From NCBI GenBank assembly GCA_029762625.1, contig JARVGI010000003.1, forward strand, positions 81,909 through 145,908: a stretch of 64,000 bases of DNA, in the 5' to 3' direction. The notes beneath the pieces are model-generated. The model did no database searches. It was not told the origin of the DNA and saw only the letters and a program-made list of their open reading frames with translations. A program made the position numbers and the translations under genes. This document shows positions 1 to 64,000 of the stretch, one piece after another (positions within the stretch are counted from its first letter, which is position 1; each line of letters begins with the position of its first letter). The DNA is from Methanomicrobiaceae archaeon. GTDB lineage: Archaea; Halobacteriota; Methanomicrobia; Methanomicrobiales; Methanomicrobiaceae.

Positions 1-272
1 ATAGTCCGGGCGATCTTGGAGACCAGCTGCACGTGCAGCACCCGGTGGGTGATGTGGTCGTTGTCCACGAGATAGAAGACCTGTGTCTTGTCGATATAGC
101 GGGCATAGGCGCGGGAATGAATGATCCGGTCGGCGTCGCGGGAAAAGCGGGTGCGGATATCGTCGGGCGTGCGGTTGTGGCGGCGGACGGCATCGTCGTT
201 TCGAGCCGCATCCGGGGATAAAAGGGCCTCTTTTTCCCTGATATACGTGGTGATCTCGTCTCTGGTGGCCAT
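1..272 (-). CDS. HD-domain dNTP triphosphohydrolase (dGTPase-like), N-terminal part; gene runs off the left edge
   Basis: Not in ORF track (open at window edge). Reverse translation from ATG at 272-270 gives MATRDEITTYIREKEALLSP...RTRFSRDADRIIHSRAYARYIDKTQVFYLVDNDHITHRVLHVQLVSKIAR. This matches the conserved N-terminal block of dGTPase-type HD phosphohydrolases. Confidence 0.6.
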   Translation of the reverse strand, partial: MATRDEITTYIREKEALLSPDAARNDDAVRRHNRTPDDIRTRFSRDADRIIHSRAYARYIDKTQVFYLVDNDHITHRVLHVQLVSKIART

Positions 273-317
273 GGTCGCACACCCGGGTGGGGGAGGGAGG
301 GGGGGGAAGGAATTGTT

Positions 318-2123
318 TCAGTCCTCGAAGAGGCGCCGGTGCGCCCGGTAGGTCTCGTTGCCGGGGTCGAGTTCGACGGCTTTCTCGAAGCAGTGCCGCG
401 CCTCGTCGGGAAGGTCCAGTTCGAGGAAGGCCGTGCCCTTGTTGAACCAGGCGATGGCGAAGTCGGGATCGATGGTGACGGCCCGGTCGAAGGATGACGC
501 CGCTTCCCGGTAATTTCCAAGTTCCATGAGCGTCGTGCCCCGGTTGTTCCAGCTCTCCATGTCGCGGGGGTCGATGGCGAGCGCGCGGTCGTAGGCATCA
601 AGGGCCTCTTCGTGGCGGCCCATATTGTCCAGTGCTATCGCCTTATTGTACCAGGCATCGCCGTTTCCGGGAACGAGCTCCAGTACCTGGTCGTAGAGCG
701 AATTGGCCTTCTCGTAGTCGCCCAGTTCGCTGTGGTGCAGGCCGGTGCGGTACCACTCCCGGATGCTCTCTTCGGAGACGGCAGGCTCCGTCTCCTGCGC
801 CTCGGGCTCTTCTGCAACGGCCGGAGACTCCTCCTCGGCCGCGTGGATGAGCCCGTCGGGCGGATTGGTGCGGGTGTCGGATTTCCGGGTGCGGCCCATG
901 ATGTAGGTGCCCGCCGCCCCGGTCAGGATGATCGCCGCGGCAATGTAGATGGCGGTGGGATCATAGCAGAAATTTCCTCCGCCGGTGTCCTGCTGGGCGC
1001 TGGCACCGGTATCCGGGGTTTCGGGGGCTTCCGTGGGCGCCCCGGTCCCTACGGAGCCCGGCCCGGCCGCCAGGCTGTAGTAGTGGACGCTGGCACCGGC
1101 ACCCCCCGCGAGCAGGGATGCGCCGTCGCCGGCGACACTCACGGCACGGTACTCGCCGCCGTCCTCCTGGTGCAGGATCAGCGTTCGGGCACAGTCGAAG
1201 GCGAGGAGCTCGCCCGCATCGGTGACTCCTGCAGCGGTGCTGCCGTCTGCGGCGATGGCAACGGCAGTCACCCTCCCCCCGGTGCGGTGCATCCGGAGGA
1301 CCGTGCCCGTTTCCCCGGCAAGGAAAAAGATGGTGCTGCTGCTGCCCGCACAGATGATCTCCCCGTCCCCGGTGATGGCGATTGCATTGACATCATCGCC
1401 GATGGTATAGGTCCAGAGAGGCGTCCCGTCTCCGCTGCCGTCGAAGAGGTAAATGCGGTTGTCCCGGCTCCCGGCAACCACCGACCCGCCGTTGCGGGAG
1501 ATGGCGGTGGAGACCACGTCGGATCCTGCCATAAAGGTCCAGAGGCGCTGGCTGCCGCGGTTGAATGCCGAGATTTCATTGTTGTCTGTCCCGGCGACGA
1601 CAATCTCTCCTTGATCCGCCACAGCGAGGGTCAGGACGTCCCCGCCGAGTCCCTTTTCCCAGAGCCGCCCTGCGGTCGTGTGGTACAGGGTGAGGGTATT
1701 GTCGACGGTTCCTCCGGCAAAGTACCGGCCGTCAGGGGAAAAGGCGAGAGAGAGGACATCACTGCGCACATTATCGCTCCATGCGAGCGTTCCGTTGCTG
1801 TGGAACAGGGAGACGGTATTATCTCTGCTGCCTGCGGCGATATACCGGCCGTCCGCGCTGATATCCACCGAGGTGACGCCCTCGTTGAGCCTGTACTTCC
1901 ACAGCAGGTCTCCGTCGGCGGAGAGAAGGGTGACGGTATTGTCAAGGCCCCCGATCGCCGCATAGTTTCCGTCTCGCGAGAGGGCGGCGGTGGTGACGGT
2001 ATGCCCCGTCGTATGGCTCCATACCGGCTCCTGTTCGGTGTCGGCCGCGGCGCCAGGCACGCCGAGTGCCGCACATACCATCAAAATGGCGAAAAAAACT
2101 CCCTTTGAATATAAATCTGTCAT
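318..2123 (-). CDS. Membrane protein: signal/anchor, 8-bladed beta-propeller (PQQ/WD40-like repeats), TM helix, cytoplasmic TPR repeats
   Basis: ORF 318..2189. Preferred start is ATG 2123 (MTDLYSKGVFFAILMVCAALGVPGAAA) with GGAGG about 9 nt upstream. Repeated blades of type DGxYxAxGxxDNTVxLxxxxGxLLW. Second TM IYIAAAIILTGAAGTYIMG. C-terminal TPR units (e.g. AWYNKAIALDNMGRHEEALDAYDRALAIDP). Confidence 0.7.
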   Translation of the reverse strand: MTDLYSKGVFFAILMVCAALGVPGAAADTEQEPVWSHTTGHTVTTAALSRDGNYAAIGGLDNTVTLLSADGDLLWKYRLNEGVTSVDISADGRYIAAGSRDNTVSLFHSNGTLAWSDNVRSDVLSLAFSPDGRYFAGGTVDNTLTLYHTTAGRLWEKGLGGDVLTLAVADQGEIVVAGTDNNEISAFNRGSQRLWTFMAGSDVVSTAISRNGGSVVAGSRDNRIYLFDGSGDGTPLWTYTIGDDVNAIAITGDGEIICAGSSSTIFFLAGETGTVLRMHRTGGRVTAVAIAADGSTAAGVTDAGELLAFDCARTLILHQEDGGEYRAVSVAGDGASLLAGGAGASVHYYSLAAGPGSVGTGAPTEAPETPDTGASAQQDTGGGNFCYDPTAIYIAAAIILTGAAGTYIMGRTRKSDTRTNPPDGLIHAAEEESPAVAEEPEAQETEPAVSEESIREWYRTGLHHSELGDYEKANSLYDQVLELVPGNGDAWYNKAIALDNMGRHEEALDAYDRALAIDPRDMESWNNRGTTLMELGNYREAASSFDRAVTIDPDFAIAWFNKGTAFLELDLPDEARHCFEKAVELDPGNETYRAHRRLFED

Positions 2124-2273
2124 CCCTTTTGATCCTCCGGGCAGTGAATTCTGAATATCCCTTATATCTTCGTTTTCTGGAAAGAGCATAAATACCCACG
2201 ATTTAATGCCGGACAGGGTGGGGGTCGGAAACGGGGTGGGAAAGAATGGTGGCAGAATGCCGTATTCGCGCCC

Positions 2274-2723
2274 TCAGCGGGTGTACATGGCGATAGTGGT
2301 GCCGAACTGCACCACGTGCCCTTTCAATGCATCGATAAATGCATGCTTGGATGCGCCCGGTTCGAGATCGATCTGCCCGTCGAGGCCGTAGCCCTTGAAC
2401 AGCAGGCGGTGGCTCTCTCCGGGTGGAGGGCATGGGCCCCTGTAGCCGATCTCGCCGAAATCGTTCGTCCCCTGCAGGGCGCGGAGGGGGCGGTCAACCA
2501 CGGGCACCTTCGGGATGTTCCGGGGAATGAACGGGAGCGGGTCGAGGTTCCATATGATCCAGGTGGCAAACGAGCAGCCCTGCTCAAAGGGGTTCAGTGC
2601 CACGATAGCGACCGATTCGGCACGGAGCCCCCGCAGTTCGAGGGGAGGCGAGACGTCGCCCCCGTCACAGGTATGCTCGGGGGGCAACTCGACGAAGGGC
2701 AGCAGCACGGTCAGTTTCTCCAT
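2274..2723 (-). CDS. PEBP family protein (YbhB/YbcL-type phosphatidylethanolamine-binding protein)
   Basis: ORF 2274..2768; likely start MEKLTVLL at 2723. C-terminal block GYRGPCPPPGESHRLLFKGYGLD...KGHVV is typical of bacterial/archaeal PEBP. Confidence 0.7.
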   Translation of the reverse strand: MEKLTVLLPFVELPPEHTCDGGDVSPPLELRGLRAESVAIVALNPFEQGCSFATWIIWNLDPLPFIPRNIPKVPVVDRPLRALQGTNDFGEIGYRGPCPPPGESHRLLFKGYGLDGQIDLEPGASKHAFIDALKGHVVQFGTTIAMYTR

Positions 2724-2788
2724 GGGCTCTCCTCTCTGCCGGACAGCATAAAGATATGGGGCATGCACGCCACAGTTGTTCCGGAATT

Positions 2789-3235
2789 ATGGAGGGAATG
2801 CCGGTGCCGGAGCGAACCATCGAGATCTACACAGACGGAGCAGCGAGAGGAAACCCCGGGAATGCAGCATGGGCGTTCGTTTTCGTGGAGAAAGGGGGGG
2901 TTGCTGCACAGGATACGGGGTTTCTGGGCATTGCCACCAATAACGTGGCCGAATACCAGGCGGTCATCCGCGCCCTGACCACGGCGCTGGCGAAGGGGTG
3001 TCGCACCGTAGCGCTGTATTCTGACAGCGAACTTGTGGTACGCCAGATCCGGGGCGAATACCGGGTGCGAAAGGCGCACCTCGGCCCCCTCCACGATCAG
3101 GTCATGGCGCTGGCAGGCGAGTTTTCCACCCTGACCTTTCAGACGGTGCCCCGTTCCCACCCCTGTATCGCCCTCGCCGACCGGCTCTGCAACGAGACGC
3201 TCGACGCGCATGAGGGGGACGGGAGGAAGACCTAA
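2789..3235 (+). CDS. rnhA: Ribonuclease HI (type 1 RNase H)
   Basis: ORF 2756..3235. IEIYTDGAARGNPGNAAWAFVF...NNVAEYQAVIRAL...LYSDSELVVRQI carries the D-E-D catalytic blocks of RNase HI. ATG at 2789 or 2798 is preferred because a TATA-like ATAAAGATAT lies at about 2745-2754. Confidence 0.8.
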   Translation: MEGMPVPERTIEIYTDGAARGNPGNAAWAFVFVEKGGVAAQDTGFLGIATNNVAEYQAVIRALTTALAKGCRTVALYSDSELVVRQIRGEYRVRKAHLGPLHDQVMALAGEFSTLTFQTVPRSHPCIALADRLCNETLDAHEGDGRKT

Positions 3236-3270
3236 AGAGGTGCGGTGCACGAGTGTGTAATCAGGATACC

Positions 3271-3729
3271 ATGACGATGGAACTGACACCGATCGGGGTG
3301 ATCCACTCGCCCTACCGGGTGAAAGGTGACGCCCCCCGGCAGGGACGGCTCCGCGACACCACCGCAACAATCGAGATCTTCGAGGAGTACGCCCCCGGGC
3401 TGCGGGACGTGGAGAAATGTACCCACCTCTTCGTGCTCTACTGGCTGGACCGCGCCAACCGGGCCCTGCTCTCTGCGACCCCGCCCGGCACCACCGGGTC
3501 CCGCGGCGTCTTTGCCACCCGCTCGCCCCACCGGCCCAACCCGATCGGCCTGGGCATCGTCAACCTGCTCGGGATGGATGGCTCCACCCTCACGGTGCAG
3601 GGCCTCGATGCCATTGACGGCACCCCGGTGCTGGATATCAAACCCTATGTCTCCAGCATCGACTGCATTCCCGGCGCAGTGACGGGATCGGTGCCCCACG
3701 CTCCCGGCGATCTGGACAGCCGCATCTGA
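3271..3729 (+). CDS. TsaA/TrmO-like SAM-dependent tRNA methyltransferase family protein (UPF0066)
   Basis: ORF 3253..3729 (GTG); first ATG at 3271. PIGVIHSPY...RQG...HLFVLYWLD...GVFATRSPHRPNPIGL..V.L......L.V.GLDAIDGTPVLDIKPY is the YaeB/TsaA signature. Confidence 0.75.
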   Translation: MTMELTPIGVIHSPYRVKGDAPRQGRLRDTTATIEIFEEYAPGLRDVEKCTHLFVLYWLDRANRALLSATPPGTTGSRGVFATRSPHRPNPIGLGIVNLLGMDGSTLTVQGLDAIDGTPVLDIKPYVSSIDCIPGAVTGSVPHAPGDLDSRI

Positions 3730-3791
3730 GTTCAGGATGGATGCCGGATCCCGGGTGAACTTTTTTATAATGACGGGCGAATATCTCGCCG

Positions 3792-5603
3792 ATGAATGCC
3801 ATGGATGCCTATGCCGGAAAAATCCTCTTCGCAAATCTCGGTACTGGAAGCCTGAACGCACGCCCTCTTTTGAAAGAGCTGGCACGCTTCTATCTCGGAG
3901 GACGAGGGTTCGGTGCACGGATACTGACCGATATGGTGGACCCGACGATCGATCCCCTGAGCCCTGAAAACGTGCTGGTCTTCGCCACCGGGCCCCTGAC
4001 AGGAACCGGGGTTCCCATGGGAAGCCGGTACGAGGTCACTGCCAAGTCGCCCCTCACCCTGACCCTCTCCTCGGCAAACAGTGGCGGCGAATTCGGCTGG
4101 AAATTGAAACGTTCGGGATTTGATGCACTGGTGGTGACCGGGAGAGCCGACAGGCCGGTCTATCTCCTGCTCAACAACGGCGAGATGGAACTGCGGGACG
4201 CCTCCCCCTACTGGGGAATGGAATCCCAGGAGATTACCGAGGCCCTGCAGTCGGACAACGGTGACAAGAGAATGAAGGTCGCCTGTATCGGCCCGGCCGG
4301 TGAGAAACTCAGCAAGATGGCCTGCATCATCAACGAGAAAGCCCGTGCCGCCGGCCGGGGCGGCCTCGGGGCGGTGATGGGATCCAAGAACCTGAAAGCC
4401 ATCGCAACGACGGGTGAGCAGCCGCTCAGCGAGGCGGATGATGAAGCGCTCAGCCGGATCAAGGAACGGGTCCGGAACAAGGTATCGGAGAACTCCATCG
4501 AAGGTGCGCTCGATACCTACGGCACCTCGGTGCTGGTCACCATTATCAATGAAAGCTACATCATGCCCACCCGCAACTTCCAGAGCGCCCACTTCCCCAA
4601 AGCGGACAAATTATCCGGTGAGACGATCAAGGACACCATCTTAAAGAAGACCCGGGGATGCTACGCCTGCATCGTCAAGTGCGGCCGTATAACCGAGGTG
4701 GATGGCAAGGTCGGGGAAGGACCCGAGTACGAAACCGAATGGGCGTTCGGCCCTGATTGCGGGATTGACGATCTTGCCGCGATCACCAGAGCCAACTACC
4801 GCTGCAACGAGCTGGGGCTGGACACCATCTCTACCGGCTCCACCATCGCCTGCCTGATGGAGATGGCCGAACGCGGGTACGTCGACTATGACATCCGCTT
4901 CGGCGATGCGGAGAAAATGCTGGAGCTCGTGGATATGATCGCCGAGCGCCGCGGTATCGGTGACGAGCTGGCGGAGGGATCCTACCGGTTCGCCGACCGT
5001 TACGGGCATCCCGAGCTCTCCATGAGCGTCAAGATGCAGGAACTCCCCGCGTACGACCCGCGTGGCCTGCAGGGCCACGGCCTGCAGTATGCTACCTCGG
5101 TGCGGGGCGGCGACCACGTCTATGGCTACATGATCTCGATGGAGGTGCTGGGATCGCCCGAGAAGCTCGACCCCTTCACCAACGAGGGCAAAGCGAAATG
5201 GACGCGGGCGCTCCAGGATCTGACCGCGGCCATCGACGCCTCGGGGATGTGTCTGTTCACCTCCTTTGCCCTGGACGCAAACGATTATGCCGACCTGGTT
5301 GCTGCAACCACCGGGATGGACATCGATGGCCGGGGGATGATGCGGCTCGGCGAACGTATCTGGAACCTCCAGAGACTCTTCAACATGAAGGTCGGGTATA
5401 CCAAGAAGGATGACACCCTCCCCCCGCGCCTGCTCAATGAACCCTTACAGGAGGGGGCGCCTGCGGGCCGCGTCTGGGAGCGGCAACCCCTCCTGGACGA
5501 GTATTACTCTTTGCGCGGCTGGGACCGGGGGGGCATGCCCACCCCGGAGAAGCTGGAGGAGCTGGGACTCTCCACGGGACATCTCCACCACCTCGCTCCG
5601 TGA
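3792..5603 (+). CDS. aor: Aldehyde:ferredoxin oxidoreductase (tungstopterin AOR family)
   Basis: 603 aa. N-terminal AGKILFANLGTGS...YLGGRGFGARIL, the CYAC...C cluster ligand region and a C-terminal GLQYATSVRGGDH block are characteristic of the AOR family. Confidence 0.9.
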   Translation: MNAMDAYAGKILFANLGTGSLNARPLLKELARFYLGGRGFGARILTDMVDPTIDPLSPENVLVFATGPLTGTGVPMGSRYEVTAKSPLTLTLSSANSGGEFGWKLKRSGFDALVVTGRADRPVYLLLNNGEMELRDASPYWGMESQEITEALQSDNGDKRMKVACIGPAGEKLSKMACIINEKARAAGRGGLGAVMGSKNLKAIATTGEQPLSEADDEALSRIKERVRNKVSENSIEGALDTYGTSVLVTIINESYIMPTRNFQSAHFPKADKLSGETIKDTILKKTRGCYACIVKCGRITEVDGKVGEGPEYETEWAFGPDCGIDDLAAITRANYRCNELGLDTISTGSTIACLMEMAERGYVDYDIRFGDAEKMLELVDMIAERRGIGDELAEGSYRFADRYGHPELSMSVKMQELPAYDPRGLQGHGLQYATSVRGGDHVYGYMISMEVLGSPEKLDPFTNEGKAKWTRALQDLTAAIDASGMCLFTSFALDANDYADLVAATTGMDIDGRGMMRLGERIWNLQRLFNMKVGYTKKDDTLPPRLLNEPLQEGAPAGRVWERQPLLDEYYSLRGWDRGGMPTPEKLEELGLSTGHLHHLAP

Positions 5604-5781
5604 AGGGGAGGCCTGGCGGCTGGCGGGAATCGGCCCGTTCAGGCAGCTGTGCCTATCGACGGGAGATCACCTTCCCGGGGCGCCATGCTGGCTGGTGCTC
5701 GATACAAACGAGATCCCCTCCCGCACCGGGCATCGTCCACGGCCGAGCTGCAGAACGGTGAAGGAAGGTCCGCCAAAGGAG

Positions 5782-5787
5782 AAAAAA
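5782..5787 (-). terminator. Oligo-T (T6 on minus strand) about 12 nt after the stop of the UPF0391 gene
   Basis: Plus strand gaaaaaatg at 5781-5789. Archaeal RNAP terminates at oligo-T tracts. Confidence 0.4.
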
Positions 5788-5798
5788 TGCAGGATAGG

Positions 5799-5972
5799 TT
5801 AGAGTAACAATGAGAGAATCGCCAGTACAATGAAGAGGATGATCAGCCACTTGGCAATCGACATGGAGAGCCCCGCAACCCCACGCGCACCCAGCACTGC
5901 GGAGACCAGCGCCAGGATAACGAAGACGATTGCGAGGCCGACAAGGCCATTTACCACATTTATACCTCCCAT
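5799..5972 (-). CDS. UPF0391/DUF1328 small two-TM membrane protein
   Basis: Inside ORF 5799..6137. Start at internal ATG 5972 gives [57 protein letters not shown] (57 aa), the typical YtjA-like sequence. Confidence 0.65.
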
Positions 5973-6212
5973 CACGGCCGAATGCCGGATTTTGTGGTGG
6001 ATGCGACCCGGGAATATATATAGATTTCTGCGCACGGGACGAGGTGTGGCCCCGGATCTTTTTACAAAGTATTCCCTGCACATCAGGAGTTCTTCTCCAC
6101 AAATCTCGTCGCCCCTGCGAAACGATGGCGTTTGCATTATCTGTAACCTTTAATGAGATCCGGATGCAATATTCTCAGGCTGATTACAGACATTGAATAA
6201 TGGAGTTAGTAG

Positions 6213-7112
6213 ATGGCTGAACCAACATCCCAACAATGCGACGGCAACTGTGCGAACTGCGCCTCGGCAAGCAGCTGTGATGACCCGCAGAACACCCAGA
6301 AAAAGACAGGACCGCCCGAGAGGGTGGAGATGGATGTCAGGCACGTGATCCTCGTCCTCTCCGGCAAGGGCGGGGTTGGCAAGACCACCGTGGCGGCAAA
6401 CCTCGCCATGATGCTCTCCAACCACGGCTTCAATACCGGGCTCGCCGATCTGGATATCACCGGCCCCAACATCCCCAAGATGATGGGCATCGAAGAGAAA
6501 CGACTGACCTCCTACGACGGGAAGAAGATCGAACCGGTCCGCATCACCGGGACGCTCGGGGTGGTCTCCATGGCCTTCCTCCTGCCCGAGAAGTCCACGC
6601 CGGTGATCTGGCGCGGCCCCATGAAGATGACGGCCATCCGCCAGTTCCTCGAGGACGTGAACTGGGGCGACCTCGACTACCTTGTCGTGGATCTCCCTCC
6701 CGGCACCGGTGACGAGGCGCTGACCATCGCCCAGCTCGCCCCCAACATCGACGGTGCGGTCGTCGTCACCACACCACAGGAAGTCGCAATCCTCGATTCG
6801 AGCAAGGCGGTCCGTTTTGTGCAGCAGATCGGCCTGAAGGTGCTCGGGATCATCGAGAACATGAGCGGTATGTTCTGCCCCCACTGCGGCGAGGAGATCG
6901 ACCTCTTCGGCGTCGGCGGCGGGGAAAAGGCAGCGGAGGAGCTCGGGGTGCCCTACCTCGGCCGTATCCCCATGGACCCCGCGATGCGAAAGGCTGGTGA
7001 CGAGGGACGCCCTTTCATCATCCGCAACCCCGATGCCGACCCGGACAACCCCACCTGGAAGGCGGTGGATGAAGTATTGGACAACCTCCTCACCGAGATC
7101 AAAGAGCAGTGA
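6213..7112 (+). CDS. Mrp/NBP35/ApbC-family Fe-S cluster carrier ATPase
   Basis: Deviant Walker A SGKGGVGKTT, a conserved CPHCG motif and an N-terminal Cys-rich stretch CDGNCANCASASSC. GGAG lies 8 nt before the ATG. Confidence 0.9.
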   Translation: MAEPTSQQCDGNCANCASASSCDDPQNTQKKTGPPERVEMDVRHVILVLSGKGGVGKTTVAANLAMMLSNHGFNTGLADLDITGPNIPKMMGIEEKRLTSYDGKKIEPVRITGTLGVVSMAFLLPEKSTPVIWRGPMKMTAIRQFLEDVNWGDLDYLVVDLPPGTGDEALTIAQLAPNIDGAVVVTTPQEVAILDSSKAVRFVQQIGLKVLGIIENMSGMFCPHCGEEIDLFGVGGGEKAAEELGVPYLGRIPMDPAMRKAGDEGRPFIIRNPDADPDNPTWKAVDEVLDNLLTEIKEQ

Positions 7113-7426
7113 CGATGAACTATCTGGATATCCTCACGGGATACGGGGACCCGCTCCCGGTCTACGCGGACATCGTCAGGTGCCTCGAGAACCTGGATCT
7201 CTTCCCCTATCTCGTCGAGAAGATCTATACCGATTCTCTGGCCCTCGGGGACGATGCGCCCGACCGGCTCCGTTTCGCTCTTGTCCGTCTCCAGATCCAC
7301 GCGGATATCCACCGCTACCAGGACATGGAAGAGACGCAGAAGATCAAGTATGTCGCCGGCGTCCTCGAAAAGATCATCTTTGGAAACCTCCTCCTCGAAC
7401 ACGAGGAGACCATGGCCGTCGACTGA
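7109..7426 (+). CDS. Hypothetical 105-aa protein, start overlapping the mrp stop
   Basis: GTG 7109 overlaps the mrp TGA (GTGA); alternative ATG at 7115. No motif recognised. Followed by a T7 tract. Confidence 0.45.
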   Translation: MTMNYLDILTGYGDPLPVYADIVRCLENLDLFPYLVEKIYTDSLALGDDAPDRLRFALVRLQIHADIHRYQDMEETQKIKYVAGVLEKIIFGNLLLEHEETMAVD

Positions 7427-7436
7427 ATCACCCCTC

Positions 7437-7443
7437 TTTTTTT
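7437..7443 (+). terminator. Oligo-T (T7) 11 nt after the stop at 7426
   Basis: ccctctttttttcc directly downstream of the TGA. Confidence 0.45.
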
Positions 7444-7705
7444 CCACTCCCTCTCGCCCCGCGCTGGTCTTCGGTGCACCATAGAAACCTTTTTCCGAGG
7501 TGGAAGGAAGGGTATGTAAATCCTTAATATGGTGCGGAGAATACATTGTAATGTGTGGAACTGATGCAGGGCTCGAGACTGTTGTGCGCATTCTCGACCA
7601 CCCGTTTCCCCCCCTCGCGTCACGGATCCCTTCTCCACACGATTGTATCGCCTTTAATATGCCCTGGCGAGATGTTCTTTCAGAATAGCGCAAGAGGACA
7701 GAACA

Positions 7706-9295
7706 ATGAATCTCAGAACACCGAATGCAAACGAAGCAGTGGGAACCTCGAACCGTTCCCGCGATGTGGCGCCTGTGTCCGGCATCTGCACACGCTGTGT
7801 GGACGGGTGCAAGGGAAACTGTGAAATCTGGCTGTCGTCGTTCCGCGGCCGCGAAGTGCTGTACCCCGGGCCGTTCGGCGAGGTTACCGCCGGCGCGGAC
7901 AAGAACTACCCGGTCGACTACTCGCATCTCAATATCCACGGCTACGCCGAGGGTGCACGCGGGCTTCCCGAGGGTGTGGAGATCGGCCCCGACACCGCCG
8001 TGTTTGAGGATGTCTCCACCGAGACGAGCTATGGCTGGGACCTCAAGGTGCCCATGCGCGTCCCCATCTTCACCGGTGCGCTCGGCTCCACCGAGATCGC
8101 CCGCGTCAACTGGGAACACTTCGCCATCGGTGCCGCCATCGCCGGGATCACCCTGGTCTGCGGTGAGAACGTCTGTGGCGTCGACCCCGCGCTGAAGCTC
8201 GGCAGCGACGGCAAGGTGTCCAGTTCGCCCGAGATGGACCGCCGTATCGAGACCTACCAGCGCTTCCACGAGGGCTACGGAGAGATCCTCGTCCAGTTGA
8301 ACGTGGAGGACACCCGTCTCGGCACCGCCGAGTACGTTTCCCACAAACACGAGCTCAACACCATCGAGCTCAAGTGGGGCCAGGGCGCCAAGTGTATCGG
8401 CGGCGAGATCAAGGTCAGTTCCCTCTCCCGCGCCACCGAGCTGAAGAACCGCGGCTACATCGTCCTGCCCGATCCCACCCGTCCCGACATCCAGAAGTCT
8501 TTCGAGGACGGGGCCATCAAGGAGTTCGAGCGCCACTCCCGACTCGGCTTCATCGACAAGGAAGCCTTCCTCGCGGAATGCGACCGCCTCCGTGATATCG
8601 GCTTCAAGCGCATCACCCTCAAGACCGGCGCCTACTCGGCAAAAGAGCTGGCAATGGCACTCCGCTGGTCGTCCGAGGCAAAGATCGACCTGCTCACCAT
8701 GGACGGCGCACCGGGCGGCACCGGCATGAGCCCCTGGCCGATGATGAACGAGTGGGGCGTGCCCACCTTCTACCTCCAGTCCATGGCCTACGAGTTTGCC
8801 GAAATCCTGACCAAAAAGGGCCTGCGGGTGCCCGACCTCGCCATCGCCGGCGGGTTCGCCGACGAGGCGAATGTGTTCAAGGCCCTCGCCATGGGTGCGC
8901 CCTACGTCAAGGCGGTCTGCATGGGCCGCGGGCTCATGATCCCGGGCATGGTCGGCAAGAACATCGCCAAATGGATCGAGAACGGCGAACTGCCCAAGAC
9001 CGTCTCCAAATACGGCACCATTCCTGCAGAGATCTTCGTCACCTACGAAGAGCTCATGGAAAAATACCAGGGCCGCTTCAACGAGATCCCGCTGGGCGCT
9101 GTCGGCATCTACACCTACGCGCAGCGCTTCAGGATCGGCCTGCAGCAGATCATGGCGGGCAGCAGGAATTTCAGCCTCTCGAGCGTCTCCCGCAAAGACC
9201 TGATGGCGCTCACCGAGGAGGCCGCAAAAATCTCCGGCATCCCCTACGTCATGGACTCCTACCGCAGCGAGGCGCTGGAGATCCTGGACGGCTGA
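7706..9295 (+). CDS. FMN-binding glutamate synthase family protein (stand-alone GltB FMN-domain paralog)
   Basis: 529 aa. N-terminal CTRCVDGCKGNC Cys motif. TIM-barrel FMN blocks IELKWGQGAKCIGGEIK, DLLTMDGAPGGTGMSP and AIAGGF...KALAMGAP. Confidence 0.8.
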   Translation: MNLRTPNANEAVGTSNRSRDVAPVSGICTRCVDGCKGNCEIWLSSFRGREVLYPGPFGEVTAGADKNYPVDYSHLNIHGYAEGARGLPEGVEIGPDTAVFEDVSTETSYGWDLKVPMRVPIFTGALGSTEIARVNWEHFAIGAAIAGITLVCGENVCGVDPALKLGSDGKVSSSPEMDRRIETYQRFHEGYGEILVQLNVEDTRLGTAEYVSHKHELNTIELKWGQGAKCIGGEIKVSSLSRATELKNRGYIVLPDPTRPDIQKSFEDGAIKEFERHSRLGFIDKEAFLAECDRLRDIGFKRITLKTGAYSAKELAMALRWSSEAKIDLLTMDGAPGGTGMSPWPMMNEWGVPTFYLQSMAYEFAEILTKKGLRVPDLAIAGGFADEANVFKALAMGAPYVKAVCMGRGLMIPGMVGKNIAKWIENGELPKTVSKYGTIPAEIFVTYEELMEKYQGRFNEIPLGAVGIYTYAQRFRIGLQQIMAGSRNFSLSSVSRKDLMALTEEAAKISGIPYVMDSYRSEALEILDG

Positions 9296-9312
9296 TCGCC
9301 TCCACACCATTC

Positions 9313-9319
9313 TTTTTTT
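9313..9319 (+). terminator. Oligo-T (T7) after the FMN-GltS-like gene
   Basis: attctttttttgcg located 18 nt after the stop at 9295 and 26 nt before the ygiQ-like ATG. Confidence 0.35.
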
Positions 9320-9344
9320 GCGCATCCGGCATACGCAGTATGAC

Positions 9345-11138
9345 ATGATCCGGGACGAGCGGCAGCGTTCATCGGCACCACCGGCGTTCCTGCCCACTAC
9401 GGCCGCCGAGATGGCGGCGCGGGGGTGGAATGCCTGCGATGTGGTCATCGCCACCCCGGACGCCTACGTCGACCACCCTTCCTTTGCCATGGCGCTGCTG
9501 GGCCGATTTCTCCAGCACCACGGCTACCGGGTGGGCATCCTCACCCAGCCCCGGTGGCGGGACCCGCAGTCGTTTCTCGAGCTGGGCGCACCCCGCATCG
9601 CCTTCGTGGTCTCGGGCGGCAATGCGGACTCCATGGTGCTCAACTATACCGCTTCCGGGAAGCCCCGGAAGGAGGACCAGTACTGCGAAGGGGGCAACCC
9701 GTTCTTTTCCCGGCCCGGCGAGGGCAAAAAGTACCGCATCCGCCCTGACCGGGTGGTCACCGTCTATGCCAGCCAGATAGGTTCGGTCTGCCGCGACCGT
9801 CCCCTGATCATCGGCGGCATCGAGGCGTCGCTGCGGCGGATCGCCCACTATGATGCCTGGACCGATACGGTGCGACGGTCGGTGCTCTTCGATGCCAAGG
9901 CCGATCTGCTCGTCTACGGGATGGGGGAGTACCCCCTGCTGGAGGCGGTCCGCGGTTTCGAGAAGGGGTTGTCCGCAGGGGAGATGGCGATCCCCTCCAC
10001 GGCGGTGGCAAGAAGCACCCTCGACGGTCTCGATGACCCGGTGGTGCTGCCATCGTTTGCGGACACAAAAGCGGACAAAGAAGCATTTGCAGAGGCCTTC
10101 TGCAAGTTCTCCCGAAACGGCGACCGGTGCGTGCTCGTCCAGCAGCAGGATTCCCGCTCCCTTGTCCAGTTCCCCCGCCGCACACTCTCGCAGGAGGAGC
10201 TCGATGCCGTCTACGACCTCGCATTCGCCCGGTCGCCCCACCCGCGGTTTCGGGATATCCCGGCGTTCCGCATGATTCGCGACTCGATCACCGCCCACCG
10301 CGGGTGCTTCGGCAGCTGCTCCTTCTGCGCCATCGCCGCCCACCAGGGGCCAGAAATCGTCTCAAGGAGCGAGGAATCAGTGCTGCGGGAGGTGGCGCGG
10401 GTGGTGGCCGCGCCCGGGTTCCGGGGGACCATCACCGATATCGGGGGCCCCTCGGCCAACATGTACGCCGCCACCTGCAAAACCGGTGGATGTGATGCGC
10501 CCGACTGCCTGCGGCAGGGCGAAGCCTGCCCCCATCTGGTGCCGGGGACGGAGGAGTACCTCCGCCTCCTCGATGCTGCTGCGGCGGTGGAGGGGGTGCG
10601 CAGGGTCTTTGTGACCTCGGGGCTGCGCTTCGACCCGGCACTTCTGGACGACGCCACCCTCGAGGCGCTCGTCGAACGGCATATCTCCGGGCAGCTGAAG
10701 GTGGCCCCCGAGTCGGGGAGCGACCGGGTGCTGCGGCTGATGCACAAGCCGCCGGTGGCGGTCTTCGAGGAGTTCCGCCGGCGGTTCGAGAAGTGCACCC
10801 GGCGGTCGGGGCGAAAGACCTGCCTCGTCCCCTACATCATCGTCGGCCACCCCGGCGAGGGCGAGGAGGAGCTTGAGGAGACCCGGCAGTTCCTGGATGC
10901 GCAGGGGCTCGCCGGGCGCCAGTTCCAGATCTTCACTCCCTCCCCCCTCACCCGGGCGACGGCGATGTACTACCTGGGATACGACCCCTGCACCGGCGAG
11001 GAGGTTGCAGTGGAAAAGCGGATGAAGGTGCTTGAAACCCGGAAACAGCGCCTGATAGAGAGGGCCCCCTCGCACTCGAAACGGCGCGGCCCGGCTACCT
11101 CCCGATCAGCCCGGGGAGATCGGCGATCGAATCGATGA
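9345..11138 (+). CDS. YgiQ-family radical SAM protein (UPF0313)
   Basis: The track ORF starts at TTG 9318; the first in-frame ATG is 9345. FLPTTAAEMAARGWNACDVVIATPDAYVDHPSF is the YgiQ N-domain. Radical SAM Cys triad CFGSCSFC. Confidence 0.8.
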   Translation: MIRDERQRSSAPPAFLPTTAAEMAARGWNACDVVIATPDAYVDHPSFAMALLGRFLQHHGYRVGILTQPRWRDPQSFLELGAPRIAFVVSGGNADSMVLNYTASGKPRKEDQYCEGGNPFFSRPGEGKKYRIRPDRVVTVYASQIGSVCRDRPLIIGGIEASLRRIAHYDAWTDTVRRSVLFDAKADLLVYGMGEYPLLEAVRGFEKGLSAGEMAIPSTAVARSTLDGLDDPVVLPSFADTKADKEAFAEAFCKFSRNGDRCVLVQQQDSRSLVQFPRRTLSQEELDAVYDLAFARSPHPRFRDIPAFRMIRDSITAHRGCFGSCSFCAIAAHQGPEIVSRSEESVLREVARVVAAPGFRGTITDIGGPSANMYAATCKTGGCDAPDCLRQGEACPHLVPGTEEYLRLLDAAAAVEGVRRVFVTSGLRFDPALLDDATLEALVERHISGQLKVAPESGSDRVLRLMHKPPVAVFEEFRRRFEKCTRRSGRKTCLVPYIIVGHPGEGEEELEETRQFLDAQGLAGRQFQIFTPSPLTRATAMYYLGYDPCTGEEVAVEKRMKVLETRKQRLIERAPSHSKRRGPATSRSARGDRRSNR

Positions 11139-11871
11139 TCGCGTACGGCCTCACCCCCGCCTCCTCGACCAGATCCTCCCGGTATTTCCCGGTACGGACC
11201 AGGACCCCCCGGATGCCGCATCCCTGCGCCCCGGCGATGTCGGTGTCGATGTCGTCGCCCACCATCAGGGTCCGTCCGGGTGCGGTTCCCAGCGCCTCCA
11301 ATGCCCATGCGAAGAAGGCGGGGGAGGGTTTGCCCACCAGCTCCGCCGTCGTTCCGGTCGCGTATTCGAGGGCGGCGACGAACGGCCCGGCCGAGAGGGA
11401 GAGCCCGTCGGCATCCCTCCAGTAGCGGTCCTTTTCCAGGGCGATGAGCGGGGCACCGTCAAGAATGCTCCGGAATGCCCGGTTGATCGCATGGTAGGTC
11501 ATCCGTTCCCCGGCATCGCCGACCACCACGGCATCGACGGTCTCGATCGCAGACAGAATGCCCGCCGCCTCGAAGTCCTGCCTAACCACGTCCAACACGA
11601 GGAGCATGCAGCGGGTGAGGGAGCGTTCGGCGAGGAGTGCCGCTGCCGCCACCGCGGGGGTGAAGATGTGCGCCTCGGGGATGGCAAGACCCATTGCCTC
11701 AAGCCGGCCCGCGATTGCTCTCCGCGGCTGCCGCGTCGTGTTGGAGATGCAGTGGAAGGGTAGCCCTTCCTCCCTCAGAAAGGCGATTGCGTCAATCGCA
11801 CCCTCGATGGGGCGGCCCCCCACCGAGAGGACGCCGTCGATGTCCAGCAGCACCCCTTGCGTATCGTCCAT
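11095..11871 (-). CDS. HAD-superfamily hydrolase, subfamily IIA (NagD/LHPP-like phosphatase)
   Basis: Start MDDTQGVLLDIDGVL (DxDG motif I) at 11871. ISNTT (motif II). GKP...MVGDDIDTDI (motifs III/IV). Confidence 0.75.
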   Translation of the reverse strand: MDDTQGVLLDIDGVLSVGGRPIEGAIDAIAFLREEGLPFHCISNTTRQPRRAIAGRLEAMGLAIPEAHIFTPAVAAAALLAERSLTRCMLLVLDVVRQDFEAAGILSAIETVDAVVVGDAGERMTYHAINRAFRSILDGAPLIALEKDRYWRDADGLSLSAGPFVAALEYATGTTAELVGKPSPAFFAWALEALGTAPGRTLMVGDDIDTDIAGAQGCGIRGVLVRTGKYREDLVEEAGVRPYAIIDSIADLPGLIGR

Positions 11872-11961
11872 CAGATCACTGCAATGTATCGTTTCTCTGC
11901 CCTTTATTCGTCGCCCCCTCCGCACGACCGCGGCCCTGCAGGCGGATACGGTAAACAGCGT

Positions 11962-12651
11962 TCATTCTCCCTCGCCGGAACATAACCCCGGCGTGGTGCA
12001 TGCGGCATGCACCGCGGTGAGGGCGGTGCGGGCATTCCTCACCACGTGCCGGTCCGGGTCATTCAGCGCGGTTCTGAGCGCTTCCCTCGCAAGCGGTCCC
12101 CCGATCCTGCCGAGCGCATGCGCAGCGCTTCGCCGCACACGGGGATCGGCATCGTTGAGCGCACCGACGAGGGGGCTCGCCGATCGCCGGTCCCCTACCC
12201 TCCCGAGGGTGCGTGCCGCATGCCTTCTCACCTCTCCCTCTTCATCCCGTAGCAGCAGGGCAAGCGGTTCTGCTGCCTCCCCCGCACGGATCCAGCCGAG
12301 CGCATCCGCCGCGGCGATGCGGATCTGCGGATCCGGATGATCGAGGTAATCGATCAGTGCATCGACGTCCGGTTCGGCATTGCAGGCGCAGAGCGCCCGG
12401 GCCGCCTCGGGGACGAACCAGGGGTGTCGGCGGATCGCCTCGTTGAGGGCCTCGATCGCACGCCGGTCCTTCATCTGCCCCATTCCGTGCCCGATGGCAT
12501 CGTGTATATGCCAGTTCTCATGTTCGGCGAGCCGGAGGAGTTCCAGCACAGTGCCGGGATCGTTGATCTCGCCGATGGCGGCCACGGCCCGGCTCCGGAC
12601 CTCCCAGTTGCGGTTCTTCAGGTCGCGAATCAGCATGCTCAGATCATCCAT
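11962..12651 (-). CDS. HEAT-repeat (PBS-lyase type) protein
   Basis: Repeated units ...D.D..VR..AA.ALG.IG..-A...L...L.D (e.g. DPDRHVVRNARTAL, DADPRVRRSAAHALGRIG, EEGEVRRHAARTLGRVG). The start overlaps the upstream PII-like gene by 13 nt. Confidence 0.7.
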   Translation of the reverse strand: MDDLSMLIRDLKNRNWEVRSRAVAAIGEINDPGTVLELLRLAEHENWHIHDAIGHGMGQMKDRRAIEALNEAIRRHPWFVPEAARALCACNAEPDVDALIDYLDHPDPQIRIAAADALGWIRAGEAAEPLALLLRDEEGEVRRHAARTLGRVGDRRSASPLVGALNDADPRVRRSAAHALGRIGGPLAREALRTALNDPDRHVVRNARTALTAVHAACTTPGLCSGEGE

Positions 12652-12968
12652 ACGGCAATCCTCCCCACCTGTTCCATCGCTTCCGGGAAGACGAGGATCT
12701 TGCCATCGCCGTAGTTACCTGTGCAGGCGGCCGCCCGTATGGTCGCAACCGCCTCGCTCACCTCGTCATCGTGAACGGTCGTTTCGATCGTTACCCCGGC
12801 AATCCGGTCGCCCTCGGTTCTCCTGCCCCGGAACGGGGGGAGCCGTACCCTTCCGGGTGGGGTGTTGTGCCCCTCCGCGGATGCCATGGCATGAAATCCC
12901 TTCGCTGCAAGGGCCGTCCTGACCGGATCAAGTTTTTCTGGACGAATGCTTGCCTGGATCTTCTTCAT
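12639..12968 (-). CDS. PII (GlnB/GlnK)-like protein with strongly diverged T-loop (copy 1)
   Basis: MKKIQASIRPEKLDPVRTALAAKGF... and ...TGNYGDGKILVFPEA align with the intact glnK at 15322..15648. The T-loop segment reads SAEGHNTPPGRVRLPPFRGRRTEGDR instead of RGRGAQKGITLRGGK. Confidence 0.6.
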   Translation of the reverse strand: MKKIQASIRPEKLDPVRTALAAKGFHAMASAEGHNTPPGRVRLPPFRGRRTEGDRIAGVTIETTVHDDEVSEAVATIRAAACTGNYGDGKILVFPEAMEQVGRIAVWMI

Positions 12969-13409
12969 CGGTATCACGGTATCCGTTGAGGGACTCCCCC
13001 TGCTGAGCGAGATCGAGTCCCACGTATTCCTCTTCCTCGCTGAACCGCAGCCCCATCACGCGATCCACCACCTTTGCGACGACCAGGGTGACCGCCACGA
13101 AGACCAGCTGGAAGACCATGAAGAGCAGATCAGGGATGCCATCCCCGTCCATGCACCCACCCCGGAAAGCCACACGTAATCGAGACCGCCGATCAGCCCT
13201 CCTACATCAGGCCCAAAGGCCGGGCTGTAGCCGAAGGTAACCCATTGGATGGTGACCACGGAGAAAGCGATGAACGACAGGGCGAGCATCGATATCAGGT
13301 TTTTTCTCCGAACCAGGCCGCCGTAGAACAGGCCCACCCCCGGCGTCATGAGCATGACCATTGCCGTACAAACGAGGAGGAACGCCGTATCCCCTGTGTC
13401 AAGTGCCAT
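12969..13409 (-). pseudogene. amt: Ammonium transporter (amt) remnant: frameshift plus about 260-codon internal deletion plus lost stop
   Basis: From ATG 13409: [79 protein letters not shown] is collinear with the intact Amt (15660..16856). There is a 2-nt insertion near 13152-13160 (48 vs 46 nt between shared flanks). After FMVFQL the sequence jumps to the Amt C-terminus [29 protein letters not shown]. Confidence 0.85.
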
Positions 13410-13480
13410 TGTATCCCATCTCCACGAGGCGGACTTCCCGGCGCGAGGATTGGTGCGTGGGAACCGCCGCGTTGATAGAA

Positions 13481-13512
13481 GGAAGTTATCTTCTATCATT
13501 ATATTATATTTG
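13481..13512 (-). promoter_or_regulatory. Degenerate NrpR-type operator (GGAAGTTATCTTCT) next to a TATA-like ATTATATTATATT, upstream of the amt remnant
   Basis: Same arrangement as the intact amt promoter at 16880..16906, with one mismatch to GGAA-N6-TTCC. It lies 72 nt from the remnant ATG. Confidence 0.3.
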
Positions 13513-13613
13513 CGCCCCTGCTCCTGCGGCCGACACCCCGATGATCCTGCGATCCGGGGAGCAGCGGCCTGTGAAACGAGAGGAAGACGGGGATAAAAAA
13601 ATGATCGGGGCCG

Positions 13614-14942
13614 TCAATACCGGCCCAGGTACTGGTCGACTTCCCATGGGTGAACGGCAGTGCGGAAGGCGTCCCATTCGAGGCGGGCGATGCGGTCAAG
13701 GTCACTTACCACGTGGGTGCCGAGGGCGGCGCAGAGCACCTCGTCGGCAAGAAGGGCGCGGTTGGCGGTCGCAAGGTTCTCGGAAAGCATCCGGATGCCG
13801 GCCGAGACACGCGCCTCTGTCGTCATTTTGAAGATATTGCTGTTGACGCTGGCAGGCGGCTCCATCTCCTGCCGGATTCCGTCCAGCCCCGCGGCGAGGA
13901 CGGCGGCGAAGGTCAGGTAGGGGTTGCAGGTGGGGTCCGGGCTGCGCAGCTCGATGCGGGTGCTTCTGCCCCGCGGCGCGGGCACACGGACGAGGGCGGT
14001 CCTGTTCGAGGCGCTCCAGCTGACATAGACCGGGGCCTCGTAGCCGGGGACCAGACGCTTGTAGGAGTTGATGGTCGGGTTGGCCAGCCGCGTGATGCCC
14101 TGTATGTGGGCCAGCACCCCTGCGATGAACTGCAGTGCTATCTCGGAGAGCTGCAGGGGGGCTTCCGGGTCATAGAAGGCGTTTTCCCCGTCCCTGAACA
14201 GGGAGCAGTTGGTGTGCATGCCGCTGCCGCAGATGCCGTAGATGGGCTTTGCCATGAAGGTGGCGTGCAGCCCGTTCATGAGGGCGATAGTCTTGGTGGC
14301 GAACTTGAAGGTGATCACGTTGTCGGCCGTGGTGAGGGCATCGCCGTACTTGAAGTCGATCTCGTGCTGCGATTCCGCCACCTCGTGGTGGGAGGCCTCG
14401 ATCTCAAACCCCATCTCGGTGAGGGCGAGGATGATGTCCCGGCGGACGTGCTCGGCGAGGTCGGTGGGGGCGAGGTCGAAGTAGCCGCCGGTGTCCTGGA
14501 ACGCAAGGCTCGGCTTCCCGTCGACCATCCGAAAGAGGAAGAATTCCAGCTCCGGGCCGGTGTTGAACTCGTACCCCAGCCGCGCCGCCTCGTTCATGAC
14601 GCATTTGAGGACGTAGCGCGGGTCGCCTTCGAAGGGGTGCCCGTCCGGCCTGTGCACATCGCAGATAAACCGCGCCACCCGTGCCTCCGGCGATGACCAG
14701 GGGAGGATGCTGTAGGTCGAGAGATCGGGCCTGAGGACCATGTCGGATTCCTCGATGCGGGCGAACCCCTCGATGGAGGAGCCGTCAAAGGAGATGCCTT
14801 CGGTGAGCGCTTTTTCTGCCTGTTTCGTTGGGATGGCGACATTTTTTGGCTGGCCTTGTATGTCGGAGAACTGGAGGCGGATGAATTTGGGCCCGTCCGT
14901 CTCGATCCTCTGCAGTGTCCGTGTGATGGGATCGGATTTCAT
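13614..14942 (-). CDS. glnA: Glutamine synthetase type I (copy 1)
   Basis: 442 aa. GS blocks [58 protein letters not shown] and [17 protein letters not shown]. Confidence 0.9.
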   Translation of the reverse strand: MKSDPITRTLQRIETDGPKFIRLQFSDIQGQPKNVAIPTKQAEKALTEGISFDGSSIEGFARIEESDMVLRPDLSTYSILPWSSPEARVARFICDVHRPDGHPFEGDPRYVLKCVMNEAARLGYEFNTGPELEFFLFRMVDGKPSLAFQDTGGYFDLAPTDLAEHVRRDIILALTEMGFEIEASHHEVAESQHEIDFKYGDALTTADNVITFKFATKTIALMNGLHATFMAKPIYGICGSGMHTNCSLFRDGENAFYDPEAPLQLSEIALQFIAGVLAHIQGITRLANPTINSYKRLVPGYEAPVYVSWSASNRTALVRVPAPRGRSTRIELRSPDPTCNPYLTFAAVLAAGLDGIRQEMEPPASVNSNIFKMTTEARVSAGIRMLSENLATANRALLADEVLCAALGTHVVSDLDRIARLEWDAFRTAVHPWEVDQYLGRY

Positions 14943-15275
14943 ACTGGATGATTACTTCATCAAATGAGCATTTAATAGTACTATATCCGGCTGTGGCCCA
15001 GCACCGCAGAAGAGCGCCGGGTCCATGTGCCGCCCGGCTGCGAAACAGCACTCTCGCGCATGTGCCTGTCGAAGACACAGCTGCAGAACAAAGTGCCGGG
15101 GGCCAGAGGGCCATCCCGGCACGTATCAAGAGGAGAGAACCCCATGCCTGGGGAATCTCGGATGTCGTCGTGTCATGCATGGCCGGATTCGGTGGTGTGC
15201 GGACACCACCTCCTCTCTTCAAGGGGGGGCAGCCGGGTGTGCGTCCCGTGCCCCCGCGCATGACCGGTGTGCTCG

Positions 15276-15297
15276 GATGGTTGTTGGAGCAACCATC
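15276..15297 (-). other. Perfect 8-bp hairpin (GATGGTTG-ttggag-CAACCATC) about 25 nt downstream of the glnK stop
   Basis: Seen directly in the sequence. No oligo-T follows, so a terminator role is uncertain. Confidence 0.25.
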
Positions 15298-15321
15298 GTC
15301 ATCGCACCCGCAGTAGGGAGC

Positions 15322-15648
15322 CTATGCTGTCGTGATATTCTCGTCGCGGACTCTCACCGAGAAGTCCACCGGCAGCACAAATATCCTCCCGTCCCCCACC
15401 TTTCCCGTCCATGCGGCCTCCCTGATGATGTGGACGACACTCTCGGCGAAGGTGTCCTCGACGCCGATTTCGAGTTTGAGCTTGGGGAGGAGGTCGATGG
15501 AGACCTTTCCCCCGCGCAGGGTGATGCCCTTCTGTGCACCCCGCCCCCGGATCTCGGTCACGCTCAGGGCGAAGAACCCCTTCTCCACGAGGGCTTCCTT
15601 GACCCTGTCAAACCGCTCAGGGCGGATGTAGGCGATGATCATCTTCAT
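15322..15648 (-). CDS. glnK: PII nitrogen regulatory protein GlnK (copy 2, canonical)
   Basis: MKMIIAYIRPERFDRVKEALVEKGF...TEIRGRGAQKGITLRGGKVSIDLLPK...TGKVGDGRIFVLPV. Located 11 nt downstream of amt. Confidence 0.9.
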   Translation of the reverse strand: MKMIIAYIRPERFDRVKEALVEKGFFALSVTEIRGRGAQKGITLRGGKVSIDLLPKLKLEIGVEDTFAESVVHIIREAAWTGKVGDGRIFVLPVDFSVRVRDENITTA

Positions 15649-15659
15649 TTGCTGTCACC

Positions 15660-16856
15660 TCAGGTAGTTGCCGACTCGCCGTGCAGGGCGAGATCCAGGC
15701 CGACGTATTCTTCCTCTTCGCTCACCCGCAGGCCGATCACTTTGTCCACCACCTTTGCGATGAGGTAGGTCATGCCGAAGGCGTAGCCCATGGCCACGAA
15801 GGCGTCCAGTGCCTGGATGAGGAACTGGTTGACGTTGCCGTAGATCAGGCCGTCCACACCGCCGATTGCGGCGGCGGCGAAGATGCCGGTGGCGAGCGCC
15901 CCCCAGAACCCGCCCACGCCGTGGATTGCCCAGGCGTCCAGGCTCTCGTCGAGCCCGCGGTTCGTCCGGAAGAGGAGGGCACCGTAGCAGATTATGCCGG
16001 CGACGCCGCCGATGGCGATTGCCGCCATGGGGCCGACGAACCCTGCGGCGGGGGTGATGGCCACCAGGCCGGCGATGGCGCCGCTGATCATGCCGATGGA
16101 GGCCGGGGTGCCCTTGATCCAGGCTGCCGCCAGCCAGGCGAGCGCGCCGGTGGCTGCGGCGATGTTGGTCACCACAAAAGCATTGGCCGCCAGCCCGTCA
16201 GCAGCAAGCGCACTGCCGGCGTTGAACGCGAACCAGCCGAACCAGAGCAGGGCACCGCCGAGGAGCGTCATGGGGATGTTGTGCGCCTCCATGCTGTACT
16301 GGCCGAACCCTGCCCGTTTTCCGATGACGAGGGCAAGTGCCAGCGCCCCGAACCCCGAGCTGATGTGCACGACCGTGCCCCCGGCGAAATCGAGCGCCCC
16401 GAGGGATGCAGCCCAGCCGCCGCCCCATGCCCAGTGGGCGAGGGGGTCGTAGACCAGTGTCGTCCACAGGAGCCCGAAGACGATAAACGCGCTCAGTTTT
16501 ATCCGTTCTGCCACCCCGGAGGTGAGGATGGCCAGGGTCAGCCCGGCGAAGGCCAGCTGGAAGACCATGAAGAGCAGGTCGGGTATGCCCTCCCCGTCCA
16601 TGCCCACACCGGCAAGGCCCACGTAGTCGAGGCCGCCGATGAGCCCGGCGATGTCGGGCCCGAAGGCCAGGCTGTAGCCGAAGGTGACCCACTGCAGCGT
16701 GACGATGGAAAAGGCGATGAACGCCAGCGCCAGCATGGAGATGAAGTTCTTGCGGCGGACCAGGCCGCCGTAGAACAGGCCCACGCCCGGCGTCATCAGC
16801 ACCACCATTGCGGTGCAGATCAGTATGAATGCGGTATCACCGCTGTCCAGAACCAT
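15660..16856 (-). CDS. amt: Ammonium transporter Amt
   Basis: 398 aa, multi-TM. Amt signature blocks [43 protein letters not shown] and [16 protein letters not shown]. Confidence 0.92.
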
Positions 16857-16879
16857 TCTGTGTCACTCCTTTACTGGAA

Positions 16880-16906
16880 GGAAGTTGTCTTCCACCATAT
16901 ATAAGC
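16880..16906 (-). promoter_or_regulatory. amt-glnK promoter: TATA box (minus strand GCTTATATATGG) immediately followed by a perfect GGAA-N6-TTCC palindrome (NrpR-type operator)
   Basis: Plus strand 16880-16893 is GGAAGTTGTCTTCC, and 16896-16906 is catatataagc. On the minus strand the order is TATA, operator, GGAGTG, then ATG (16856). Confidence 0.55.
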
Positions 16907-16923
16907 ATTGCTCTGCAAAAAAA

Positions 16924-18249
16924 TTAGTAGGTGCTGAGATACTGTGCGAGCTCCCAGGGGTGCACGGCGGTGCGGTAGGCGTCCCATTCAGCCTCGGCAA
17001 TGCGTTTGAGGTTCTCCACCACATGGGGGCCGAGGGCGGTGCTGAGCACCTCATCGGCGAGGAGGTGGCGGTTGGCGGTGGAGAGATCGCCGGGAAGCGT
17101 GTCGATACCCAGCGCCTCGCTCTCCTCCCGGGTCAGCTTGAAGATGTTGCGGTCCAGGCTGGCCGGCGGGTCGATTTTGTTGCGTATCCCGTCCATTCCC
17201 GCGGCGAGGATGGCGGCGAAGGTCAGGTAGGGGTTGCAGGTGGGATCCGGGCTCCGGTACTCGACACGGGTGCTCCTGCCCCGCGGGGCGGGCACACGGC
17301 AGAGTGCGCTGCGGTTGGCACCGCTCCAGCTGATGTAGACGGGGGCCTCGTAGCCGGGGACCAGGCGCTTGTAGGAATTGATGGTAGGGTTGGCCACCCG
17401 GGTGATGCCCTTCACGTGGGAAAGCAGGCCGCCGATGAAGTGGAGCGCGGTATCGGAGAGCTGCAGGGGCGCCTCCGGGTCATAGAAGGCGTTTTCGCCG
17501 TCCCTGAACAGGGAGCAGTTGGTGTGCATGCCGCTGCCGTTGATGCCGTAGACCGGTTTGGCCATGAAGGTGGCGTGCAGCCCATTCATGAGGGCGATGG
17601 TCTTGGTGGCGAACTTGAAGGTGATCACGTTGTCCGCGGTGGCGAGGGCATCGCCGTACTTGAAGTCGATCTCGTGCTGGCTCTCCGCCACCTCGTGGTG
17701 GGAGGCCTCGATCTCAAAGCCCATCTCGGTGAGGGCGAGGATGATGTCCCGGCGCACGTTTTCCGCGAGGTCGGTGGGGGCGAGGTCGAAGTAGCCGCCG
17801 GTGTCCTGGAACTCGGTGGTCGGTTTCCCATCGACCATCCGAAAGAGGAAGAACTCCAGCTCCGGGCCGGTGTTGAAGACGAACCCGTCCTTCGCGGCAT
17901 CGGCGAGCACCCGTTTGAGCACGTAGCGGGGATCCCCCTCGAAGGGCTGACCGTTTGCCTTGTGCACGTCACAGATAAACCGCGCCACCCGCGATTCGGC
18001 CGGCCTCCAGGGGAGGATAGTGTAGGTCGCCGGGTCGGGCTTGAGGACCATGTCGGACTCCTCGATGCGCACGAACCCCTCGATGGAGGAGCCGTCGAAC
18101 CCGATGCCGTCGGTCAGTGCCTTTTCTGCCTGGCTGACCGGGATGGCCACGTTCTTGGCCTGTCCCATGAGGTCGGAGAACTGCAGCCGGATGAACCTTA
18201 CGCCATCCTGCTCGATACGTTTCAGCATTGTTGCGGTCATGTCGCTCAT
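16924..18249 (-). CDS. glnA: Glutamine synthetase type I (copy 2)
   Basis: 441 aa, collinear with copy 1. Canonical [19 protein letters not shown]-site motif. Confidence 0.92.
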
Positions 18250-18252
18250 GAT

Positions 18253-18296
18253 AGAAAGAAGGTTCCATCCAATAATATATATACTTATGCAACATA
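18253..18296. promoter_or_regulatory. Shared divergent promoter region of glnA (copy 2) and the glutamate synthase genes: AT-rich TATA tract plus a one-mismatch NrpR-type site
   Basis: aataatatatatactta at 18271-18287. Minus-strand GGAACCTTCTTTCT (18253-18266) lies between the TATA and the glnA ATG at 18249. Confidence 0.4.
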
Positions 18297-18348
18297 GGTA
18301 CTAGGCAAGCTATCAAGAGGATACCATACCTCTGGTCGTGTGATTGTC

Positions 18349-19398
18349 ATGTGCGGAATTATCAGTGTCGTCGATCGCGCCCGTCAGCCGATGGACGGAT
18401 CATCCATCAAACAGGCCCTCGCCCTGATGAACGAGCGGGGAAGCGGCGAGGGCGCGGGGTACGCGGTCTACGGTGCTTATCCTGAATTTGCCGACTGCTT
18501 TGCCCTGCACGTCTTCTTCGACAACATCGTGGAGACCAAGCGGGCCTTGGATACCCTCCTTGAAACCTGGGGGACGGTGGTGCACGAGGAGGAGATCCCC
18601 ACCTATCCGCAGCCGGGCTTAAAGAAGCTCCACATCCCCTGGCGCTATTTCTTCATACCAGATGCAAGGCTGATGGCCGGCAGCACCTGCCCCGAAGCCG
18701 ATATCGTCACCTACCTGGTGATGAAGGCGAACACCAGTCTGCCCGGCGTGCTGATCTTCTCTTCAGGCAGGAACATTGGTGTGTTCAAGGCCGCCGGCTG
18801 GCCTGAGGAGGTGGCCGATTTCTACCGCATCCAGGACTACGAAGGCTACATCTGGATCGCCCACAACCGCTACCCGACGAACACGCCGGGGTGGTGGGGT
18901 GGGGCGCACCCCTTCAACCTCCTGGACTGGAGCGTGATCCACAACGGCGAAATAACCTCCTACGGGACGAACCGGCGCTATATCGAGAGCTTCGGCTACC
19001 AGTGCACCATGTTTACCGATACCGAGGTGGTGGCCTACCTCATCGATCTGCTCCAACGCCGGCACGGCCTCGACGAAGCCCTCGCGGTGCGGGCGCTCGC
19101 GCCTCCCTTCTGGGACGAAATCGATGCCATGCCGCCTGCCGAGCAGGAGGTCAACCGCCTTATCCGGCTCACCTACGGGCCGGCCATGATGAACGGCCCC
19201 TTCGCCATCGTCGTGGCCAACCCTGAGGGCATCGTTGGCTTCACCGACCGGGTCAAGCTCCGCCCGCTCGTCGCGGCGGAGGCAGGGGACCGGTTGTATA
19301 TCTCCAGCGAAGAAGCGGCGATCCGCACAATGGAGGCCGGGCTCGACAGGGTATACATGCCTGCCGCCGGCGAGCCGGTGATCGGAAGGGTGAGATAG
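18349..19398 (+). CDS. Glutamate synthase, class-II glutamine amidotransferase subunit (GltB domain 1-like)
   Basis: The track ORF starts at GTG 18340. ATG 18349 gives MCGI, the Ntn nucleophile Cys directly after Met. Also HNRYPTNTPGWWGGAHPF and the VIHNGEITSY blocks. Confidence 0.85.
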   Translation: MCGIISVVDRARQPMDGSSIKQALALMNERGSGEGAGYAVYGAYPEFADCFALHVFFDNIVETKRALDTLLETWGTVVHEEEIPTYPQPGLKKLHIPWRYFFIPDARLMAGSTCPEADIVTYLVMKANTSLPGVLIFSSGRNIGVFKAAGWPEEVADFYRIQDYEGYIWIAHNRYPTNTPGWWGGAHPFNLLDWSVIHNGEITSYGTNRRYIESFGYQCTMFTDTEVVAYLIDLLQRRHGLDEALAVRALAPPFWDEIDAMPPAEQEVNRLIRLTYGPAMMNGPFAIVVANPEGIVGFTDRVKLRPLVAAEAGDRLYISSEEAAIRTMEAGLDRVYMPAAGEPVIGRVR

Positions 19399-19400
19399 CG

Positions 19401-20912
19401 ATGGCAATCGGCAGCCTGCCGCAACGGTATAAGATCAGCATCGACCATGACCGGTGCATGCTCTGCGACCGGTGCATCGAGAACTGCTCGTACGGAACGT
19501 TCCGCCGCGATGGCGACCGCATCCGCATCAATGCGCGGAACTGCACCGCCTGCCACCGCTGCATCGCCATGTGCCCCCGCGATGCCATCACCCTCGAGGA
19601 GCAGCCGGTGGACTACCGCACCCACCCCCTCTGGACGCGGGGTGTGCGGGAGGATATCTACAACCAGGCGCGGACCGGAAGGATCATCCTCGCCGGCATG
19701 GGCAATGCGCTCGACTACCCGGTCATCTTCGACCGGCTTGTCCTCGATGCCTGCCAGGTGACCAACCCGAGCATCGACCCCCTCCGGGAACCGATGGAAC
19801 TGCGCACCTGCATCGGCAAGAAGCCGCGTAAACTAGAATTCTGCCGCAACGCGGCAGGGGACGTCGAGCTCCTCACGCACCTTGCCCCCAACCTGCAGGC
19901 GGAGACGCCCATCATGATCGGGCACATGAGCTACGGCGCCATCAGCCTCAACGCCCAGCTCTCCCTTGCCCGCGCGGTTGCCGACGTGGGCACCTTCATG
20001 GGCACCGGCGAGGGCGGACTGCACCAGGCGCTCCACCCCTACCAGGATCATATGGTCGTCCAGGTGGCATCGGGCCGGTTCGGGGTGGACATCGATTACC
20101 TCGAGCGGGGCGCGGCTATCGAGATCAAGATCGGGCAGGGCGCAAAACCGGGCATCGGCGGGCACCTCCCCGGCGAGAAAGTCTGCATGGACGTCTCCTG
20201 CACCCGCATGATCCCGGAAGGCAGCGATGCCATCAGTCCGGCCCCCCACCACGACATCTACTCCATCGAGGACCTTGCCCAGCTGGTGCGCAGCCTCAAG
20301 GAGGCCACCGAGTGGCAAAAGCCGGTGTTCGTCAAGATCGCCGCAGTGCACAATGCCGCTGCCATCGCCGCCGGCATCGCCCGCTCATCGGCCGATGCGG
20401 TGGTGCTGGACGGCTTCCGCGGCGGCACGGGGGCCGCCCCCAAGGTGTTTCGCGACCACGTGGGCATCCCCATCGAGGCGGCGGTGGCCTCGGTGGACAG
20501 TAAACTCCGCGACCAGGGGATCCGCAACGAGATATCCATCATCGCCAGCGGCGGCATCCGGTGCAGTGCCGACGTGGCCAAGACGGTGGCCCTCGGGGCG
20601 GATGCCGTCTACATCGGCACCGCAGCGCTGGTGGCCATGGGCTGCCGGGTCTGCGGCAACTGCTACCGCGGGCTGTGCCCGTGGGGGATCGCCACCCAGC
20701 GCCCCGACCTCGTGGCGCGCCTCGACCCGGAGGTGGAATGGCAGCACGTGGCCAACCTGATCCGGGGATGGACGCTGGAGCTCTCCGAGCTGATGGGGGC
20801 TGCAGGCATCAACAGCATCGAGAGCCTCCGCGGCAACCGCGACCGCCTGCGGGGCTACATGCTCGACGAAGGGCTGTTGAAGGTCCTGGACGTCAAACAG
20901 GTGGGGGCGTGA
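19401..20912 (+). CDS. Glutamate synthase FMN subunit with N-terminal 2x[4Fe-4S] ferredoxin domain (archaeal GltB domain 2)
   Basis: CMLCDRCIENC and CTACHRCIAMCP ferredoxin motifs, then IEIKIGQGAKPGIGGHLPG, VLDGFRGGTGAAP and IASGGIR... plus CRVCGNCYRGLCPWGI. Confidence 0.88.
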   Translation: MAIGSLPQRYKISIDHDRCMLCDRCIENCSYGTFRRDGDRIRINARNCTACHRCIAMCPRDAITLEEQPVDYRTHPLWTRGVREDIYNQARTGRIILAGMGNALDYPVIFDRLVLDACQVTNPSIDPLREPMELRTCIGKKPRKLEFCRNAAGDVELLTHLAPNLQAETPIMIGHMSYGAISLNAQLSLARAVADVGTFMGTGEGGLHQALHPYQDHMVVQVASGRFGVDIDYLERGAAIEIKIGQGAKPGIGGHLPGEKVCMDVSCTRMIPEGSDAISPAPHHDIYSIEDLAQLVRSLKEATEWQKPVFVKIAAVHNAAAIAAGIARSSADAVVLDGFRGGTGAAPKVFRDHVGIPIEAAVASVDSKLRDQGIRNEISIIASGGIRCSADVAKTVALGADAVYIGTAALVAMGCRVCGNCYRGLCPWGIATQRPDLVARLDPEVEWQHVANLIRGWTLELSELMGAAGINSIESLRGNRDRLRGYMLDEGLLKVLDVKQVGA

Positions 20913-20917
20913 GGACG

Positions 20918-21661
20918 ATGGGAGCATGCGTGCGCATCGATGCGGCGGGCATCCATTACACCCCTCTCAACCGGCAGATTCGCGACGCGGTTGCCGGCGG
21001 TGCGGAGGAGATCGTTCTCGAGAACGTCCTCGGGCAGCGGTTCATCGCCGACGGCCTGCGGGGGGAGGCGACCATCACCGTCCACGGGGTGCCCGGCGGC
21101 GACCTCGGCATGTTCATGAGCGGACCGACCTGCATCGTCTACGGCAACTGCGAGCACGCGCCGGGCAACACCATGGACGCGGGGAGGATCGTCATCCACG
21201 GGAGCGCCGGCGATGCCGTGGCCCACAGCATGCGCGGAGGTCTTGTATTCGTCCGCGACGATATCGGCTACCGGGGCGCCATCCACATGAAGCAGTACCG
21301 TGACAGGTGCCCGGTACTCGTGGTGGGCGGCTGCCCCCGTGCCTTTTTCGGCGAGTACATGGCCGGCGGTCTTGCCATCGCCCTCAACCTCGAACACAGG
21401 GAATTGTGCATGGACAGGGGGATCGGCAGCGGCATCCACGGCGGCGAGATCTACGTGCGGGGTGCGGTCGATGCGCGCCTGCTCGGCGTGGGGGCGATGT
21501 TCAAACCCTTCGGCGAGGAGCAGCGACGCGAGATCGCCCCCCTCATCGTCGAGTTCGCCAGCCATTTCGGCTGCGATGCGGATGCCCTGCTGGAAGCGGA
21601 GTACACCAGGATCGGGCCTGCCAGCGCGAGGCCCTTTGCGGGGAAATATACATGGGAGTGA
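20918..21661 (+). CDS. Glutamate synthase GXGXG-domain subunit (GltB C-terminal domain-like)
   Basis: Real start ATG 20918 (MGACVRIDAAG) within ORF 20561..21661. Repeated beta-helix units VHGVPGGDLGMFMSG, IHGSAGDAVAHSMRGG and GGCPRAFFGEYMAGG. Confidence 0.85.
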   Translation: MGACVRIDAAGIHYTPLNRQIRDAVAGGAEEIVLENVLGQRFIADGLRGEATITVHGVPGGDLGMFMSGPTCIVYGNCEHAPGNTMDAGRIVIHGSAGDAVAHSMRGGLVFVRDDIGYRGAIHMKQYRDRCPVLVVGGCPRAFFGEYMAGGLAIALNLEHRELCMDRGIGSGIHGGEIYVRGAVDARLLGVGAMFKPFGEEQRREIAPLIVEFASHFGCDADALLEAEYTRIGPASARPFAGKYTWE

Positions 21662-21666
21662 GCACA

Positions 21667-22698
21667 ATGACAGAGAGATCATACGTCGACCTGAAGCGGG
21701 AGGTCTGGGATGCCGGGCTGTGCGCCCGGTGCGGCGCCTGCGTGGCGGTGTGCCCCGCCGACGCCCTCTTCTTCCCGCCAGCAGTGGAGGGGGAATCCCC
21801 CGTCTCGCCGGCGAGCTCCGGCTACTGCAAGAGGGAGACCGACGGTGTGCCCTGCGGGGCGTGCTACCGGGCCTGCCCCCGGGCGGGTGAACGCATCCCG
21901 GTGAATTCGCTGCTGGGAGAATCGCGTGAGATCGTCGCCGCGCGGGCTGCGTTCCCGGTGGCGCGCAAACAGAGTGGGGGGGCGGTTACCGCCATCCTGA
22001 AATCCGCCCTCGAGGAGGGGACGATCGACGCCGTGGTCACGGTGACCGCCGATCCGTGGACCCTGAAACCCCGCTCCGAGGTGATCACCGATGCCGGAGT
22101 GCTGGCAGCACACGCGGGCAGCCGCTATAACTGGCAGGTGCCCCTGCTCGCCGCTCTCAAGGACGCGGTGGTGGAGCGGAAGTACCAGAATATTGCGGTC
22201 GTGGGGGTCCCGTGTGCCGTGCAGGCCGCCCGCAAGATCCGCGAGAGCGAGGTCGACCTCCTCCGCCCCTTTGCACGATCGATACGGCTGATTATCGGGC
22301 TCTTCTGCACGGAGAGCTTTGACTATGCCCGGCTGGTGGAGGGTGCACTGCGCAGGGACCGCCGCATCGAGCCATGGACGGTCCGCCGTCTCGACGTGAA
22401 GGGGGCGCTGGAGGCCACCCTCGAGGACGGCACGATCGTCTCCATCCCGCTCGCCGAGCTGGCATCATGCATCCCCGCAGGCTGCACAACCTGCACCGAC
22501 TTTGCGGCCCTTAATGCTGATATCTCCGCAGGCGACGTGGGCAGCCCTGCGGGGTGTACCACCCTCATCATCCGCACCCCCGAGGGGATGGGATTTGTGA
22601 ACCGCGCCCTCGCTGCCGGCGCACTGGAAACCTCTGATGAGGTTGCCCTTGCCCCGGCAGAACGTCTCGCCTCCCGCAAGGCGGCGCGGGGCACATAA
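21667..22698 (+). CDS. FrhB-family protein (coenzyme F420 hydrogenase/dehydrogenase beta subunit-like); candidate F420H2 input module for the adjacent glutamate synthase
   Basis: ATG 21667 lies 5 nt after the preceding stop with GGGAGTG upstream (alternative ATG 21652). CARCGACVAVCP, CGACYRACP, AVVGVPCAVQAARK and GLFCTESF are FrhB-family blocks. Confidence 0.75.
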   Translation: MTERSYVDLKREVWDAGLCARCGACVAVCPADALFFPPAVEGESPVSPASSGYCKRETDGVPCGACYRACPRAGERIPVNSLLGESREIVAARAAFPVARKQSGGAVTAILKSALEEGTIDAVVTVTADPWTLKPRSEVITDAGVLAAHAGSRYNWQVPLLAALKDAVVERKYQNIAVVGVPCAVQAARKIRESEVDLLRPFARSIRLIIGLFCTESFDYARLVEGALRRDRRIEPWTVRRLDVKGALEATLEDGTIVSIPLAELASCIPAGCTTCTDFAALNADISAGDVGSPAGCTTLIIRTPEGMGFVNRALAAGALETSDEVALAPAERLASRKAARGT

Positions 22699-22700
22699 CC

Positions 22701-22707
22701 TTTTTTT
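22701..22707 (+). terminator. Oligo-T (T7) 3 nt after the FrhB-like stop
   Basis: taacctttttttgcc, sitting between convergent genes. Confidence 0.45.
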
Positions 22708-22711
22708 GCCA

Positions 22712-24094
22712 TTACGGGAAGTGCGATTCCACTTCCTCCCTGCGGATGCGCAGCAGCGGGGATCGTTTCAGAAAAAACGAGCTCAGGAAGGCGGCGAACT
22801 CATCCTGCCAGACATCATTGCCCTGATAGAGCGTCCAGCCCTCCTGCATGGCGATTTTGACGTGCTTTCCCAGCGAGACCTTCAGGGGGCTCGCGGACCG
22901 CAGCACCTCCGCAGCGCGGGTATGCTTGCGCGGTATCTCAACGTAATACCGCCCGTCATCGATGTACGGCCCTGAAAACGCACCTTCTGTGTACTTCTCC
23001 AGGAATCTCTCGACATTTGCCGTATTCCAGACATTGGGGCCCATGTGCCGCTTCAAGGGGGGGAGATCCCTGACCAGCAGTTCGAACAGCAGCATACAGT
23101 GCTTCTCCTCCATGCACGACTCCATCCGGTTGGCGGTAAACCCGTAGCGATCGAGCATCCCCCCGATCGCATCGATGCTTTTTCGCAGCTGGGGGACGAG
23201 GACGTCGGGGAGGATGCGGGGCGTGGGAAAGACGATGGCGTAAAGGTGGGTCTCCCGCGCTTCGAGCAGGGCGCAGAACCGCTCCCGGGTGAGCACGGGA
23301 TCGCGCCGGGGCATGAAAAACGTAATCAGGGGGCGTGCCGCATAGCCCCGGGCAAGTTCCACGAACTCGAACATCCGGGTCATCGAGAGTGACGCCGCGA
23401 CGTTCCGTTTCGGGTCGACCGGGTCGATGACCACCAGCGGGTCGTCGAACTCCCTCGCCCGGTGGCCTGCGCTGTCGATGACCAGCCCGGGCTGCCACGA
23501 TCCTGCCGCCTCGATCAGGGGGGCGAACCCGCCGTAGTGGATGACGAGAAGCTCGCAGAGGTATCCCGCAAACCCTTCGGTCATGTGGTCCGAGCCGTAA
23601 ATCCCCCCGGCCTTGGCAAACTGCTTCATGAGGAGCACGTCGTCCACGAACCCGTCGATATGCTCGCGTATATAGCGGGTGTGAAACGGGGTGCGGTCGA
23701 CGGCGCTCTGGATGCCGGTCGCGCTTTTCACGGCATAGCAGGGCACGAGGTCGACATCGAGCCCCCTGACGGTGGTGTTGATGTAGGGATGCTCGGAGTA
23801 CTTCTCCCGCGTCCCCTCGCCGAACCGGCGGGCGATCTCCCGGGCGAGGTCCATGCCCCGGCGTTCGAGCTCAGCCCGGGGAAGCGCGGGGTCGAAGAGC
23901 ATGAACACGTCGAGATCGCGGTCGCCGGTGATCCAGGTGTCGCGCGCGACCGATCCCACCACCATGCCCCGTGCGCTGCCGCTTTGATCCACTGCATCAA
24001 CGAGGGCACAGGCCACCTCCCATATCCTGTTGTGCTCCTCGCTGCTCGGCCGGATCTGCCTGAGCACCTCCTCCTCGCAGGGAAGCCGACTCAC
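22712..24094 (-). CDS. cca: CCA-adding enzyme (archaeal class I tRNA nucleotidyltransferase)
   Basis: GSVARDTWITGDRDLDVFMLF (the nucleotidyltransferase GS...DxD motif) and the conserved RTPFHTRY. Preferred start is GTG 24094, overlapping the thpR TGA (GTGA). The ATG-based ORF reaches 24163 but would overlap thpR by 73 nt. Confidence 0.85.
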   Translation of the reverse strand: MSRLPCEEEVLRQIRPSSEEHNRIWEVACALVDAVDQSGSARGMVVGSVARDTWITGDRDLDVFMLFDPALPRAELERRGMDLAREIARRFGEGTREKYSEHPYINTTVRGLDVDLVPCYAVKSATGIQSAVDRTPFHTRYIREHIDGFVDDVLLMKQFAKAGGIYGSDHMTEGFAGYLCELLVIHYGGFAPLIEAAGSWQPGLVIDSAGHRAREFDDPLVVIDPVDPKRNVAASLSMTRMFEFVELARGYAARPLITFFMPRRDPVLTRERFCALLEARETHLYAIVFPTPRILPDVLVPQLRKSIDAIGGMLDRYGFTANRMESCMEEKHCMLLFELLVRDLPPLKRHMGPNVWNTANVERFLEKYTEGAFSGPYIDDGRYYVEIPRKHTRAAEVLRSASPLKVSLGKHVKIAMQEGWTLYQGNDVWQDEFAAFLSSFFLKRSPLLRIRREEVESHFP

Positions 24095-24630
24095 CACACG
24101 ACCTCCATGAGATCGTCGTATATCGGGCCCTGTTTGGTGAGCGTGCTCTTTTTCAGGACACACCGGTCAGCCCGAAACGACCCGAAATCCGTGGCGGCGA
24201 CCTGCCCCATCGCCCCGAGCAGGGAGGGATCGAACTGCCGTACACGGGCGATAGTGATGTGCGCAGTATAGGCGCGTTTCTCTCTCTCGATCCCCAGAGG
24301 GGCGAGGACGTCCTCAATGGCACCGTTGAGTTCCCCGGTCCTGCCCGCATCCTCGATCATGGACCAGATGACCCGCGGGCGGCGGAGATTGTTCGCCCCC
24401 ACGCCCCTGACGGCGATCTCGTAGGGAGCGGCGGATACGCCCCTGAGCGCTGTCTGTATATCGTCCAGCCTCTCGTCATCGACCTCGCCGATGAATTTGA
24501 GCGTGATATGCATGTGCTGGGGGGCGACAAAGGTAAGCTTCGCGCCGCTGCGTGCGAGCACCGTCTGGGTTTCCGCGATCCGCTCCCTGATATCTTGTGG
24601 GAGGTCGATGGCGATGAACACCCGCGTCAT
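24091..24630 (-). CDS. thpR: RNA 2',3'-cyclic phosphodiesterase / 2'-5' RNA ligase family (2H phosphoesterase)
   Basis: Start MTRVFIAIDLP at 24630. Two H-x-T-x motifs (HMHITLKF and HITIARV). Confidence 0.8.
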   Translation of the reverse strand: MTRVFIAIDLPQDIRERIAETQTVLARSGAKLTFVAPQHMHITLKFIGEVDDERLDDIQTALRGVSAAPYEIAVRGVGANNLRRPRVIWSMIEDAGRTGELNGAIEDVLAPLGIEREKRAYTAHITIARVRQFDPSLLGAMGQVAATDFGSFRADRCVLKKSTLTKQGPIYDDLMEVVW

Positions 24631-24820
24631 AGGATACGTATATGCGATCGTCCTACAAATGGAATTCGCTTGCAGAAGACGGAAGGGCAGGACGGCGCGC
24701 CAGCTAACCGGCGGATCTATCCCCGGCCAAATTTCCCCGCAATAGCCCTGAATGTGATTCCGATACAATTTTTATCAATTCCGACGACTAATGGTACGAA
24801 ACATAGGGGGATTATTTTTC

Positions 24821-25090
24821 ATGTCAAATAAAGCGGAACTAATCGTATATACGCTTGAAAACTGCCCAAATTGTGAACTCCTGAAAGAATACCTCGCTGC
24901 GTGCGGCGCGGCGTTCCAGGAGCGCGACATGATGAGTGCTGAGGCGCTCACCGAGATGCGGATCAACGGTGTGTTCGTCAGGGAAGCCCCCGTTCTGCAG
25001 AGGGACAAGACGTTCTTGACATCAGCCGAACTTTTCGCCGCCGGATCGGTCAGGAATGAGGTCGTCAGCCCGCTGCTCAAGGGTGATTGA
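24821..25090 (+). CDS. Glutaredoxin/NrdH-like small redox protein (CPNC active site)
   Basis: MSNKAELIVYTLENCPNCELLKEYL..., 89 aa, thioredoxin-fold pattern. The stop overlaps the start of the NrdD-like gene. Confidence 0.7.
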   Translation: MSNKAELIVYTLENCPNCELLKEYLAACGAAFQERDMMSAEALTEMRINGVFVREAPVLQRDKTFLTSAELFAAGSVRNEVVSPLLKGD

Positions 25091-27285
25091 GCGTGGCCCG
25101 GGAGTCCAGAACCGCCACACAGCAAAAGACACTTGACGGGTTTGTCGTCCCCTCGCTTCCCAAGGTGCGGACTTCGCGGGGCCTCATCCTCGACTGGGAA
25201 CGGGAAAAGATTGTCCGGCAGATCATTGATGAGACGAAACTGGTCGAGTCGTTCTACGAGGATGGCGGTGCGGACGAGGAACTTGCCCGCGATATCGCGC
25301 GCGAGGTGGAGAACAAAATCCAGCGCCTGAACTTAAAATCCCTCAGCGGGCCGCTGATCCGCGAGATTCTCAACATCACCCTCCTCGAGCGGGGGCTCGT
25401 CGAGTACCGCAACGTCTGCACCCGGGTGGGAACCCCTGTCTTCGACGCGCACTTAATCGATGTCGGACGGGGGTTCGAGGCACACGACAACGCCAACCTG
25501 CAGGAGAACGCGGAGACCTCGCACAAGAAAAAGGCCGACAAGATCAGCAAGGAGCAGTACCTCCTCCAGCTGCCCCCTGCCCTCGCCGACTACCACATGG
25601 GCGGCGACCTGCATATCCACGACCTGGAGTACCTCGGTACGCGCCCGTTTTGCCAGGATTGGGATCTCCGCTACTTCTTCTACTACGGGCTAATGCCCGA
25701 TGGCAACGGGACAAAAGCGTCGGTGGCGGGGCCGGCAAAGCGGCCCGAGGTGGCGGTGTTGCACGCGGTCAAGGCGCTGGGCAGCGCCCAGACCAATTTC
25801 GCCGGGGGGCAGGGCTACTACAATTTTCTCACCTTTATTGCCCCCTATTTCGAGGGCATGGCCTATGACGAGATCAAGCAGCATATGCAGATGTTCGTCT
25901 ATGAGATGACGCAGATGATGGTGGCCCGCGGCGGGCAGGTGGTCTTCTCCTCGGTGCAGCTCTCGCCGGGCGTGCCCAAACTCTGGAAGGACAAACCCTG
26001 CGTATACAAGGGCAAGATCTGGAATGGCCGGCAGGCTCCCCTGCGGTGCTACGGCGAATTCGAACGGGAAGTGCGTCTGCTGTTCAAGGCGCTCATGGAC
26101 GTGATGCTGGAGGGCGACCACTGGGGCAAACCTTTCAACTTCCCCAAGCCCGAGATCAGCATCGAGCCGGACTTCATTGCAGAAGACGAGGAATTTAACG
26201 CCGACCACCCCGACCTGCCCACGTTTCGCGACCTCTACCTCATGACCTTCGAGCTCGCCTCCAAGTTCGGCACCCCCTACTACGACAACCAGATCCCCCC
26301 GTACCGGGGCGCCGGCGAGGGCATCTCCTGCTACCAGTGCTGCGCGTACCAGTTCTCCACCGTCGCAGGAGAGGATGATGAATTCGATGAAAAACTGCAG
26401 TTTTCGGAAGGTAAGCACTTCTCCATGGGGTCGTGGCAGGTGATCTCGGTCAACTGCCCCCGGGCGGCCTACCGTGCCGAGGGCGACGATGGCCGCCTCA
26501 TCGCCGAGCTGAAGAAACTCATGGACGTGGCCGTGGAGGTCTTCCAGATCAAGCGCCGCTGGATGAACCACATCCGGGCCAGCGGGCGCATGCCGTTCGC
26601 CATGCAGCGCCCCCTCGACCCCAACACCGGCGACCGGGGTGCGGTGGCGGTGGACCTCGAGGGGCTCGTCTATACCATCGGCGTAGTGGGCGTCAATGAG
26701 ATGGTCCAGCACCATACGGGTGCGCAGCTCCACGAGAGCACGGAGGCGTTCAACATGGCCATCAGGGCGATGACCCACATGGAGGTCTATGCCCGGGATC
26801 TCTCAGAAAAGCACGGGATGACCATCGCCCTCGCACGCACCCCGGCCGAGACCACCGGGCAGCGCTTTTCGGTCGCCGACCTCATCGACCACCGGTTCCG
26901 GGACTATGCTCTCGCCGTCGTCAAAGGCGACGTGGAAACGGCGATGGACCAGATCGGCACGACCTACGACCTTCCCATCTACTACACCAACGGCACCCAC
27001 GTCACGCCCGCCGCGGACGTCTCCCTCACCCGGCGGATGGAGATCGAGCACGTCTTCTTCCCCATTGTGGACGGTGGCAATATCTTTCACATCTGGCTGG
27101 GCGAGGCCCGCCCAGATCCCCGAGGCCTCATGGATATGGCCATGAACCTCTGCAAAAACACCCAGATCGGCTACTTCGCCTTCACCCGCGACCTGACCGT
27201 CTCCTTAAAACAGTTCACCGAATACCGGCCGAAAAAAGAGCACGCCGGCCAGCTCTCCATGGTGGACAAGCGGGTGAAGGTATAG
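25087..27285 (+). CDS. nrdD: Class III (anaerobic) ribonucleotide reductase NrdD-family protein with atypical C-terminus
   Basis: 732 aa. ATP-cone-like N-terminus (ILDWEREKIVRQII...). Core blocks GGDLHIHDLEY, GGQGYYNF, VFSSVQLSPG, FNFPKPEI, GSWQVISVNCPR and GGNIFHIWLGE...IGYFAFTRDLTV. Only TTG 25087 or GTG 25093 are available as starts; the first in-frame ATG is about 160 codons in. Confidence 0.75.
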   Translation: MSVARESRTATQQKTLDGFVVPSLPKVRTSRGLILDWEREKIVRQIIDETKLVESFYEDGGADEELARDIAREVENKIQRLNLKSLSGPLIREILNITLLERGLVEYRNVCTRVGTPVFDAHLIDVGRGFEAHDNANLQENAETSHKKKADKISKEQYLLQLPPALADYHMGGDLHIHDLEYLGTRPFCQDWDLRYFFYYGLMPDGNGTKASVAGPAKRPEVAVLHAVKALGSAQTNFAGGQGYYNFLTFIAPYFEGMAYDEIKQHMQMFVYEMTQMMVARGGQVVFSSVQLSPGVPKLWKDKPCVYKGKIWNGRQAPLRCYGEFEREVRLLFKALMDVMLEGDHWGKPFNFPKPEISIEPDFIAEDEEFNADHPDLPTFRDLYLMTFELASKFGTPYYDNQIPPYRGAGEGISCYQCCAYQFSTVAGEDDEFDEKLQFSEGKHFSMGSWQVISVNCPRAAYRAEGDDGRLIAELKKLMDVAVEVFQIKRRWMNHIRASGRMPFAMQRPLDPNTGDRGAVAVDLEGLVYTIGVVGVNEMVQHHTGAQLHESTEAFNMAIRAMTHMEVYARDLSEKHGMTIALARTPAETTGQRFSVADLIDHRFRDYALAVVKGDVETAMDQIGTTYDLPIYYTNGTHVTPAADVSLTRRMEIEHVFFPIVDGGNIFHIWLGEARPDPRGLMDMAMNLCKNTQIGYFAFTRDLTVSLKQFTEYRPKKEHAGQLSMVDKRVKV

Positions 27286-27296
27286 CCTCACCCCTG

Positions 27297-27302
27297 TTTT
27301 TT
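27297..27302 (+). terminator. Oligo-T (T6) 12 nt after the nrdD-like stop
   Basis: tagcctcacccctgttttttcc. Confidence 0.45.
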
Positions 27303-27373
27303 CCGGCCACCCTGGGGAAACGGTACTCTTTATATACCCTCGTGCCATTACCCTCCCTCCGGAGGACATCCAG

Positions 27374-27715
27374 ATGGCAGATAACGGAGGAAACTTCTGG
27401 CTGGGGGTTGTTGCGGGCTGGATCGTGGCCGCCCTCCTGAACGGGATCTGGCCGCTCATCGGCCCCATCTTCGGGGGCTTCGTGGCAGGGTTCATGGCAC
27501 GCGGGGGCATGTGGAACGGGGCGATCGCAGGGTTGCTTTCCGGCATTCTGGGATCACTGGTCGCCGCGATCATCCTCCTCATCGGGGGGACCTTCCTGCT
27601 CGGCGGCATCGGCTTTCTGGCAGGCCTCGGGGCAGGGCTGGTGCTGATCTTCTTCGCTCTCTGGGGTGGTATTCTCGGAGCGGTGGGTGGTGCCATCGCC
27701 GGGTTCCTGAGATAA
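27374..27715 (+). CDS. Small glycine-rich integral membrane protein (DUF5518-like)
   Basis: 113 aa, about 4 TM segments rich in G/A/L/I (GGFVAGFMARGG..., LLGGIGFLAGLGAGLVLIFFALWGGILGAVGGAIAG). GGAGGA precedes the ATG. A T5 tract at 27725-27729 follows the stop. Confidence 0.55.
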   Translation: MADNGGNFWLGVVAGWIVAALLNGIWPLIGPIFGGFVAGFMARGGMWNGAIAGLLSGILGSLVAAIILLIGGTFLLGGIGFLAGLGAGLVLIFFALWGGILGAVGGAIAGFLR

Positions 27716-27826
27716 TAACCCCGATTTTTCCGCTGATCACCCGATGCCGTGCAGAGAGGCCTTGCTCCCGGTGGCATGATCGAAACTATGCGAAAAAGAG
27801 GAATATGCCGGAGACCGTGTCCGGTC

Positions 27827-28270
27827 TCAGGCGAGCTTCACATCGGTAATATTATACTGGCGCTGGGCGAGCTGCTTTGCCTTGATGATATTCTTGCCCG
27901 CCTTGCCGATGGCGAGTCCCCGGTCCTCTTCCTGAACATCGATGTAGGCCACGCGCCTGTCATTGCCTTCGTCATCCTCGTCCCTGATGTCCACGTCGAG
28001 GACTTTTGCGGGAAGGAAACAGTTTTTCAGGAACTGTGCGGGGTCTGACGAGTACTCGACAACCTCGATGCGCTTTCCAAGGGTTTCTGAGACGCTCTTG
28101 ATGGTGACGCCCTGTTTGCCGATAGCCCTGCCCATGTCCCCGGGGTTGATCACGAATATGAGCCGGCCATTCTGGTCATCCACAATGCAGTCCCTGCTTC
28201 CCGCGCCGGTCAGTTCTTCAAACTGGGCCATCAGCTGGAGGGACTGTTCATTGAGAACTACGCCGCTCAT
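27827..28270 (-). CDS. nusA: Archaeal NusA-like transcription factor (two KH domains)
   Basis: Start MSGVVLNEQ at 28270. KH GxxG motifs GRAIGKQGVTIK and GLAIGKAGKNIIKAK. Conserved position after rpl30e. Confidence 0.85.
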   Translation of the reverse strand: MSGVVLNEQSLQLMAQFEELTGAGSRDCIVDDQNGRLIFVINPGDMGRAIGKQGVTIKSVSETLGKRIEVVEYSSDPAQFLKNCFLPAKVLDVDIRDEDDEGNDRRVAYIDVQEEDRGLAIGKAGKNIIKAKQLAQRQYNITDVKLA

Positions 28271-28271
28271 G

Positions 28272-28562
28272 TCATTCCCTCTTGATATTGAGGATGTCGG
28301 ATTCCCCCGCATCCACAATCGCAAGCGCGCTCACCATGAACGGTTTCCCGCACGCTTTGCCCAGCTGCATGCCCGAACCTTTGTAGGTGTAGCTGAATAC
28401 GTTCTCGTGCTCATGCATGAATTGGTTGAAATTGCCCGGGCAATTCTCTGCTACAACGACCATCTGGGCTTTTCCCTCCTCAACCGCGTCCCGGGTTGAG
28501 TTCTGTCCGAACAGGACATTCCCAGATTTGATTGCCCTTCGAAGAGAAGTTTCGAAATCCAT
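28272..28562 (-). CDS. rpl30e: 50S ribosomal protein L30e
   Basis: 96 aa. MDFETSLRRAIKSGNVLFGQNSTRDAV...VVVAENCP...YKGSGMQLGKACGKPF. Confidence 0.9.
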   Translation of the reverse strand: MDFETSLRRAIKSGNVLFGQNSTRDAVEEGKAQMVVVAENCPGNFNQFMHEHENVFSYTYKGSGMQLGKACGKPFMVSALAIVDAGESDILNIKRE

Positions 28563-28574
28563 TGTTGTATTCTC

Positions 28575-32377
<3,803 letters not shown>

Positions 32378-32392
32378 ACTCTGGCTGCCTCC

Positions 32393-34207
32393 TTATACCT
32401 GATCCTCCAGGTGGAGGCGGGGTGCGATCCCCATGCTCTGCATCTCTTCAAGCAGGAGCTTGAAGGCATAACTCATCTCAACGGAGTAGATATCGGTCTC
32501 GCTGCCGCATGCCAGGCATCGGGTGATATTGCGCTTGCGGTCCAGCATGGCCACGGTTCCGCACCGTGCGCAGACATACTGCTCCACCTTGTCGGATTCG
32601 TCCAGCAGGCGCTCTTTGAGGGCCATGGCCGCCCCGTGGCCGATCATCACGTCTCGCTCCATCTCGCCGAACCGCAGACCTCCCTCGCGGGCGCGCCCCT
32701 CGGTGGGCTGGCGGGTGAGCACCTGCACAGGCCCGCGGGAGCGTGCGTGCATCTTGGAGGAGACCATGTGGTAGAGTTTCTGGTAATAAATGACCCCGAT
32801 GTAGATATCGGCGATGAACTGCTTTCCGGTGATGCCGTCGTACATCACCTCGCGGCCGTTGTGGGCGAACCCGAGCGCTTTGAGCGACTGGCGCAGTTCT
32901 TCCTCCGGTTCGCTGGAGAACGCCGTGGCGTTGATGCGGCGCCCCTCGAGCGCGCCCACCTTGCCGCCGAGCATCTCCAGCATATGGCCGATGGTCATAC
33001 GGCTCGGGATGGCATGGGGGTTGATGACGAGGTCGGGGGCGATGCCCTCCTCGGTGAAGGGCATGCTCTCCTGCGGGGAGATGAGACCCACCACCCCTTT
33101 CTGGCCGTGCCGGGAGGCGAACTTGTCGCCCACCTCGGGAATACGCAGGTCGCGGGTGCGGACCTTGACGAGGCGCGAGCTGTTCTCGCCCTCGGTGATG
33201 ATAACGGTGTCCACGATGCCGTGCTCGTTGCTGCGCATGGTCACGGAGGTATCCCTGCGCTTCTCCACGGTGATCAGTTCGCCGCTCGGTTCCTCCAGGA
33301 ACCGCGGGGGGGAGGTCTTGCCGATGAGCACGTCCTTTTCCCGCACAATGGTCTCGGGGTTGATAACCCCGTCAGAATCCAGGTTCTGGTAGAATTCCGA
33401 TCCGTGCGCCCCTGAAACTTCTTCGTCCGGGATTTCGATCTTGTCGATCTGGCCGCCCGGATACCGGCGCTCCTCTCCGTCATAGGTCCTGAAGAAGTGG
33501 GAACGGCCAAGGCCACGGTCGATGGATGCCCTGTTGAAGATGAGCGCATCTTCAATGTTGAATCCCTCGTAGGAGAGGATGGCGACCACGAAATTCTGGC
33601 CTGCAGCCCGTTCGTCGGAGCCGATGACCTCGGAGGTCTGGGTACGCACAAGGGGTCGCTGGACGGAATGAAGGAGGTGGCCGCGGGTGTCGGGCCGCAG
33701 TTTCATGTTGGCACTGGCAAACCCGAGCGCCTGCTTGACCATTCCCGCTCCCATGGTGACCCTCGGGCTCGCGTTGTGTTCGGGGAAGGGGACGTGTGCC
33801 GCCCCGATGCCCAGGATAAGGGCGGGATCGATCTCCATGTGGGTATGTTCGGGGGTGGCCTCCCCCTCGGTGATGGCGATAAGGAGATCCTCCTCCTCCT
33901 CGGCATCGATGAACTCGACAAGGCCGCGCGTGACCAGTTCTTCAAACGTGATCTCGCCGTTCCTGAGCTCTCCGGTATCTTTTTCCGAAATAAGCGGTTG
34001 TCCTTCATTGAGCACGATGAGAGGCCTTCGTGCACGCCCGCGGTCGGTGTGGATGATGACGTCGCCGTTGTACTCTTTGAAGGAGATGTTGATCTCCCTG
34101 GAGACCTCGCCTTTGCGCCGCATCTGACGAATCCGGCCCACCAGGTCCGTTGGGTTCTCGACAAGACCGATCAGGGCGCCGTCGACGAACACTCGTGACT
34201 TTTTCAT
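32393..34207 (-). CDS. rpoB1: DNA-directed RNA polymerase subunit B' (C-terminal half of split RpoB)
   Basis: 604 aa. [33 protein letters not shown] and a C-terminal Zn ribbon CARCG...CLACG. Confidence 0.97.
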
Positions 34208-35790
34208 ATGACTCCTCGTTTGAGTTCCTCGACACCGAGATTATAGAGGATACGGGGAATTGCAGTTTCATCCTCGACACCCCTGCTGATTTCCACCATC
34301 TGTGCAAAATTCTTCACGAGACCACAATTCGGCCCTTCCGGCGTTTCGCTCGGGCAGATCCGGCCCCACTGCGTGGGGTGCAGGTCTCGCGCCTCGAAGT
34401 GCGGCTGCGAACGGGAAAGCGGCGATATCACACGGCGGAGATGGGAGATCACGGCCATGTGATCGACGCGGTCGAGCAGCTGGGAGACGCCGGTGCGCCC
34501 GCCCACCCAGTTGCCGGTTGCCAGCGGGTGCAGCAGGCGTTCGGTCAGCACATCGGCACGGACGGCGGTGCCCACGGAGAGCTCGCGGTGCCGCATGCTC
34601 GCCCGCTCCAGCTGGTACTTGATATCCCGGGTAAGCCTGTTCAGCGAGATCCTGAAGAGGTCCTCCATCAGGTCGCCCGCCAGTTTCAGCCGCTTGTTGG
34701 CATAGTGGTCCTTGTCATCGATCCTGCGCTTCTCGAGCACGAGATCGAAGCACGCCTCCGCCATACGTCCAAGGAAATGCGCTTTTGCAAGCCGCACGCT
34801 CTCCACTGCCGGCCGGTAGCCGGGGTCCTCCTCCTTGACGTTGGGGGGCATGAGATAGTTGAGGTGCGGCAGGAGGTAGTTGTCCAGCACAAACTCTGCC
34901 CGCTTCTTCTGGTAGTCCCGCGTCTGGTTGGGGGCGAGTTTTTTGCCCACGTACATGATCCCCTCCTCCACGGTGTCGCACTCGCCCTCCTCGAGGTTCT
35001 GCATCATGAAGGTGAGAATGTCCTCGTCGGTGGAGACGGCCTCCACGATATCGTGGTCGCCGACGAGCCCCAGCGCCCGCATGAGATCGACGAACCGCAG
35101 GTGCCCGGCAACGGAGGGGAACGAAACCTCCAGCAGGTTCTTGCGGTTCCGCTCCACGATGACCAGCGCCCGGTAGCCACGGAACTGCGAAAAGACCTTT
35201 GCCACGTAGATACGCTCGTTGTAGCGCTCGGTGAATTCGGTCATGATCTTGTTGGAGGCGAGGTCTTCGAGAGTCATGAGCACGCGCTCGGACCCGTTGA
35301 TGATGAAATAGCCGCCCGGATCGAGCGGGTCTTCGCCGTGCTCGGTGCGCTCCTCGTCGGAAAGCCCGTGGAGATTACAGGCCTGCGAGCCCACCATCAC
35401 CGGCAGCTGGCCGATCGTGGTGATCACCGGCTCGCTTTTAATGGGATTGCCGCTCTCGTCGAGCCCCTGGACCAGGATCATCTCCACCTGGATGGGTGCG
35501 GCGTAGGTGAGATTGCGCAGCCTCGCTTCACTGGGAAAGAGATCGGAGACCGAACCGTCGGCTTCACGGACGACCGGCTTCAAGACTCCGACGTTGCCCA
35601 GTTCAACCCAGACCGGCTGGTTGGTTTTCCCCCTGCTCGCAATATCGGTTTCAATAATGCGCTGTTCATTGACTACTTTTTGAATATTGAACTGGAGAAA
35701 ATGGTTAAAGGAATCCAATTGGTGACGTGCGACATGGTCGCGCGAAAAATATGATCGAGAGACTACATTTCTGTCCAGCAGATTGAACAC
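34204..35790 (-). CDS. rpoB2: DNA-directed RNA polymerase subunit B'' (N-terminal half of split RpoB)
   Basis: 528 aa. Blocks [47 protein letters not shown]. 4-nt overlap with rpoB1. Confidence 0.97.
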
Positions 35791-35800
35791 CCCTTTTTTG

Positions 35801-36058
35801 TTATTTTTTCGGTCGTCGTACGACCAGACGATACGATTCAGCCCTTCCTGCAGTCTGACTGACGCGAACGATCTTGATCACGTCCCCGATTGTTCCCTCG
35901 ATAGCCTTCACTGCCGGATCATCATGGTAGATTTTTGGTAATTGCTCGTGGGTGATCTGGTAGGTGGAGAATAGATCGGAAACCTCCTCCTCGCTCATAA
36001 TTTTATGGTCTGGCACCATTACATGTTGCAATACGTCAAATGTGGTGCTCATCTCCAT
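35801..36058 (-). CDS. rpoH: DNA-directed RNA polymerase subunit H
   Basis: 85 aa. [15 protein letters not shown]...LPKI...[23 protein letters not shown] is typical RpoH/Rpb5-C. First gene of the rpo operon. Confidence 0.92.
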
Positions 36059-36153
36059 CCCCTGCGTGTAAATGGGTTAATTCTCAGATGCATCACCGTT
36101 AAAAACCAAGAGTTGTTATTCAGAGTTCGCCACTCCGCCACTTGCTGTGGCAA

Positions 36154-36227
36154 CGGGCCCGGAGGGATTTGAACCCCCGACCATCTGGTTAAAAGCCAGA
36201 CGCTCTGCCTAACTGAGCTACAGGCCC
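36154..36227 (-). tRNA. tRNA-Lys (anticodon UUU)
   Basis: Manual cloverleaf: acceptor GGGCCTG/CGGGCCC, D arm GCTC-AGTTAGGCA-GAGC, anticodon arm TCTGG-CTTTTAA-CCAGA, T arm GGGGG-TTCAAAT-CCCTC, discriminator G. 74 nt, no encoded CCA. Confidence 0.9.
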
Positions 36228-36531
36228 CGCGGATCGTGCAAAGTAGCATTATTACAATGTGGTATTACTACATAAATTTACTGATGGTATATAAGGGATG
36301 GGGGGGCCGGAAGGCTCCCCCGCGATACCCCCTGCGCATTCAAGGGTAAAATCGTGCGCAATGTTTAAAAATCGCCGGCGGGTGCTGGTGGCTTTATCTG
36401 TGTGCGGAACGCATGTGGTGAGAATTGATCCGGAACATGCCCGGTCGTGTCGCATGGTGCGCCACCAGGCTGAACCTGGGAGGATGCGGATCGGAAGATG
36501 CAGCCGCGCTCCTGTATATCGACAAGAAATG

Positions 36532-36536
36532 AAAAA
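36532..36536 (-). terminator. Oligo-T tract (CTCTTTTTCATTTCTTG on minus strand) about 45 nt after the receiver-protein stop
   Basis: Plus strand gaaatgaaaaagagag at about 36526-36541. Confidence 0.35.
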
Positions 36537-36579
36537 GAGAGTGGATTCCGAGCTGTTGCCGGGAGGCTGTCCTGCTACA

Positions 36580-37200
36580 TTATTTGCCGAATTCCTGCTG
36601 GAGCTGCTCGAGCCGCTCCTCCTGGAATTTGATGCTCATTGCCATGCTCTTGATCGCGTGGGAGATATTTTCTCCCACTTTGACCCTGGAATCGTTGATG
36701 TTGTAGGTTGATTCGAGGATTTTCAGCAAACGTCTGGAGACATCCACGCTCTTGGAGAGACGCTCGTACTCCTCGATGAGGCGTTTTTCTGTACCGCCCT
36801 CTTCAGCCTTCGAGATCTCCTCCTTGATCCTTTCTCTCCGTTTCAGCACGTACTCGATGGCCTCGTAGAGCTGGCGGTGCGTGGTAGGCTTCATGATATA
36901 GTCTTCCAGGTACGCACCATACTCCTGCGCCTCGTCAGGAGTGAGCTGCTTGGCGGTGAGCATCATGACGGGGATATCTTTTATCTCCGGGTTCGTCTTG
37001 ATGCGTTCCAGCGTCTCCCAGCCGTCCATCGGCTCCATCATGATGTCTAGCAGGATGAGATCAGGGGTAACATCCTTCAGCACTTCAAGCGCTTCTTCAC
37101 CAGAATATGCTGCAATTGGCCTGAATCCTCCCCGCTCCAGCATTGCGACGAACACGTCGACAATCATGGGGCTATCGTCAACAACCAAAATCGTATACAT
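36580..37200 (-). CDS. CheY-like response-regulator receiver protein with C-terminal coiled-coil extension
   Basis: MYTILVVDDSP...DLILLDIMMEPMDG...MLTAK...IMKP (DD, phospho-acceptor D, T and K positions). Followed by about 85 aa rich in E/K/R/L heptads. The ATG overlaps the TAA of the upstream Roadblock gene (TAATG). Confidence 0.85.
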   Translation of the reverse strand: MYTILVVDDSPMIVDVFVAMLERGGFRPIAAYSGEEALEVLKDVTPDLILLDIMMEPMDGWETLERIKTNPEIKDIPVMMLTAKQLTPDEAQEYGAYLEDYIMKPTTHRQLYEAIEYVLKRRERIKEEISKAEEGGTEKRLIEEYERLSKSVDVSRRLLKILESTYNINDSRVKVGENISHAIKSMAMSIKFQEERLEQLQQEFGK

Positions 37201-37574
37201 TACAATTCCTCTCCAACTCTCCGTCCGATATTCGCCAGCTGAACTTTGAGCGCATTGACATCCGCAGACCGATCAATGATGGCGGTGATGAGCGCGGTTT
37301 CACCCGCACTGGATATTGAGAGCGTTCCATCTTCTGATTCGCATAGAACCAATGAAGGGTTTTTCATGTGCAGGATGCTTGCCGCGGCATCGGTGGATGC
37401 GGCGACGGTTGCACTCATTGCGGCAAGTACCGAGCCCGGTACATTCTCGCCGAGGGTTGATCCCAGCATACGCCCCTCCCGAGAGATCAGCGCACAGCCG
37501 ACCACACCGTCGAGCGCCATGACAGCATCAATGAGGCCCTGTATTTTCTCTTTCAGCGGACCGTGTTTAGGCAT
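37200..37574 (-). CDS. Roadblock/LC7 (MglB-like) domain protein
   Basis: 124 aa. LIDAVMALDGVVGCALISREGRMLGSTL...AAMSATVAASTDAAASIL...LSISSAGETALITAIIDRSADV follows the Robl/LC7 pattern. Confidence 0.7.
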   Translation of the reverse strand: MPKHGPLKEKIQGLIDAVMALDGVVGCALISREGRMLGSTLGENVPGSVLAAMSATVAASTDAAASILHMKNPSLVLCESEDGTLSISSAGETALITAIIDRSADVNALKVQLANIGRRVGEEL

Positions 37575-37753
37575 CAGTGAATTACCTCAAGATTTCAACA
37601 GTGATCATCTCTAGTTTCCATATGAACATATAAATGTGTAATGTTTTGTGAATTGGCAGACTGTCCGTTTCCCGTGGTGCGAATCCCCCGGACACGTGGG
37701 ATAGGCTGCATATCAACAAAGTTATAACGTAACAGCAATACTTTTTAATAACA

Positions 37754-38779
37754 ATGCAACTCCCTCGGGGGACATTCCATTCCCTTAAAAAAAGTATCTC
37801 AATTGCCTCCCTTCTCGGGGAATTGACAGACTCATCGTTCACCGGGTACAGCATGATCACCCTCGACGATGCCCCGGCGTTTCTGGTATTCGAGGCAGGA
37901 GAGTGTATCCTCGCCCATTGCGGAAATGACGAGGGCCTGACTGCTCGCGAGCGGTTGAAGGGGATGGGCGAGGTCGATGTCAGTGCAGAGCTCTATACAC
38001 TCACCCCCAAGCAGATCCAGCTGACGAGGGAGTTCAACCCGTCCATGGCGATGAAGGGTGCGCCAGCGCCAATCCCGGCGCCGGCAACGTCCGGTCGGGC
38101 CCCTGCCGGAACATCGCAGGGGCGGACGAAACCAAAGAGCAGGGGTGAGGGAGAGACGGTGCGAACCGATGCACGCGTTCCTCCGCTCCAGCTTCCGCGA
38201 GGCAGATTCCACTCCATCAAACGCGCCATTACCCTCTCTGATCTGATCGATGAGATGCGGGAGACCCATTTTTCGGGATACTGTAACCTGACCATGAACC
38301 AGGAGTCCATCACGTTCGTGGCAGAGGATGGCATCTGCCTGCTCGTCGACTTCTATCCCGAACGGGGGAGTGCAGCCCTCCAGATCATGCAGACGAGTCT
38401 CGAGGACGAGATCACCGCGGAGCTCTACACGCTGACGCCCGCCCAGATGCAGCTGGCACTGGAATTCAACAGGGATTACCGTGTGAGCATCAGCACGAAA
38501 TCGCCGGTTATCAAGATGATGCCCCAGAAAATCCCGGAGAGGGCGGTCCGCACAGGGGGTGACCGGAGCAAGCCGCATCCACCGGGCGAAAATGCTGACG
38601 GTGTGGATGATTTCGAGGAGCAGATACTGGCCCTCGAGAGCATGGACCTGGATACGATGACCGAGCAGTTCAAGGACAATTTCAAGGACGTGCTCACCCG
38701 GCTCGATCTCGAGTACCTGCTCGACGAGAGGGACAAGGATTCAGACGAGCGCCGTAAGAGTGGTGAGATCGATGGGTGA
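37754..38779 (+). CDS. Protein with two tandem PATAN/DUF4388-like repeats, a P/A/G/R-rich linker and an acidic C-terminal tail
   Basis: Internal duplication. Repeat 1 (residues 1-100): QLPRGTFHSLKKSISIASLLGEL...FTGY...AELYTLTPKQIQLTREFN. Repeat 2 (about 155-255): QLPRGRFHSIKRAITLSDLIDEM...FSGY...AELYTLTPAQMQLALEFN. Confidence 0.55.
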   Translation: MQLPRGTFHSLKKSISIASLLGELTDSSFTGYSMITLDDAPAFLVFEAGECILAHCGNDEGLTARERLKGMGEVDVSAELYTLTPKQIQLTREFNPSMAMKGAPAPIPAPATSGRAPAGTSQGRTKPKSRGEGETVRTDARVPPLQLPRGRFHSIKRAITLSDLIDEMRETHFSGYCNLTMNQESITFVAEDGICLLVDFYPERGSAALQIMQTSLEDEITAELYTLTPAQMQLALEFNRDYRVSISTKSPVIKMMPQKIPERAVRTGGDRSKPHPPGENADGVDDFEEQILALESMDLDTMTEQFKDNFKDVLTRLDLEYLLDERDKDSDERRKSGEIDG

Positions 38780-39272
38780 GCCCGATCTCTTCATTCTCCT
38801 CTTCGTCCTCGTCCTCTTCATGATACAGGTTGTTCTTGGCATCTACCTCCTGCGCATTTACCGCCTCCTCGAAAAAGAAGAGGGCCGGCCCATACGGTCG
38901 TTCCGGTTCATGCCTGCGGCTCGCACCGTTTCCGGTGCGAAATCGGACGGGGATGTGATCCATGGACGGGAAACAATTGCAGAGAGTCTGCAGGCGCTCT
39001 GCGGGAAATATTCCCTGACTTCATGTACCATCGCCACGCGCGACGGGCTGGTCGTGGCCTCGTCCCTTGAGGATGCCGACGAAGATGCGGCCCAGTACAG
39101 CTATCTCTACGTCAACGGCATCGCCCCCCGCGATCCAACCATCCGCCTCTTCGGTCTCTCCTACCACGGCGGCGGGGTGGTGGGGATCGTCAGGGGGCCC
39201 GAAGAGGCATTTTCTCGCTCGCAAAAGGCCCTTGAAAACGAATTGCAGACCGTCCTTGACTGGTGGCTCTGA
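38772..39272 (+). CDS. Single-pass membrane protein with Roadblock/LC7-like C-terminal domain
   Basis: ATG 38772 overlaps the preceding stop by 8 nt. TM LFILLFVLVLFMIQVVLGIYLL. C-terminal LQALCGKYSLTSCTIATRDGLVVASSLEDADEDAAQYSYL...GVVGIV resembles Robl_LC7. Confidence 0.45.
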   Translation: MGEPDLFILLFVLVLFMIQVVLGIYLLRIYRLLEKEEGRPIRSFRFMPAARTVSGAKSDGDVIHGRETIAESLQALCGKYSLTSCTIATRDGLVVASSLEDADEDAAQYSYLYVNGIAPRDPTIRLFGLSYHGGGVVGIVRGPEEAFSRSQKALENELQTVLDWWL

Positions 39273-39530
39273 AAAATCACTCCTCGTATCCGCGGGGAAG
39301 GCCGCACTTTACACCCGTTGGCGGCGGGACCTGCGATGCATCCGAAATGCAGGCGGATGGAGCCTCGAATCACTGGTTTTCGCCGGGCCGTTCGATATAT
39401 ATTTCTTATTGAATAAAATACTGTTATTTTTTAAATCCACGCATGCATGCTCATATTTTGTCAATAAAAAACCGGATCATTAAAATATATTTACACGTAA
39501 CATTTCGTTGGTTTTAAAAGAGAGATACTT

Positions 39531-40322
39531 ATGGTAAGGGCATACACGATCGCGTCAGGGAAAGGTGGCACGGGGAAGACCACCTTATCGGTAAATCTTG
39601 GCTCGATGCTTGCATATTTTGGCAAAGAGACCTATATTATGGATGCCGATGTTGGGATGGCCAATCTGGGAATCGTTCTCGGACTGGAGAATGTGCCGGT
39701 CACCCTCCACGAAGTGCTTGCCGGCAATGCGGCGGTGTCCGATGCAATCTATGAAGGACCGTTTGGCGTCAAGGTGGTCCCGAGCGGCATCTCTCTCAAG
39801 GGATTCCAGAACGCCAATCCCGACCGTCTTCGCGATGTCATGCGGGAGCTCGTGGGAAGGTGCGATTTCCTCATCATCGATGCGCCCGCAGGGATATCGA
39901 GAGACGGCGTAATCCCGCTGGCCATCGCCGATGAGGTCATCTTGGTGGTCAACCCCGAGCTCTCCTCCATCGTGGACGCACTGAAGACCAAGATCCTGAC
40001 CGAGCTCGTGGGGGGACACGTGTCCGGTGCGATCCTGAATCGGGCGACCATGGAGAACACCGAGGTATCGAGGGAGAAGATGGAGAAAGTGCTCGGGGTG
40101 AAGGTGATCGGGATCGTCCCCGAAGATGCGAACGTCCGCCGCTCTTCCGCCCACAAGACGCCAATTGTGGTGAAATACCCAAATTCGGACGCTTCAAGGG
40201 CGATTAAAGGAATCGCAGCCCAGATTGCCGGGACAGAGTATAAAGACGAGGGCAGTGTCGAAGCGGCCCGGGAGGGATTCCTGGACAGGCTCGCCCGTTC
40301 ACTGTTCAGGAGCTCCAAATGA
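39531..40322 (+). CDS. minD: Archaeal MinD-type (MinD/ParA family) ATPase
   Basis: Deviant Walker A SGKGGTGKTT, Walker B FLIIDAPAG, and a C-terminal amphipathic helix GFLDRLARSLFRS. Preceded by a 130-bp AT-rich promoter-like tract. Confidence 0.85.
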   Translation: MVRAYTIASGKGGTGKTTLSVNLGSMLAYFGKETYIMDADVGMANLGIVLGLENVPVTLHEVLAGNAAVSDAIYEGPFGVKVVPSGISLKGFQNANPDRLRDVMRELVGRCDFLIIDAPAGISRDGVIPLAIADEVILVVNPELSSIVDALKTKILTELVGGHVSGAILNRATMENTEVSREKMEKVLGVKVIGIVPEDANVRRSSAHKTPIVVKYPNSDASRAIKGIAAQIAGTEYKDEGSVEAAREGFLDRLARSLFRSSK

Positions 40323-40516
40323 CCCTTGAAGGATATCTGCTCATATTTTTTGGTGTGATAATCCTCGTCCTGCTCTTTCTCATCGAGCTCATGCAACGCC
40401 GTGTGGAACAGCTGCTCGATGAGGTTGAGGGGTTGAGGGGGCGTATGAACGTCACGTCCACCGAAATTGAAGCGCTCACGAAAAACGTCGAAGAATTCAA
40501 GAAATTGAAAATATAA
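40319..40516 (+). CDS. 65-aa TM plus coiled-coil protein translationally coupled to minD
   Basis: ATGA overlap with the minD stop. LLIFFGVIILVLLFLI is the TM segment, followed by heptad-like RRVEQLLDEVEGLRGRMNVTSTEIEALTKNVEEFKKLKI. Confidence 0.5.
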   Translation: MTLEGYLLIFFGVIILVLLFLIELMQRRVEQLLDEVEGLRGRMNVTSTEIEALTKNVEEFKKLKI

Positions 40517-40788
40517 TGGCGGCATAGTGCCTGCAGCGATCGTTTGCGTGGCCTTGAGAGTATCCTCCTGTTTTTCCCGGTACCATGCATGATTTCTCTC
40601 TCCGGTGCATGCCAGTGGATGCACCCCGGGTCGCCTGCCCGGGGGATGCCCAGTCTCGTGCCCCCCTTTTCGACCCGGGACGATCCGGTAGTGCTTTCCC
40701 GCACCACGGGCGGTTCTGGGAGAGTGAACCTCAAATTTACAGGCCGAATGGGAAACTAGATATAATCACAGAATGAAGTTGTATGGGC

Positions 40789-40863
40789 GGGGCCATAGGG
40801 TAGCCTGGACCATCCTAGGAGACTGGGGGTCTTCTGACCTGCGTTCGAATCGCAGTGGCCCCA
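40789..40863 (+). tRNA. tRNA-Pro (anticodon GGG)
   Basis: Manual fold: acceptor GGGGCCA/TGGCCCC, anticodon arm GGAGA-CTGGGGG-TCTTC, T arm CTGCG-TTCGAAT-CGCAG, discriminator A. A T6 tract at 40871-40876 follows. A TATA-like gatataatc lies about 25 nt upstream. Confidence 0.85.
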
Positions 40864-40910
40864 TTTCTGATTTTTTCCATTCTACCCAACCGCCGAGGAG
40901 ATGCTTCGTT

Positions 40911-41774
40911 ATGCGTTTTACCGATGGTTGCACCGACTGTATCCTTTCCCGGGTGGAATACGAGTGCCGTCTGGCCCACGCCGATGAGGAGACGATTGCC
41001 CGGGCGCGGGATGCCTGTGCAGCGCTGCTTGCGTCCATCCGGCATGACGACGTCCCCTCGCCGGTGATCGCAAGCCGGGTCCATCGCCGTGCCTACCGGA
41101 TCGCACGAAGCCGGGATCCCTACGCCGAACTCAAGTGCGAAAACAACCGCACAGCCCTTGAGGTCTGCGCCCTCGTGGAGAATCGGCTCGTATCGTTTCG
41201 TGACCGCTGCCTTGCGGCGGTTATCGCCAATACCCTTGATTACGGGTCGCTTGCTCACCAGGTGACTGATAATTTCGTTACGTTCTTCGCGCGGGAGTTT
41301 GCCTCAGGCTTCACCATCGATCACACCGCCGCCATCGAGGATTTGAGCGAGCGGGTGGTCTATCTTTCCGACAACTGCGGGGAGATCGTCTTCGACCGGC
41401 TGCTGGTGCGGGCCCTCAAGGAGCGGGGATCGCACGTGACTCTCGCCGTGCGGGGAGCGCCCATCCTCAACGATGCCACCGTTGCAGACGCGCGCGAGCT
41501 CGGACTGGATTCGATCGTCGACACCCTGACGGTCAACCGGGAGGGGGTCGCGGAGCTGGGCCTCAACCCTGCCGAAATGCCCGACCGGCTCTGTGAGGCG
41601 ATCGAGCGGGCAACGCTTGTCATCGCCAAGGGGATGGCAAACTACGAGTCGCTCTCCGATTTTGTCGATATGCCCCCGGTCGCCTATCTCATGTCGGTAA
41701 AATGCGAGCCCATCGGTCGGCATGTGGGGGCGCCGGTGGGTTCAAAAATCGCTATGCTTTCGGAGCACCGGTAA
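40911..41774 (+). CDS. DUF89 (ARMT1-like damage-control phosphatase) family protein
   Basis: The track ORF 40773 overlaps tRNA-Pro, so the real start is ATG 40911 (MRFTDGCTDCILSRV...). Blocks RDPYAELK, YLSDNCGEIVFD and IAKGMANYESL are typical of DUF89. Confidence 0.7.
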   Translation: MRFTDGCTDCILSRVEYECRLAHADEETIARARDACAALLASIRHDDVPSPVIASRVHRRAYRIARSRDPYAELKCENNRTALEVCALVENRLVSFRDRCLAAVIANTLDYGSLAHQVTDNFVTFFAREFASGFTIDHTAAIEDLSERVVYLSDNCGEIVFDRLLVRALKERGSHVTLAVRGAPILNDATVADARELGLDSIVDTLTVNREGVAELGLNPAEMPDRLCEAIERATLVIAKGMANYESLSDFVDMPPVAYLMSVKCEPIGRHVGAPVGSKIAMLSEHR

Positions 41775-41777
41775 AAC

Positions 41778-42470
41778 CTAAAAGGGTTCCTTCCCGGTCA
41801 CATTGCGGTAGTGGGTGATCATCCTGATCACCAGGTCGTTGTCCGGGTCCACCTGATAGGCTTTCTGCAGTGTCTCACCGGCCTTCTCCTGCCGTTCCAT
41901 ATGCAGGAGCCGCCGGGTCATCTCCAGGAGGATATCCAGGTTGGTCGGGTCCATCCTGTTCCCCCGGGTGAGCAGTTTCAGGGCGTTGTCATCGTTTTTC
42001 TCGAGCGTGGAGAGGAAATACCAGAGTGCCGGCTGGTTCGGCTTCAGGCGCATCGCTTTCTTCAGCGCCTCGGACGCCTCTTTGACCCGGTCCATGCGCA
42101 GCAGGGCGATCCCGATGCCGAGCCAGAGTTCTCCATCGTACTCGAACAGTTCCCGTGCCTTCTCGAACGTCTCGAGCGCTTCCTTGTTCTTTCCCATGCG
42201 GAGGAGCGTGGACCCCGAACGTATCCACGCCCGGAAATTGGTCGGTTCATGGTCGATGGCCTCCAGGTAATAGTGGTGCGCTTCGCTGAACCTGCCCGTG
42301 GCCTGCAGGACATCACCCTTCCCAATGAGAAAATCGGGGTGGTCGGGGATAGCTTTCAACGCATTGTCAAAGAATGCGTTCGCTTCTTCATAGTCCTTGA
42401 TGGAAAGGAGGGTAATCCCTTCGTTATACCAGCCCAGCGCATAGCGTTTATTCTTCGGTATTTCTTTCAT
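41778..42470 (-). CDS. TPR-repeat protein
   Basis: 230 aa made of consecutive 34-residue TPR units (e.g. LGWYNEGITLLSIKDYEEANAFFDNALKAIPDHP). Confidence 0.75.
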   Translation of the reverse strand: MKEIPKNKRYALGWYNEGITLLSIKDYEEANAFFDNALKAIPDHPDFLIGKGDVLQATGRFSEAHHYYLEAIDHEPTNFRAWIRSGSTLLRMGKNKEALETFEKARELFEYDGELWLGIGIALLRMDRVKEASEALKKAMRLKPNQPALWYFLSTLEKNDDNALKLLTRGNRMDPTNLDILLEMTRRLLHMERQEKAGETLQKAYQVDPDNDLVIRMITHYRNVTGKEPF

Positions 42471-42718
42471 GCGTATCGAATGTTGTATGAAACCCTGGCC
42501 AGGGAGATGCTACGGGGATGTTTTACTATTATGATGAAGGCTTAATATTGGTTGCGATGCGAATTCTGACCCCGGTCCTGCTGGTGCACGTCCTTCCTCC
42601 TGCGCTCTCAGGAAACGTGCCTTGTGGGTTCTCTGGTTTGCGCGGTGTGGATCCCGATGTTATATCGAGAGAGGTTTGTCCAGCATAACATAAATAGTTC
42701 CGTCTCCCATGTCGGAAT

Positions 42719-43198
42719 ATGATTGAAGAGGGAAGCGCCGCCGGTATCGCCATCGGGTGGATCATGGTCGTCGCCGGCGTCGTCATGATCGTCGTCGAAG
42801 CTTTCAGCCCCGGTTTTTTTATCGCCGTTCCGGGAACGGTGCTCATCATCCTGGGACTGTTCGCCCTCTTCTTTCCTGCAATCTTTTATTCGCCCTGGAT
42901 CATTGCCATTGCCGTGGCGGCGGGCCTTGTGAGCGCCGTGGTGACCATATGGTTCTACGGCCGCCTTACCCCCGACGCCTCGCCCACCACCATCAGCAGG
43001 GACAGCCTTGTCGGCCGGGAGGGGAGAGTCCTGCGGGAGGTGAATGCCGAGACCCTTGCGGGCAAGGTCACTATCGACGGGGTCGAGTGGAGCGCCCGAT
43101 CGACGCGGGGCACCATCGGCACCGGGACTGCGGTACGGGTGGTGCGATCGGAGGGTGTCCACATCGTGGTGGAGGAGGTCGAGGAACATGGTGATTGA
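42719..43198 (+). CDS. NfeD-family membrane protein (short form, OB-fold C-domain)
   Basis: Three TM segments, then LVGREGRVLREVNAETLAGKVTIDGVEWSARS...GTAVRVVRSEGVHIVV (NfeD C-terminal OB fold). Overlaps the stomatin gene by 11 nt. Confidence 0.8.
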   Translation: MIEEGSAAGIAIGWIMVVAGVVMIVVEAFSPGFFIAVPGTVLIILGLFALFFPAIFYSPWIIAIAVAAGLVSAVVTIWFYGRLTPDASPTTISRDSLVGREGRVLREVNAETLAGKVTIDGVEWSARSTRGTIGTGTAVRVVRSEGVHIVVEEVEEHGD

Positions 43199-44303
43199 AT
43201 CGTTTGGACCGTCTGCTCTGGAAACGCTGTTCAGCCAGCTGCTGGCACTTTTCTTCGTTATCGTGATTGTCATCCTGATCGGGAGGGGGGTGGTGATCAT
43301 CCAGCCCTACGAGCAGGCCCTCCATATCAGGCTGGGAAAATATATCGGGCGCATGAACCCCGGGTTCCGGTGGGTGGTGCCCATCATCACCGAGGTGATC
43401 AAGATCGACCTGCGCACGACGGTCATGGACGTGCCCTCGCAGGAAGTGATCACGAAGGACAATTCGCCCACCAACGTGGACGCCATCGTCTACATCCGCG
43501 TGATCGATCCTGAAAAAGCCTATTTTGAGGTCGCAAACTACCGGATGGCTACCGTGGCGCTCGCCCAGACGTCGCTGCGCGGCATCATCGGGGATATGGA
43601 ACTCGACGAGATCCTCTACAACCGCGACGTGATCAACAACAGGTTGCGGGATATCCTTGACCGGGAGACCGACCAGTGGGGCGTAAAGGTCGAGCGGGTG
43701 GAGATTAAAGAGGTCGACCCGGTGGGAGCGGTCAAGCAGGCCATGACCGAGCAGACCGCGGCCGAACGCGAGCGCCGCGCCGCTATCCTGCGGGCGGACG
43801 GCGAGAAACGCGCCGCCATCCTCAAGGCAGAGGGGATGCGCCAGAGCATCATTCTCGAAGCCGAGGGCGACCGGCAGAGCAAGATCCTGCGGGCGGAGGG
43901 CGAGCGGCAGTCGAGGATCCTGCAGGCGCAGGGCGATGCACAGGGACTGCGTATCCTGGCACTCGGCGCCCGCCCCCTCGACAAGCGCGCCATCACCGTG
44001 CTCTCGCTTGACGCCCTCAAGCAGATGGCCGACGGGCAGGCGACCAAGATCATCTTCCCCTTTGAGCTCTCCTCGCTGATCAAACAGAGCGCCCGCTATA
44101 TCGGGGCGACCGATGAGCTCGAGGTTGAGGAGGGCCTCGAGGAGATGATGGGGCTCGATGACTCGATCCTCGGCGAGATACCGGCGCCGGAGGAGGTAAA
44201 CCGGGTGCGCGAGGTGGTCAGGGATATCGAGTCCGATATCCGGGAAGAACTGACCAAACCCGCCGAAAAGGTGATCGACGAGGAAGAAGAGAAAGAACTC
44301 TGA
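43188..44303 (+). CDS. SPFH/band-7 stomatin-like protein
   Basis: Start ATG 43188 (MVIESF...). Blocks IIQPYEQALHIRLGKY, QEVITKDNSPTNVDAIVYIRVIDP and RAEGE-type repeats AILRADGEKRAAILKAEG...ILRAEGERQSRILQAQGDA. Confidence 0.88.
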   Translation: MVIESFGPSALETLFSQLLALFFVIVIVILIGRGVVIIQPYEQALHIRLGKYIGRMNPGFRWVVPIITEVIKIDLRTTVMDVPSQEVITKDNSPTNVDAIVYIRVIDPEKAYFEVANYRMATVALAQTSLRGIIGDMELDEILYNRDVINNRLRDILDRETDQWGVKVERVEIKEVDPVGAVKQAMTEQTAAERERRAAILRADGEKRAAILKAEGMRQSIILEAEGDRQSKILRAEGERQSRILQAQGDAQGLRILALGARPLDKRAITVLSLDALKQMADGQATKIIFPFELSSLIKQSARYIGATDELEVEEGLEEMMGLDDSILGEIPAPEEVNRVREVVRDIESDIREELTKPAEKVIDEEEEKEL

Positions 44304-44307
44304 GAGG

Positions 44308-45600
44308 TTAGAGGTGGAGGAGGTAGGGCAGAGCGACGAGCGAGATCATCATCACCAGCATCGTGGTGCTGATCGCCGCCACCACATACCCTCCCAGTCT
44401 CTCCATTTTTCTCCGTGAGAAGAAGCGAGTCACTCCTTCCTTCATGATGTATCCACCGTCCAGCGGGATCATGGGAATGGCATTGAAGATGCCGACGTTG
44501 ATGTTGATCCAGGCGGACCAGAAGAGCAGGTGCACCGCCTCCCAGAACAGCGGGAAGGGGACGTCGAAATACCCGGTTTCAACCGTATCGAAGGCGAGCA
44601 CCCGCAGATACTGGCCCGTCACGGAGGTGTCGAAGGGGACGGAGATCAACCGCAGGACGCCGATCGGAGAGGCGAGGCTCTCGAGCAGCTCTTGGCCTGC
44701 CTGTGCGTCGAAGTAGTAGATGCCCATGAAACCCGAATCCCTGCTCTCGATCTCTTCGGGCCATTCGGAGAGGGTGACCCTATACTCCTGCACCGAGCCT
44801 TGATGATCGAGGAGCAGGACGGCGGCATCACCCGGACGTGTTCCGGCGAGGACGGCACCGACATCCTCCCGGGTTTCCACCGGCACCCCGTTGACCTCGA
44901 GAATGACGGAATTTTGCGGGATTCCCGCCATGTCTGCGGGAAAGTCCTGGTATACGCCGTGAATGATGGGATCATCGACGGGGACGGCGGCGCCAACCAG
45001 GAGGAGCATGGCCCCGAAACAGAGAAAGCCGACGACGATGTTGTTCGTGATCCCCGCCCCAAACATCCGCACTTTCGGCATGCCCTTCGTCCGCTCGAGT
45101 TCCTCATCGTCAGGTTCAACGAAAAAGCCGATGGGAATGACGGCGATGAGCGCACCCACGCTCCGCACCCCGATCTTCTCCACCCTGCACAGTATGCCGT
45201 GCCCGAATTCGTGGATGGCGATGGTGAGCACGAATGCAAACCACACCGCGAAGGTTGAGGGAATAAATTCGTTGATGCCGGGAAGGAGGAGGATATTCTG
45301 CGGCTCATAGATGCCGGTCGGCTCGGGCTGCAGCTGCAGGGTTACCTGCACCGAGAGGAGCAGCAGCAGGGAGATGAGCACGGAGATGACGATTACCATT
45401 ACAGCCCCGAGCGTGCCGTATATGCGCAAAAATCTGCTATATTTGATAAAAAAATCAAAAAAACCGACATTTTTGCTCTTGAGGGCGAGGATGGGTCCGT
45501 AAAAGGTAATCCTTTCTTCCCAGAGCCCCCGGCTCCGTATATAGCCGGCGATAAGCAGGTAGAGTGCAATCAAAAACAGAACGATGGGCAGCCAGTTCAT
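44308..45600 (-). CDS. Site-2 protease family (peptidase M50) with PDZ domain
   Basis: HEFGHGILC (HExxH) within a TM segment, a PDZ-like segment GIPQNSVILEVNGVPV, and the distal NAIPMIPLDGG motif. Confidence 0.85.
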   Translation of the reverse strand: MNWLPIVLFLIALYLLIAGYIRSRGLWEERITFYGPILALKSKNVGFFDFFIKYSRFLRIYGTLGAVMVIVISVLISLLLLLSVQVTLQLQPEPTGIYEPQNILLLPGINEFIPSTFAVWFAFVLTIAIHEFGHGILCRVEKIGVRSVGALIAVIPIGFFVEPDDEELERTKGMPKVRMFGAGITNNIVVGFLCFGAMLLLVGAAVPVDDPIIHGVYQDFPADMAGIPQNSVILEVNGVPVETREDVGAVLAGTRPGDAAVLLLDHQGSVQEYRVTLSEWPEEIESRDSGFMGIYYFDAQAGQELLESLASPIGVLRLISVPFDTSVTGQYLRVLAFDTVETGYFDVPFPLFWEAVHLLFWSAWININVGIFNAIPMIPLDGGYIMKEGVTRFFSRRKMERLGGYVVAAISTTMLVMMISLVALPYLLHL

Positions 45601-45656
45601 CGCGAGCTCTATTGTACGCGAAGAGTGATAAAGCCTCCCGGATCGGCATTCGGCAG

Positions 45657-46334
45657 TTAAAATTCAAAGAGCGTTGCCTGCGACCGGCGGTTCATGAGGG
45701 CGGCGACGGTCTTCCAGCTCGTGCGTGCGCATGCCGGGGGCGATCCGTGTGCAGCGATGTAGCCTTCGAGGTAGGCGATTGTTGCGGGATCGGCAGGGTA
45801 TCCGCTCCCGATGTCGCCGAACTCGTCTGCCAGTTCCCGGATGGCGCGGTCGCGCAGCACCTTGGCCACGATGCTCGCGGCCGCAACGATAGCGTGGCTT
45901 GCGTCCGCCCGGTGTTCGGAGATGATGTCGCAGGGTCCCTGCAGGCCGGCGGCGACCATCGCCCGGTAGCGAAGGGGGTTGACGTCGCAGGCATCGACGA
46001 TAGCACGGTCCGGGTGCAGGCGGTTGATGACCGATGCATGCGCCTTCGCCACGATCAGGTTCATGGTCTGTGCCATGCGCAGGGAATCGATCTCGTGGGC
46101 GCTGATGACCACCGCCTCGCAGGGAAACGAACCACGGATCCTCTGGAAGAATGCCTCCCGCCGCCTCGCCGTAAGGGCCTTCGAATCCCGCAGTCCCCAC
46201 CCTTCAAAATCAGCATGGTCGTCGCAGGCGACCCCCGCGACGACCATGGGGCCGATCACCGCACCTTTGCCGGCTTCGTCCACGCCGCAGATCACGACTG
46301 AGAAGTTAGATTCGCAATGTATATGAATGGTCAT
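45657..46334 (-). CDS. rnhB: Ribonuclease HII
   Basis: CGVDEAGKGAVIGPMVVAGV, DSKALT, DACD and SIVAKVLRD...GSGYPADP blocks. Confidence 0.9.
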   Translation of the reverse strand: MTIHIHCESNFSVVICGVDEAGKGAVIGPMVVAGVACDDHADFEGWGLRDSKALTARRREAFFQRIRGSFPCEAVVISAHEIDSLRMAQTMNLIVAKAHASVINRLHPDRAIVDACDVNPLRYRAMVAAGLQGPCDIISEHRADASHAIVAAASIVAKVLRDRAIRELADEFGDIGSGYPADPATIAYLEGYIAAHGSPPACARTSWKTVAALMNRRSQATLFEF

Positions 46335-46352
46335 GAGTGAAAGACTTCACGC

Positions 46353-47021
46353 ATGTACGTCATCGTCGTCGGCCTTGGAGGCATTGGCAGAAACCTCGCC
46401 GCGATTGCCGTGGATCGAGGCGACAATGTGGTCGTGATCGATCAGGATGAGAACCGCTGCGGTGAGATCCTCGAGCACTACGATGTGCTGGCCATCACCG
46501 GCAATGCCACGGACAAGTCAATTCTCGAAGATGCGGGCATCGACCGTGCGGATTCCCTGGTGGCCACCACGAGCGACGATGCGGTCAACCTGATGACCTG
46601 CTGGCTTGCCAAGCGGTTTCAGGTGCCCAACGTGGTCTCGATCGTGAACCAGAAGGAGCATTCGGATCTCTTCAACGAGGTGGGGGTGAAGATCAGCGAG
46701 AACCCGGACGAGCTCGTGGCAAACCGCCTCTACTACTGGTCGGAAAACCCGCACATGCAGCAGCTGGCCTCCATTCCGGGCGGCACCATCTTCGAGGTGG
46801 TGGCGGAGGAGGGCGCTCCCTTCATCGACCACGAGATCCGGGAGCTGGAGGTCAAGAATTTCGTGTTCATCGCCATACGGAGGGCGGGCGGTGACCTGAT
46901 CATCCCCAGCGGGACGGTAAAAATCCGGCCAGACGATATCATTACCGTATTTTCCAAAAAAGAGGCCGAGAATGAATGCATCAAAACGCTCAACAAACAG
47001 CTGAAGCGCTCATCCAAGTGA
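46353..47021 (+). CDS. trkA: TrkA-family K+ transport regulatory protein (RCK: TrkA-N plus TrkA-C)
   Basis: [16 protein letters not shown] (Rossmann GxGxxG) and a C-terminal TrkA-C like [25 protein letters not shown]. Confidence 0.8.
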
Positions 47022-48206
47022 TTTTTTCAGCGCCTGCAGCTCGACCAGCATCTTGGGGTTATGCTGGATGAGCTCCCGGACAAGTGTCAGGGTGCTGAAT
47101 TTATCCATCTTGATCTTTTTTGCCGAATTGATCAGCATATTGAGTTTTTCGTCATCCAGCGTGATGAAATACTCCTTGATCTTGTAGTTGCGCTCGATGG
47201 CTTTACCCATCGTTGATTCCCGCCAGGTGCGGTCGTAGACCGCCAAAGCCTCGCGGTTCACGTCGCCTTTTCCGATGCAGTCCGCAGCAACCTTTCCGGC
47301 AAGGTTGCCGGTGTACATGGCATTGTAAATGCCCCCGCCGGTGATGGGGTCGGAGAGGCGCGCCGCATCGCCGACCATGATCAGGCCGTTGGCGACGGTG
47401 CACGGAAGCGGCCTGCACACCGATACGCCGCCCACGATGAGCTCGATTATCTTCCCTTCGGGGAAGTGCCGGCGGACGAATGTATCGAGGTAGTCGCGTG
47501 CCCGGTGCCCGTTGCCGCTCTTTTTTCCCGAGATCCCGATGCCGACGTTCGCTCTCCGCTCCCCCTTGGGAAAGACCCAGACATAGCCTTCGGGGGCGAC
47601 CTCGTTGCCCAGATAAAAGACCGTGAGCCCGGGGTCGATGTCGATATCTGTCATGAGATACTGGGCGCAGGTCTCCAGTTCCGCCAGGGGTATCGCGGTG
47701 TCAATGCCGCACCAGCGGGCGAATTTCGATTCAACGCCGTCTGCGGCAATGGTCACCATGGCGCGGACTTCCTTTCGGGAGCCCATGTACTCCACGATCG
47801 CCCCCCGGACGAGCCCGTCTTCCACGATGGCGTCGACCGCCCGCGCTTTGACAAACACGTCGGCGCCGGCTTCCGCGGCCTTCCAGACCAGTTCGCGGTC
47901 GAAAATCTTGCGGTCGAGTACGTAGCCGACCTCGTTGCCGGCCATATCAGGGGCGAGGTTGAGTTCGCCGCCGTCGGGGGCGATAATGCGCGCCCCGTCG
48001 ATCTTTGCGGCGATCCAGCGGGGGTCGGGATCGATAAATTCAGTGAGGAGCTCTTCGCCCACGCCCTCGGCGCACCGGACCGGGGTGCCGATGGCAGGCC
48101 GTTTTTCAATGATGCAGGCCGAAAGCCCTGCTTCTACTGCGGCTTTCGCCGCCATCGCACCGCCAGGCCCTCCGCCGACGACCAGCACATCATACTCACT
48201 CTTCAT
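47010..48206 (-). CDS. Geranylgeranyl reductase family flavoprotein (digeranylgeranylglycerophospholipid reductase-like)
   Basis: Start [23 protein letters not shown] at 48206 (FAD GxGxxG). [17 protein letters not shown] motif. Confidence 0.85.
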
Positions 48207-48381
48207 TGGTGACCTCCAGCGCCCCCAGCGGGCACACCCGCGCACAGATGCCGCAGTTGACGCAGGCATCGCTGACACTGAGGTACGCGTCGATCAGTTC
48301 CAGTGCACCTTCCGGACAGACCGAGACGCACGCACCGCAGTATCCACACACCTCCCTGTGTATGTTGAGCATTGTGAACAT
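48196..48381 (-). CDS. 2x[4Fe-4S] ferredoxin, overlapping the reductase start by 11 nt
   Basis: 61 aa with [12 protein letters not shown] and [12 protein letters not shown]. Confidence 0.8.
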
Positions 48382-48598
48382 GTTGTGTGCCGGTTTGTAT
48401 AACCTTTACTAAGTCCGTAGAGCGTGCACAGCCCGGATTAGAAGGCTAATTCCGGCCGGATGTGTCCGGTGTCAGCCGGACGGTCGCCCTTTCGGTCGTT
48501 TTGTTCGCAACAACACAAACCCCACATGGTGGAGAGCGCGCACGACCTCGTCGTGAATAACAACAGTTTATACCTTCTTCGGCAGAAATTGTACCCAA

Positions 48599-49129
48599 AT
48601 GGGGGTTGAAATGAGAGGAGGGCCGACGCAGGACGAGATCCTGGCGATATCCCTCGCCAAGATGGACCTGCGGGACGGCGATGTGGTTGCCGATATCGGC
48701 TGCGGCACGGGAAAGGTTGCCATCGCCGCCGCCCGCCGTGCCGCGCGCGTGATTGCGGTGGACCGGCGCCCCGAAGCGATTGCGGTTACCCGTGAAGCGC
48801 TCATGAAGGCGGGGTGTGCGAATGTCGACCTCATCGGGGGCGAGGGCGCGATGGTGCTCGAAAGCGTGGATTTCCTGGACTGTGCGTTTGTGGGGGGATC
48901 GCGGGACCTTGAGAGGGTCCTCAAAATGCTCTCCTCGCGGGTGCGGCGTTCCGTGGTCGTCAATGCCGTGCTGCTGGAAACCCTGCACCAGGCGGTGGAA
49001 ACACTCGGTGCGCTCGGGTTTGCCGTGGAAGTGGTGCACGTGCAGGTTACACGCTCCCGGTCCCTTGCCGGCGGACTGATGCTTGTACCGATCAACCCCG
49101 TCTTCATCATCACCGGGAGGCGCACCTGA
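48599..49129 (+). CDS. cbiT: Cobalt-precorrin-6B C15-methyltransferase (decarboxylating)
   Basis: SAM-binding VVADIGCGTGKVAIAAA; size (176 aa) and position at the head of the cbi operon. Confidence 0.8.
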   Translation: MGVEMRGGPTQDEILAISLAKMDLRDGDVVADIGCGTGKVAIAAARRAARVIAVDRRPEAIAVTREALMKAGCANVDLIGGEGAMVLESVDFLDCAFVGGSRDLERVLKMLSSRVRRSVVVNAVLLETLHQAVETLGALGFAVEVVHVQVTRSRSLAGGLMLVPINPVFIITGRRT

Positions 49130-49737
49130 TGTTCGTGGCCGTGGGCCTCGGCCCGGGCGATCCCGAGCTTCTGACCGTGCGGGCGGTGCGCCTGCTCAGA
49201 GAGGCGGATGCGGTCTTCGTGCCCGGCGATGTCGCCCGCGCCATCGTCGCGCCCTACCGCACCGATGCAACCGTGCTGGACTTTCCGATGACGGACGACG
49301 AGGAGTACATCAGGAGATGCATGGAGGAGAATGCCGACAGGATCGCGCCTGCGGCACGGCGGGGGCTTGCGGTCTTCGGGCTGCTCGGGGACCCCCACTT
49401 CTTCGGGACCGCGTCCCGGCTCTTTGCGGTGCTCCATGAGCGCCACCCGGTGATAGCGTGCCGGACGGTGCCCGGGATTTCCGCCATCACCGCCTTTGCC
49501 TCCGCCGCCGGTATCGATGTGAACGGCGGCATATGCGTGAGCGACGGTTCAGTGGTGGATGCCCGTCTCCTCCTCAAGGTCACCCGGCCGAGAGAGACGG
49601 CGGCAGGGCTCAAACAGGAGGGATTTTCGGAATGCGTCCTTGTGGAGCGGATGTTCATGGAAGGCCAGAAGATATACCGGAATGAAGAATTGCCCGAAAA
49701 GAGTCCTTATTTTTCGGTGCTGTTTGCGAGGCGGTGA
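49129..49737 (+). CDS. cbiL: Cobalt-factor II (precorrin-2) C20-methyltransferase
   Basis: MFVAVGLGPGDPELLTVRAV...GDPHFFG...VPGISA (TP methylase family). ATGA overlap with cbiT. Confidence 0.8.
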   Translation: MFVAVGLGPGDPELLTVRAVRLLREADAVFVPGDVARAIVAPYRTDATVLDFPMTDDEEYIRRCMEENADRIAPAARRGLAVFGLLGDPHFFGTASRLFAVLHERHPVIACRTVPGISAITAFASAAGIDVNGGICVSDGSVVDARLLLKVTRPRETAAGLKQEGFSECVLVERMFMEGQKIYRNEELPEKSPYFSVLFARR

Positions 49738-49738
49738 G

Positions 49739-50455
49739 ATGGGGTACGTCTACGTCGTCGGTGCCGGGCCCGGAGCCCCCGACCTGATCACGGTCCGGGG
49801 GCAGCGGCTCCTCGACGCCGCCGATGTGCTCATCTATGCCGGGTCGCTGGTCAACCCCGCGCTGGTGGCGTCCTCCCCTGCCGCCGAGAAGTACGACAGC
49901 TGGGGGATGAGCCTCGAGGAGCTGGTGACGGTGATGGCCGGAGCGGTCGCCGAGGGGAAGACGGTGGTCCGCCTGCACTCGGGAGACCCGTCCCTGTACG
50001 GGGCGGTCGTCGAGCAGATGGCCGAACTGGAGGCGCGGGGCATCGAGGTGGAGGTCGTGCCGGGGGTCTCAAGCCTCTTCGGGGCGGCCGCGGCGTTGAA
50101 GACCCAGCTCACATTGCGCGGGGTCTCCGACTCGGTCATCCTTACCCGTCCTGCAGGAGCGACCCTCGCGAAAGACCAGATCGCCGAATTCTCCCGCCTG
50201 GGTACCACGATGGTCGTGTTCCTGGGCACCGAACACCTGGAAGCGGTGGTGGACCGGCTGGAGTGCCCGCCCGAGACTCCCGCGGCCGTGGTCTACCATG
50301 CCACCTGGCCGGATGAACTGGTCGTCAGGGGCACCGTTGCCGACATCGCACCGAAAGCCCGTGCGGCCGGGATTGAAAAAACCGCGCTGATCGTCATCGG
50401 GGGCGTGGTGGACTCCACCCGCTCCTCGTTTTCTCGATCGCACCTCTACCAATGA
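49739..50455 (+). CDS. cbiF: Cobalt-precorrin-4 C11-methyltransferase
   Basis: Start ATG 49739. VYVVGAGPGAPDLITVRG...VVRLHSGDPSLYGA...VPGVSS. Confidence 0.85.
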   Translation: MGYVYVVGAGPGAPDLITVRGQRLLDAADVLIYAGSLVNPALVASSPAAEKYDSWGMSLEELVTVMAGAVAEGKTVVRLHSGDPSLYGAVVEQMAELEARGIEVEVVPGVSSLFGAAAALKTQLTLRGVSDSVILTRPAGATLAKDQIAEFSRLGTTMVVFLGTEHLEAVVDRLECPPETPAAVVYHATWPDELVVRGTVADIAPKARAAGIEKTALIVIGGVVDSTRSSFSRSHLYQ

Positions 50456-51324
50456 AGACTGCCGTGGTAATCTCGCTCGGGCGCTTCGAAACGAAGGCCC
50501 GGGATATCGGCGAAAGGATCGGGGCGGACTACCTGCCCTATGACCGCAACGCATTTGCGGAAGCGTTCGGGCGATACGACCGCATCATCGCCCTGATGTC
50601 GGCGGGGATTGCGGTTCGCGCCGTCGCCCCGCTGCTGCGCGACAAGTGGGTGGATCCTGCCGTGGTGGTGGTGAGCCCTGATCTGCGGTTCGCCGTCCCC
50701 CTCGTCGGGGGCCACCATGGCGCAAACGACCTTGCACGGCAGCTCGGGGACCTCGGCATGATCCCGGTGCTCAGCACCGCCACCGAGACTGCCGGCCGTC
50801 CGTCGGTGGAGGGTATCGCCCGGGATCAGGAGCGCGTGGTGCTCACGCGCGACGCAACGCGGGCGGTCAACGCCGCCCTGCTCGACGGGACGGTGCCGGT
50901 CGTGCCGGTCGCCGGGCCGGCTCTTGTCATCGCCGACCCGGGGGTGGCCATCCTGCTGCGGCCGGGTGCGTATGTGGTGGGCGTCGGCTGCCGGCGGGGT
51001 GTTGCGGCGGATGAGGTCCGGTCGGCGATCGAACAGGCCCTCGACAGTGCGGGGATATCCCCGGACAAGGTGCTCGCCTATGCGACCACCACGCACAAAC
51101 AGCACGAACGCGGGCTTGCGGAGGCGGTGGTGTCGCTGGGGGGCACCCTTGTATTCGTGGACGATGCCGCCATCAACCGCCAGGACGCCCTATCGCCTTC
51201 GCGTGCCGCGCTCATCGGCCTTTCGGGCGTGGCAGAGCCGGCAGCGCTGGCGCTCGCACGCCACGGGGACCTTGTCATGAAGAAAACCATTTTCGGGAGC
51301 GTGACCATTGCAATCGCACGATAA
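50452..51324 (+). CDS. cbiG: Cobalt-precorrin-5A hydrolase
   Basis: 290 aa. MSAGIAVRAVAPLLRDKWVDPAVVVV...PLVGGHHGANDLA...VGVGCRRG are CbiG N, mid and C blocks. Confidence 0.85.
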   Translation: MKTAVVISLGRFETKARDIGERIGADYLPYDRNAFAEAFGRYDRIIALMSAGIAVRAVAPLLRDKWVDPAVVVVSPDLRFAVPLVGGHHGANDLARQLGDLGMIPVLSTATETAGRPSVEGIARDQERVVLTRDATRAVNAALLDGTVPVVPVAGPALVIADPGVAILLRPGAYVVGVGCRRGVAADEVRSAIEQALDSAGISPDKVLAYATTTHKQHERGLAEAVVSLGGTLVFVDDAAINRQDALSPSRAALIGLSGVAEPAALALARHGDLVMKKTIFGSVTIAIAR

Positions 51325-52090
51325 AACACGGGGAAAACTCTACATTGTGGGAATCGGGCCGGGGAGCCCGGAAACACTCACCGGACAGGCCCGCCGGGCA
51401 CTTGCCGGGGCGGACTGCATCATCGGCAACACCTTCTACCTGGCCCAGATCGAGGATCTCTGCGCCGGCAAGGAGGTCATCCGCAGCACCATGGGACGGG
51501 AGGTGGACCGGGCAAAACAGTGCATCGACCTCGCCGGAATGAGCGTGGTTGCCATGGTGAGCGGGGGCGATCCCGGGGTCTACGGGATGGCGAGCATCGT
51601 CCTCGAAGTGCTGGCGCAGTCCGGCGCTGAGGTGGAGGTGGAGGTGGTGCCGGGGGTGACCGCGGCCACCGCTGCGGCGTCGCTGCTGGGATCGCCGCTC
51701 TCCGGCGATCACGTCACGCTCTCGCTCTCCGACCTGCTCACCCCCCGCGAGGAGATCGAGCGGCGCCTGCACCTGGCGTTCCAGATGAAGGTGCCGGTGG
51801 CGCTCTACAACCCGAAAAGCAGGGGGAGGCCGCACAATCTTGGCATGGCGCTTGACATTGCCCTCGCGCACCTGCCCGGCAGCACGCCGGTGGGCGTGGT
51901 GCAGAATGCCTTCCGCGAGGGCGAGAAACGGGTCGTCACCACCCTGCAGGCGCTGCGGGACGATGACCGTTCCGTGGACATGCGCTCTCTCGTGATCGTG
52001 GGGGGCGAAGAATCGAGAATCTGGGAGATGAACGGAGATGTCAGAGGAATCATCACGCCGAGAGGCTACCACCGGAAATACGTATATTGA
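51308..52090 (+). CDS. cbiH: Cobalt-factor III (precorrin-3B) C17-methyltransferase
   Basis: GKLYIVGIGPGSPETLT...VSGGDPGVYGMAS...VPGVTA. Only a TTG (51308) is available upstream of the conserved N-terminus. Confidence 0.85.
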   Translation: MQSHDKTRGKLYIVGIGPGSPETLTGQARRALAGADCIIGNTFYLAQIEDLCAGKEVIRSTMGREVDRAKQCIDLAGMSVVAMVSGGDPGVYGMASIVLEVLAQSGAEVEVEVVPGVTAATAAASLLGSPLSGDHVTLSLSDLLTPREEIERRLHLAFQMKVPVALYNPKSRGRPHNLGMALDIALAHLPGSTPVGVVQNAFREGEKRVVTTLQALRDDDRSVDMRSLVIVGGEESRIWEMNGDVRGIITPRGYHRKYVY

Positions 52091-52709
52091 CCCCGGCGCC
52101 GACACGCCGGAAGGCTACGCCATCTCCCGCTCGAGCAGGGAGCTGGCCCGCCGCGTGGTAGGTGACCGCACGCCAGAAGACCGCATCCGCCAGCGGTGCG
52201 CCATCGCGGTGGGCGACTTCGTCATGGCCGATCTGGTCATCGTCCACCCCGGCGCCATCGGGGCCGGCATCGCCGCGCTCGAGCGGGGCGCACCCATCAT
52301 TGCCGACATCCGCATGGTGCAGATGGGCGTCCGCAAACGGGAGCACGAGAGCGAGGTACTCTGCGCCCTCGATTTCGGCGAAAAGATCGCACGGGACCGG
52401 GGCATCACCCGCAGTTCCGCGGGCTTCGAAGCGCTGCGGGAACGCATGGAAGGCGCCATCGTGGTGGTGGGCAACGCCCCCTCCGCCCTGCTCGCCCTCT
52501 GCCGCATGATCGACGAGGGAGTACGGCCGGCACTGGTGGTCGGCATGGCGGTGGGGTTCGTCAAAGCCGCCGAATCAAAAGAACTGCTGCGATCCCATGC
52601 GGTCCCCTCCATTTCCACCCGCGGCACGCGGGGCGGGACGCCCCCCGCGGTGGCGGCGGCGAACGAGATCATCACCATGTACGTGGAGAGGCGGGAGGCA
52701 CCGGGGTGA
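52038..52709 (+). CDS. cbiC: Cobalt-precorrin-8 methylmutase
   Basis: VGNAPSALLAL and STRGTRGG(T)PPAVAAAN blocks of CbiC/CobH. The only standard start (ATG 52038) overlaps cbiH by 53 nt, so the start is uncertain. Confidence 0.8.
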   Translation: MSEESSRREATTGNTYIDPGADTPEGYAISRSSRELARRVVGDRTPEDRIRQRCAIAVGDFVMADLVIVHPGAIGAGIAALERGAPIIADIRMVQMGVRKREHESEVLCALDFGEKIARDRGITRSSAGFEALRERMEGAIVVVGNAPSALLALCRMIDEGVRPALVVGMAVGFVKAAESKELLRSHAVPSISTRGTRGGTPPAVAAANEIITMYVERREAPG

Positions 52710-53716
52710 CGGTGCGGGATCCGGTGACAGGGTTCGAGTACCCGGAGCGGTGGGTCGAGGCGTGCACCGACGAAAACGATCTCCTGCAGGCTGAGTCGGG
52801 GTTCGGGGTGCTCACGTCGTCGGGAAAGGTGCTGCGCCGCGGCCTTACCACCGGGACGACGGCGGCTGCGGCCTGCAAGGCGGCGGTGCTCTCCCTTCTT
52901 TCGCCCCTCTCCACCGTGGCGGTGCGCCTTCCCTGCGGGCTTGCCGCCGTCCTTCCCGTGGAGGCGGAGGGCGGACGTGCCGTGGCGCGCAAGGACCCCG
53001 GGGATTACCGTGACGATATCACCGGCGGGCTCGCCTTCGAGGCCACCGCAGTCGAGACCGGGGAGGGAATTGTATTCGTCGCCGGTCCCGGGATCGGGCG
53101 GTTTATCCGGGACACGCCCCGGTATGCGAAGGGAGATCCGGCCGTCAGCGCCACTGCCGGCTGGTGCATCGAGAACGCCATACGGGAGGCGGTGGAGGAG
53201 ACCGGGATTGCGGGGGCCCGCGTCACCCTCGCCATTCCCCGCGGGGCAGAGATCGGGGCGCAGACCCTCAACCCCCGCGTTGGCGTGGAGGGGGGCATCT
53301 CGGTGCTCGGCTCGACAGGTCTGGTCGAGCCCTGGGACGACCACCTCACCGAATCCGCATTCGCCCGGATCGCCGGGGCCGACCGGGTGGTGCTCACCAC
53401 CGGGCGGCTGGGGCTTCGCTACTCGCGCATGCTCTTTCCCGGCCACGAGGTGGTGCTGGTGGGCAAGCATCTCCGGAGAGGCCTTGAGGCCGCGCGGGGG
53501 GAGGTGATCCTCTGCGGGCTGCCGGCGCTGATCCTGAAATTCATCGATCCGTCCATCCTCGAGGACACCGGGCATGCCACCGTGGAGGAGCTCGCCGTCT
53601 CCCCCCACTTTTCGGCGATCGTGGAGGGAGCGCTCCGCACCTTCAGGGAGCGGTTCCCCGGCGCGCGGGTGGTAATCGTGGACCGTGAAGGCGGGATCGT
53701 GGGGGATTCGGGATGA
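52706..53716 (+). CDS. cbiD: Cobalt-precorrin-5B C1-methyltransferase
   Basis: GTG 52706 overlaps the cbiC TGA (GTGA). LRRGLTTGTTAAAACKAAV is the CbiD N-terminal signature. The long upstream extension of ORF 52196.. is antisense-type noise. Confidence 0.85.
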   Translation: MTVRDPVTGFEYPERWVEACTDENDLLQAESGFGVLTSSGKVLRRGLTTGTTAAAACKAAVLSLLSPLSTVAVRLPCGLAAVLPVEAEGGRAVARKDPGDYRDDITGGLAFEATAVETGEGIVFVAGPGIGRFIRDTPRYAKGDPAVSATAGWCIENAIREAVEETGIAGARVTLAIPRGAEIGAQTLNPRVGVEGGISVLGSTGLVEPWDDHLTESAFARIAGADRVVLTTGRLGLRYSRMLFPGHEVVLVGKHLRRGLEAARGEVILCGLPALILKFIDPSILEDTGHATVEELAVSPHFSAIVEGALRTFRERFPGARVVIVDREGGIVGDSG

Positions 53717-54294
53717 AGATCGTCGGGGTCGGCTGCGGGCCGGGGTTGCTCACCGAAGAGGTGATCGCTACGATAGCCGCAGCCCGGCTCATCTACGGGT
53801 CGGGACGGGCCATCGATCTTGCTGCCGCCCACATTCCCGCCGGGTGTGCGGTGCACGAGATCACCGACTATGCGCGCCTGCGGGAGCTCCCCGCCCATGC
53901 CGTGGTGCTCTCCACCGGCGACCCGATGCTCGCGGGGCTCGGCTTTCTCGGGGGCGAGGTCATCCCCGGCATCTCCTCGATGCAGGTGGCGTTCGCCCGG
54001 CTGGCCCTCTCCCTCACCCGTGCGGTGGTAGTCAACGCCCACGGCAAAGACCACGATGCCGCGGTTGCGGAGACTGCTGCGGAGATCGGGCGGGGCCGGG
54101 TGGTCTTCCTCATCGCCGATCCGGCATTTGCGGTGACGGCACTGGCCGCAGCGCTCAGGGAGACCAGCCCGCACTGCCGCATCGCCGTCTGCGAGCACCT
54201 GGGCTATCCTGGCGAGCGGGTGGCGGTGGGCACCGCCGCCGATCCCCCCGTGCCCGTCGGGGATCTCTTCGTGGTGGTTGCGGGCGGCTTCTGA
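53713..54294 (+). CDS. cbiE: Cobalt-precorrin-7 C5-methyltransferase
   Basis: MKIVGVGCGPGLLTEE...STGDPMLAG...IPGISS. ATGA overlap with cbiD. Confidence 0.8.
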   Translation: MKIVGVGCGPGLLTEEVIATIAAARLIYGSGRAIDLAAAHIPAGCAVHEITDYARLRELPAHAVVLSTGDPMLAGLGFLGGEVIPGISSMQVAFARLALSLTRAVVVNAHGKDHDAAVAETAAEIGRGRVVFLIADPAFAVTALAAALRETSPHCRIAVCEHLGYPGERVAVGTAADPPVPVGDLFVVVAGGF

Positions 54295-54306
54295 CCGTCC
54301 TCATTC

Positions 54307-55482
54307 TCACCAGTGGACGCTCTGCGGCAGCTCCAGCCGCTCAACCGCAATTGCGGTACCGCTCTCCTCGCGGTACGACTGTATCCTGCGCAGGGTATGA
54401 TCGATCATGCCTCCCGAGGTGAGAATGAGGGCTGTCTCCCCGGCAAGCGCTTTCAGGATGCAACGGTCGATGACCCCGTAGGAGACATCGAGATCAATGC
54501 CCTGCTGGCGGGCAGAGCGTTTCGCCTTTGATCCCATGGCGCCGATGCAGCTGATTCCCCGGTCGGCAGCCAGCGCGGCAATCGCGTCATCAGGATACCT
54601 GTCTGCGTCGCACAGGAGGATTGTTCCCGTGGGCCTGTTGCCGTCCACGCCAAGGCGCTGCTCCAGTGCATCGAGAAGGGAAACCATGCCGGACGGGGCG
54701 TCGCCGCTCCCGAGGATTCCCCTACGGGCCAGCTGCTGAACAAGATCGGTGAGCAGGGGGGGCTTCAAGTGCGCCCTTTGCAGCAGCGCTTCATCGGCAA
54801 ACATCTCGCAGGGCGGCCCGGAGGCGAGAATCCTCCCGCTGTGCATAAAAACGGCTTCGTCCGCCCACCGGTAGGCCAGCTCGACATCATGGGTGGAGAG
54901 GAGGATGGTCCTGCCCGCAACGTTGAGTTCGTCGAGCAGGTCCATGATCTCTTCTGCACCGGCGGGATCGAGCGATGCGGTGGGCTCGTCGAACACGAGC
55001 ACTTCCGGGTCCATGGCAAGGACGCCCGCGATTGCAACCCGTTTTTTCTCCCCGCCGGAGAGATGGTGGGGCGGGCGTTTTCGAGCGTCTGCAAGCCCCA
55101 CATCGTGCAGGGCGCGCTGGACCACGGCGTCGAGTTCCTCCCCCTCGAGGCCGAGGTTCAGGGGGCCGAATGCCACGTCCTGGTAGACCGTGGGTGCGAA
55201 CACCTGCATATCCGCGTTCTGAAAGACGAGGCCCACGGTTTTGCGCACGGTGCGCAGCGAGCGCGCATCATAGCCGATGGGCGCTCCTTTGAGAATCACC
55301 TGGCCGCGATCCGGCCTGAGCGTCCCGTTGCACAGAAGCAGCAGCGTGGTCTTCCCCGCGCCGTTGGGCCCGACCAGGGCGACCTTGCTCCCCCTGCGGA
55401 TGGCAAGCGAGATATCGTTGAGCGCGGGAGACAGGGTGGGGTAGGCGAAGTGCACCCCGCGAAGTTCAAGGACCTTATCCAT
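54307..55482 (-). CDS. cbiO: Cobalt ECF/ABC transporter ATPase CbiO with about 105-aa extra C-terminal domain
   Basis: Walker A GPNGAGKTT, signature LSGGEKKRVAIAG, Walker B VLVFDEPT. 391 aa, whereas I would expect about 280. Confidence 0.85.
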   Translation of the reverse strand: MDKVLELRGVHFAYPTLSPALNDISLAIRRGSKVALVGPNGAGKTTLLLLCNGTLRPDRGQVILKGAPIGYDARSLRTVRKTVGLVFQNADMQVFAPTVYQDVAFGPLNLGLEGEELDAVVQRALHDVGLADARKRPPHHLSGGEKKRVAIAGVLAMDPEVLVFDEPTASLDPAGAEEIMDLLDELNVAGRTILLSTHDVELAYRWADEAVFMHSGRILASGPPCEMFADEALLQRAHLKPPLLTDLVQQLARRGILGSGDAPSGMVSLLDALEQRLGVDGNRPTGTILLCDADRYPDDAIAALAADRGISCIGAMGSKAKRSARQQGIDLDVSYGVIDRCILKALAGETALILTSGGMIDHTLRRIQSYREESGTAIAVERLELPQSVHW

Positions 55483-55503
55483 GTATTCTCTCCTCCGGGT
55501 TCG

Positions 55504-56271
55504 TCACCCGGGTAGAATCATGAGGGCGATGCAGGTGCCGAGGTACACTGCCGCCGCACACAGTGCTCTGGACGAGGGACGGCAACCCTGCTCGATGACA
55601 CTGAGTTTGCCGTCGTAGCAGCGCGCATCCATGGTCCGCAGCAGATCCTCGCCCTTCTCCCAGCTGCGCAGGAAGAGCATGGCGGCGAGCATAGAGAAGG
55701 CGGAGATCGAATTCCTGAAGGTGGTGTACCCGTGCCGCATCACCTGGGCATTCCTGATTGCGATCGCCTCGCCGATGAGGATGAAGATGTAGCGGTAGAT
55801 GAGCATTGAGAGATCGATGAACTCCTGCGGGAGGCGCAAGCAGCGCATCACCCCGAAGAGCTCCACCGCCGGGGTGGTGAGGGCGATGAAAAAGAGAGCG
55901 CTCATGCCGCCGAATGTCCTTGCCAGAAGCAGAAGGGCAAGGTCTGCGCTCTCTGCGGTCACGGCGAGGTGCTGGCCGAGTACCGACCACGCCCAGATCT
56001 CCCCGCCACCGCCTGTGAGCAACAGGATGACGATGCAGCTTGTCACGGCGAATGAAACCGGGACGGTGAGCAGGCGGAGATATATGCCGACCGGGATGCG
56101 AGCGAGCAACACGACGGCGCAACCGAGGGAGATGCCGATGAACAGGGGTGCGTACGGTGTCGCCGACAGGATCCCGATGAGGATGCAGCTGCAGCCGAGG
56201 AGCAGTTTCAGGCGAGTGTCGACCTCTCGCAGTCCGTTGGTATGCGCGTAATCATCCAGGATATGTTCCAT
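55504..56271 (-). CDS. cbiQ: Cobalt ECF transporter T component CbiQ
   Basis: 255 aa, multi-TM. Conserved ARxxxR-type cytoplasmic loop (AIRNAQVMRG...). Position between cbiN and cbiO. Confidence 0.8.
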   Translation of the reverse strand: MEHILDDYAHTNGLREVDTRLKLLLGCSCILIGILSATPYAPLFIGISLGCAVVLLARIPVGIYLRLLTVPVSFAVTSCIVILLLTGGGGEIWAWSVLGQHLAVTAESADLALLLLARTFGGMSALFFIALTTPAVELFGVMRCLRLPQEFIDLSMLIYRYIFILIGEAIAIRNAQVMRHGYTTFRNSISAFSMLAAMLFLRSWEKGEDLLRTMDARCYDGKLSVIEQGCRPSSRALCAAAVYLGTCIALMILPG

Positions 56272-56347
56272 CGCACCCCTCCCAGGCAGGGTACCCGGTC
56301 ATGGGTACAATCGGGTGAAAAATATGTGAATGGCTGGCCAGAGTTCG

Positions 56348-56647
56348 TCACCCCGAAGCTTTCTTCCCCCGATAGTAGCCGAAGAAGTAGCCGATGACGA
56401 TCGCACCGATCGCGGCCTGCAGGGAAAAGAAGAGCGACTCGATCTCACCGCTCGGGGGCTCCCAGACGGGATCGAACCAGGGCGTATAGCCGCTGCCCTC
56501 GATAATCTCCGCGGCGGCGCCGTCGGCGCCTCCCCAGGCCTCCTCGCCTTCGCCGAGGTTTGCCTGGATTGCAGTGTTCTGCACAAGGAAGAGTGCTGCG
56601 AAGATGACAAGGACTCCTATCACCACGAGTTCAAGCCCGTATTTCAT
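56348..56647 (-). CDS. cbiN: Cobalt transport protein CbiN
   Basis: 99 aa, two terminal TM helices. GYTPWF...[13 protein letters not shown]-type motif. Confidence 0.8.
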
Positions 56648-57339
56648 GCCGCTGGCCCCCTGATCCTGTCCACGGCACTCTCAGAGAGCACGTTGAGGCG
56701 CACCAGCAGATCCGGGCGCGCAGAGATGATATACTTGAAGACCAGAGCGATGACCAGCCCTTCGATGATGGCGAGCGGCACCTGGGTGATGGCGAAGACC
56801 GTGCCGAAAGCGGCCAGCGAAGTCATAAACCCACCGACCTCCGCAGGAAAGGCCAGAGCGAGCTGCATTGAGGTGACTATGTACGTGGAGAGGTCTGCGA
56901 GTGAGGCTGCGAGGAACACGGTCACGAAGGTGTTGATTCCGGCTTTCATGCCCGCCCGGTAGATGAGCCAGGCAATGATCGGTCCGGCGATGCCCATCGA
57001 AAAGACGTTGGCGCCCAGCGTGGTCAGTCCGCCGTGGGCGAGGAACAGGGCCTGGTAGATGAGCACGATCAGGGCCAGCACCGAGGTGATGAACGGGCCG
57101 AAGAGGATGGCACCGAGCCCGGTCCCGGTCGGGTGCGAGCAGCTCCCTGTCACCGAGGGGAGCTTGAGCGAAGAGAGGACGAAGATAAAAGCGCCCGCAA
57201 CGGCGAGCAGCGGGAGCGCCTCACGCCGTTCTCTGACAAGCATTTTCAACTGGTATAATCCGTAGATGACGAAAGGTGCCGAGATGAGGAACCATATCTG
57301 CCACCACGGGCCTGGTAAGAATCCTTCCATTATGTGCAT
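56644..57339 (-). CDS. cbiM: Cobalt transporter substrate component CbiM
   Basis: N-terminal MHIMEGFLP (the metal-binding MHI/AEG motif) and 7 TM segments. 4-nt overlap with cbiN. Confidence 0.9.
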
Positions 57340-57508
57340 GAAATTAACCTCTGTTCAGGAGCATGTGGAATTTTTATCTAAAAAATCTAACTTTATTAAA
57401 TTTAAATTGATATGTCTCGATCCTCTCGCCACCACTGATGGCGGGGGCCCCGGCAGGGGGGGGAAGGACATGCTTATTGAGCAGGCAGCACACATATAAC
57501 TCCCATCA

Positions 57509-58834
57509 ATGGTACCCCGTATCGTGATCGCGGGCACCCACAGCGGGTGCGGCAAGACGAGCATCGCCAGCGGCATCATGGCCGCACTGGTGGCCCGAGG
57601 ACTCGTTGTCCAGCCCTTCAAGGTAGGGCCGGATTTCATCGATCCCAGCCACCATACGGCCATCTGCAGGCGCCCCTCACGCAACCTCGATCCCTTCATG
57701 ATGGGCGAAGAAGGGGTCGCCGCAACGTTCGCCCGCGCCGCCGCCGGAGCGGATATCGCCGTCATCGAGGGCGTCATGGGCTTGTACGACGGCCTCGAGG
57801 GGAGTGATTTCGGCAGCACCGCCCACGTGGCGAAGATCCTCGCCGCACCGCTGGTGCTGGTGGCGGATGTCAGGGGGGCGTCCCGCAGTGCAAATGCCAT
57901 GGTGAAGGGTTACCGGGAGTTCGACACTTCGGTGCCGTTTGGCGGGGTGATCTACAACCGCGTGGGGAGTGCTCGCCACCGGGCGATGATCGAGGAGGGA
58001 AGTGCCGATTGTGTGTTCGGCTGGATCCCGTGGCAGCGGGACCGGGCGGTGGAGAGCAGGCACCTGGGGCTGCAGATGGCCCACGAGACCGACCGCATGG
58101 GGGGATTTGGTGCGGTGGTGGAGGAGTGCTGTGATCTGGACGCTCTCCTCGGGCTCGCGCAGAGCGCCCCGCCCCTCAACGCCCCGCCCGAAGACCGGGA
58201 TGACGCCGGTGGACCACGGGTGCGCATCGGGGTCGCGTGGGACGAGGCTTTCTGCTTCTACTACCAGGACAACTTTGATCTCCTGCGGCGCATGGGGGCC
58301 GAGCTGGTCTTCTTCAGCCCCATGGCCGACGCTCTGCCCGAGGCGGACGCTCTCTATTTCGGCGGGGGCTATCCCGAGCTCCACGCAGGACGCCTCGAGA
58401 AGGCGAAGTGCCGGATTGAGATCCGGCGGGCGCTCGACGACGGCATGCCGGCCTACGGTGAGTGCGGCGGGCTCGTCTACCTCTCCGAGCGCTTGAAGGC
58501 AGGGGGCGAGTGGTCGATGGTCGGGGTGCTGCCCGCGGAGGCGGAGAAGATGGACCGCTTCCAGGCCCTCGGGTATGTCGACGCTTCCTGTGCAGGAAAA
58601 AATCCTCTGTTTGCGCCGGGAACGGGTATCCTGGGCCACGAGTTCCACTATACGCTGGTGACGTGCGCACCCGATGCCCGGTTCGCCCTGCACCTCTCCC
58701 GAGGGGAGGGCATCGTGATGGGTCGCGACGGTCTCTTCGAGCACAATGTGCTGGCCGGGTATACGCACGCGTATTTCACGCCGGAGGTTGCCGACGCCAT
58801 CGTCGGGGCCGCCCGCAGAGCTCGCAGGACATGA
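57509..58834 (+). CDS. cbiA: Cobyrinic acid a,c-diamide synthase family (CbiA; the F430-pathway paralog CfbB is not excluded)
   Basis: IVIAGTHSGCGKTS P-loop; C-terminal GATase with the YGECGGLVYL nucleophile Cys. Divergent from cbiM. Confidence 0.75.
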   Translation: MVPRIVIAGTHSGCGKTSIASGIMAALVARGLVVQPFKVGPDFIDPSHHTAICRRPSRNLDPFMMGEEGVAATFARAAAGADIAVIEGVMGLYDGLEGSDFGSTAHVAKILAAPLVLVADVRGASRSANAMVKGYREFDTSVPFGGVIYNRVGSARHRAMIEEGSADCVFGWIPWQRDRAVESRHLGLQMAHETDRMGGFGAVVEECCDLDALLGLAQSAPPLNAPPEDRDDAGGPRVRIGVAWDEAFCFYYQDNFDLLRRMGAELVFFSPMADALPEADALYFGGGYPELHAGRLEKAKCRIEIRRALDDGMPAYGECGGLVYLSERLKAGGEWSMVGVLPAEAEKMDRFQALGYVDASCAGKNPLFAPGTGILGHEFHYTLVTCAPDARFALHLSRGEGIVMGRDGLFEHNVLAGYTHAYFTPEVADAIVGAARRARRT

Positions 58835-58946
58835 AGGGCGGCAGGATGTACCTGCACGCTAAATTCTCAATATATTATATTAAATCCGCAATTTGTGGCG
58901 ATTTCGTCCGTTTACAAACGACAAGACGTATTAATACACGTGATCA

Positions 58947-59171
58947 ATGGAACCATTAAGAATGATCAGCAAGGCAATCCTCGAAGATGAAGAAACCTTC
59001 ATGCTCATCCTGCAGCTCACCGACATGGCGACGGCAGCGCATGAGCGGGGTGACTACGAAAAGAGGGACCACTACCTTGATGAAATACGACAACTGCGAG
59101 AGAGGATCACCCGCGTGAACCGCGAGGAATCAGCCGGAGAAGAGCAGGGACACGGAAATCCCGAAGAATAA
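58947..59171 (+). CDS. Hypothetical small acidic protein (74 aa)
   Basis: ORF preceded by a TATA-like atatattatattaaa at about 58870 and followed by a T5 tract (59172-59176). No recognisable motif. Confidence 0.4.
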   Translation: MEPLRMISKAILEDEETFMLILQLTDMATAAHERGDYEKRDHYLDEIRQLRERITRVNREESAGEEQGHGNPEE

Positions 59172-59260
59172 TTTTTACGAGCACTCTGCTCCCCGTGCAG
59201 TGCCGGAACGGAGAAACTTTCCATTTTTTTCCTCTGCTCCGCAATCGGAAGACCTCACGG

Positions 59261-60394
59261 TTATTCCTTTGCTCTGCAAATTGTAAAACTGCCGTATTTT
59301 CCTCCGCCGCCGGGGTGGAGGATGACGTCGCCTTCTCTGAGTGCGTCCACCGCCGCAGCAACCCGGGGGTCGATCTCTGCAATGTCCGCCACGGGCATAT
59401 CGATCAGGATATCGATCTCGGGGCCGAGGCCTGCGATGAGCGCATTGTAAACCTGCATGCATCCTTTTGTTGCGGGCGATGTCGTGCCGAGGCAGCGCTG
59501 GATGATCTCGCCCAGCGGGATGAGGTGCAGGTACGGGGGACGGGGTGCGGGTGCGCAGGGTGCGGCAAGCTCCCGTACACGGTCGGCGACTCCCTTTTTG
59601 ATCCTCCCCCTGTCAACCGGGCAGTGCCACCGGTGACGTTTTGCCTCCTCGAGAGAGTACTGAGTAAAACACCGGGTGCAGGCCGTCCTGCTGTACTTGC
59701 CCTCCTCGGGAAAAAAGCCTGCATTCATGGCGATCTCCCCCCGCCGGACCCGGGCGATCACCGACCTGACCGTGGCAGTGCCGGGCCTGAGCCTGTTAAA
59801 CTCTCTGCCAAGCTTGAGGGGGGATGCGCTGTGTGCATCTGAATTCGAGAGGAACGGAATGCCTTCCAGTTCGGCAATCCCCGCCCCGTAGGCACTGTCC
59901 GCAGAAAGCCCCAGCTCGAGAAAATCGATCGTCTCTTCGCCGAAGCAGTCGCGGATCGAATCGAAGGCGGCATACATCCCCGTCCAGGGGGTGAAGGCGT
60001 GCGCCGGGCCTATCAGCCCGCCAAGGCCGTGCACCGCCCTGGCGATGGCCTCTCCCCCCATATCCACGTGGGGGCGCCCCGCCTTCTCGATATCTCGCGC
60101 ATGGGGAGCCAGATCCGCGGCAAGTTCGGCGCATGCCTCGAAGTCCGCCATGATGGCAAGATAGTGTATCCTCCCCTTCCCTTCCACCTCGAGCGTGGGC
60201 ACGACGAGCACGCCTGCATCATTGTCGAGATGCTCCTGCCACATGCGCCGCCATGCTGCATTGAGGGCGTCGCCGCTTCCCAGCACCGAAATGCCCTTGC
60301 GTGTACAGGCATCGATGAGCGTCGGAGGAGTCATGGCAGCCGAAGTGGCCATCGAAAATGGGGAGTGGAGATGCAGGTCCGCGGTATCGGGCAT
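59261..60394 (-). CDS. PHP-domain protein of the endonuclease Q (TIGR00375-like) family
   Basis: ADLHLHSPFSMATS (PHP His motif), GPAHAFTPW, SNSDAHS, and Zn-finger-like CTRCF...HCP. Confidence 0.6.
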   Translation of the reverse strand: MPDTADLHLHSPFSMATSAAMTPPTLIDACTRKGISVLGSGDALNAAWRRMWQEHLDNDAGVLVVPTLEVEGKGRIHYLAIMADFEACAELAADLAPHARDIEKAGRPHVDMGGEAIARAVHGLGGLIGPAHAFTPWTGMYAAFDSIRDCFGEETIDFLELGLSADSAYGAGIAELEGIPFLSNSDAHSASPLKLGREFNRLRPGTATVRSVIARVRRGEIAMNAGFFPEEGKYSRTACTRCFTQYSLEEAKRHRWHCPVDRGRIKKGVADRVRELAAPCAPAPRPPYLHLIPLGEIIQRCLGTTSPATKGCMQVYNALIAGLGPEIDILIDMPVADIAEIDPRVAAAVDALREGDVILHPGGGGKYGSFTICRAKE

Positions 60395-60395
60395 A

Positions 60396-61139
60396 CTAGC
60401 CGATATAGTTCAGCTCTTCGTCGGATTTGGCCTGTTCGGTGGTGCGGAGCTTCTCGACGAGATGCTCCATCTCCTCGGCGCGCTCGAGCAGGCGCGTGGT
60501 ATCCACCTCTGTTTCGAGAATGGCGCAGAGCACTTCGAGCAGGCTGTGGGCGCTTTTCGGGTCAACGAGATACCCGGACGTCTCGCCCATCAGGCAGATC
60601 CCATCGATCCCGCGCAGCGCACCCATCCCGAGCAGGAGTCCCGAGGCCCCGATGATCCCGCCGCCGGGCTCGTCCTGTGTGAAGACCGCCCCCGCCTGCG
60701 CCACCTCGGCGTGCAGGTGGGACTGATTGACCGCCGCCAGCACCCGCGGCTTGTCCACGAGGTGGCCCACGCCGTAGCCGCCCAGCGTGATAACTCTTCG
60801 TACGCCGAGCTCCTCGGCGATGTCGAGATAGAAACTGCTCAGGAGATAGTGCCCCTCGCTCGAGGTGCTCTGGTAGTCGCCTACTAAAAAAAGCAGCTCC
60901 CGCTCCCCGTCACAGCGGTATATCTCGTTGTTGACCAGCCTGGCGACACCGTCTTTTTCGATCAGCACCTGCGGGGGGAAGTAGATGGAGTGGATCTCGG
61001 CGATCTTTTCTGCATCCATCTCGTGGATCATGTGCTCCGCAACCAGTTTGCCTACCTGGCCAATGCCGGGCAACCCCTCGATCAGGGTGGTGCCGTTGAT
61101 GTTTTGATCACGCAATAAATCGATGCTTATATCGTCCAT
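60396..61139 (-). CDS. PAC2-family proteasome assembly chaperone-like protein
   Basis: [20 protein letters not shown]...IITLGG...[11 protein letters not shown] is the archaeal PAC2/DUF75 pattern. Confidence 0.65.
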
Positions 61140-61288
61140 TGTCTGACCTCCCGTCGATAGCGCCCATACCGGTCGTCAGGAGAAAAACGTGCAGGGTGGG
61201 CGCTGACCGTCGCGTGCCCGCACCGCGGGCATATGCGGGAAAGGGTATACGTCCAATCTACCGGACAACGGCGTATCTTCCCGGTCAT
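61127..61288 (-). CDS. nop10: H/ACA RNP protein Nop10 (53 aa; absent from the ORF track)
   Basis: Manual translation: [53 protein letters not shown]. Zn ribbon C..(Y)TL...CP.CG plus the [10 protein letters not shown](K/R)Y signature. The ATG overlaps the aIF2-alpha TGA (ATGA), and the 3' end overlaps the PAC2 start by 13 nt. Confidence 0.85.
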
Positions 61289-62073
61289 TGGCTCTTTCCG
61301 GCACGTTGCTTTCGCACAAATTTCCCTTCGCCATCCGCACGCTCCACCACGCCGATTGCCGCTTTGGCAGCCTTTTCGATGGATCGTTCGGCCTGCTTGT
61401 AATCAGGTGCGGTAACCTTGATGATGTATTTGGGCGCGCCGACATAATTGAGCTCGATCTTCACGCCCTGGAGCTTGGGCTGTGCGCTCCGCAGGGCTCT
61501 CCTGATGATATTGACACCGTCCGGCTTGGTCGAGGTGAGGATAAGGTGTCCGCTGATGGTCACCTGGGGGATCTTGACATTCTCGTGTGCCACCTGGATG
61601 AGCGCATCGGCGACCTTCTTCTCGACCCCCAGCTTCTGCAGCGTCGTCTCCTCGTCGAGAACCACATCCTCAAAGACCGGATAGAGCATTCCGTACTGGG
61701 CGTAAATAGTATCTTCTATCGTCTCTGCTTCAACACCGGAGGCTTCGCTGATGAACTCGATCCACCGGTGCGCTTTCTGCTCGTTCTTCCACTCGTGGAT
61801 CTTCTCGCGGCGCTGGTGCTCGTTGACGTCCTTCAGAGAGAGATCGATATGACCGCGTTCCCTGTTAACGTGAAGGACCTTGCAGACCACCTTCTGCCCT
61901 TCCCGCACGAAGTCGCGGATATGTTTGATCCATCCCCGTGCCACCTCTGCGATGGGAATGAGGCCCTCACGGCCCTTATATTCGTCAAGGGTAACAAATG
62001 CCACGAAATCCTTGACATTTGTCACCGTGCAGACGACAAGTTCTCCCTGATCGGGCCAGTCTCTCTCATTCAT
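61285..62073 (-). CDS. eif2a: Translation initiation factor aIF2 alpha subunit
   Basis: S1 domain: [48 protein letters not shown]. 262 aa. Conserved L44e-S27e-aIF2a-Nop10 gene order. Confidence 0.92.
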
Positions 62074-62079
62074 GGATAT

Positions 62080-62268
62080 TCACTCGAGCTGAGCGAGTAT
62101 TTCCGCCTTGATTGCCGCGTTGCCGCCCCGGGGCTCGGCCAGCACGTGGCCGCACACGGCGCAATCGACCGTGGTGCTTGCCTTTTCGAAGATGATCTGT
62201 TCGTTTTCGCAGTCCGGGCATCTGACGCGCACGAACCTGCTCCTGTTTTCCCTGATAAGACGTACCAT
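62080..62268 (-). CDS. rps27e: 30S ribosomal protein S27e
   Basis: Start ATG 62268: MVRLIRENRSRFVRVRCPDCENEQIIFEKASTTVDCAVCGHVLAEPRGGNAAI (C4 Zn ribbon). Confidence 0.9.
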   Translation of the reverse strand: MVRLIRENRSRFVRVRCPDCENEQIIFEKASTTVDCAVCGHVLAEPRGGNAAIKAEILAQLE

Positions 62269-62275
62269 CCCTGTT

Positions 62276-62554
62276 TCACTCCGTGAGTTCGAATTTCGAC
62301 ACCCTGAAGCCTTTGCGCAGGTGTGCCTTGCCGCATACAGTACAGCGGTAGCGGACATTGATCTTCTTGGTAGGCTTGTCGCCACCGGGAACCTTGGAGA
62401 ACTTGCCCATGTTCCCGACCGTGCCGCGGCGGGCTTTCTGGCGATCAATCCAGTTCATATAGCGATTCTTCCCCTTCTTAACCTTCTCGACCTCGTGAAC
62501 TTCATGCTTTCTGCAATATGGACAATAGGTCGTAAATTTTGTTGGCATTTTCAT
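62276..62554 (-). CDS. rpl44e: 50S ribosomal protein L44e
   Basis: Start [22 protein letters not shown]...[10 protein letters not shown] (C4 Zn). Confidence 0.9.
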
Positions 62555-62592
62555 GGAATACGCCCCGTACTTCTGAATAGTAAATCCCATTA

Positions 62593-63204
62593 TTATTTGC
62601 TGATCCTGATACTTAAGGCTATGTCGCGCTCCAGAAGGACTGCAGCATTTTTTTCGGGAAGTGTTATCAGATCTTCTTTTTGAAGGTTATATATCCTCCC
62701 GTCAATTCCCATAAAAGAATCGATATCTTCCAGAATGCGGACAATTGCATAGCCGGATCCTGTTTCGGGCGCAGCCGTCGGGGGCAGGGGGGGCTGATCG
62801 GTGGGCATCTCCGGGCCCTTGATCGCTTCTCCCTCCTGCACTGTTATCTCCCGGGATGATTCGACCGCAAGGAGCTCCTGCCGGCAGCCCTCGATTGCCG
62901 CGGTGATCTCCTCAAACATCGCCCGCTCCGCAGGAAGCATCCGTTTTATCTCGTCCCTGTCCGCGTAACTGTTTTCGGTCTGGTTGACTGCCAGTTTGAG
63001 GATTTTTCGGGAACGGAGATGCACTATCTCCTGCAGCGTCTCCTCCACGCTCATGCTTTCGTTGAGTATGTTCCTTCCCCGGTCGGTAAGGAAGTTGTCG
63101 ATGGAGCGTGCTTCCCGGTAGAGCCCGTCGAGCAGTTTCCTCCCCTGGATGAATATATCCTGCTGAATGTCGCTCAGTTTTCCGCTTTCACGTTCATTGA
63201 ACAC
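62593..63204 (-). CDS. GINS complex subunit (Gins51/Gins15-type)
   Basis: GTG start at 63204, 16 nt after the priS stop. Helical A-domain, then B-domain [45 protein letters not shown]. The priS-gins linkage is conserved in archaea. Confidence 0.6.
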
Positions 63205-63220
63205 GATCAGGCGAAGATCT

Positions 63221-64000
63221 TCAAGCTCCAGTTCTCATCCCCCCTCCGGCGATCTCGGCGAAGTTGCGGCAGCACAAAAAGACGGCGAGAGCTTCGGGAA
63301 CCGCATTTACCCCCCTGCACAGCTCGTAGCGGTTCCCGAGCAGGGGCACGGTCATGCGTGCAGCGCCGAGCTCGATTTTCATGGATTCCTCCCCGAACAC
63401 CACGGCGTCCACGAGAGGGTCGAAATCACCCAGTTCGGCAACAGAAAGCGGGGTTGCCCGAAAACCGCTGCCCCCGTGCAGGGAACCCGGCAGGCGGATG
63501 AGCCTTTTGATGTCGGTGGTCACCGGTTCGTCGGTGAGCGCCGCTCGCGCCCGCACCCGTTCCCTGATCTGCTCCTCACGACCTGCGATCACCGCCTGTA
63601 AAATCCGGTTCTTCGGGCTGTTGAGGACGATCTCCCGGGAAGCATCGCGCAGCTCCGCGGCCAGCTCAGGAAGCCTGTCGAGGAATGCCGCCGCCGTTTT
63701 TTCACCGATCCCCCGGTTGCCGGTGAGCTCGGCCATTGCCTCCCCGCGGTTCATCGAGCCGATCGCAGTGACCTCCTCGGCGAGCGCCTCCCTATACCGG
63801 GCGGGCCACCCTCGGTCCCGGAGATGGGCGCGGAGCATGATCGCGGGATCGAGACCGATCCCGCAGACATAGTCCACGAGCTCCCGGCGTTCGTGGCTGC
63901 CCCAATCCCTGATTTCCAGATCCCTGATATGGATATGGTAGCCGCGCCCCCCGGAAAACGCCAGTTCCATGGTTTTCTCTGAAAATCCCAGTTCACCGGA
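63221..64000 (-). CDS. priS: DNA primase small (catalytic) subunit PriS, C-terminal part; gene continues beyond the right edge
   Basis: FSGGRGYHIHI catalytic motif. The reading frame stays open upstream of the track's M (63970) to the window end (…SGELGFSEKTMELAFSGG). Confidence 0.85.
   Translation of the reverse strand, partial: SGELGFSEKTMELAFSGGRGYHIHIRDLEIRDWGSHERRELVDYVCGIGLDPAIMLRAHLRDRGWPARYREALAEEVTAIGSMNRGEAMAELTGNRGIGEKTAAAFLDRLPELAAELRDASREIVLNSPKNRILQAVIAGREEQIRERVRARAALTDEPVTTDIKRLIRLPGSLHGGSGFRATPLSVAELGDFDPLVDAVVFGEESMKIELGAARMTVPLLGNRYELCRGVNAVPEALAVFLCCRNFAEIAGGGMRTGA

Follow-up and report, generated by a model that had tools for sequence, protein, structure and literature searches.

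The window, the whole 64,000-nucleotide stretch of Methanomicrobiaceae archaeon DNA that was analyzed, carries two abutting genes on its plus strand. The first (24821..25090) encodes an 89-aa redoxin of the glutaredoxin fold with a CPNC active site, assigned from its Pfam match and its position, and the second, nrdD (25093..27285), encodes a protein of 730 aa that resembles class III ribonucleotide reductases (RNRs). The redoxin scores 24.5 bits against the Pfam Glutaredoxin model (cut-off, 22.9). Against TIGR02194, which describes bacterial NrdH, it reaches 21.7 bits where the cut-off is 85.75, and so, with CPNC present, it is considered NrdH-like by context rather than a member of the bacterial model. 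A redoxin gene that is 45-58% identical lies directly upstream of nrdD, or overlaps it, in all orthologs with a fused, single-chain NrdD and in another relative with a split one. The coupling of nrdD to an NrdH-like redoxin, which an earlier note on this DNA had proposed, is borne out by the abutting or overlapping genes and by their conservation in relatives.

The open reading frame at 25087..27285 (+) that the same note had delimited is present as described and comprises 732 aa when counted from TTG 25087. The note allowed translation to begin at this TTG or at GTG 25093, with the redoxin gene overlapping the start. Both codons are possible, but the overlap, of 4 nt, exists only for TTG; the redoxin stop lies 2 nt before the GTG. 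Of the two, the GTG is the likelier start, because a Shine-Dalgarno-like hexamer (GGTGAT) resides 6 nt upstream of it and the closest homologs are 730 aa long.

Barrel and break point of the large protein

Most of the large protein is occupied by a match to the NRDD family (PF13597), in which residues 134-705 align with profile positions 1-510 of 562 (442.7 bits), and TIGR02487 is matched over positions 2-529 of 581 (466.6 bits; cut-off, 326.35). Upstream of this region is a degenerate ATP-cone-like N-terminal domain (25162..25407, +), the product of which aligns, via the family profile, with the ATP-cone of Prevotella copri NrdD (8p23). The similarity that had been noticed here is weak, since the PF03477 score of 19.9 bits (E 0.0011) falls below the cut-off of 25.8; some homologs of the large protein carry a precomputed PF03477 match. 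A predicted structure (AlphaFold2; pLDDT 62, with values below 50 for residues 700-730 and for the active-site loops) is of low confidence and serves for fold assignment only. For that purpose, the top 34 Foldseek matches in the PDB are all class III RNRs (E 1e-20 to 1e-11).

Comparisons can also be made at the level of individual catalytic residues. Cys189 (25651..25653, +; C187 in the 730-aa numbering) aligns with Cys125 of Thermotoga maritima NrdD (PFCQDW/PYCFAY) and represents the conserved beta-A active-site Cys. The finger-loop motif Q417-C418-C419-A420 (26335..26346, +) is, by conservation and motif, the presumed site of the thiyl-radical Cys. Both this beta-A Cys and the two loop Cys (C416 and C417 in the 730-aa numbering) are invariant among 30 aligned family members, and the block GISCYQCCAYQF shows 90% or greater conservation among 107 homologs. 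The loop reads YQCCAYQF, with neither Met nor Glu in QCCA itself, and QCCR/A is the finger-loop motif of the NrdD3 clade (PMC9669993). The suggestion that the protein belongs to a thiol-dependent NrdD subclass of methanogens thus proved sound. Judged by its sequence, with a QCCA loop devoid of Met and an operon that includes an NrdH-like redoxin, the large protein is a barrel of the NrdD3 subtype that lacks a Zn-ribbon and a glycyl-radical domain. Many relatives host inteins in this gene, and database entries file the 730-aa proteins as complete "anaerobic ribonucleoside-triphosphate reductase".

The missing portion corresponds to the last ~52 positions of the profile, which describe the Zn-ribbon and the glycyl-radical loop. 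What had been observed at this end of the protein stands: there is no Zn-ribbon and no RVxGY in cis; the last 60 residues contain one Cys; the chain ends 26 residues past ...YFAFTRDLTVS; and Ser706 occupies the position of the first ribbon Cys of fused orthologs. When the C-terminus and the small protein described below are aligned with four fused orthologs, the break point falls at S706-LKQF-T711 (27202..27219, +), where the fused proteins read C-MDDF-H, a stretch that supplies the ribbon's first pair of Zn ligands. Within the order, Ser706 reaches a conservation of at least 90%, column conservation past KQF-E falls to 20-70%, and the final 21 residues, encoded with the stop codon by 27220..27285 (+), form a poorly conserved tail that has no counterpart in fused NrdD. 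A Pfam search found no intein or other additional domain in the large protein.

Two candidate remnants of a radical site can be set aside. The segment KQFTEYRP, formerly offered as the best counterpart of RVxGY, pairs instead with the part of the fused orthologs (C-MDDFH-MMAG) that makes up the first half of their Zn-ribbon, the Cys being replaced here by Ser706 and the His by Thr711. The IGY of TQIGYFAF belongs to a block that also occurs ahead of the genuine RVTGY in fused orthologs, and its Gly is therefore not the radical glycine.

A frameshift or sequencing error between 27180 and 27300, or a mis-join near 27200, could in principle produce such an ending, but the probability of an artefact is negligible. 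The NRDD match ends at profile position 510-516 in each of the 128 sampled Methanomicrobiales genomes that have the large gene, closed ones among them, and more than 100 independent database proteins end alike; lengths of 700-760 aa are seen in 107 of the 120 best homologs. The truncation is thus not a frameshift. Moreover, the glycyl-radical domain is encoded on a different contig or at a distance of hundreds of kb, and its gene has start, TATA-like and Shine-Dalgarno-like signals of its own.

A separately encoded glycyl-radical domain and the activase NrdG

A search for a separate glycyl-radical domain identified a gene on another contig of the same genome (C21:343329-343691) that encodes a stand-alone protein of 120 aa (13 kDa). 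Its family match above the cut-off consists of NRDD positions 506-562 alone, which complements the portion of the profile covered by the large protein. The protein displays an N-terminal Cys/His-rich module, a self-contained zinc knuckle (CPLCG-x4-CPECG; C-x2-C-x4-C-x2-C), a beta-hairpin with R92-V-T-G95-Y96, which lies in SRVTGY...WNSGKQQELKDR, and a C-terminal helix. All of the knuckle Cys, R92, T94, G95, and Y96 are invariant in 58 small-protein sequences. The gene possesses its own start codon, a promoter-like TATA sequence, and a Shine-Dalgarno-like sequence. It adjoins the cobinamide-salvage gene cbiZ, and databases name the protein hypothetical, oxidoreductase, or RPABC4/Spt4-like.

In the predicted structure of the small protein (AlphaFold2; pLDDT 80.8), G95 occupies the tip of a hairpin formed by strands 88-90 and 97-99, a helix (105-113) follows, and the model matches the hairpin-helix part of the described architecture of glycyl-radical domains. 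Foldseek returned no significant match for this model in the PDB, but only generic zinc-ribbons (E>1), an uninformative outcome that probably reflects how small a share of large chains the domain makes up. The earlier note had pictured a radical-domain-less paralog of unknown chemistry; judged by a criterion that the note itself had set, this picture is no longer tenable, as the domain is encoded separately in the same genome and conserved with the large gene throughout the order.

Together, the large and small proteins tile the fused NrdD (~800 aa) of sister lineages, including Methanosarcinaceae. Large-protein residues 1-710 correspond to ~45-755 of the fused chain with 65-68% identity, which covers the whole barrel, and small-protein residues 76-120 correspond to ~760-804 with 55-61% identity. 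The single-chain NrdD3-type RNR of Methanosarcinales shares further features with the split pair, namely the QCCA/R finger loop, an NrdH-like gene that overlaps the start of nrdD, FTR-like reductases encoded in the genome, and an NrdG activase. The M. barkeri enzyme described by Wei and colleagues (Biochemistry 54:7019, 2015) is reportedly such a single-chain NrdD3-type class III RNR. In the fused Methanosarcinales enzyme, however, C...H...CxxC and RVTGY are present in cis, whereas here the Zn-ribbon and glycyl-radical domain are the product of a separate gene on another contig. Likewise, the barrel-proximal Zn ligands, Cys and His in the fused enzyme, are Ser and Thr/His in the split one, and the gene order nrdH-nrdD-nrdG of genomes with fused NrdD, in which nrdG directly follows nrdD, gives way to an nrdG at a third locus.

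Complementary fragments of this kind could conceivably be joined after translation, by a split intein or another form of ligation. Inteins are common in the nrdD gene of relatives, and atypical split inteins with short N-fragments exist. On the other hand, Pfam detects no intein or Hint domain in the tail of the large protein or the N-terminus of the small one; the 21-residue tail is variable in sequence; and the first 65 residues of the small protein are a conserved Cys/His zinc module without the usual His-Asn followed by Cys/Ser/Thr. The small protein has also gained all four knuckle Cys while the large one has lost its Cys and His ligands, which fits an autonomous subunit. Split-intein trans-splicing was rejected on these grounds, and covalent joining of any kind is judged very improbable.

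The gene for the activase NrdG is at a third locus (C11:440954-441748), in keeping with the earlier remark that the window contains no nrdG. Its product has Radical_SAM and Fer4_12 domains and a CPVRCHYC motif, and it is the only one in the genome to score above the family cut-off of TIGR02495 (162.3 bits at C11:441134-441703; cut-off, 131.15). The sole glycyl-radical motif of the genome is the one on the small protein, and no PFL-like enzyme or barrel that could serve as an alternative partner for it was found there. Two FTR-B-like (ferredoxin:thioredoxin-reductase-like) genes are present. The upstream regions of the nrdH, small, and nrdG genes have no motif in common beyond GC-rich 7-mers. 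The genome also encodes a complete class II RNR (NrdJ, 554 aa), so that the split enzyme is not demonstrably essential.

Distribution across the Methanomicrobiales

The same arrangement recurs among 151 Methanomicrobiales genomes from 33 genera. The truncated large gene occurs in 127 of the 151, and the small gene likewise in 127, where it always occupies a frame of its own (120-290 aa, 63-100% identity) and for which two further copies cut at contig ends are excluded from the count; nrdG is present in 128. One genome beyond the 127 with the truncated gene has a decayed fused copy only; otherwise no fused copy of this NrdD type exists among the 151 genomes. Thirty-two genera have the large gene together with the small gene and nrdG, and the remaining one (g23, 21 genomes) lacks all three. 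Few genomes miss one or two of the three, and most of those that do are incomplete assemblies (56-93% complete). Where the genome is closed, distances of hundreds of kb separate the three genes.

This pattern bears on the possibility that the truncated NrdD represents a relic or else a paralog devoid of catalysis, with a nucleotide-binding or regulatory role for example, that NrdJ alone supplies deoxyribonucleotides, and that the small protein has an unrelated function or none. Such a state of affairs would be compatible with the intact class II enzyme and with the existence of one genus of the order that lives without any NrdD, yet it appears improbable. Conservation of the barrel, with its beta-A Cys and QCCA, reaches at least 90% throughout the order, a dN/dS of 0.06-0.09 points to purifying selection on the small gene, and the three genes are retained jointly in 32 genera and lost jointly in one. 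A genuine pseudogene looks different, as in genome G128, where the gene contains stops and a broken frame.

Stand-alone homologs of the small protein also occur beside an intact fused NrdD in Methanococcoides and Methanohalophilus, and the family is therefore not always obligate. In those two genera, the stand-alone proteins look like true spare parts. All stand-alone forms share a CPxC-x4-CPxC-xxH knuckle and an upstream CP(L/V) module, sequence features that favour common ancestry, although they do not prove it. A tree of the ~60-column glycyl-radical region, which was examined for a single origin of the stand-alone proteins, resolves the question poorly, with support for 4 of 36 branches only.

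The coexistence with fused NrdD could also be taken to mean that the small protein is a spare part or a regulator in the Methanomicrobiales as well, and that the thiyl radical of the large subunit comes from another source, such as adenosylcobalamin or, by direct transfer, a radical-SAM enzyme. The proximity of the small gene to cbiZ would be in line with such a reading. This too is improbable, however: nrdG, which matches the family model of NrdD-glycine activases, is kept and lost with the pair, and the small protein holds the only glycyl-radical motif of the genome. In addition, we know of no precedent for a class III barrel that operates without a glycyl radical.

Probable radical supply in trans and relation to known systems

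The gene content, tiling, conservation, and co-occurrence observed here are best explained by a natural split in an NrdH-dependent class III RNR of the NrdD3 type, with the large piece encoded in the window and the glycyl radical supplied in trans, and we regard this as likely. Homology with single-chain NrdD suggests how docking, activation in trans, and catalysis would proceed. NrdG would abstract hydrogen from Gly95 of the small protein, which would then dock on the barrel with its Gly loop against the finger loop. The radical could thereby move to Cys418 or Cys419 and on to the nucleotide. The NrdH-like protein would re-reduce the active-site disulfide and would probably depend for its own reduction on one of the two ferredoxin:thioredoxin-reductase-like proteins.

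Glycyl-radical enzymes have been portrayed as single polypeptides, in which the C-terminal radical domain has to swing out of the barrel for activation. Among known systems, GrcA/YfiD of E. coli and Y06I of phage T4 offer a close likeness, as each is a small protein that stands alone, comprises little more than a glycyl-radical domain, and presumably relies on its partner's activase for activation. GrcA is homologous to the C-terminus of PFL, however, whereas the small protein described here is homologous to that of NrdD (PF13597 506-562) and has zinc sites. Furthermore, in spare-part systems of the GrcA type the partner keeps its own domain, while here the partner NrdD has none, and the small protein would therefore be obligate rather than spare. 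According to a 2026 review, formate lyases form the sole glycyl-radical enzyme class for which spare-part proteins are known, and the known free-standing radical domains, GrcA/YfiD and Y06I, serve pyruvate formate-lyase only (PMC13450708).

The division of an RNR into two polypeptides has a parallel in class II. In Pseudomonas aeruginosa, the genes for NrdJa and NrdJb are, we presume, adjacent to one another, whereas the large and small genes described here occupy distant loci. NrdJa/NrdJb likewise comprise a large piece that bears the barrel and a small C-terminal piece with a zinc finger, but the enzyme is an adenosylcobalamin-dependent class II RNR, and its small piece carries the reducing Cys and the zinc finger rather than the radical (PMC4520616, PMC9669993). 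A full-text search of the literature and of reviews revealed no description of a split class III RNR, with the qualification that the NrdD2/NrdD3 papers of Wei et al. may contain a remark to that effect.

A more specific proposal can be put forward with moderate confidence. The class III RNR of the Methanomicrobiales may be an obligate two-polypeptide glycyl-radical enzyme, the radical of which resides on a free 13-kDa zinc-binding subunit that slots into the barrel. The ancestor of this subunit would be a GrcA-like spare part, which still exists beside intact NrdD in Methanococcoides and Methanohalophilus, such that the spare part came first and the loss of the domain in cis second.

If the proposal is correct, it would provide the first case of an exchangeable radical subunit beyond the pyruvate formate-lyase family and the first of a glycyl-radical enzyme with a radical domain that is only ever supplied in trans. 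A separate gene for the radical domain would let activation (NrdG with the 13-kDa protein) and catalysis (the barrel with the radical subunit) be studied apart. The finding also carries a warning for annotation and phylogeny, in that 730-aa proteins pass as complete enzymes and the small partner goes under other names. More speculatively, a plausible advantage of the arrangement is that, upon cleavage by oxygen at the radical glycine, only the 13-kDa subunit would need to be replaced. A separate radical subunit would thus give cheap repair after oxygen damage, which is relevant to methanogens that face transient oxygen.

The truncated NrdD and its redox partners

The truncation of the large NrdD encoded in the window (25087-27285, plus strand; 732 aa) is a real feature. 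The protein matches both Pfam NRDD, residues 134-705 covering profile positions 1-510 of 562 (442.7 bits), and TIGR02487, over positions 2-529 of 581 (466.6 bits; cut-off 326.35). The Zn-ribbon and RVxGY stretch of both models is left unmatched, and these end points bear out the earlier note's view that both elements are missing in cis; the C-terminal end reads ...YFAFTRDLTVSLKQFTEYRPKKEHAGQLSMVDKRVKV. Of the two starts it proposed, TTG 25087 and GTG 25093, the latter is likelier, given a GGTGAT 6 nt upstream and nearest homologs of 730 aa. The ATP-cone match of the N-terminal stretch is weak, at 19.9 bits against a cut-off of 25.8, although a family profile does align this stretch with the Prevotella copri NrdD cone.

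Directly before the large frame is the gene for an 89-aa CPNC protein (24821-25090, plus strand). It passes the Pfam Glutaredoxin cut-off, in keeping with its former description as an NrdH-like glutaredoxin, but by NCBIfam it is NrdH-like only. Directly downstream of nrdD, a gene for a 113-aa membrane protein rich in glycine (DUF5518; 27374-27715) occupies the place held by nrdG in fused, single-chain orthologs of Methanosarcinaceae.

The finger loop reads YQCCAYQF. Burnim et al. (PMC9669993) characterise the NrdD3 clade by a QCCR/A motif that lacks Met and Glu, and the loop thus agrees with the thiol-dependent subclass suspected previously. The NrdH-like gene is conserved and adjoins both split and fused nrdD, and two proteins resembling the catalytic subunit of ferredoxin:thioredoxin reductase (PF02943, 77 and 73 bits; G000:C11:259574-259834 and G000:C4:41339-41581, loci L043 and L044 of the window's assembly, G000) are candidate reductases for the redoxin. 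These genes are consistent with the reported use of a ferredoxin disulfide reductase in M. barkeri. A genome search for nrdJ also found a class II NrdJ-type RNR of 554 aa (G000:C24:77746-79410; L012 1276-2940). It carries an NPCGEQ loop and, near its C-terminus, a CDVC pair, and its gene adjoins a cobyric-acid-synthase-like cobQ. The split NrdD is thus one of two RNR systems in this organism.

A separately encoded glycyl-radical domain

The second above-cut-off NRDD match in the assembly, to positions 506-562, lies on another contig (G000:C21:343524-343679) and is the sole family match over cut-off of a 120-aa protein (G000:C21:343329-343691; MNWTPEQ...YKCHTCHH...CPCCGETH...CPLDHCHCAHH...EYCPLCGHAVCPECGTHDVSQVSRVTGYLADVAGWNSGKQQELKDRVRYSVA). 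The same genome thus encodes a glycyl-radical domain separately, an outcome that the earlier note itself named as refuting its proposal of a radical-domain-less paralog. Searching the genome for nrdG located it on a third contig (G000:C11:441134-441703; TIGR02495, 162 bits, cut-off 131); its product is 264 aa long, belongs to the radical-SAM proteins and contains the motif CPVRCHYC. The small gene follows those for deoxyhypusine synthase and pyrF and precedes a CbiZ plus Cys-rich zf-like gene, whose long open frame overlaps its 3′ end (G000:C21:342024-344569; L002 1-2546); the same order occurs in L015, L017-L019 and L037.

In same-phylum genomes beyond the order Methanomicrobiales, the glycyl-radical motif resides inside frames of 750-830 aa. 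Residues 1-710 of the large protein align with residues ~45-755 of fused NrdD (65-68% identity), and residues 76-120 of the small protein with residues ~760-804 (55-61% identity). At the break, fused enzymes read ...YFAFTKDMSVC-MDDFH-MMAGLKD-ACENCGS..LSRVTGY and the split large protein ...YFAFTRDLTVS-LKQFT-EYRP; the barrel-proximal Cys and His ligands are gone, and a complete C-x2-C-x4-C-x2-C knuckle is present on the small protein itself. Since both blocks precede the true RVTGY in the fused proteins, this alignment rules out KQFTEYRP, earlier taken as the best counterpart, as a degenerate RVxGY, and the Gly of TQIGYFAF as the radical glycine. Fused Methanosarcinaceae genomes place nrdH before nrdD and nrdG directly after it, whereas the window genome retains nrdH beside nrdD and has nrdG relocated.

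The best explanation, which we consider quite probable, is a two-gene class III RNR in which the small protein would provide the glycyl radical in trans to the truncated NrdD barrel. No PFL-like enzyme was found in the window's genome, which leaves the truncated NrdD as the only barrel available to the small protein. For the small protein, AF2 (pLDDT 80.8) predicts short strands resembling those of a zinc ribbon, and a hairpin (88-90/97-99) that bears G95 at its tip and is followed by a helix (105-113); this fits the hairpin-helix part of the published glycyl-radical-domain description (PMC13450708); Foldseek returned no significant PDB match for this model. Confidence in the large-subunit model is low (pLDDT 62), yet its 34 best PDB matches by Foldseek are all class III RNRs.

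Conservation across the order

Many database homologs are 726-735 aa long and share this C-terminus; their sources include Methanoregula boonei, Methanoculleus, Methanogenium, Methanoplanus and Methanomicrobium. Across 151 surveyed genomes of the order, NrdDs of this type stop without exception at NRDD position 510-516; a sequencing error or frameshift is rejected as the cause of truncation by this shared end point throughout the order and the database homologs. Among 107 homologs, conservation of the barrel is 90% or higher as far as ...DLTVSLKQF-E, and the final ~18 residues beyond are variable. Inteins lengthen some homologs to about 1200 aa; many Methanoculleus-like genomes (e.g. G004, G118, G142; proteins P0078, P0114) carry one to three in the large-subunit gene, in frames of 1200-2020 aa, with insertions near NRDD positions ~53-60 and ~260.

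The small gene is complete in 127 of the 151 genomes, full length in its own frame of 120-290 aa (63-100% identity) and never fused; in two small-gene genomes, fragments truncated by a contig end occur in addition to, or in place of, the complete gene. nrdG occurs in 128. Large gene, small gene and nrdG are all absent from genus g23 (21/21 genomes), and most of the few other genomes missing one or two of them are incomplete assemblies, with completeness of 56-93%. Where genomes are closed, the three lie hundreds of kb apart. One g23 genome, G128, retains of these genes just a fused nrdD disrupted by in-frame stops (C1:573301-576320, minus strand; L028/L033), comprising profile positions 1-449 in a 467-aa frame and 426-560 with one TGA and one TAA, and looks to hold a decaying pseudogene. 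Purifying selection on the small gene is strong (dN/dS 0.06-0.09); in 58 sequences of its product, knuckle residues C71, C74 and C79 and R92, T94, G95 and Y96 are invariant, with C82 conserved at 90% or more.

Stand-alone glycyl-radical proteins alongside fused NrdD

Methanococcoides, Methanohalophilus and family f29 encode one or two complete fused NrdDs plus a 118-194-aa stand-alone protein matching positions 505-562 (stand-alone L036 and L038-L040 with fused L022-L026 and L029-L031 in G398, G191, G214 and G390; L034/L035 with L020/L021 in G345 and G357). This protein is a candidate for a spare part of the GrcA kind serving class III RNR. All stand-alone forms share a CPxC-x4-CPxC-xxH knuckle and an upstream CP(L/V)...C module that the fused enzymes lack, which suggests that a spare-part-like gene may have come first and the Methanomicrobiales NrdD lost its domain later; a tree of the short glycyl-radical region did not resolve this order.

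A 2026 review states that, among glycyl-radical enzymes, spare-part proteins are known for formate lyases alone (PMC13450708). In the literature searched, whose scope did not extend to the papers of Wei et al., split RNRs are described for class II only, and no account of a class III counterpart was found. If true, a two-gene class III RNR would be a form of the enzyme new to that literature.

Follow-up and report, generated by a model that had tools for sequence, protein, structure and literature searches.

A conserved MinD-linked gene module with Roadblock and PATAN-like proteins in Methanomicrobiales

Introduction

What does an archaeal MinD ATPase do beside two Roadblock-type proteins, a PATAN-like protein and a response regulator, when no small GTPase is encoded nearby? 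The question is raised by six adjacent genes in the window (the whole 64-kb stretch of DNA analysed here). In bacteria, Roadblock proteins of the MglB type act as GAPs on MglA, and in some cases genes for PATAN proteins lie close to mglA (PMC4316618). More generally, the Roadblock superfamily has been predicted to comprise NTPase regulators, a proposal that PMC4316618 credits to Koonin and Aravind 2000. The initial annotation, made from the window alone, proposed a GTPase-less module centred on MinD. That idea survives the present analysis, as the gene order is kept among relatives and no GTPase-like ORF was found in 87 related loci or in the window.

Results

Layout of the locus

The ORF list was checked, and all six ORFs were present at the positions and on the strands initially assigned to them. 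The features of the locus are as follows.

36580..37200, minus strand: response regulator, receiver plus MetOD2 output domain (Pfam)
37200..37574, minus strand: soluble Roadblock/LC7 protein of 124 aa; translational coupling with the receiver gene through TAATG
37575..37753, no strand: divergent intergenic region, 179 bp, 39% GC, AT-rich
37754..38779, plus strand: cytoplasmic 341-aa protein, two PATAN-like domains, Pro-rich disordered linkers, conserved C-terminal helical region
37754..38044, plus strand: PATAN-like repeat 1, aa 1-97, invariant MQLPRG start (alignment)
38186..38476, plus strand: PATAN-like repeat 2, aa 145-241 (self-repeat, alignment, AlphaFold2)
38609..38743, plus strand: conserved C-terminal helical region, aa 286-330, ...ESMDL..M...FKDNFKDVL.RLDLEYLL
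38772..39272, plus strand: single-pass membrane protein, 166 aa, cytoplasmic Roadblock-fold domain
39273..39530, no strand: spacer before minD, 258 bp, 42% GC, possible internal promoter
39531..40322, plus strand: archaeal MinD ATPase, 263 aa (NCBIfam TIGR01969)
40275..40310, plus strand: MinD C-terminal amphipathic helix GFLDRLARSLFR, predicted membrane-targeting sequence
40319..40516, plus strand: 65-aa protein, N-terminal transmembrane helix and charged helical tail, ATGA-coupled to minD

Homologues whose lengths match were found in other genomes for each of the six products; the ORFs are therefore genes and not chance ORFs. The close junctions first described were confirmed in the sequence: on the minus strand the Roadblock TAA and the receiver ATG have one base in common (TAATG at 37200), the ATG at 38772 lies inside the tandem-protein gene, whose TGA occupies 38777-38779 (an 8-nt overlap), and minD meets the 65-aa gene at ATGA, 40319-40322. 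The spacer before minD is AT-rich as claimed, the 64-kb window having 61.5% GC; in most related loci it is far shorter, at about 40-100 bp. The divergent intergenic region presumably holds the promoters of both flanking units. Inspection of that region, by eye only, picked out TATA-like stretches. In each predicted membrane protein a single N-terminal segment is strongly hydrophobic (Kyte-Doolittle mean over 19 residues, 3.13).

The encoded proteins

The assignment of 39531..40322 as an archaeal MinD was upheld by TIGR01969 (minD_arch, E 1.1e-98, 329 bits against a cut-off of 201.75). Among 79 orthologues, conservation of its deviant Walker A motif (GKGGTGKT), DAD and IIDAPAG is no lower than 95%. 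The amphipathic C-terminus was likewise borne out: the segment FLDRLARSLFR has a hydrophobic moment of 0.95, and the C-termini of orthologues share the recurrent pattern F-[ILV]-x-R-[FL]-x-[KR]-x-[LI]-F-[RK]. Judged by these motifs, the MinD looks active and membrane-binding. The 65-aa protein encoded after it has a hydrophobic segment at residues 7-25, and R27, R28, Q31, E35, G41 and R42 are among its conserved residues.

The 341-aa protein had been described as two PATAN/DUF4388-like repeats. The tandem repeat is clear from self-comparison (36% identity over 121 columns, E 5e-25), and the AlphaFold2 model of the monomer has two domains with pLDDT of about 96 joined by linkers below 50; the strands and helices of repeat 1 run from E7-16 to H85-94. 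The PATAN assignment is a remote one, below the Pfam threshold. A Pfam profile search gave no match for the window protein itself; DUF4388 was the sole recurrent match among relatives, hit by 18 of 56 with scores under the threshold (best E 0.002), and one distant family member reached 24.1 bits against a cut-off of 25. The protein can thus be called only remotely PATAN-like. In a set of 1.84 billion proteins its family comprises 280 representatives. Other Methanomicrobiales have single-repeat proteins, about 200-250 aa long, that correspond to repeat 2 with the tail. The region at aa 286-330 is kept across the tandem and single-repeat forms in the alignment, its helices are modelled with pLDDT of about 77, and it is a candidate partner-binding peptide. 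In the public annotation the tandem protein has 318 aa, its start being set 23 codons too far downstream, since the family opens with an invariant MQLPRG.

No Pfam match was found for the 166-aa membrane protein, and its proposed Roadblock-like C-domain is supported by fold, not by Pfam. The AlphaFold2 monomer model places a helix at 3-37, followed by a-b-b-a-b-b-a (pLDDT about 85-90), and the 50 best Foldseek PDB matches of the C-domain all belong to the Roadblock superfamily (probability 0.66-1.00, mostly 0.9-1.0; E 5e-3 to 8e-2). Positional orthologues of this protein align.

On the minus strand, the Roadblock call for the 124-aa protein holds above the gathering cut-off (Robl_LC7, E 4e-08, 33.3 bits against 23). 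Its partner has a receiver domain at aa 4-116 (Response_reg, E 4.4e-24) and an output domain at aa 121-205 (MetOD2, E 6.4e-28), both above the Pfam threshold, with the REC residues DD8-9, D52, T82 and K104 readable in the translation. The CheY-like receiver initially recognised is thus correct, and the coiled-coil tail attached to it is replaced by a defined domain.

Linkage across Methanomicrobiales

Linkage was assessed in 80 species-representative genomes, nearly all labelled Methanomicrobiales, with loci annotated by HMMs built from the window proteins and from ORFs of the loci. In every assessable locus (73/73), minD lies on the same strand as the PATAN-like gene and within 1.2 kb downstream of it. 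Between these two, 64 of 73 species loci have the membrane Roadblock-like gene. The 65-aa gene follows minD in 35 of 72 and is missing from Methanoregula-type loci; as the membrane Roadblock-like gene is absent from 9/73 and the 65-aa gene from about half, neither is essential to the core. In 66 of 76 species loci a Roadblock gene runs divergently from the PATAN-like gene at a distance of at most 700 bp. The REC-MetOD2 gene takes such a divergent position in 14 of 72 assessable species loci, and a REC gene is placed convergently downstream in 16 loci.

The core is kept in three flanking contexts: beside rpoH and a gene for an ARMT1-like protein, which is the arrangement in the window; within a pilus locus, where T2SSE and T2SSF lie upstream and peptidase A24 downstream; and, in Methanoculleus, with a NiFe-hydrogenase operon inserted ahead of the Roadblock pair. 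Flanking genes such as PsiE vary between loci while the module stays constant. The conservation of gene order initially put forward as a test is therefore upheld across distinct genomic contexts, and the window locus is one copy of an order-wide module with a conserved core. Because the members in the rpoH context do not form a single clade on the MinD tree, the linkage is more than inherited synteny. The REC-MetOD2 gene and the Roadblock subtype of the window were found only in the rpoH context, and so their link to MinD may in part be inherited synteny. Where the module sits in a pilus locus, the N-terminal part of the second Roadblock protein is a domain homologous to the PATAN-like one (hhalign probability 96.4%, E 1.4e-9); the two domain types thus recur together.

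Is a GTPase the partner?

No ORF with a P-loop and an NKxD motif was found in any of the 87 related loci (about 20 kb each) or in the 64-kb window, in agreement with the absence first reported for the six-gene locus. The Roadblock and PATAN-like proteins might nevertheless work for a small GTPase, be it MglA-like, Arf-like or of another kind, whose gene lies elsewhere in the genome, with MinD a parallel, co-located component and not their target. The bacterial role of MglB-type proteins and the occasional proximity of PATAN genes to mglA favour this explanation, as does the limited stretch inspected around each locus. By contrast with the empty neighbourhoods seen here, mglB lies at most four genes from 390 of 449 MglA genes (PMC4316618), and the invariant neighbour in Methanomicrobiales is MinD (73/73). 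A distant GTPase is accordingly regarded as unlikely.

The type IV pilus context

A T2SSE ATPase gene with PilB3-like ends lies at most 3 kb upstream of the module in 48 of 62 loci, and the same loci contain two T2SSF (platform) genes and a peptidase A24 gene with Arc_PepC_II (prepilin peptidase). The Roadblock pair directly adjoins the T2SSE gene in this context. The window itself has no pilus gene across its 64 kb. This setting of most relatives was absent from the initial annotation. As most relatives lie inside a type IV pilus locus, the likely cargo is a pilus-like machine.

Discussion

The explanation favoured here, with about even confidence, is a MinD-centred, membrane-associated positioning or regulatory module, most likely controlling the place or number of type IV pilus-like machines; that it serves a pilus-like machine is probable, a function suggested by genomic context. 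Gene linkage, by itself, suggests that the Roadblock, PATAN-like and REC proteins act on MinD. From the gene content, domain identities, conserved linkage and lack of a nearby GTPase we infer the contacts, direction of signalling and cargo of the following scheme. ATP-bound MinD would dimerise and attach to the membrane through its C-terminal amphipathic helix. The PATAN-like protein, with its folded domain or domains, disordered linkers and conserved C-terminal helix, would be a cytoplasmic adaptor, and the membrane-anchored Roadblock protein a fixed membrane partner, possibly pairing with the soluble one. The 65-aa protein may be an accessory partner or anchor. A phosphorylatable REC-MetOD2 regulator would provide two-component input, and the output would most likely be control over the site of assembly, or the number, of type IV pilus-like machines.

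MinD is the division-site ATPase of bacteria, and a Min-like role in positioning the division site or controlling cell shape, rather than pili, would accommodate a window copy far from any pilus gene. Such a role is also in keeping with the influence of Haloferax MinD2 on cell shape (PMC11588486), and with the presence of the module in Methanogenium and Methanoregula, from which the archaeal Dip divisome-positioning system is reported absent and in which it is reported incomplete, respectively (PMC13228585). However, Haloferax MinD proteins have no division role according to the abstract of PMC11588486, genes for MinC, MinE, FtsZ and SepF are linked in no locus, and pilus genes adjoin 48 of 62 loci. 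A division or shape function is therefore improbable.

Cyanobacterial PATAN-REC regulators bind the pilus motor, acting on PilB, and a direct action of the PATAN-like and Roadblock proteins on the pilus assembly ATPase (T2SSE), with MinD merely co-localising, would suit the Roadblock pair that adjoins T2SSE. This is rather improbable, since the operon-like PATAN-like/minD array persists without a nearby T2SSE in the window, in other rpoH loci and in Methanoculleus. The genes might also belong to two or three unrelated units that happen to lie side by side. The divergent promoter region, the 258-bp spacer and the confinement of a REC and Roadblock pair of the window subtype to one synteny block speak for this. 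It is very unlikely, and for the plus-strand core largely refuted, given the 73/73 linkage over three contexts, the flanking Roadblock genes in 66/76 and the constancy of the module beside varying PsiE-type neighbours.

The MinD-centred module can be set beside several known systems. PATAN (DUF4388) proteins such as cyanobacterial PatA and PixG have a domain of similar size (about 100 aa), and PATAN co-occurs and fuses with Roadblock and associates with REC (Makarova 2006 as cited in PMC4316618), as in the module. Unlike them, the PATAN-like proteins of the module have the characteristic MQLPRG start and conserved C-terminal helix, and the AlphaFold2 model of the 341-aa protein has no alpha-helical insertion; PatA carries PATAN and REC on one protein, whereas the module has them on separate proteins (PMC4316618).

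The bacterial MinCDE and FlhF/FlhG systems have in common with the module a MinD-family ATPase with a deviant Walker A motif and a C-terminal amphipathic helix, and in MinCDE a small partner gene (minE) is likewise coupled to minD. No MinC, MinE or FlhF homologue was detected in a Pfam search of the window proteins, and the 65-aa protein differs from MinE in having a true transmembrane helix and no MinE similarity.

In the MglA/MglB switch of Myxococcus and Thermus, which controls polar type IV pili, a Roadblock-fold protein regulates a P-loop NTPase, with PATAN and receiver accessories (PMC4316618); MglB structures are among the Foldseek matches of the 166-aa protein. The linked NTPase here is instead a MinD/ParA-type ATPase, an MglA-type GTPase is absent from the window and from the 87 related loci, and one Roadblock protein is membrane-anchored.

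Archaeal pilus systems with FleN/MinD of arCOG00589 have the same ATPase family in similar association with pilus loci. In the sections of PMC4858521 (Makarova, Koonin and Albers 2016) available to us, arCOG00589 is the most abundant regulator tied to archaeal pilus systems, small membrane or coiled-coil proteins (arCOG05039, 05040, 07447) are associated with it, and Roadblock arCOG02603, often encoded in pilus loci, is noted separately. The tables there place the clade-2 T2SSE of Methanoregula boonei (gi 154151446) five gi numbers ahead of MinD (gi 154151451), a spacing that fits the module architecture. The composition of the locus was initially thought to have no characterised archaeal precedent; the general link of MinD and Roadblock to archaeal pili had been noted in that 2016 paper. 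Those sections assign no role to the MinD-associated partners, and they describe neither the PATAN-like protein nor the membrane anchoring of a Roadblock protein nor a fixed order of the genes; the window module also differs in lying apart from any pilus gene.

Downstream of minD2 in Haloferax volcanii lies a small conserved gene, HVO_0596, similar in position to the 65-aa gene; its deletion gave no phenotype (PMC11588486), which would count against the favoured explanation if the two genes are homologous. Haloferax volcanii MinD4 is, like the module MinD, an archaeal protein with a C-terminal membrane-targeting helix, and its cargo is the archaellum and chemosensory arrays (bioRxiv 10.1101/2020.04.03.021790). 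Roadblock, PATAN-like or REC partners are not reported for MinD4 or MinD2 in these papers. In the same study MinD4 depends on this targeting helix and seems to be following a still unidentified patterning system; the module proteins are candidate partners for archaeal MinD.

Gene layout of the module

The six open reading frames (ORFs) of the initial annotation were all found exactly at the positions it described when ORFs were read in the window, and form two divergent units:

36580-37200, minus strand: REC-MetOD2 response regulator, a canonical receiver domain followed by MetOD2
37200-37574, minus strand: soluble Roadblock protein (Pfam Robl_LC7)
37754-38779, plus strand: tandem PATAN-like protein, 341 aa
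38772-39272, plus strand: membrane Roadblock-like protein
39531-40322, plus strand: MinD
40319-40516, plus strand: 65-aa protein

The tight junctions ascribed to these genes were also read from the sequence: the Roadblock and receiver genes meet in a TAATG, the tandem-repeat gene overlaps its downstream neighbour by 8 nt, and an ATGA joins minD to the 65-aa gene. The spacer before minD is 258 bp long and AT-rich as described (42% GC vs 61.5% for the window), and the region between the divergent units is 179 bp with 39% GC. The window derives from a Methanomicrobiaceae archaeon MAG, and two of its proteins are 100% identical to the public entries P0001 and P0121. P0001 (318 aa), the entry identical to the tandem protein, has its annotated start 23 codons downstream (window 37754-37822). 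As an invariant MQLPRG starts all homologues and the same motif occurs in the second repeat, the start at 37754, giving 341 aa, is preferable.

A tRNA-Lys(UUU) lies at window 36154-36227. In most relatives (loci L001-L005) a PsiE-family membrane protein gene is found between rpoH and the receiver gene; tblastn found no trace of it in window 36228-36579 or in the closest species relative (L024), which points to a local gene loss that left the module intact. Beyond the 65-aa gene, a mechanically listed 333-aa ORF (40773-41774) overlaps a tRNA-Pro(GGG) at 40789-40863, and the true start of this ARMT1-like (PF01937) gene is probably near 40911, giving 287 aa as in relatives. A second, distant ORF of the MinD/ParA superfamily (6213-7112, 299 aa, GKGGVGKT at residue 51) scored only 62 bits on the module's MinD model and lies outside the module.

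Domain composition of the module proteins

Both parts of the response regulator exceeded their Pfam thresholds (Response_reg PF00072, 85.2 bits; MetOD2 PF18548, 97 bits, E 6e-28), and the receiver phospho-acceptor residues DD8-9, D52, T82 and K104 are present in the translation. The receiver was therefore correctly recognized in the initial annotation, but its tail is MetOD2 rather than an anonymous coiled coil. MetOD2 has four predicted helices, is possibly a nucleic-acid-binding module and is restricted to Methanocellales and Methanomicrobiales (Galperin and colleagues, 2018, PMC5847659), and the REC-MetOD2 architecture and taxonomic range seen here agree with that description. The soluble Roadblock protein scored 33.3 bits on PF03259 (gathering threshold 23, E 4e-08), in keeping with its proposed identity.

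Identification of the ATPase as an archaeal MinD was confirmed by a whole-protein match to NCBIfam TIGR01969 (329.4 bits vs a cut-off of 201.75, E 1.1e-98). It carries a deviant Walker A motif, GKGGTGKT (residues 10-17), with the signature lysine (KGGxGK[ST]); this motif, DAD and IIDAPAG are each at least 95% conserved in 79 orthologues, the switch and Walker B aspartates are present, and the ATPase motifs appear intact by sequence. A C-terminal amphipathic helix (hydrophobic moment 0.95), its pattern kept in the 79 orthologues, is predicted to target the protein to the membrane. In the 65-aa protein, a hydrophobic N-terminal helix precedes a tail that is conserved, basic and charged.

The membrane protein encoded at 38772-39272 gave no Pfam or NCBIfam match at E up to 1, which places it below the PF03259 gathering threshold. 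Its AlphaFold2 model (pLDDT 79) consists of one long N-terminal helix, a disordered linker and a C-terminal domain (pLDDT about 85-90) of order a-b-b-a-b-b-a, which is that of the Roadblock fold (alpha-beta-beta-alpha-beta-beta(-beta)-alpha). The best 50 Foldseek matches in the PDB all belong to the Roadblock superfamily and include p14/MP1, LAMTOR proteins, HBXIP, MglB, Rag C-terminal domains and bacterial and Asgard Roadblock proteins. Match probabilities were mostly 0.9-1.0 (range 0.66-1.00) and target-normalised TM-scores mostly 0.4-0.54, with E values of only 5e-3 to 8e-2 and no single match with E < 0.005. The model thus supports a Roadblock-like C-terminal domain at the level of the fold, as had been claimed, and without a profile match.

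The tandem protein had been described as two PATAN/DUF4388-like repeats. The repeat is real (E 5e-25), and the model contains two confidently folded domains (pLDDT about 96) of order b-a-b-b-b-a-b-a, connected to conserved C-terminal helices by disordered Pro-rich linkers. Membership in PATAN was not demonstrated, the likeness being remote. The window protein had no Pfam match, falling short of the DUF4388 (PF14332) gathering threshold of 25 bits, and 18 of 56 family members matched DUF4388 below threshold (best E 0.002), with any other Pfam family matched by at most one of the 56. Among distant members, P0257 reached 24.1 bits on DUF4388 against the cut-off of 25. Foldseek comparison of the model with the PDB and BFVD gave no significant match, only low-TM ones to sliding clamps and similar folds, and a profile search of PDB sequences with the family returned nothing. 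Because of these sub-threshold matches and null searches the domain is called only PATAN-like, a probable remote relative of PATAN rather than a demonstrated member. An exhaustive profile search with the family returned at least 150 matches, all of those listed having E < 1e-28.

A group seeded with P0257 was considered as a bridge to DUF4388 and rejected: none of its 26 relatives has a precomputed DUF4388 match, their archaeal loci are without minD, and they form a stand-alone paralogue group. In a representative search, the PATAN-like domain was also found N-terminally in P0267 (481 aa) and P0253 (299 aa), proteins with Fic/DOC or TIR domains, which suggests signalling or defence roles beyond the MinD module. 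Methanoculleus frigidifontis (L011) has two separate tandem PATAN-like genes (9125-9850 and 10001-10606) upstream of the membrane Roadblock gene and minD; the pair may be a stage between the single-repeat and fused tandem-repeat forms.

Conservation of gene order

One GTDB genome per species was scanned with the family N-terminal motif (from a six-sequence alignment), which gave 116 loci, and the best 80 were kept; their names are of Methanomicrobiales type, except 'Methanobacteriota archaeon' and 'Thermoplasmata archaeon'. HMMs iterated from the six proteins of the window were then run against ORFs called at every locus. The gene order held up: minD follows the PATAN-like gene in every assessable species locus, in three contexts.

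Module features among the best 80 of 116 species loci (loci with the feature / assessable loci)
minD within 1.2 kb downstream of the PATAN-like gene, same strand: 73/73
Membrane Roadblock-like gene between the PATAN-like gene and minD: 64/73
65-aa gene after minD: 35/72
Roadblock gene divergent within 700 bp: 66/76
Two such divergent Roadblock genes: 55/72
REC-MetOD2 gene divergent: 14/72
REC gene convergent, downstream of minD: 16 loci (REC-PAS where checked)

Close relatives have the entire neighbourhood in common, which proves little; the distant cases are informative. In Methanoculleus sp. 7T a single-repeat homologue lies in a different context and is still followed by the homologous membrane protein, minD and a 64-aa gene. 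In context A (20 of 87 loci, plus the window itself) the module lies between rpoH and the ARMT1-like gene, accompanied by REC-MetOD2 and, in most cases, by a Roadblock gene of 124-139 aa. Context B is a type IV pilus locus, and in context C (Methanoculleus) minD and the Roadblock pair are set apart by an operon for ferredoxin and NiFe-hydrogenase.

In L006 (10402-13498), L007, L008 and L011, all Methanoculleus, this insert encodes ferredoxin, a 187-aa protein and the NiFe-hydrogenase small and large subunits, and has minD (with the 64-aa gene in loci that possess it) on one side and the Roadblock pair on the other. In a subclade of the rpoH context (L033, L035, L051, L055, L057, L068 and L069) REC-MetOD2 stands beside the PATAN-like gene and the 300-500 bp separating the two contain no Roadblock ORF, the soluble Roadblock gene having been lost in this subclade.

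Linkage to type IV pilus genes

The gene order in context B is two T2SSF genes, a T2SSE ATPase gene with PilB3-like termini, a 215-265-aa Roadblock gene and a 115-aa Roadblock gene; next are the PATAN-like gene, divergent from these, and then the membrane Roadblock gene and minD. Genes for a V4R protein, a protein of unknown kind and a type II archaeal prepilin peptidase lie further downstream. Of 62 assessable species loci (best 80 of 116), 48 have a T2SSE gene no more than 3 kb upstream, and loci that carry it also have T2SSF and peptidase A24 genes. This link to pili could not be recognised in the initial annotation. The 64 kb of the window contain no pilus gene, i.e. no T2SSE ATPase, T2SSF platform or prepilin peptidase. 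By hhalign (probability 96.4%, E 1.4e-9), the N-terminal domain of the 215-265-aa Roadblock proteins is a homologue of the PATAN-like domain, so PATAN-like and Roadblock domains occur not only in neighbouring genes but also fused in one protein.

In context-B loci (within L015-L087), the interval from minD to the prepilin peptidase, roughly 1-4 kb beyond minD, contains genes for a double-V4R protein of about 370 aa and for 'c17', a conserved protein of 200-330 aa, an arrangement seen in about 45 loci. At its N-terminus c17 may bear a faint likeness to the PATAN-like domain (hhalign probability 16%). Other ORFs with a P-loop, about 480 aa and about 627-650 aa long, turn up repeatedly at the margins of these loci.

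Interpretation

The best-supported reading, which we hold with roughly even confidence, is a MinD-centred membrane module that most likely controls where type IV pilus-like machines are placed or how many there are. MinD would be partnered by the PATAN-like adaptor and by one or two Roadblock-fold proteins, one of them anchored, with the 65-aa membrane protein and a response regulator as optional and further partners, respectively. We infer every functional assignment from gene linkage, and the evidence is comparative throughout; Methanomicrobiales are hard to manipulate genetically.

Four alternatives were weighed. Direct control of the pilus ATPase would fit the placement of the T2SSE gene beside the Roadblock genes in context B; the window has the module and no such gene. 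A role in division or shape would accommodate the window, which has no pilus gene; the frequency of T2SSE upstream of the module favours pili. A hidden GTPase, encoded elsewhere in the genome, as the partner of the Roadblock and PATAN-like proteins is suggested by the Roadblock fold itself, which is known mainly as a GTPase regulator. No ORF combining GxxxxGK[ST] with [NT]KxD, with or without DxxG, was found in the 87 loci or the 64-kb window, which upholds the statement that no GTPase is encoded here, and MinD and the pilus ATPase were the only recurrent P-loop proteins beside the module in the 87 loci. As for mere adjacency, context-A loci are scattered over several separate clades in a neighbour-joining tree of MinD, and PsiE and similar flanking genes come or go without disturbing the module; more than inherited synteny therefore keeps the plus-strand core together.

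Extending the MinD-centred reading, we propose, as a speculation that we think unlikely to hold, that in Methanomicrobiales an ancient Roadblock/PATAN pair was re-wired from a small GTPase to a MinD/ParA-type ATPase. The membrane-anchored Roadblock protein (perhaps paired with a soluble one) and the PATAN-like C-terminal helix would recruit MinD or stimulate its ATPase. The resulting MinE-independent MinD cycle, under two-component control, might determine where type IV pili assemble or how many there are, or, in lineages reportedly without a complete Dip system, where the cell divides.

We know of no partner protein by which an archaeal MinD is driven or read out, and to our knowledge MinE is absent from archaea; the module names four or five concrete candidate partners kept with one MinD subfamily order-wide. 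Methanogen pili are, as far as we know, almost unstudied, and the module is a pointer to a candidate regulator. If Roadblock-fold proteins regulate a ParA/MinD ATPase, the fold would be extended to a second NTPase class, and some 'orphan' MglB-like proteins (328 counted, none characterised as of 2014; PMC4316618) would gain a role.

Comparison with known systems

Bacterial MinCDE has MinC and MinE partners, whereas none of the six module proteins has a MinC or MinE Pfam match. The MglA/MglB polarity module differs in encoding an MglA-type small GTPase with the Roadblock gene. The Dip divisome-positioning system (GTPase, DUF2073 and Zn-ribbon protein; PMC13228585) was considered as a known answer and set aside, as it has no component in common with the module. 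Haloferax MinD4 positions the motility machinery, needs its membrane-targeting sequence and appears to follow an unidentified patterning system (bioRxiv 10.1101/2020.04.03.021790); Haloferax MinD2 has a small conserved downstream gene without a deletion phenotype (PMC11588486).

PATAN proteins have a reported association or fusion with Roadblock and REC, matched here by the fused Roadblock and adjacent REC genes; the PATAN-Roadblock association is the one first reported for PATAN (Makarova 2006, as relayed in PMC4316618). Clade 2 of the archaeal type IV pilus loci (PMC4858521) has the T2SSE/T2SSF/peptidase adjacency seen in relatives and not in the window. In that survey (Makarova, Koonin and Albers 2016), the regulator most often linked to pilus systems of archaea is FleN/MinD arCOG00589; small, unrelated intracellular or membrane proteins are often encoded alongside it, and pilus loci frequently include Roadblock arCOG02603. 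Its tables name small membrane or coiled-coil arCOGs 'associated with arCOG00589' and an Archaeoglobus MinD with a 61-aa gene behind it; they also put a pilus ATPase of Methanoregula boonei five gi numbers ahead of a MinD, a spacing consistent with the architecture described here. The module's components are known, and an association of MinD and Roadblock with pili in general was already noted in 2016. A literature search turned up no paper describing the module as a whole, its PATAN-like protein or its anchored Roadblock protein; new here are the lack of a GTPase at the loci examined, the MQLPRG-start family, the anchored Roadblock protein and the fixed set of partners.
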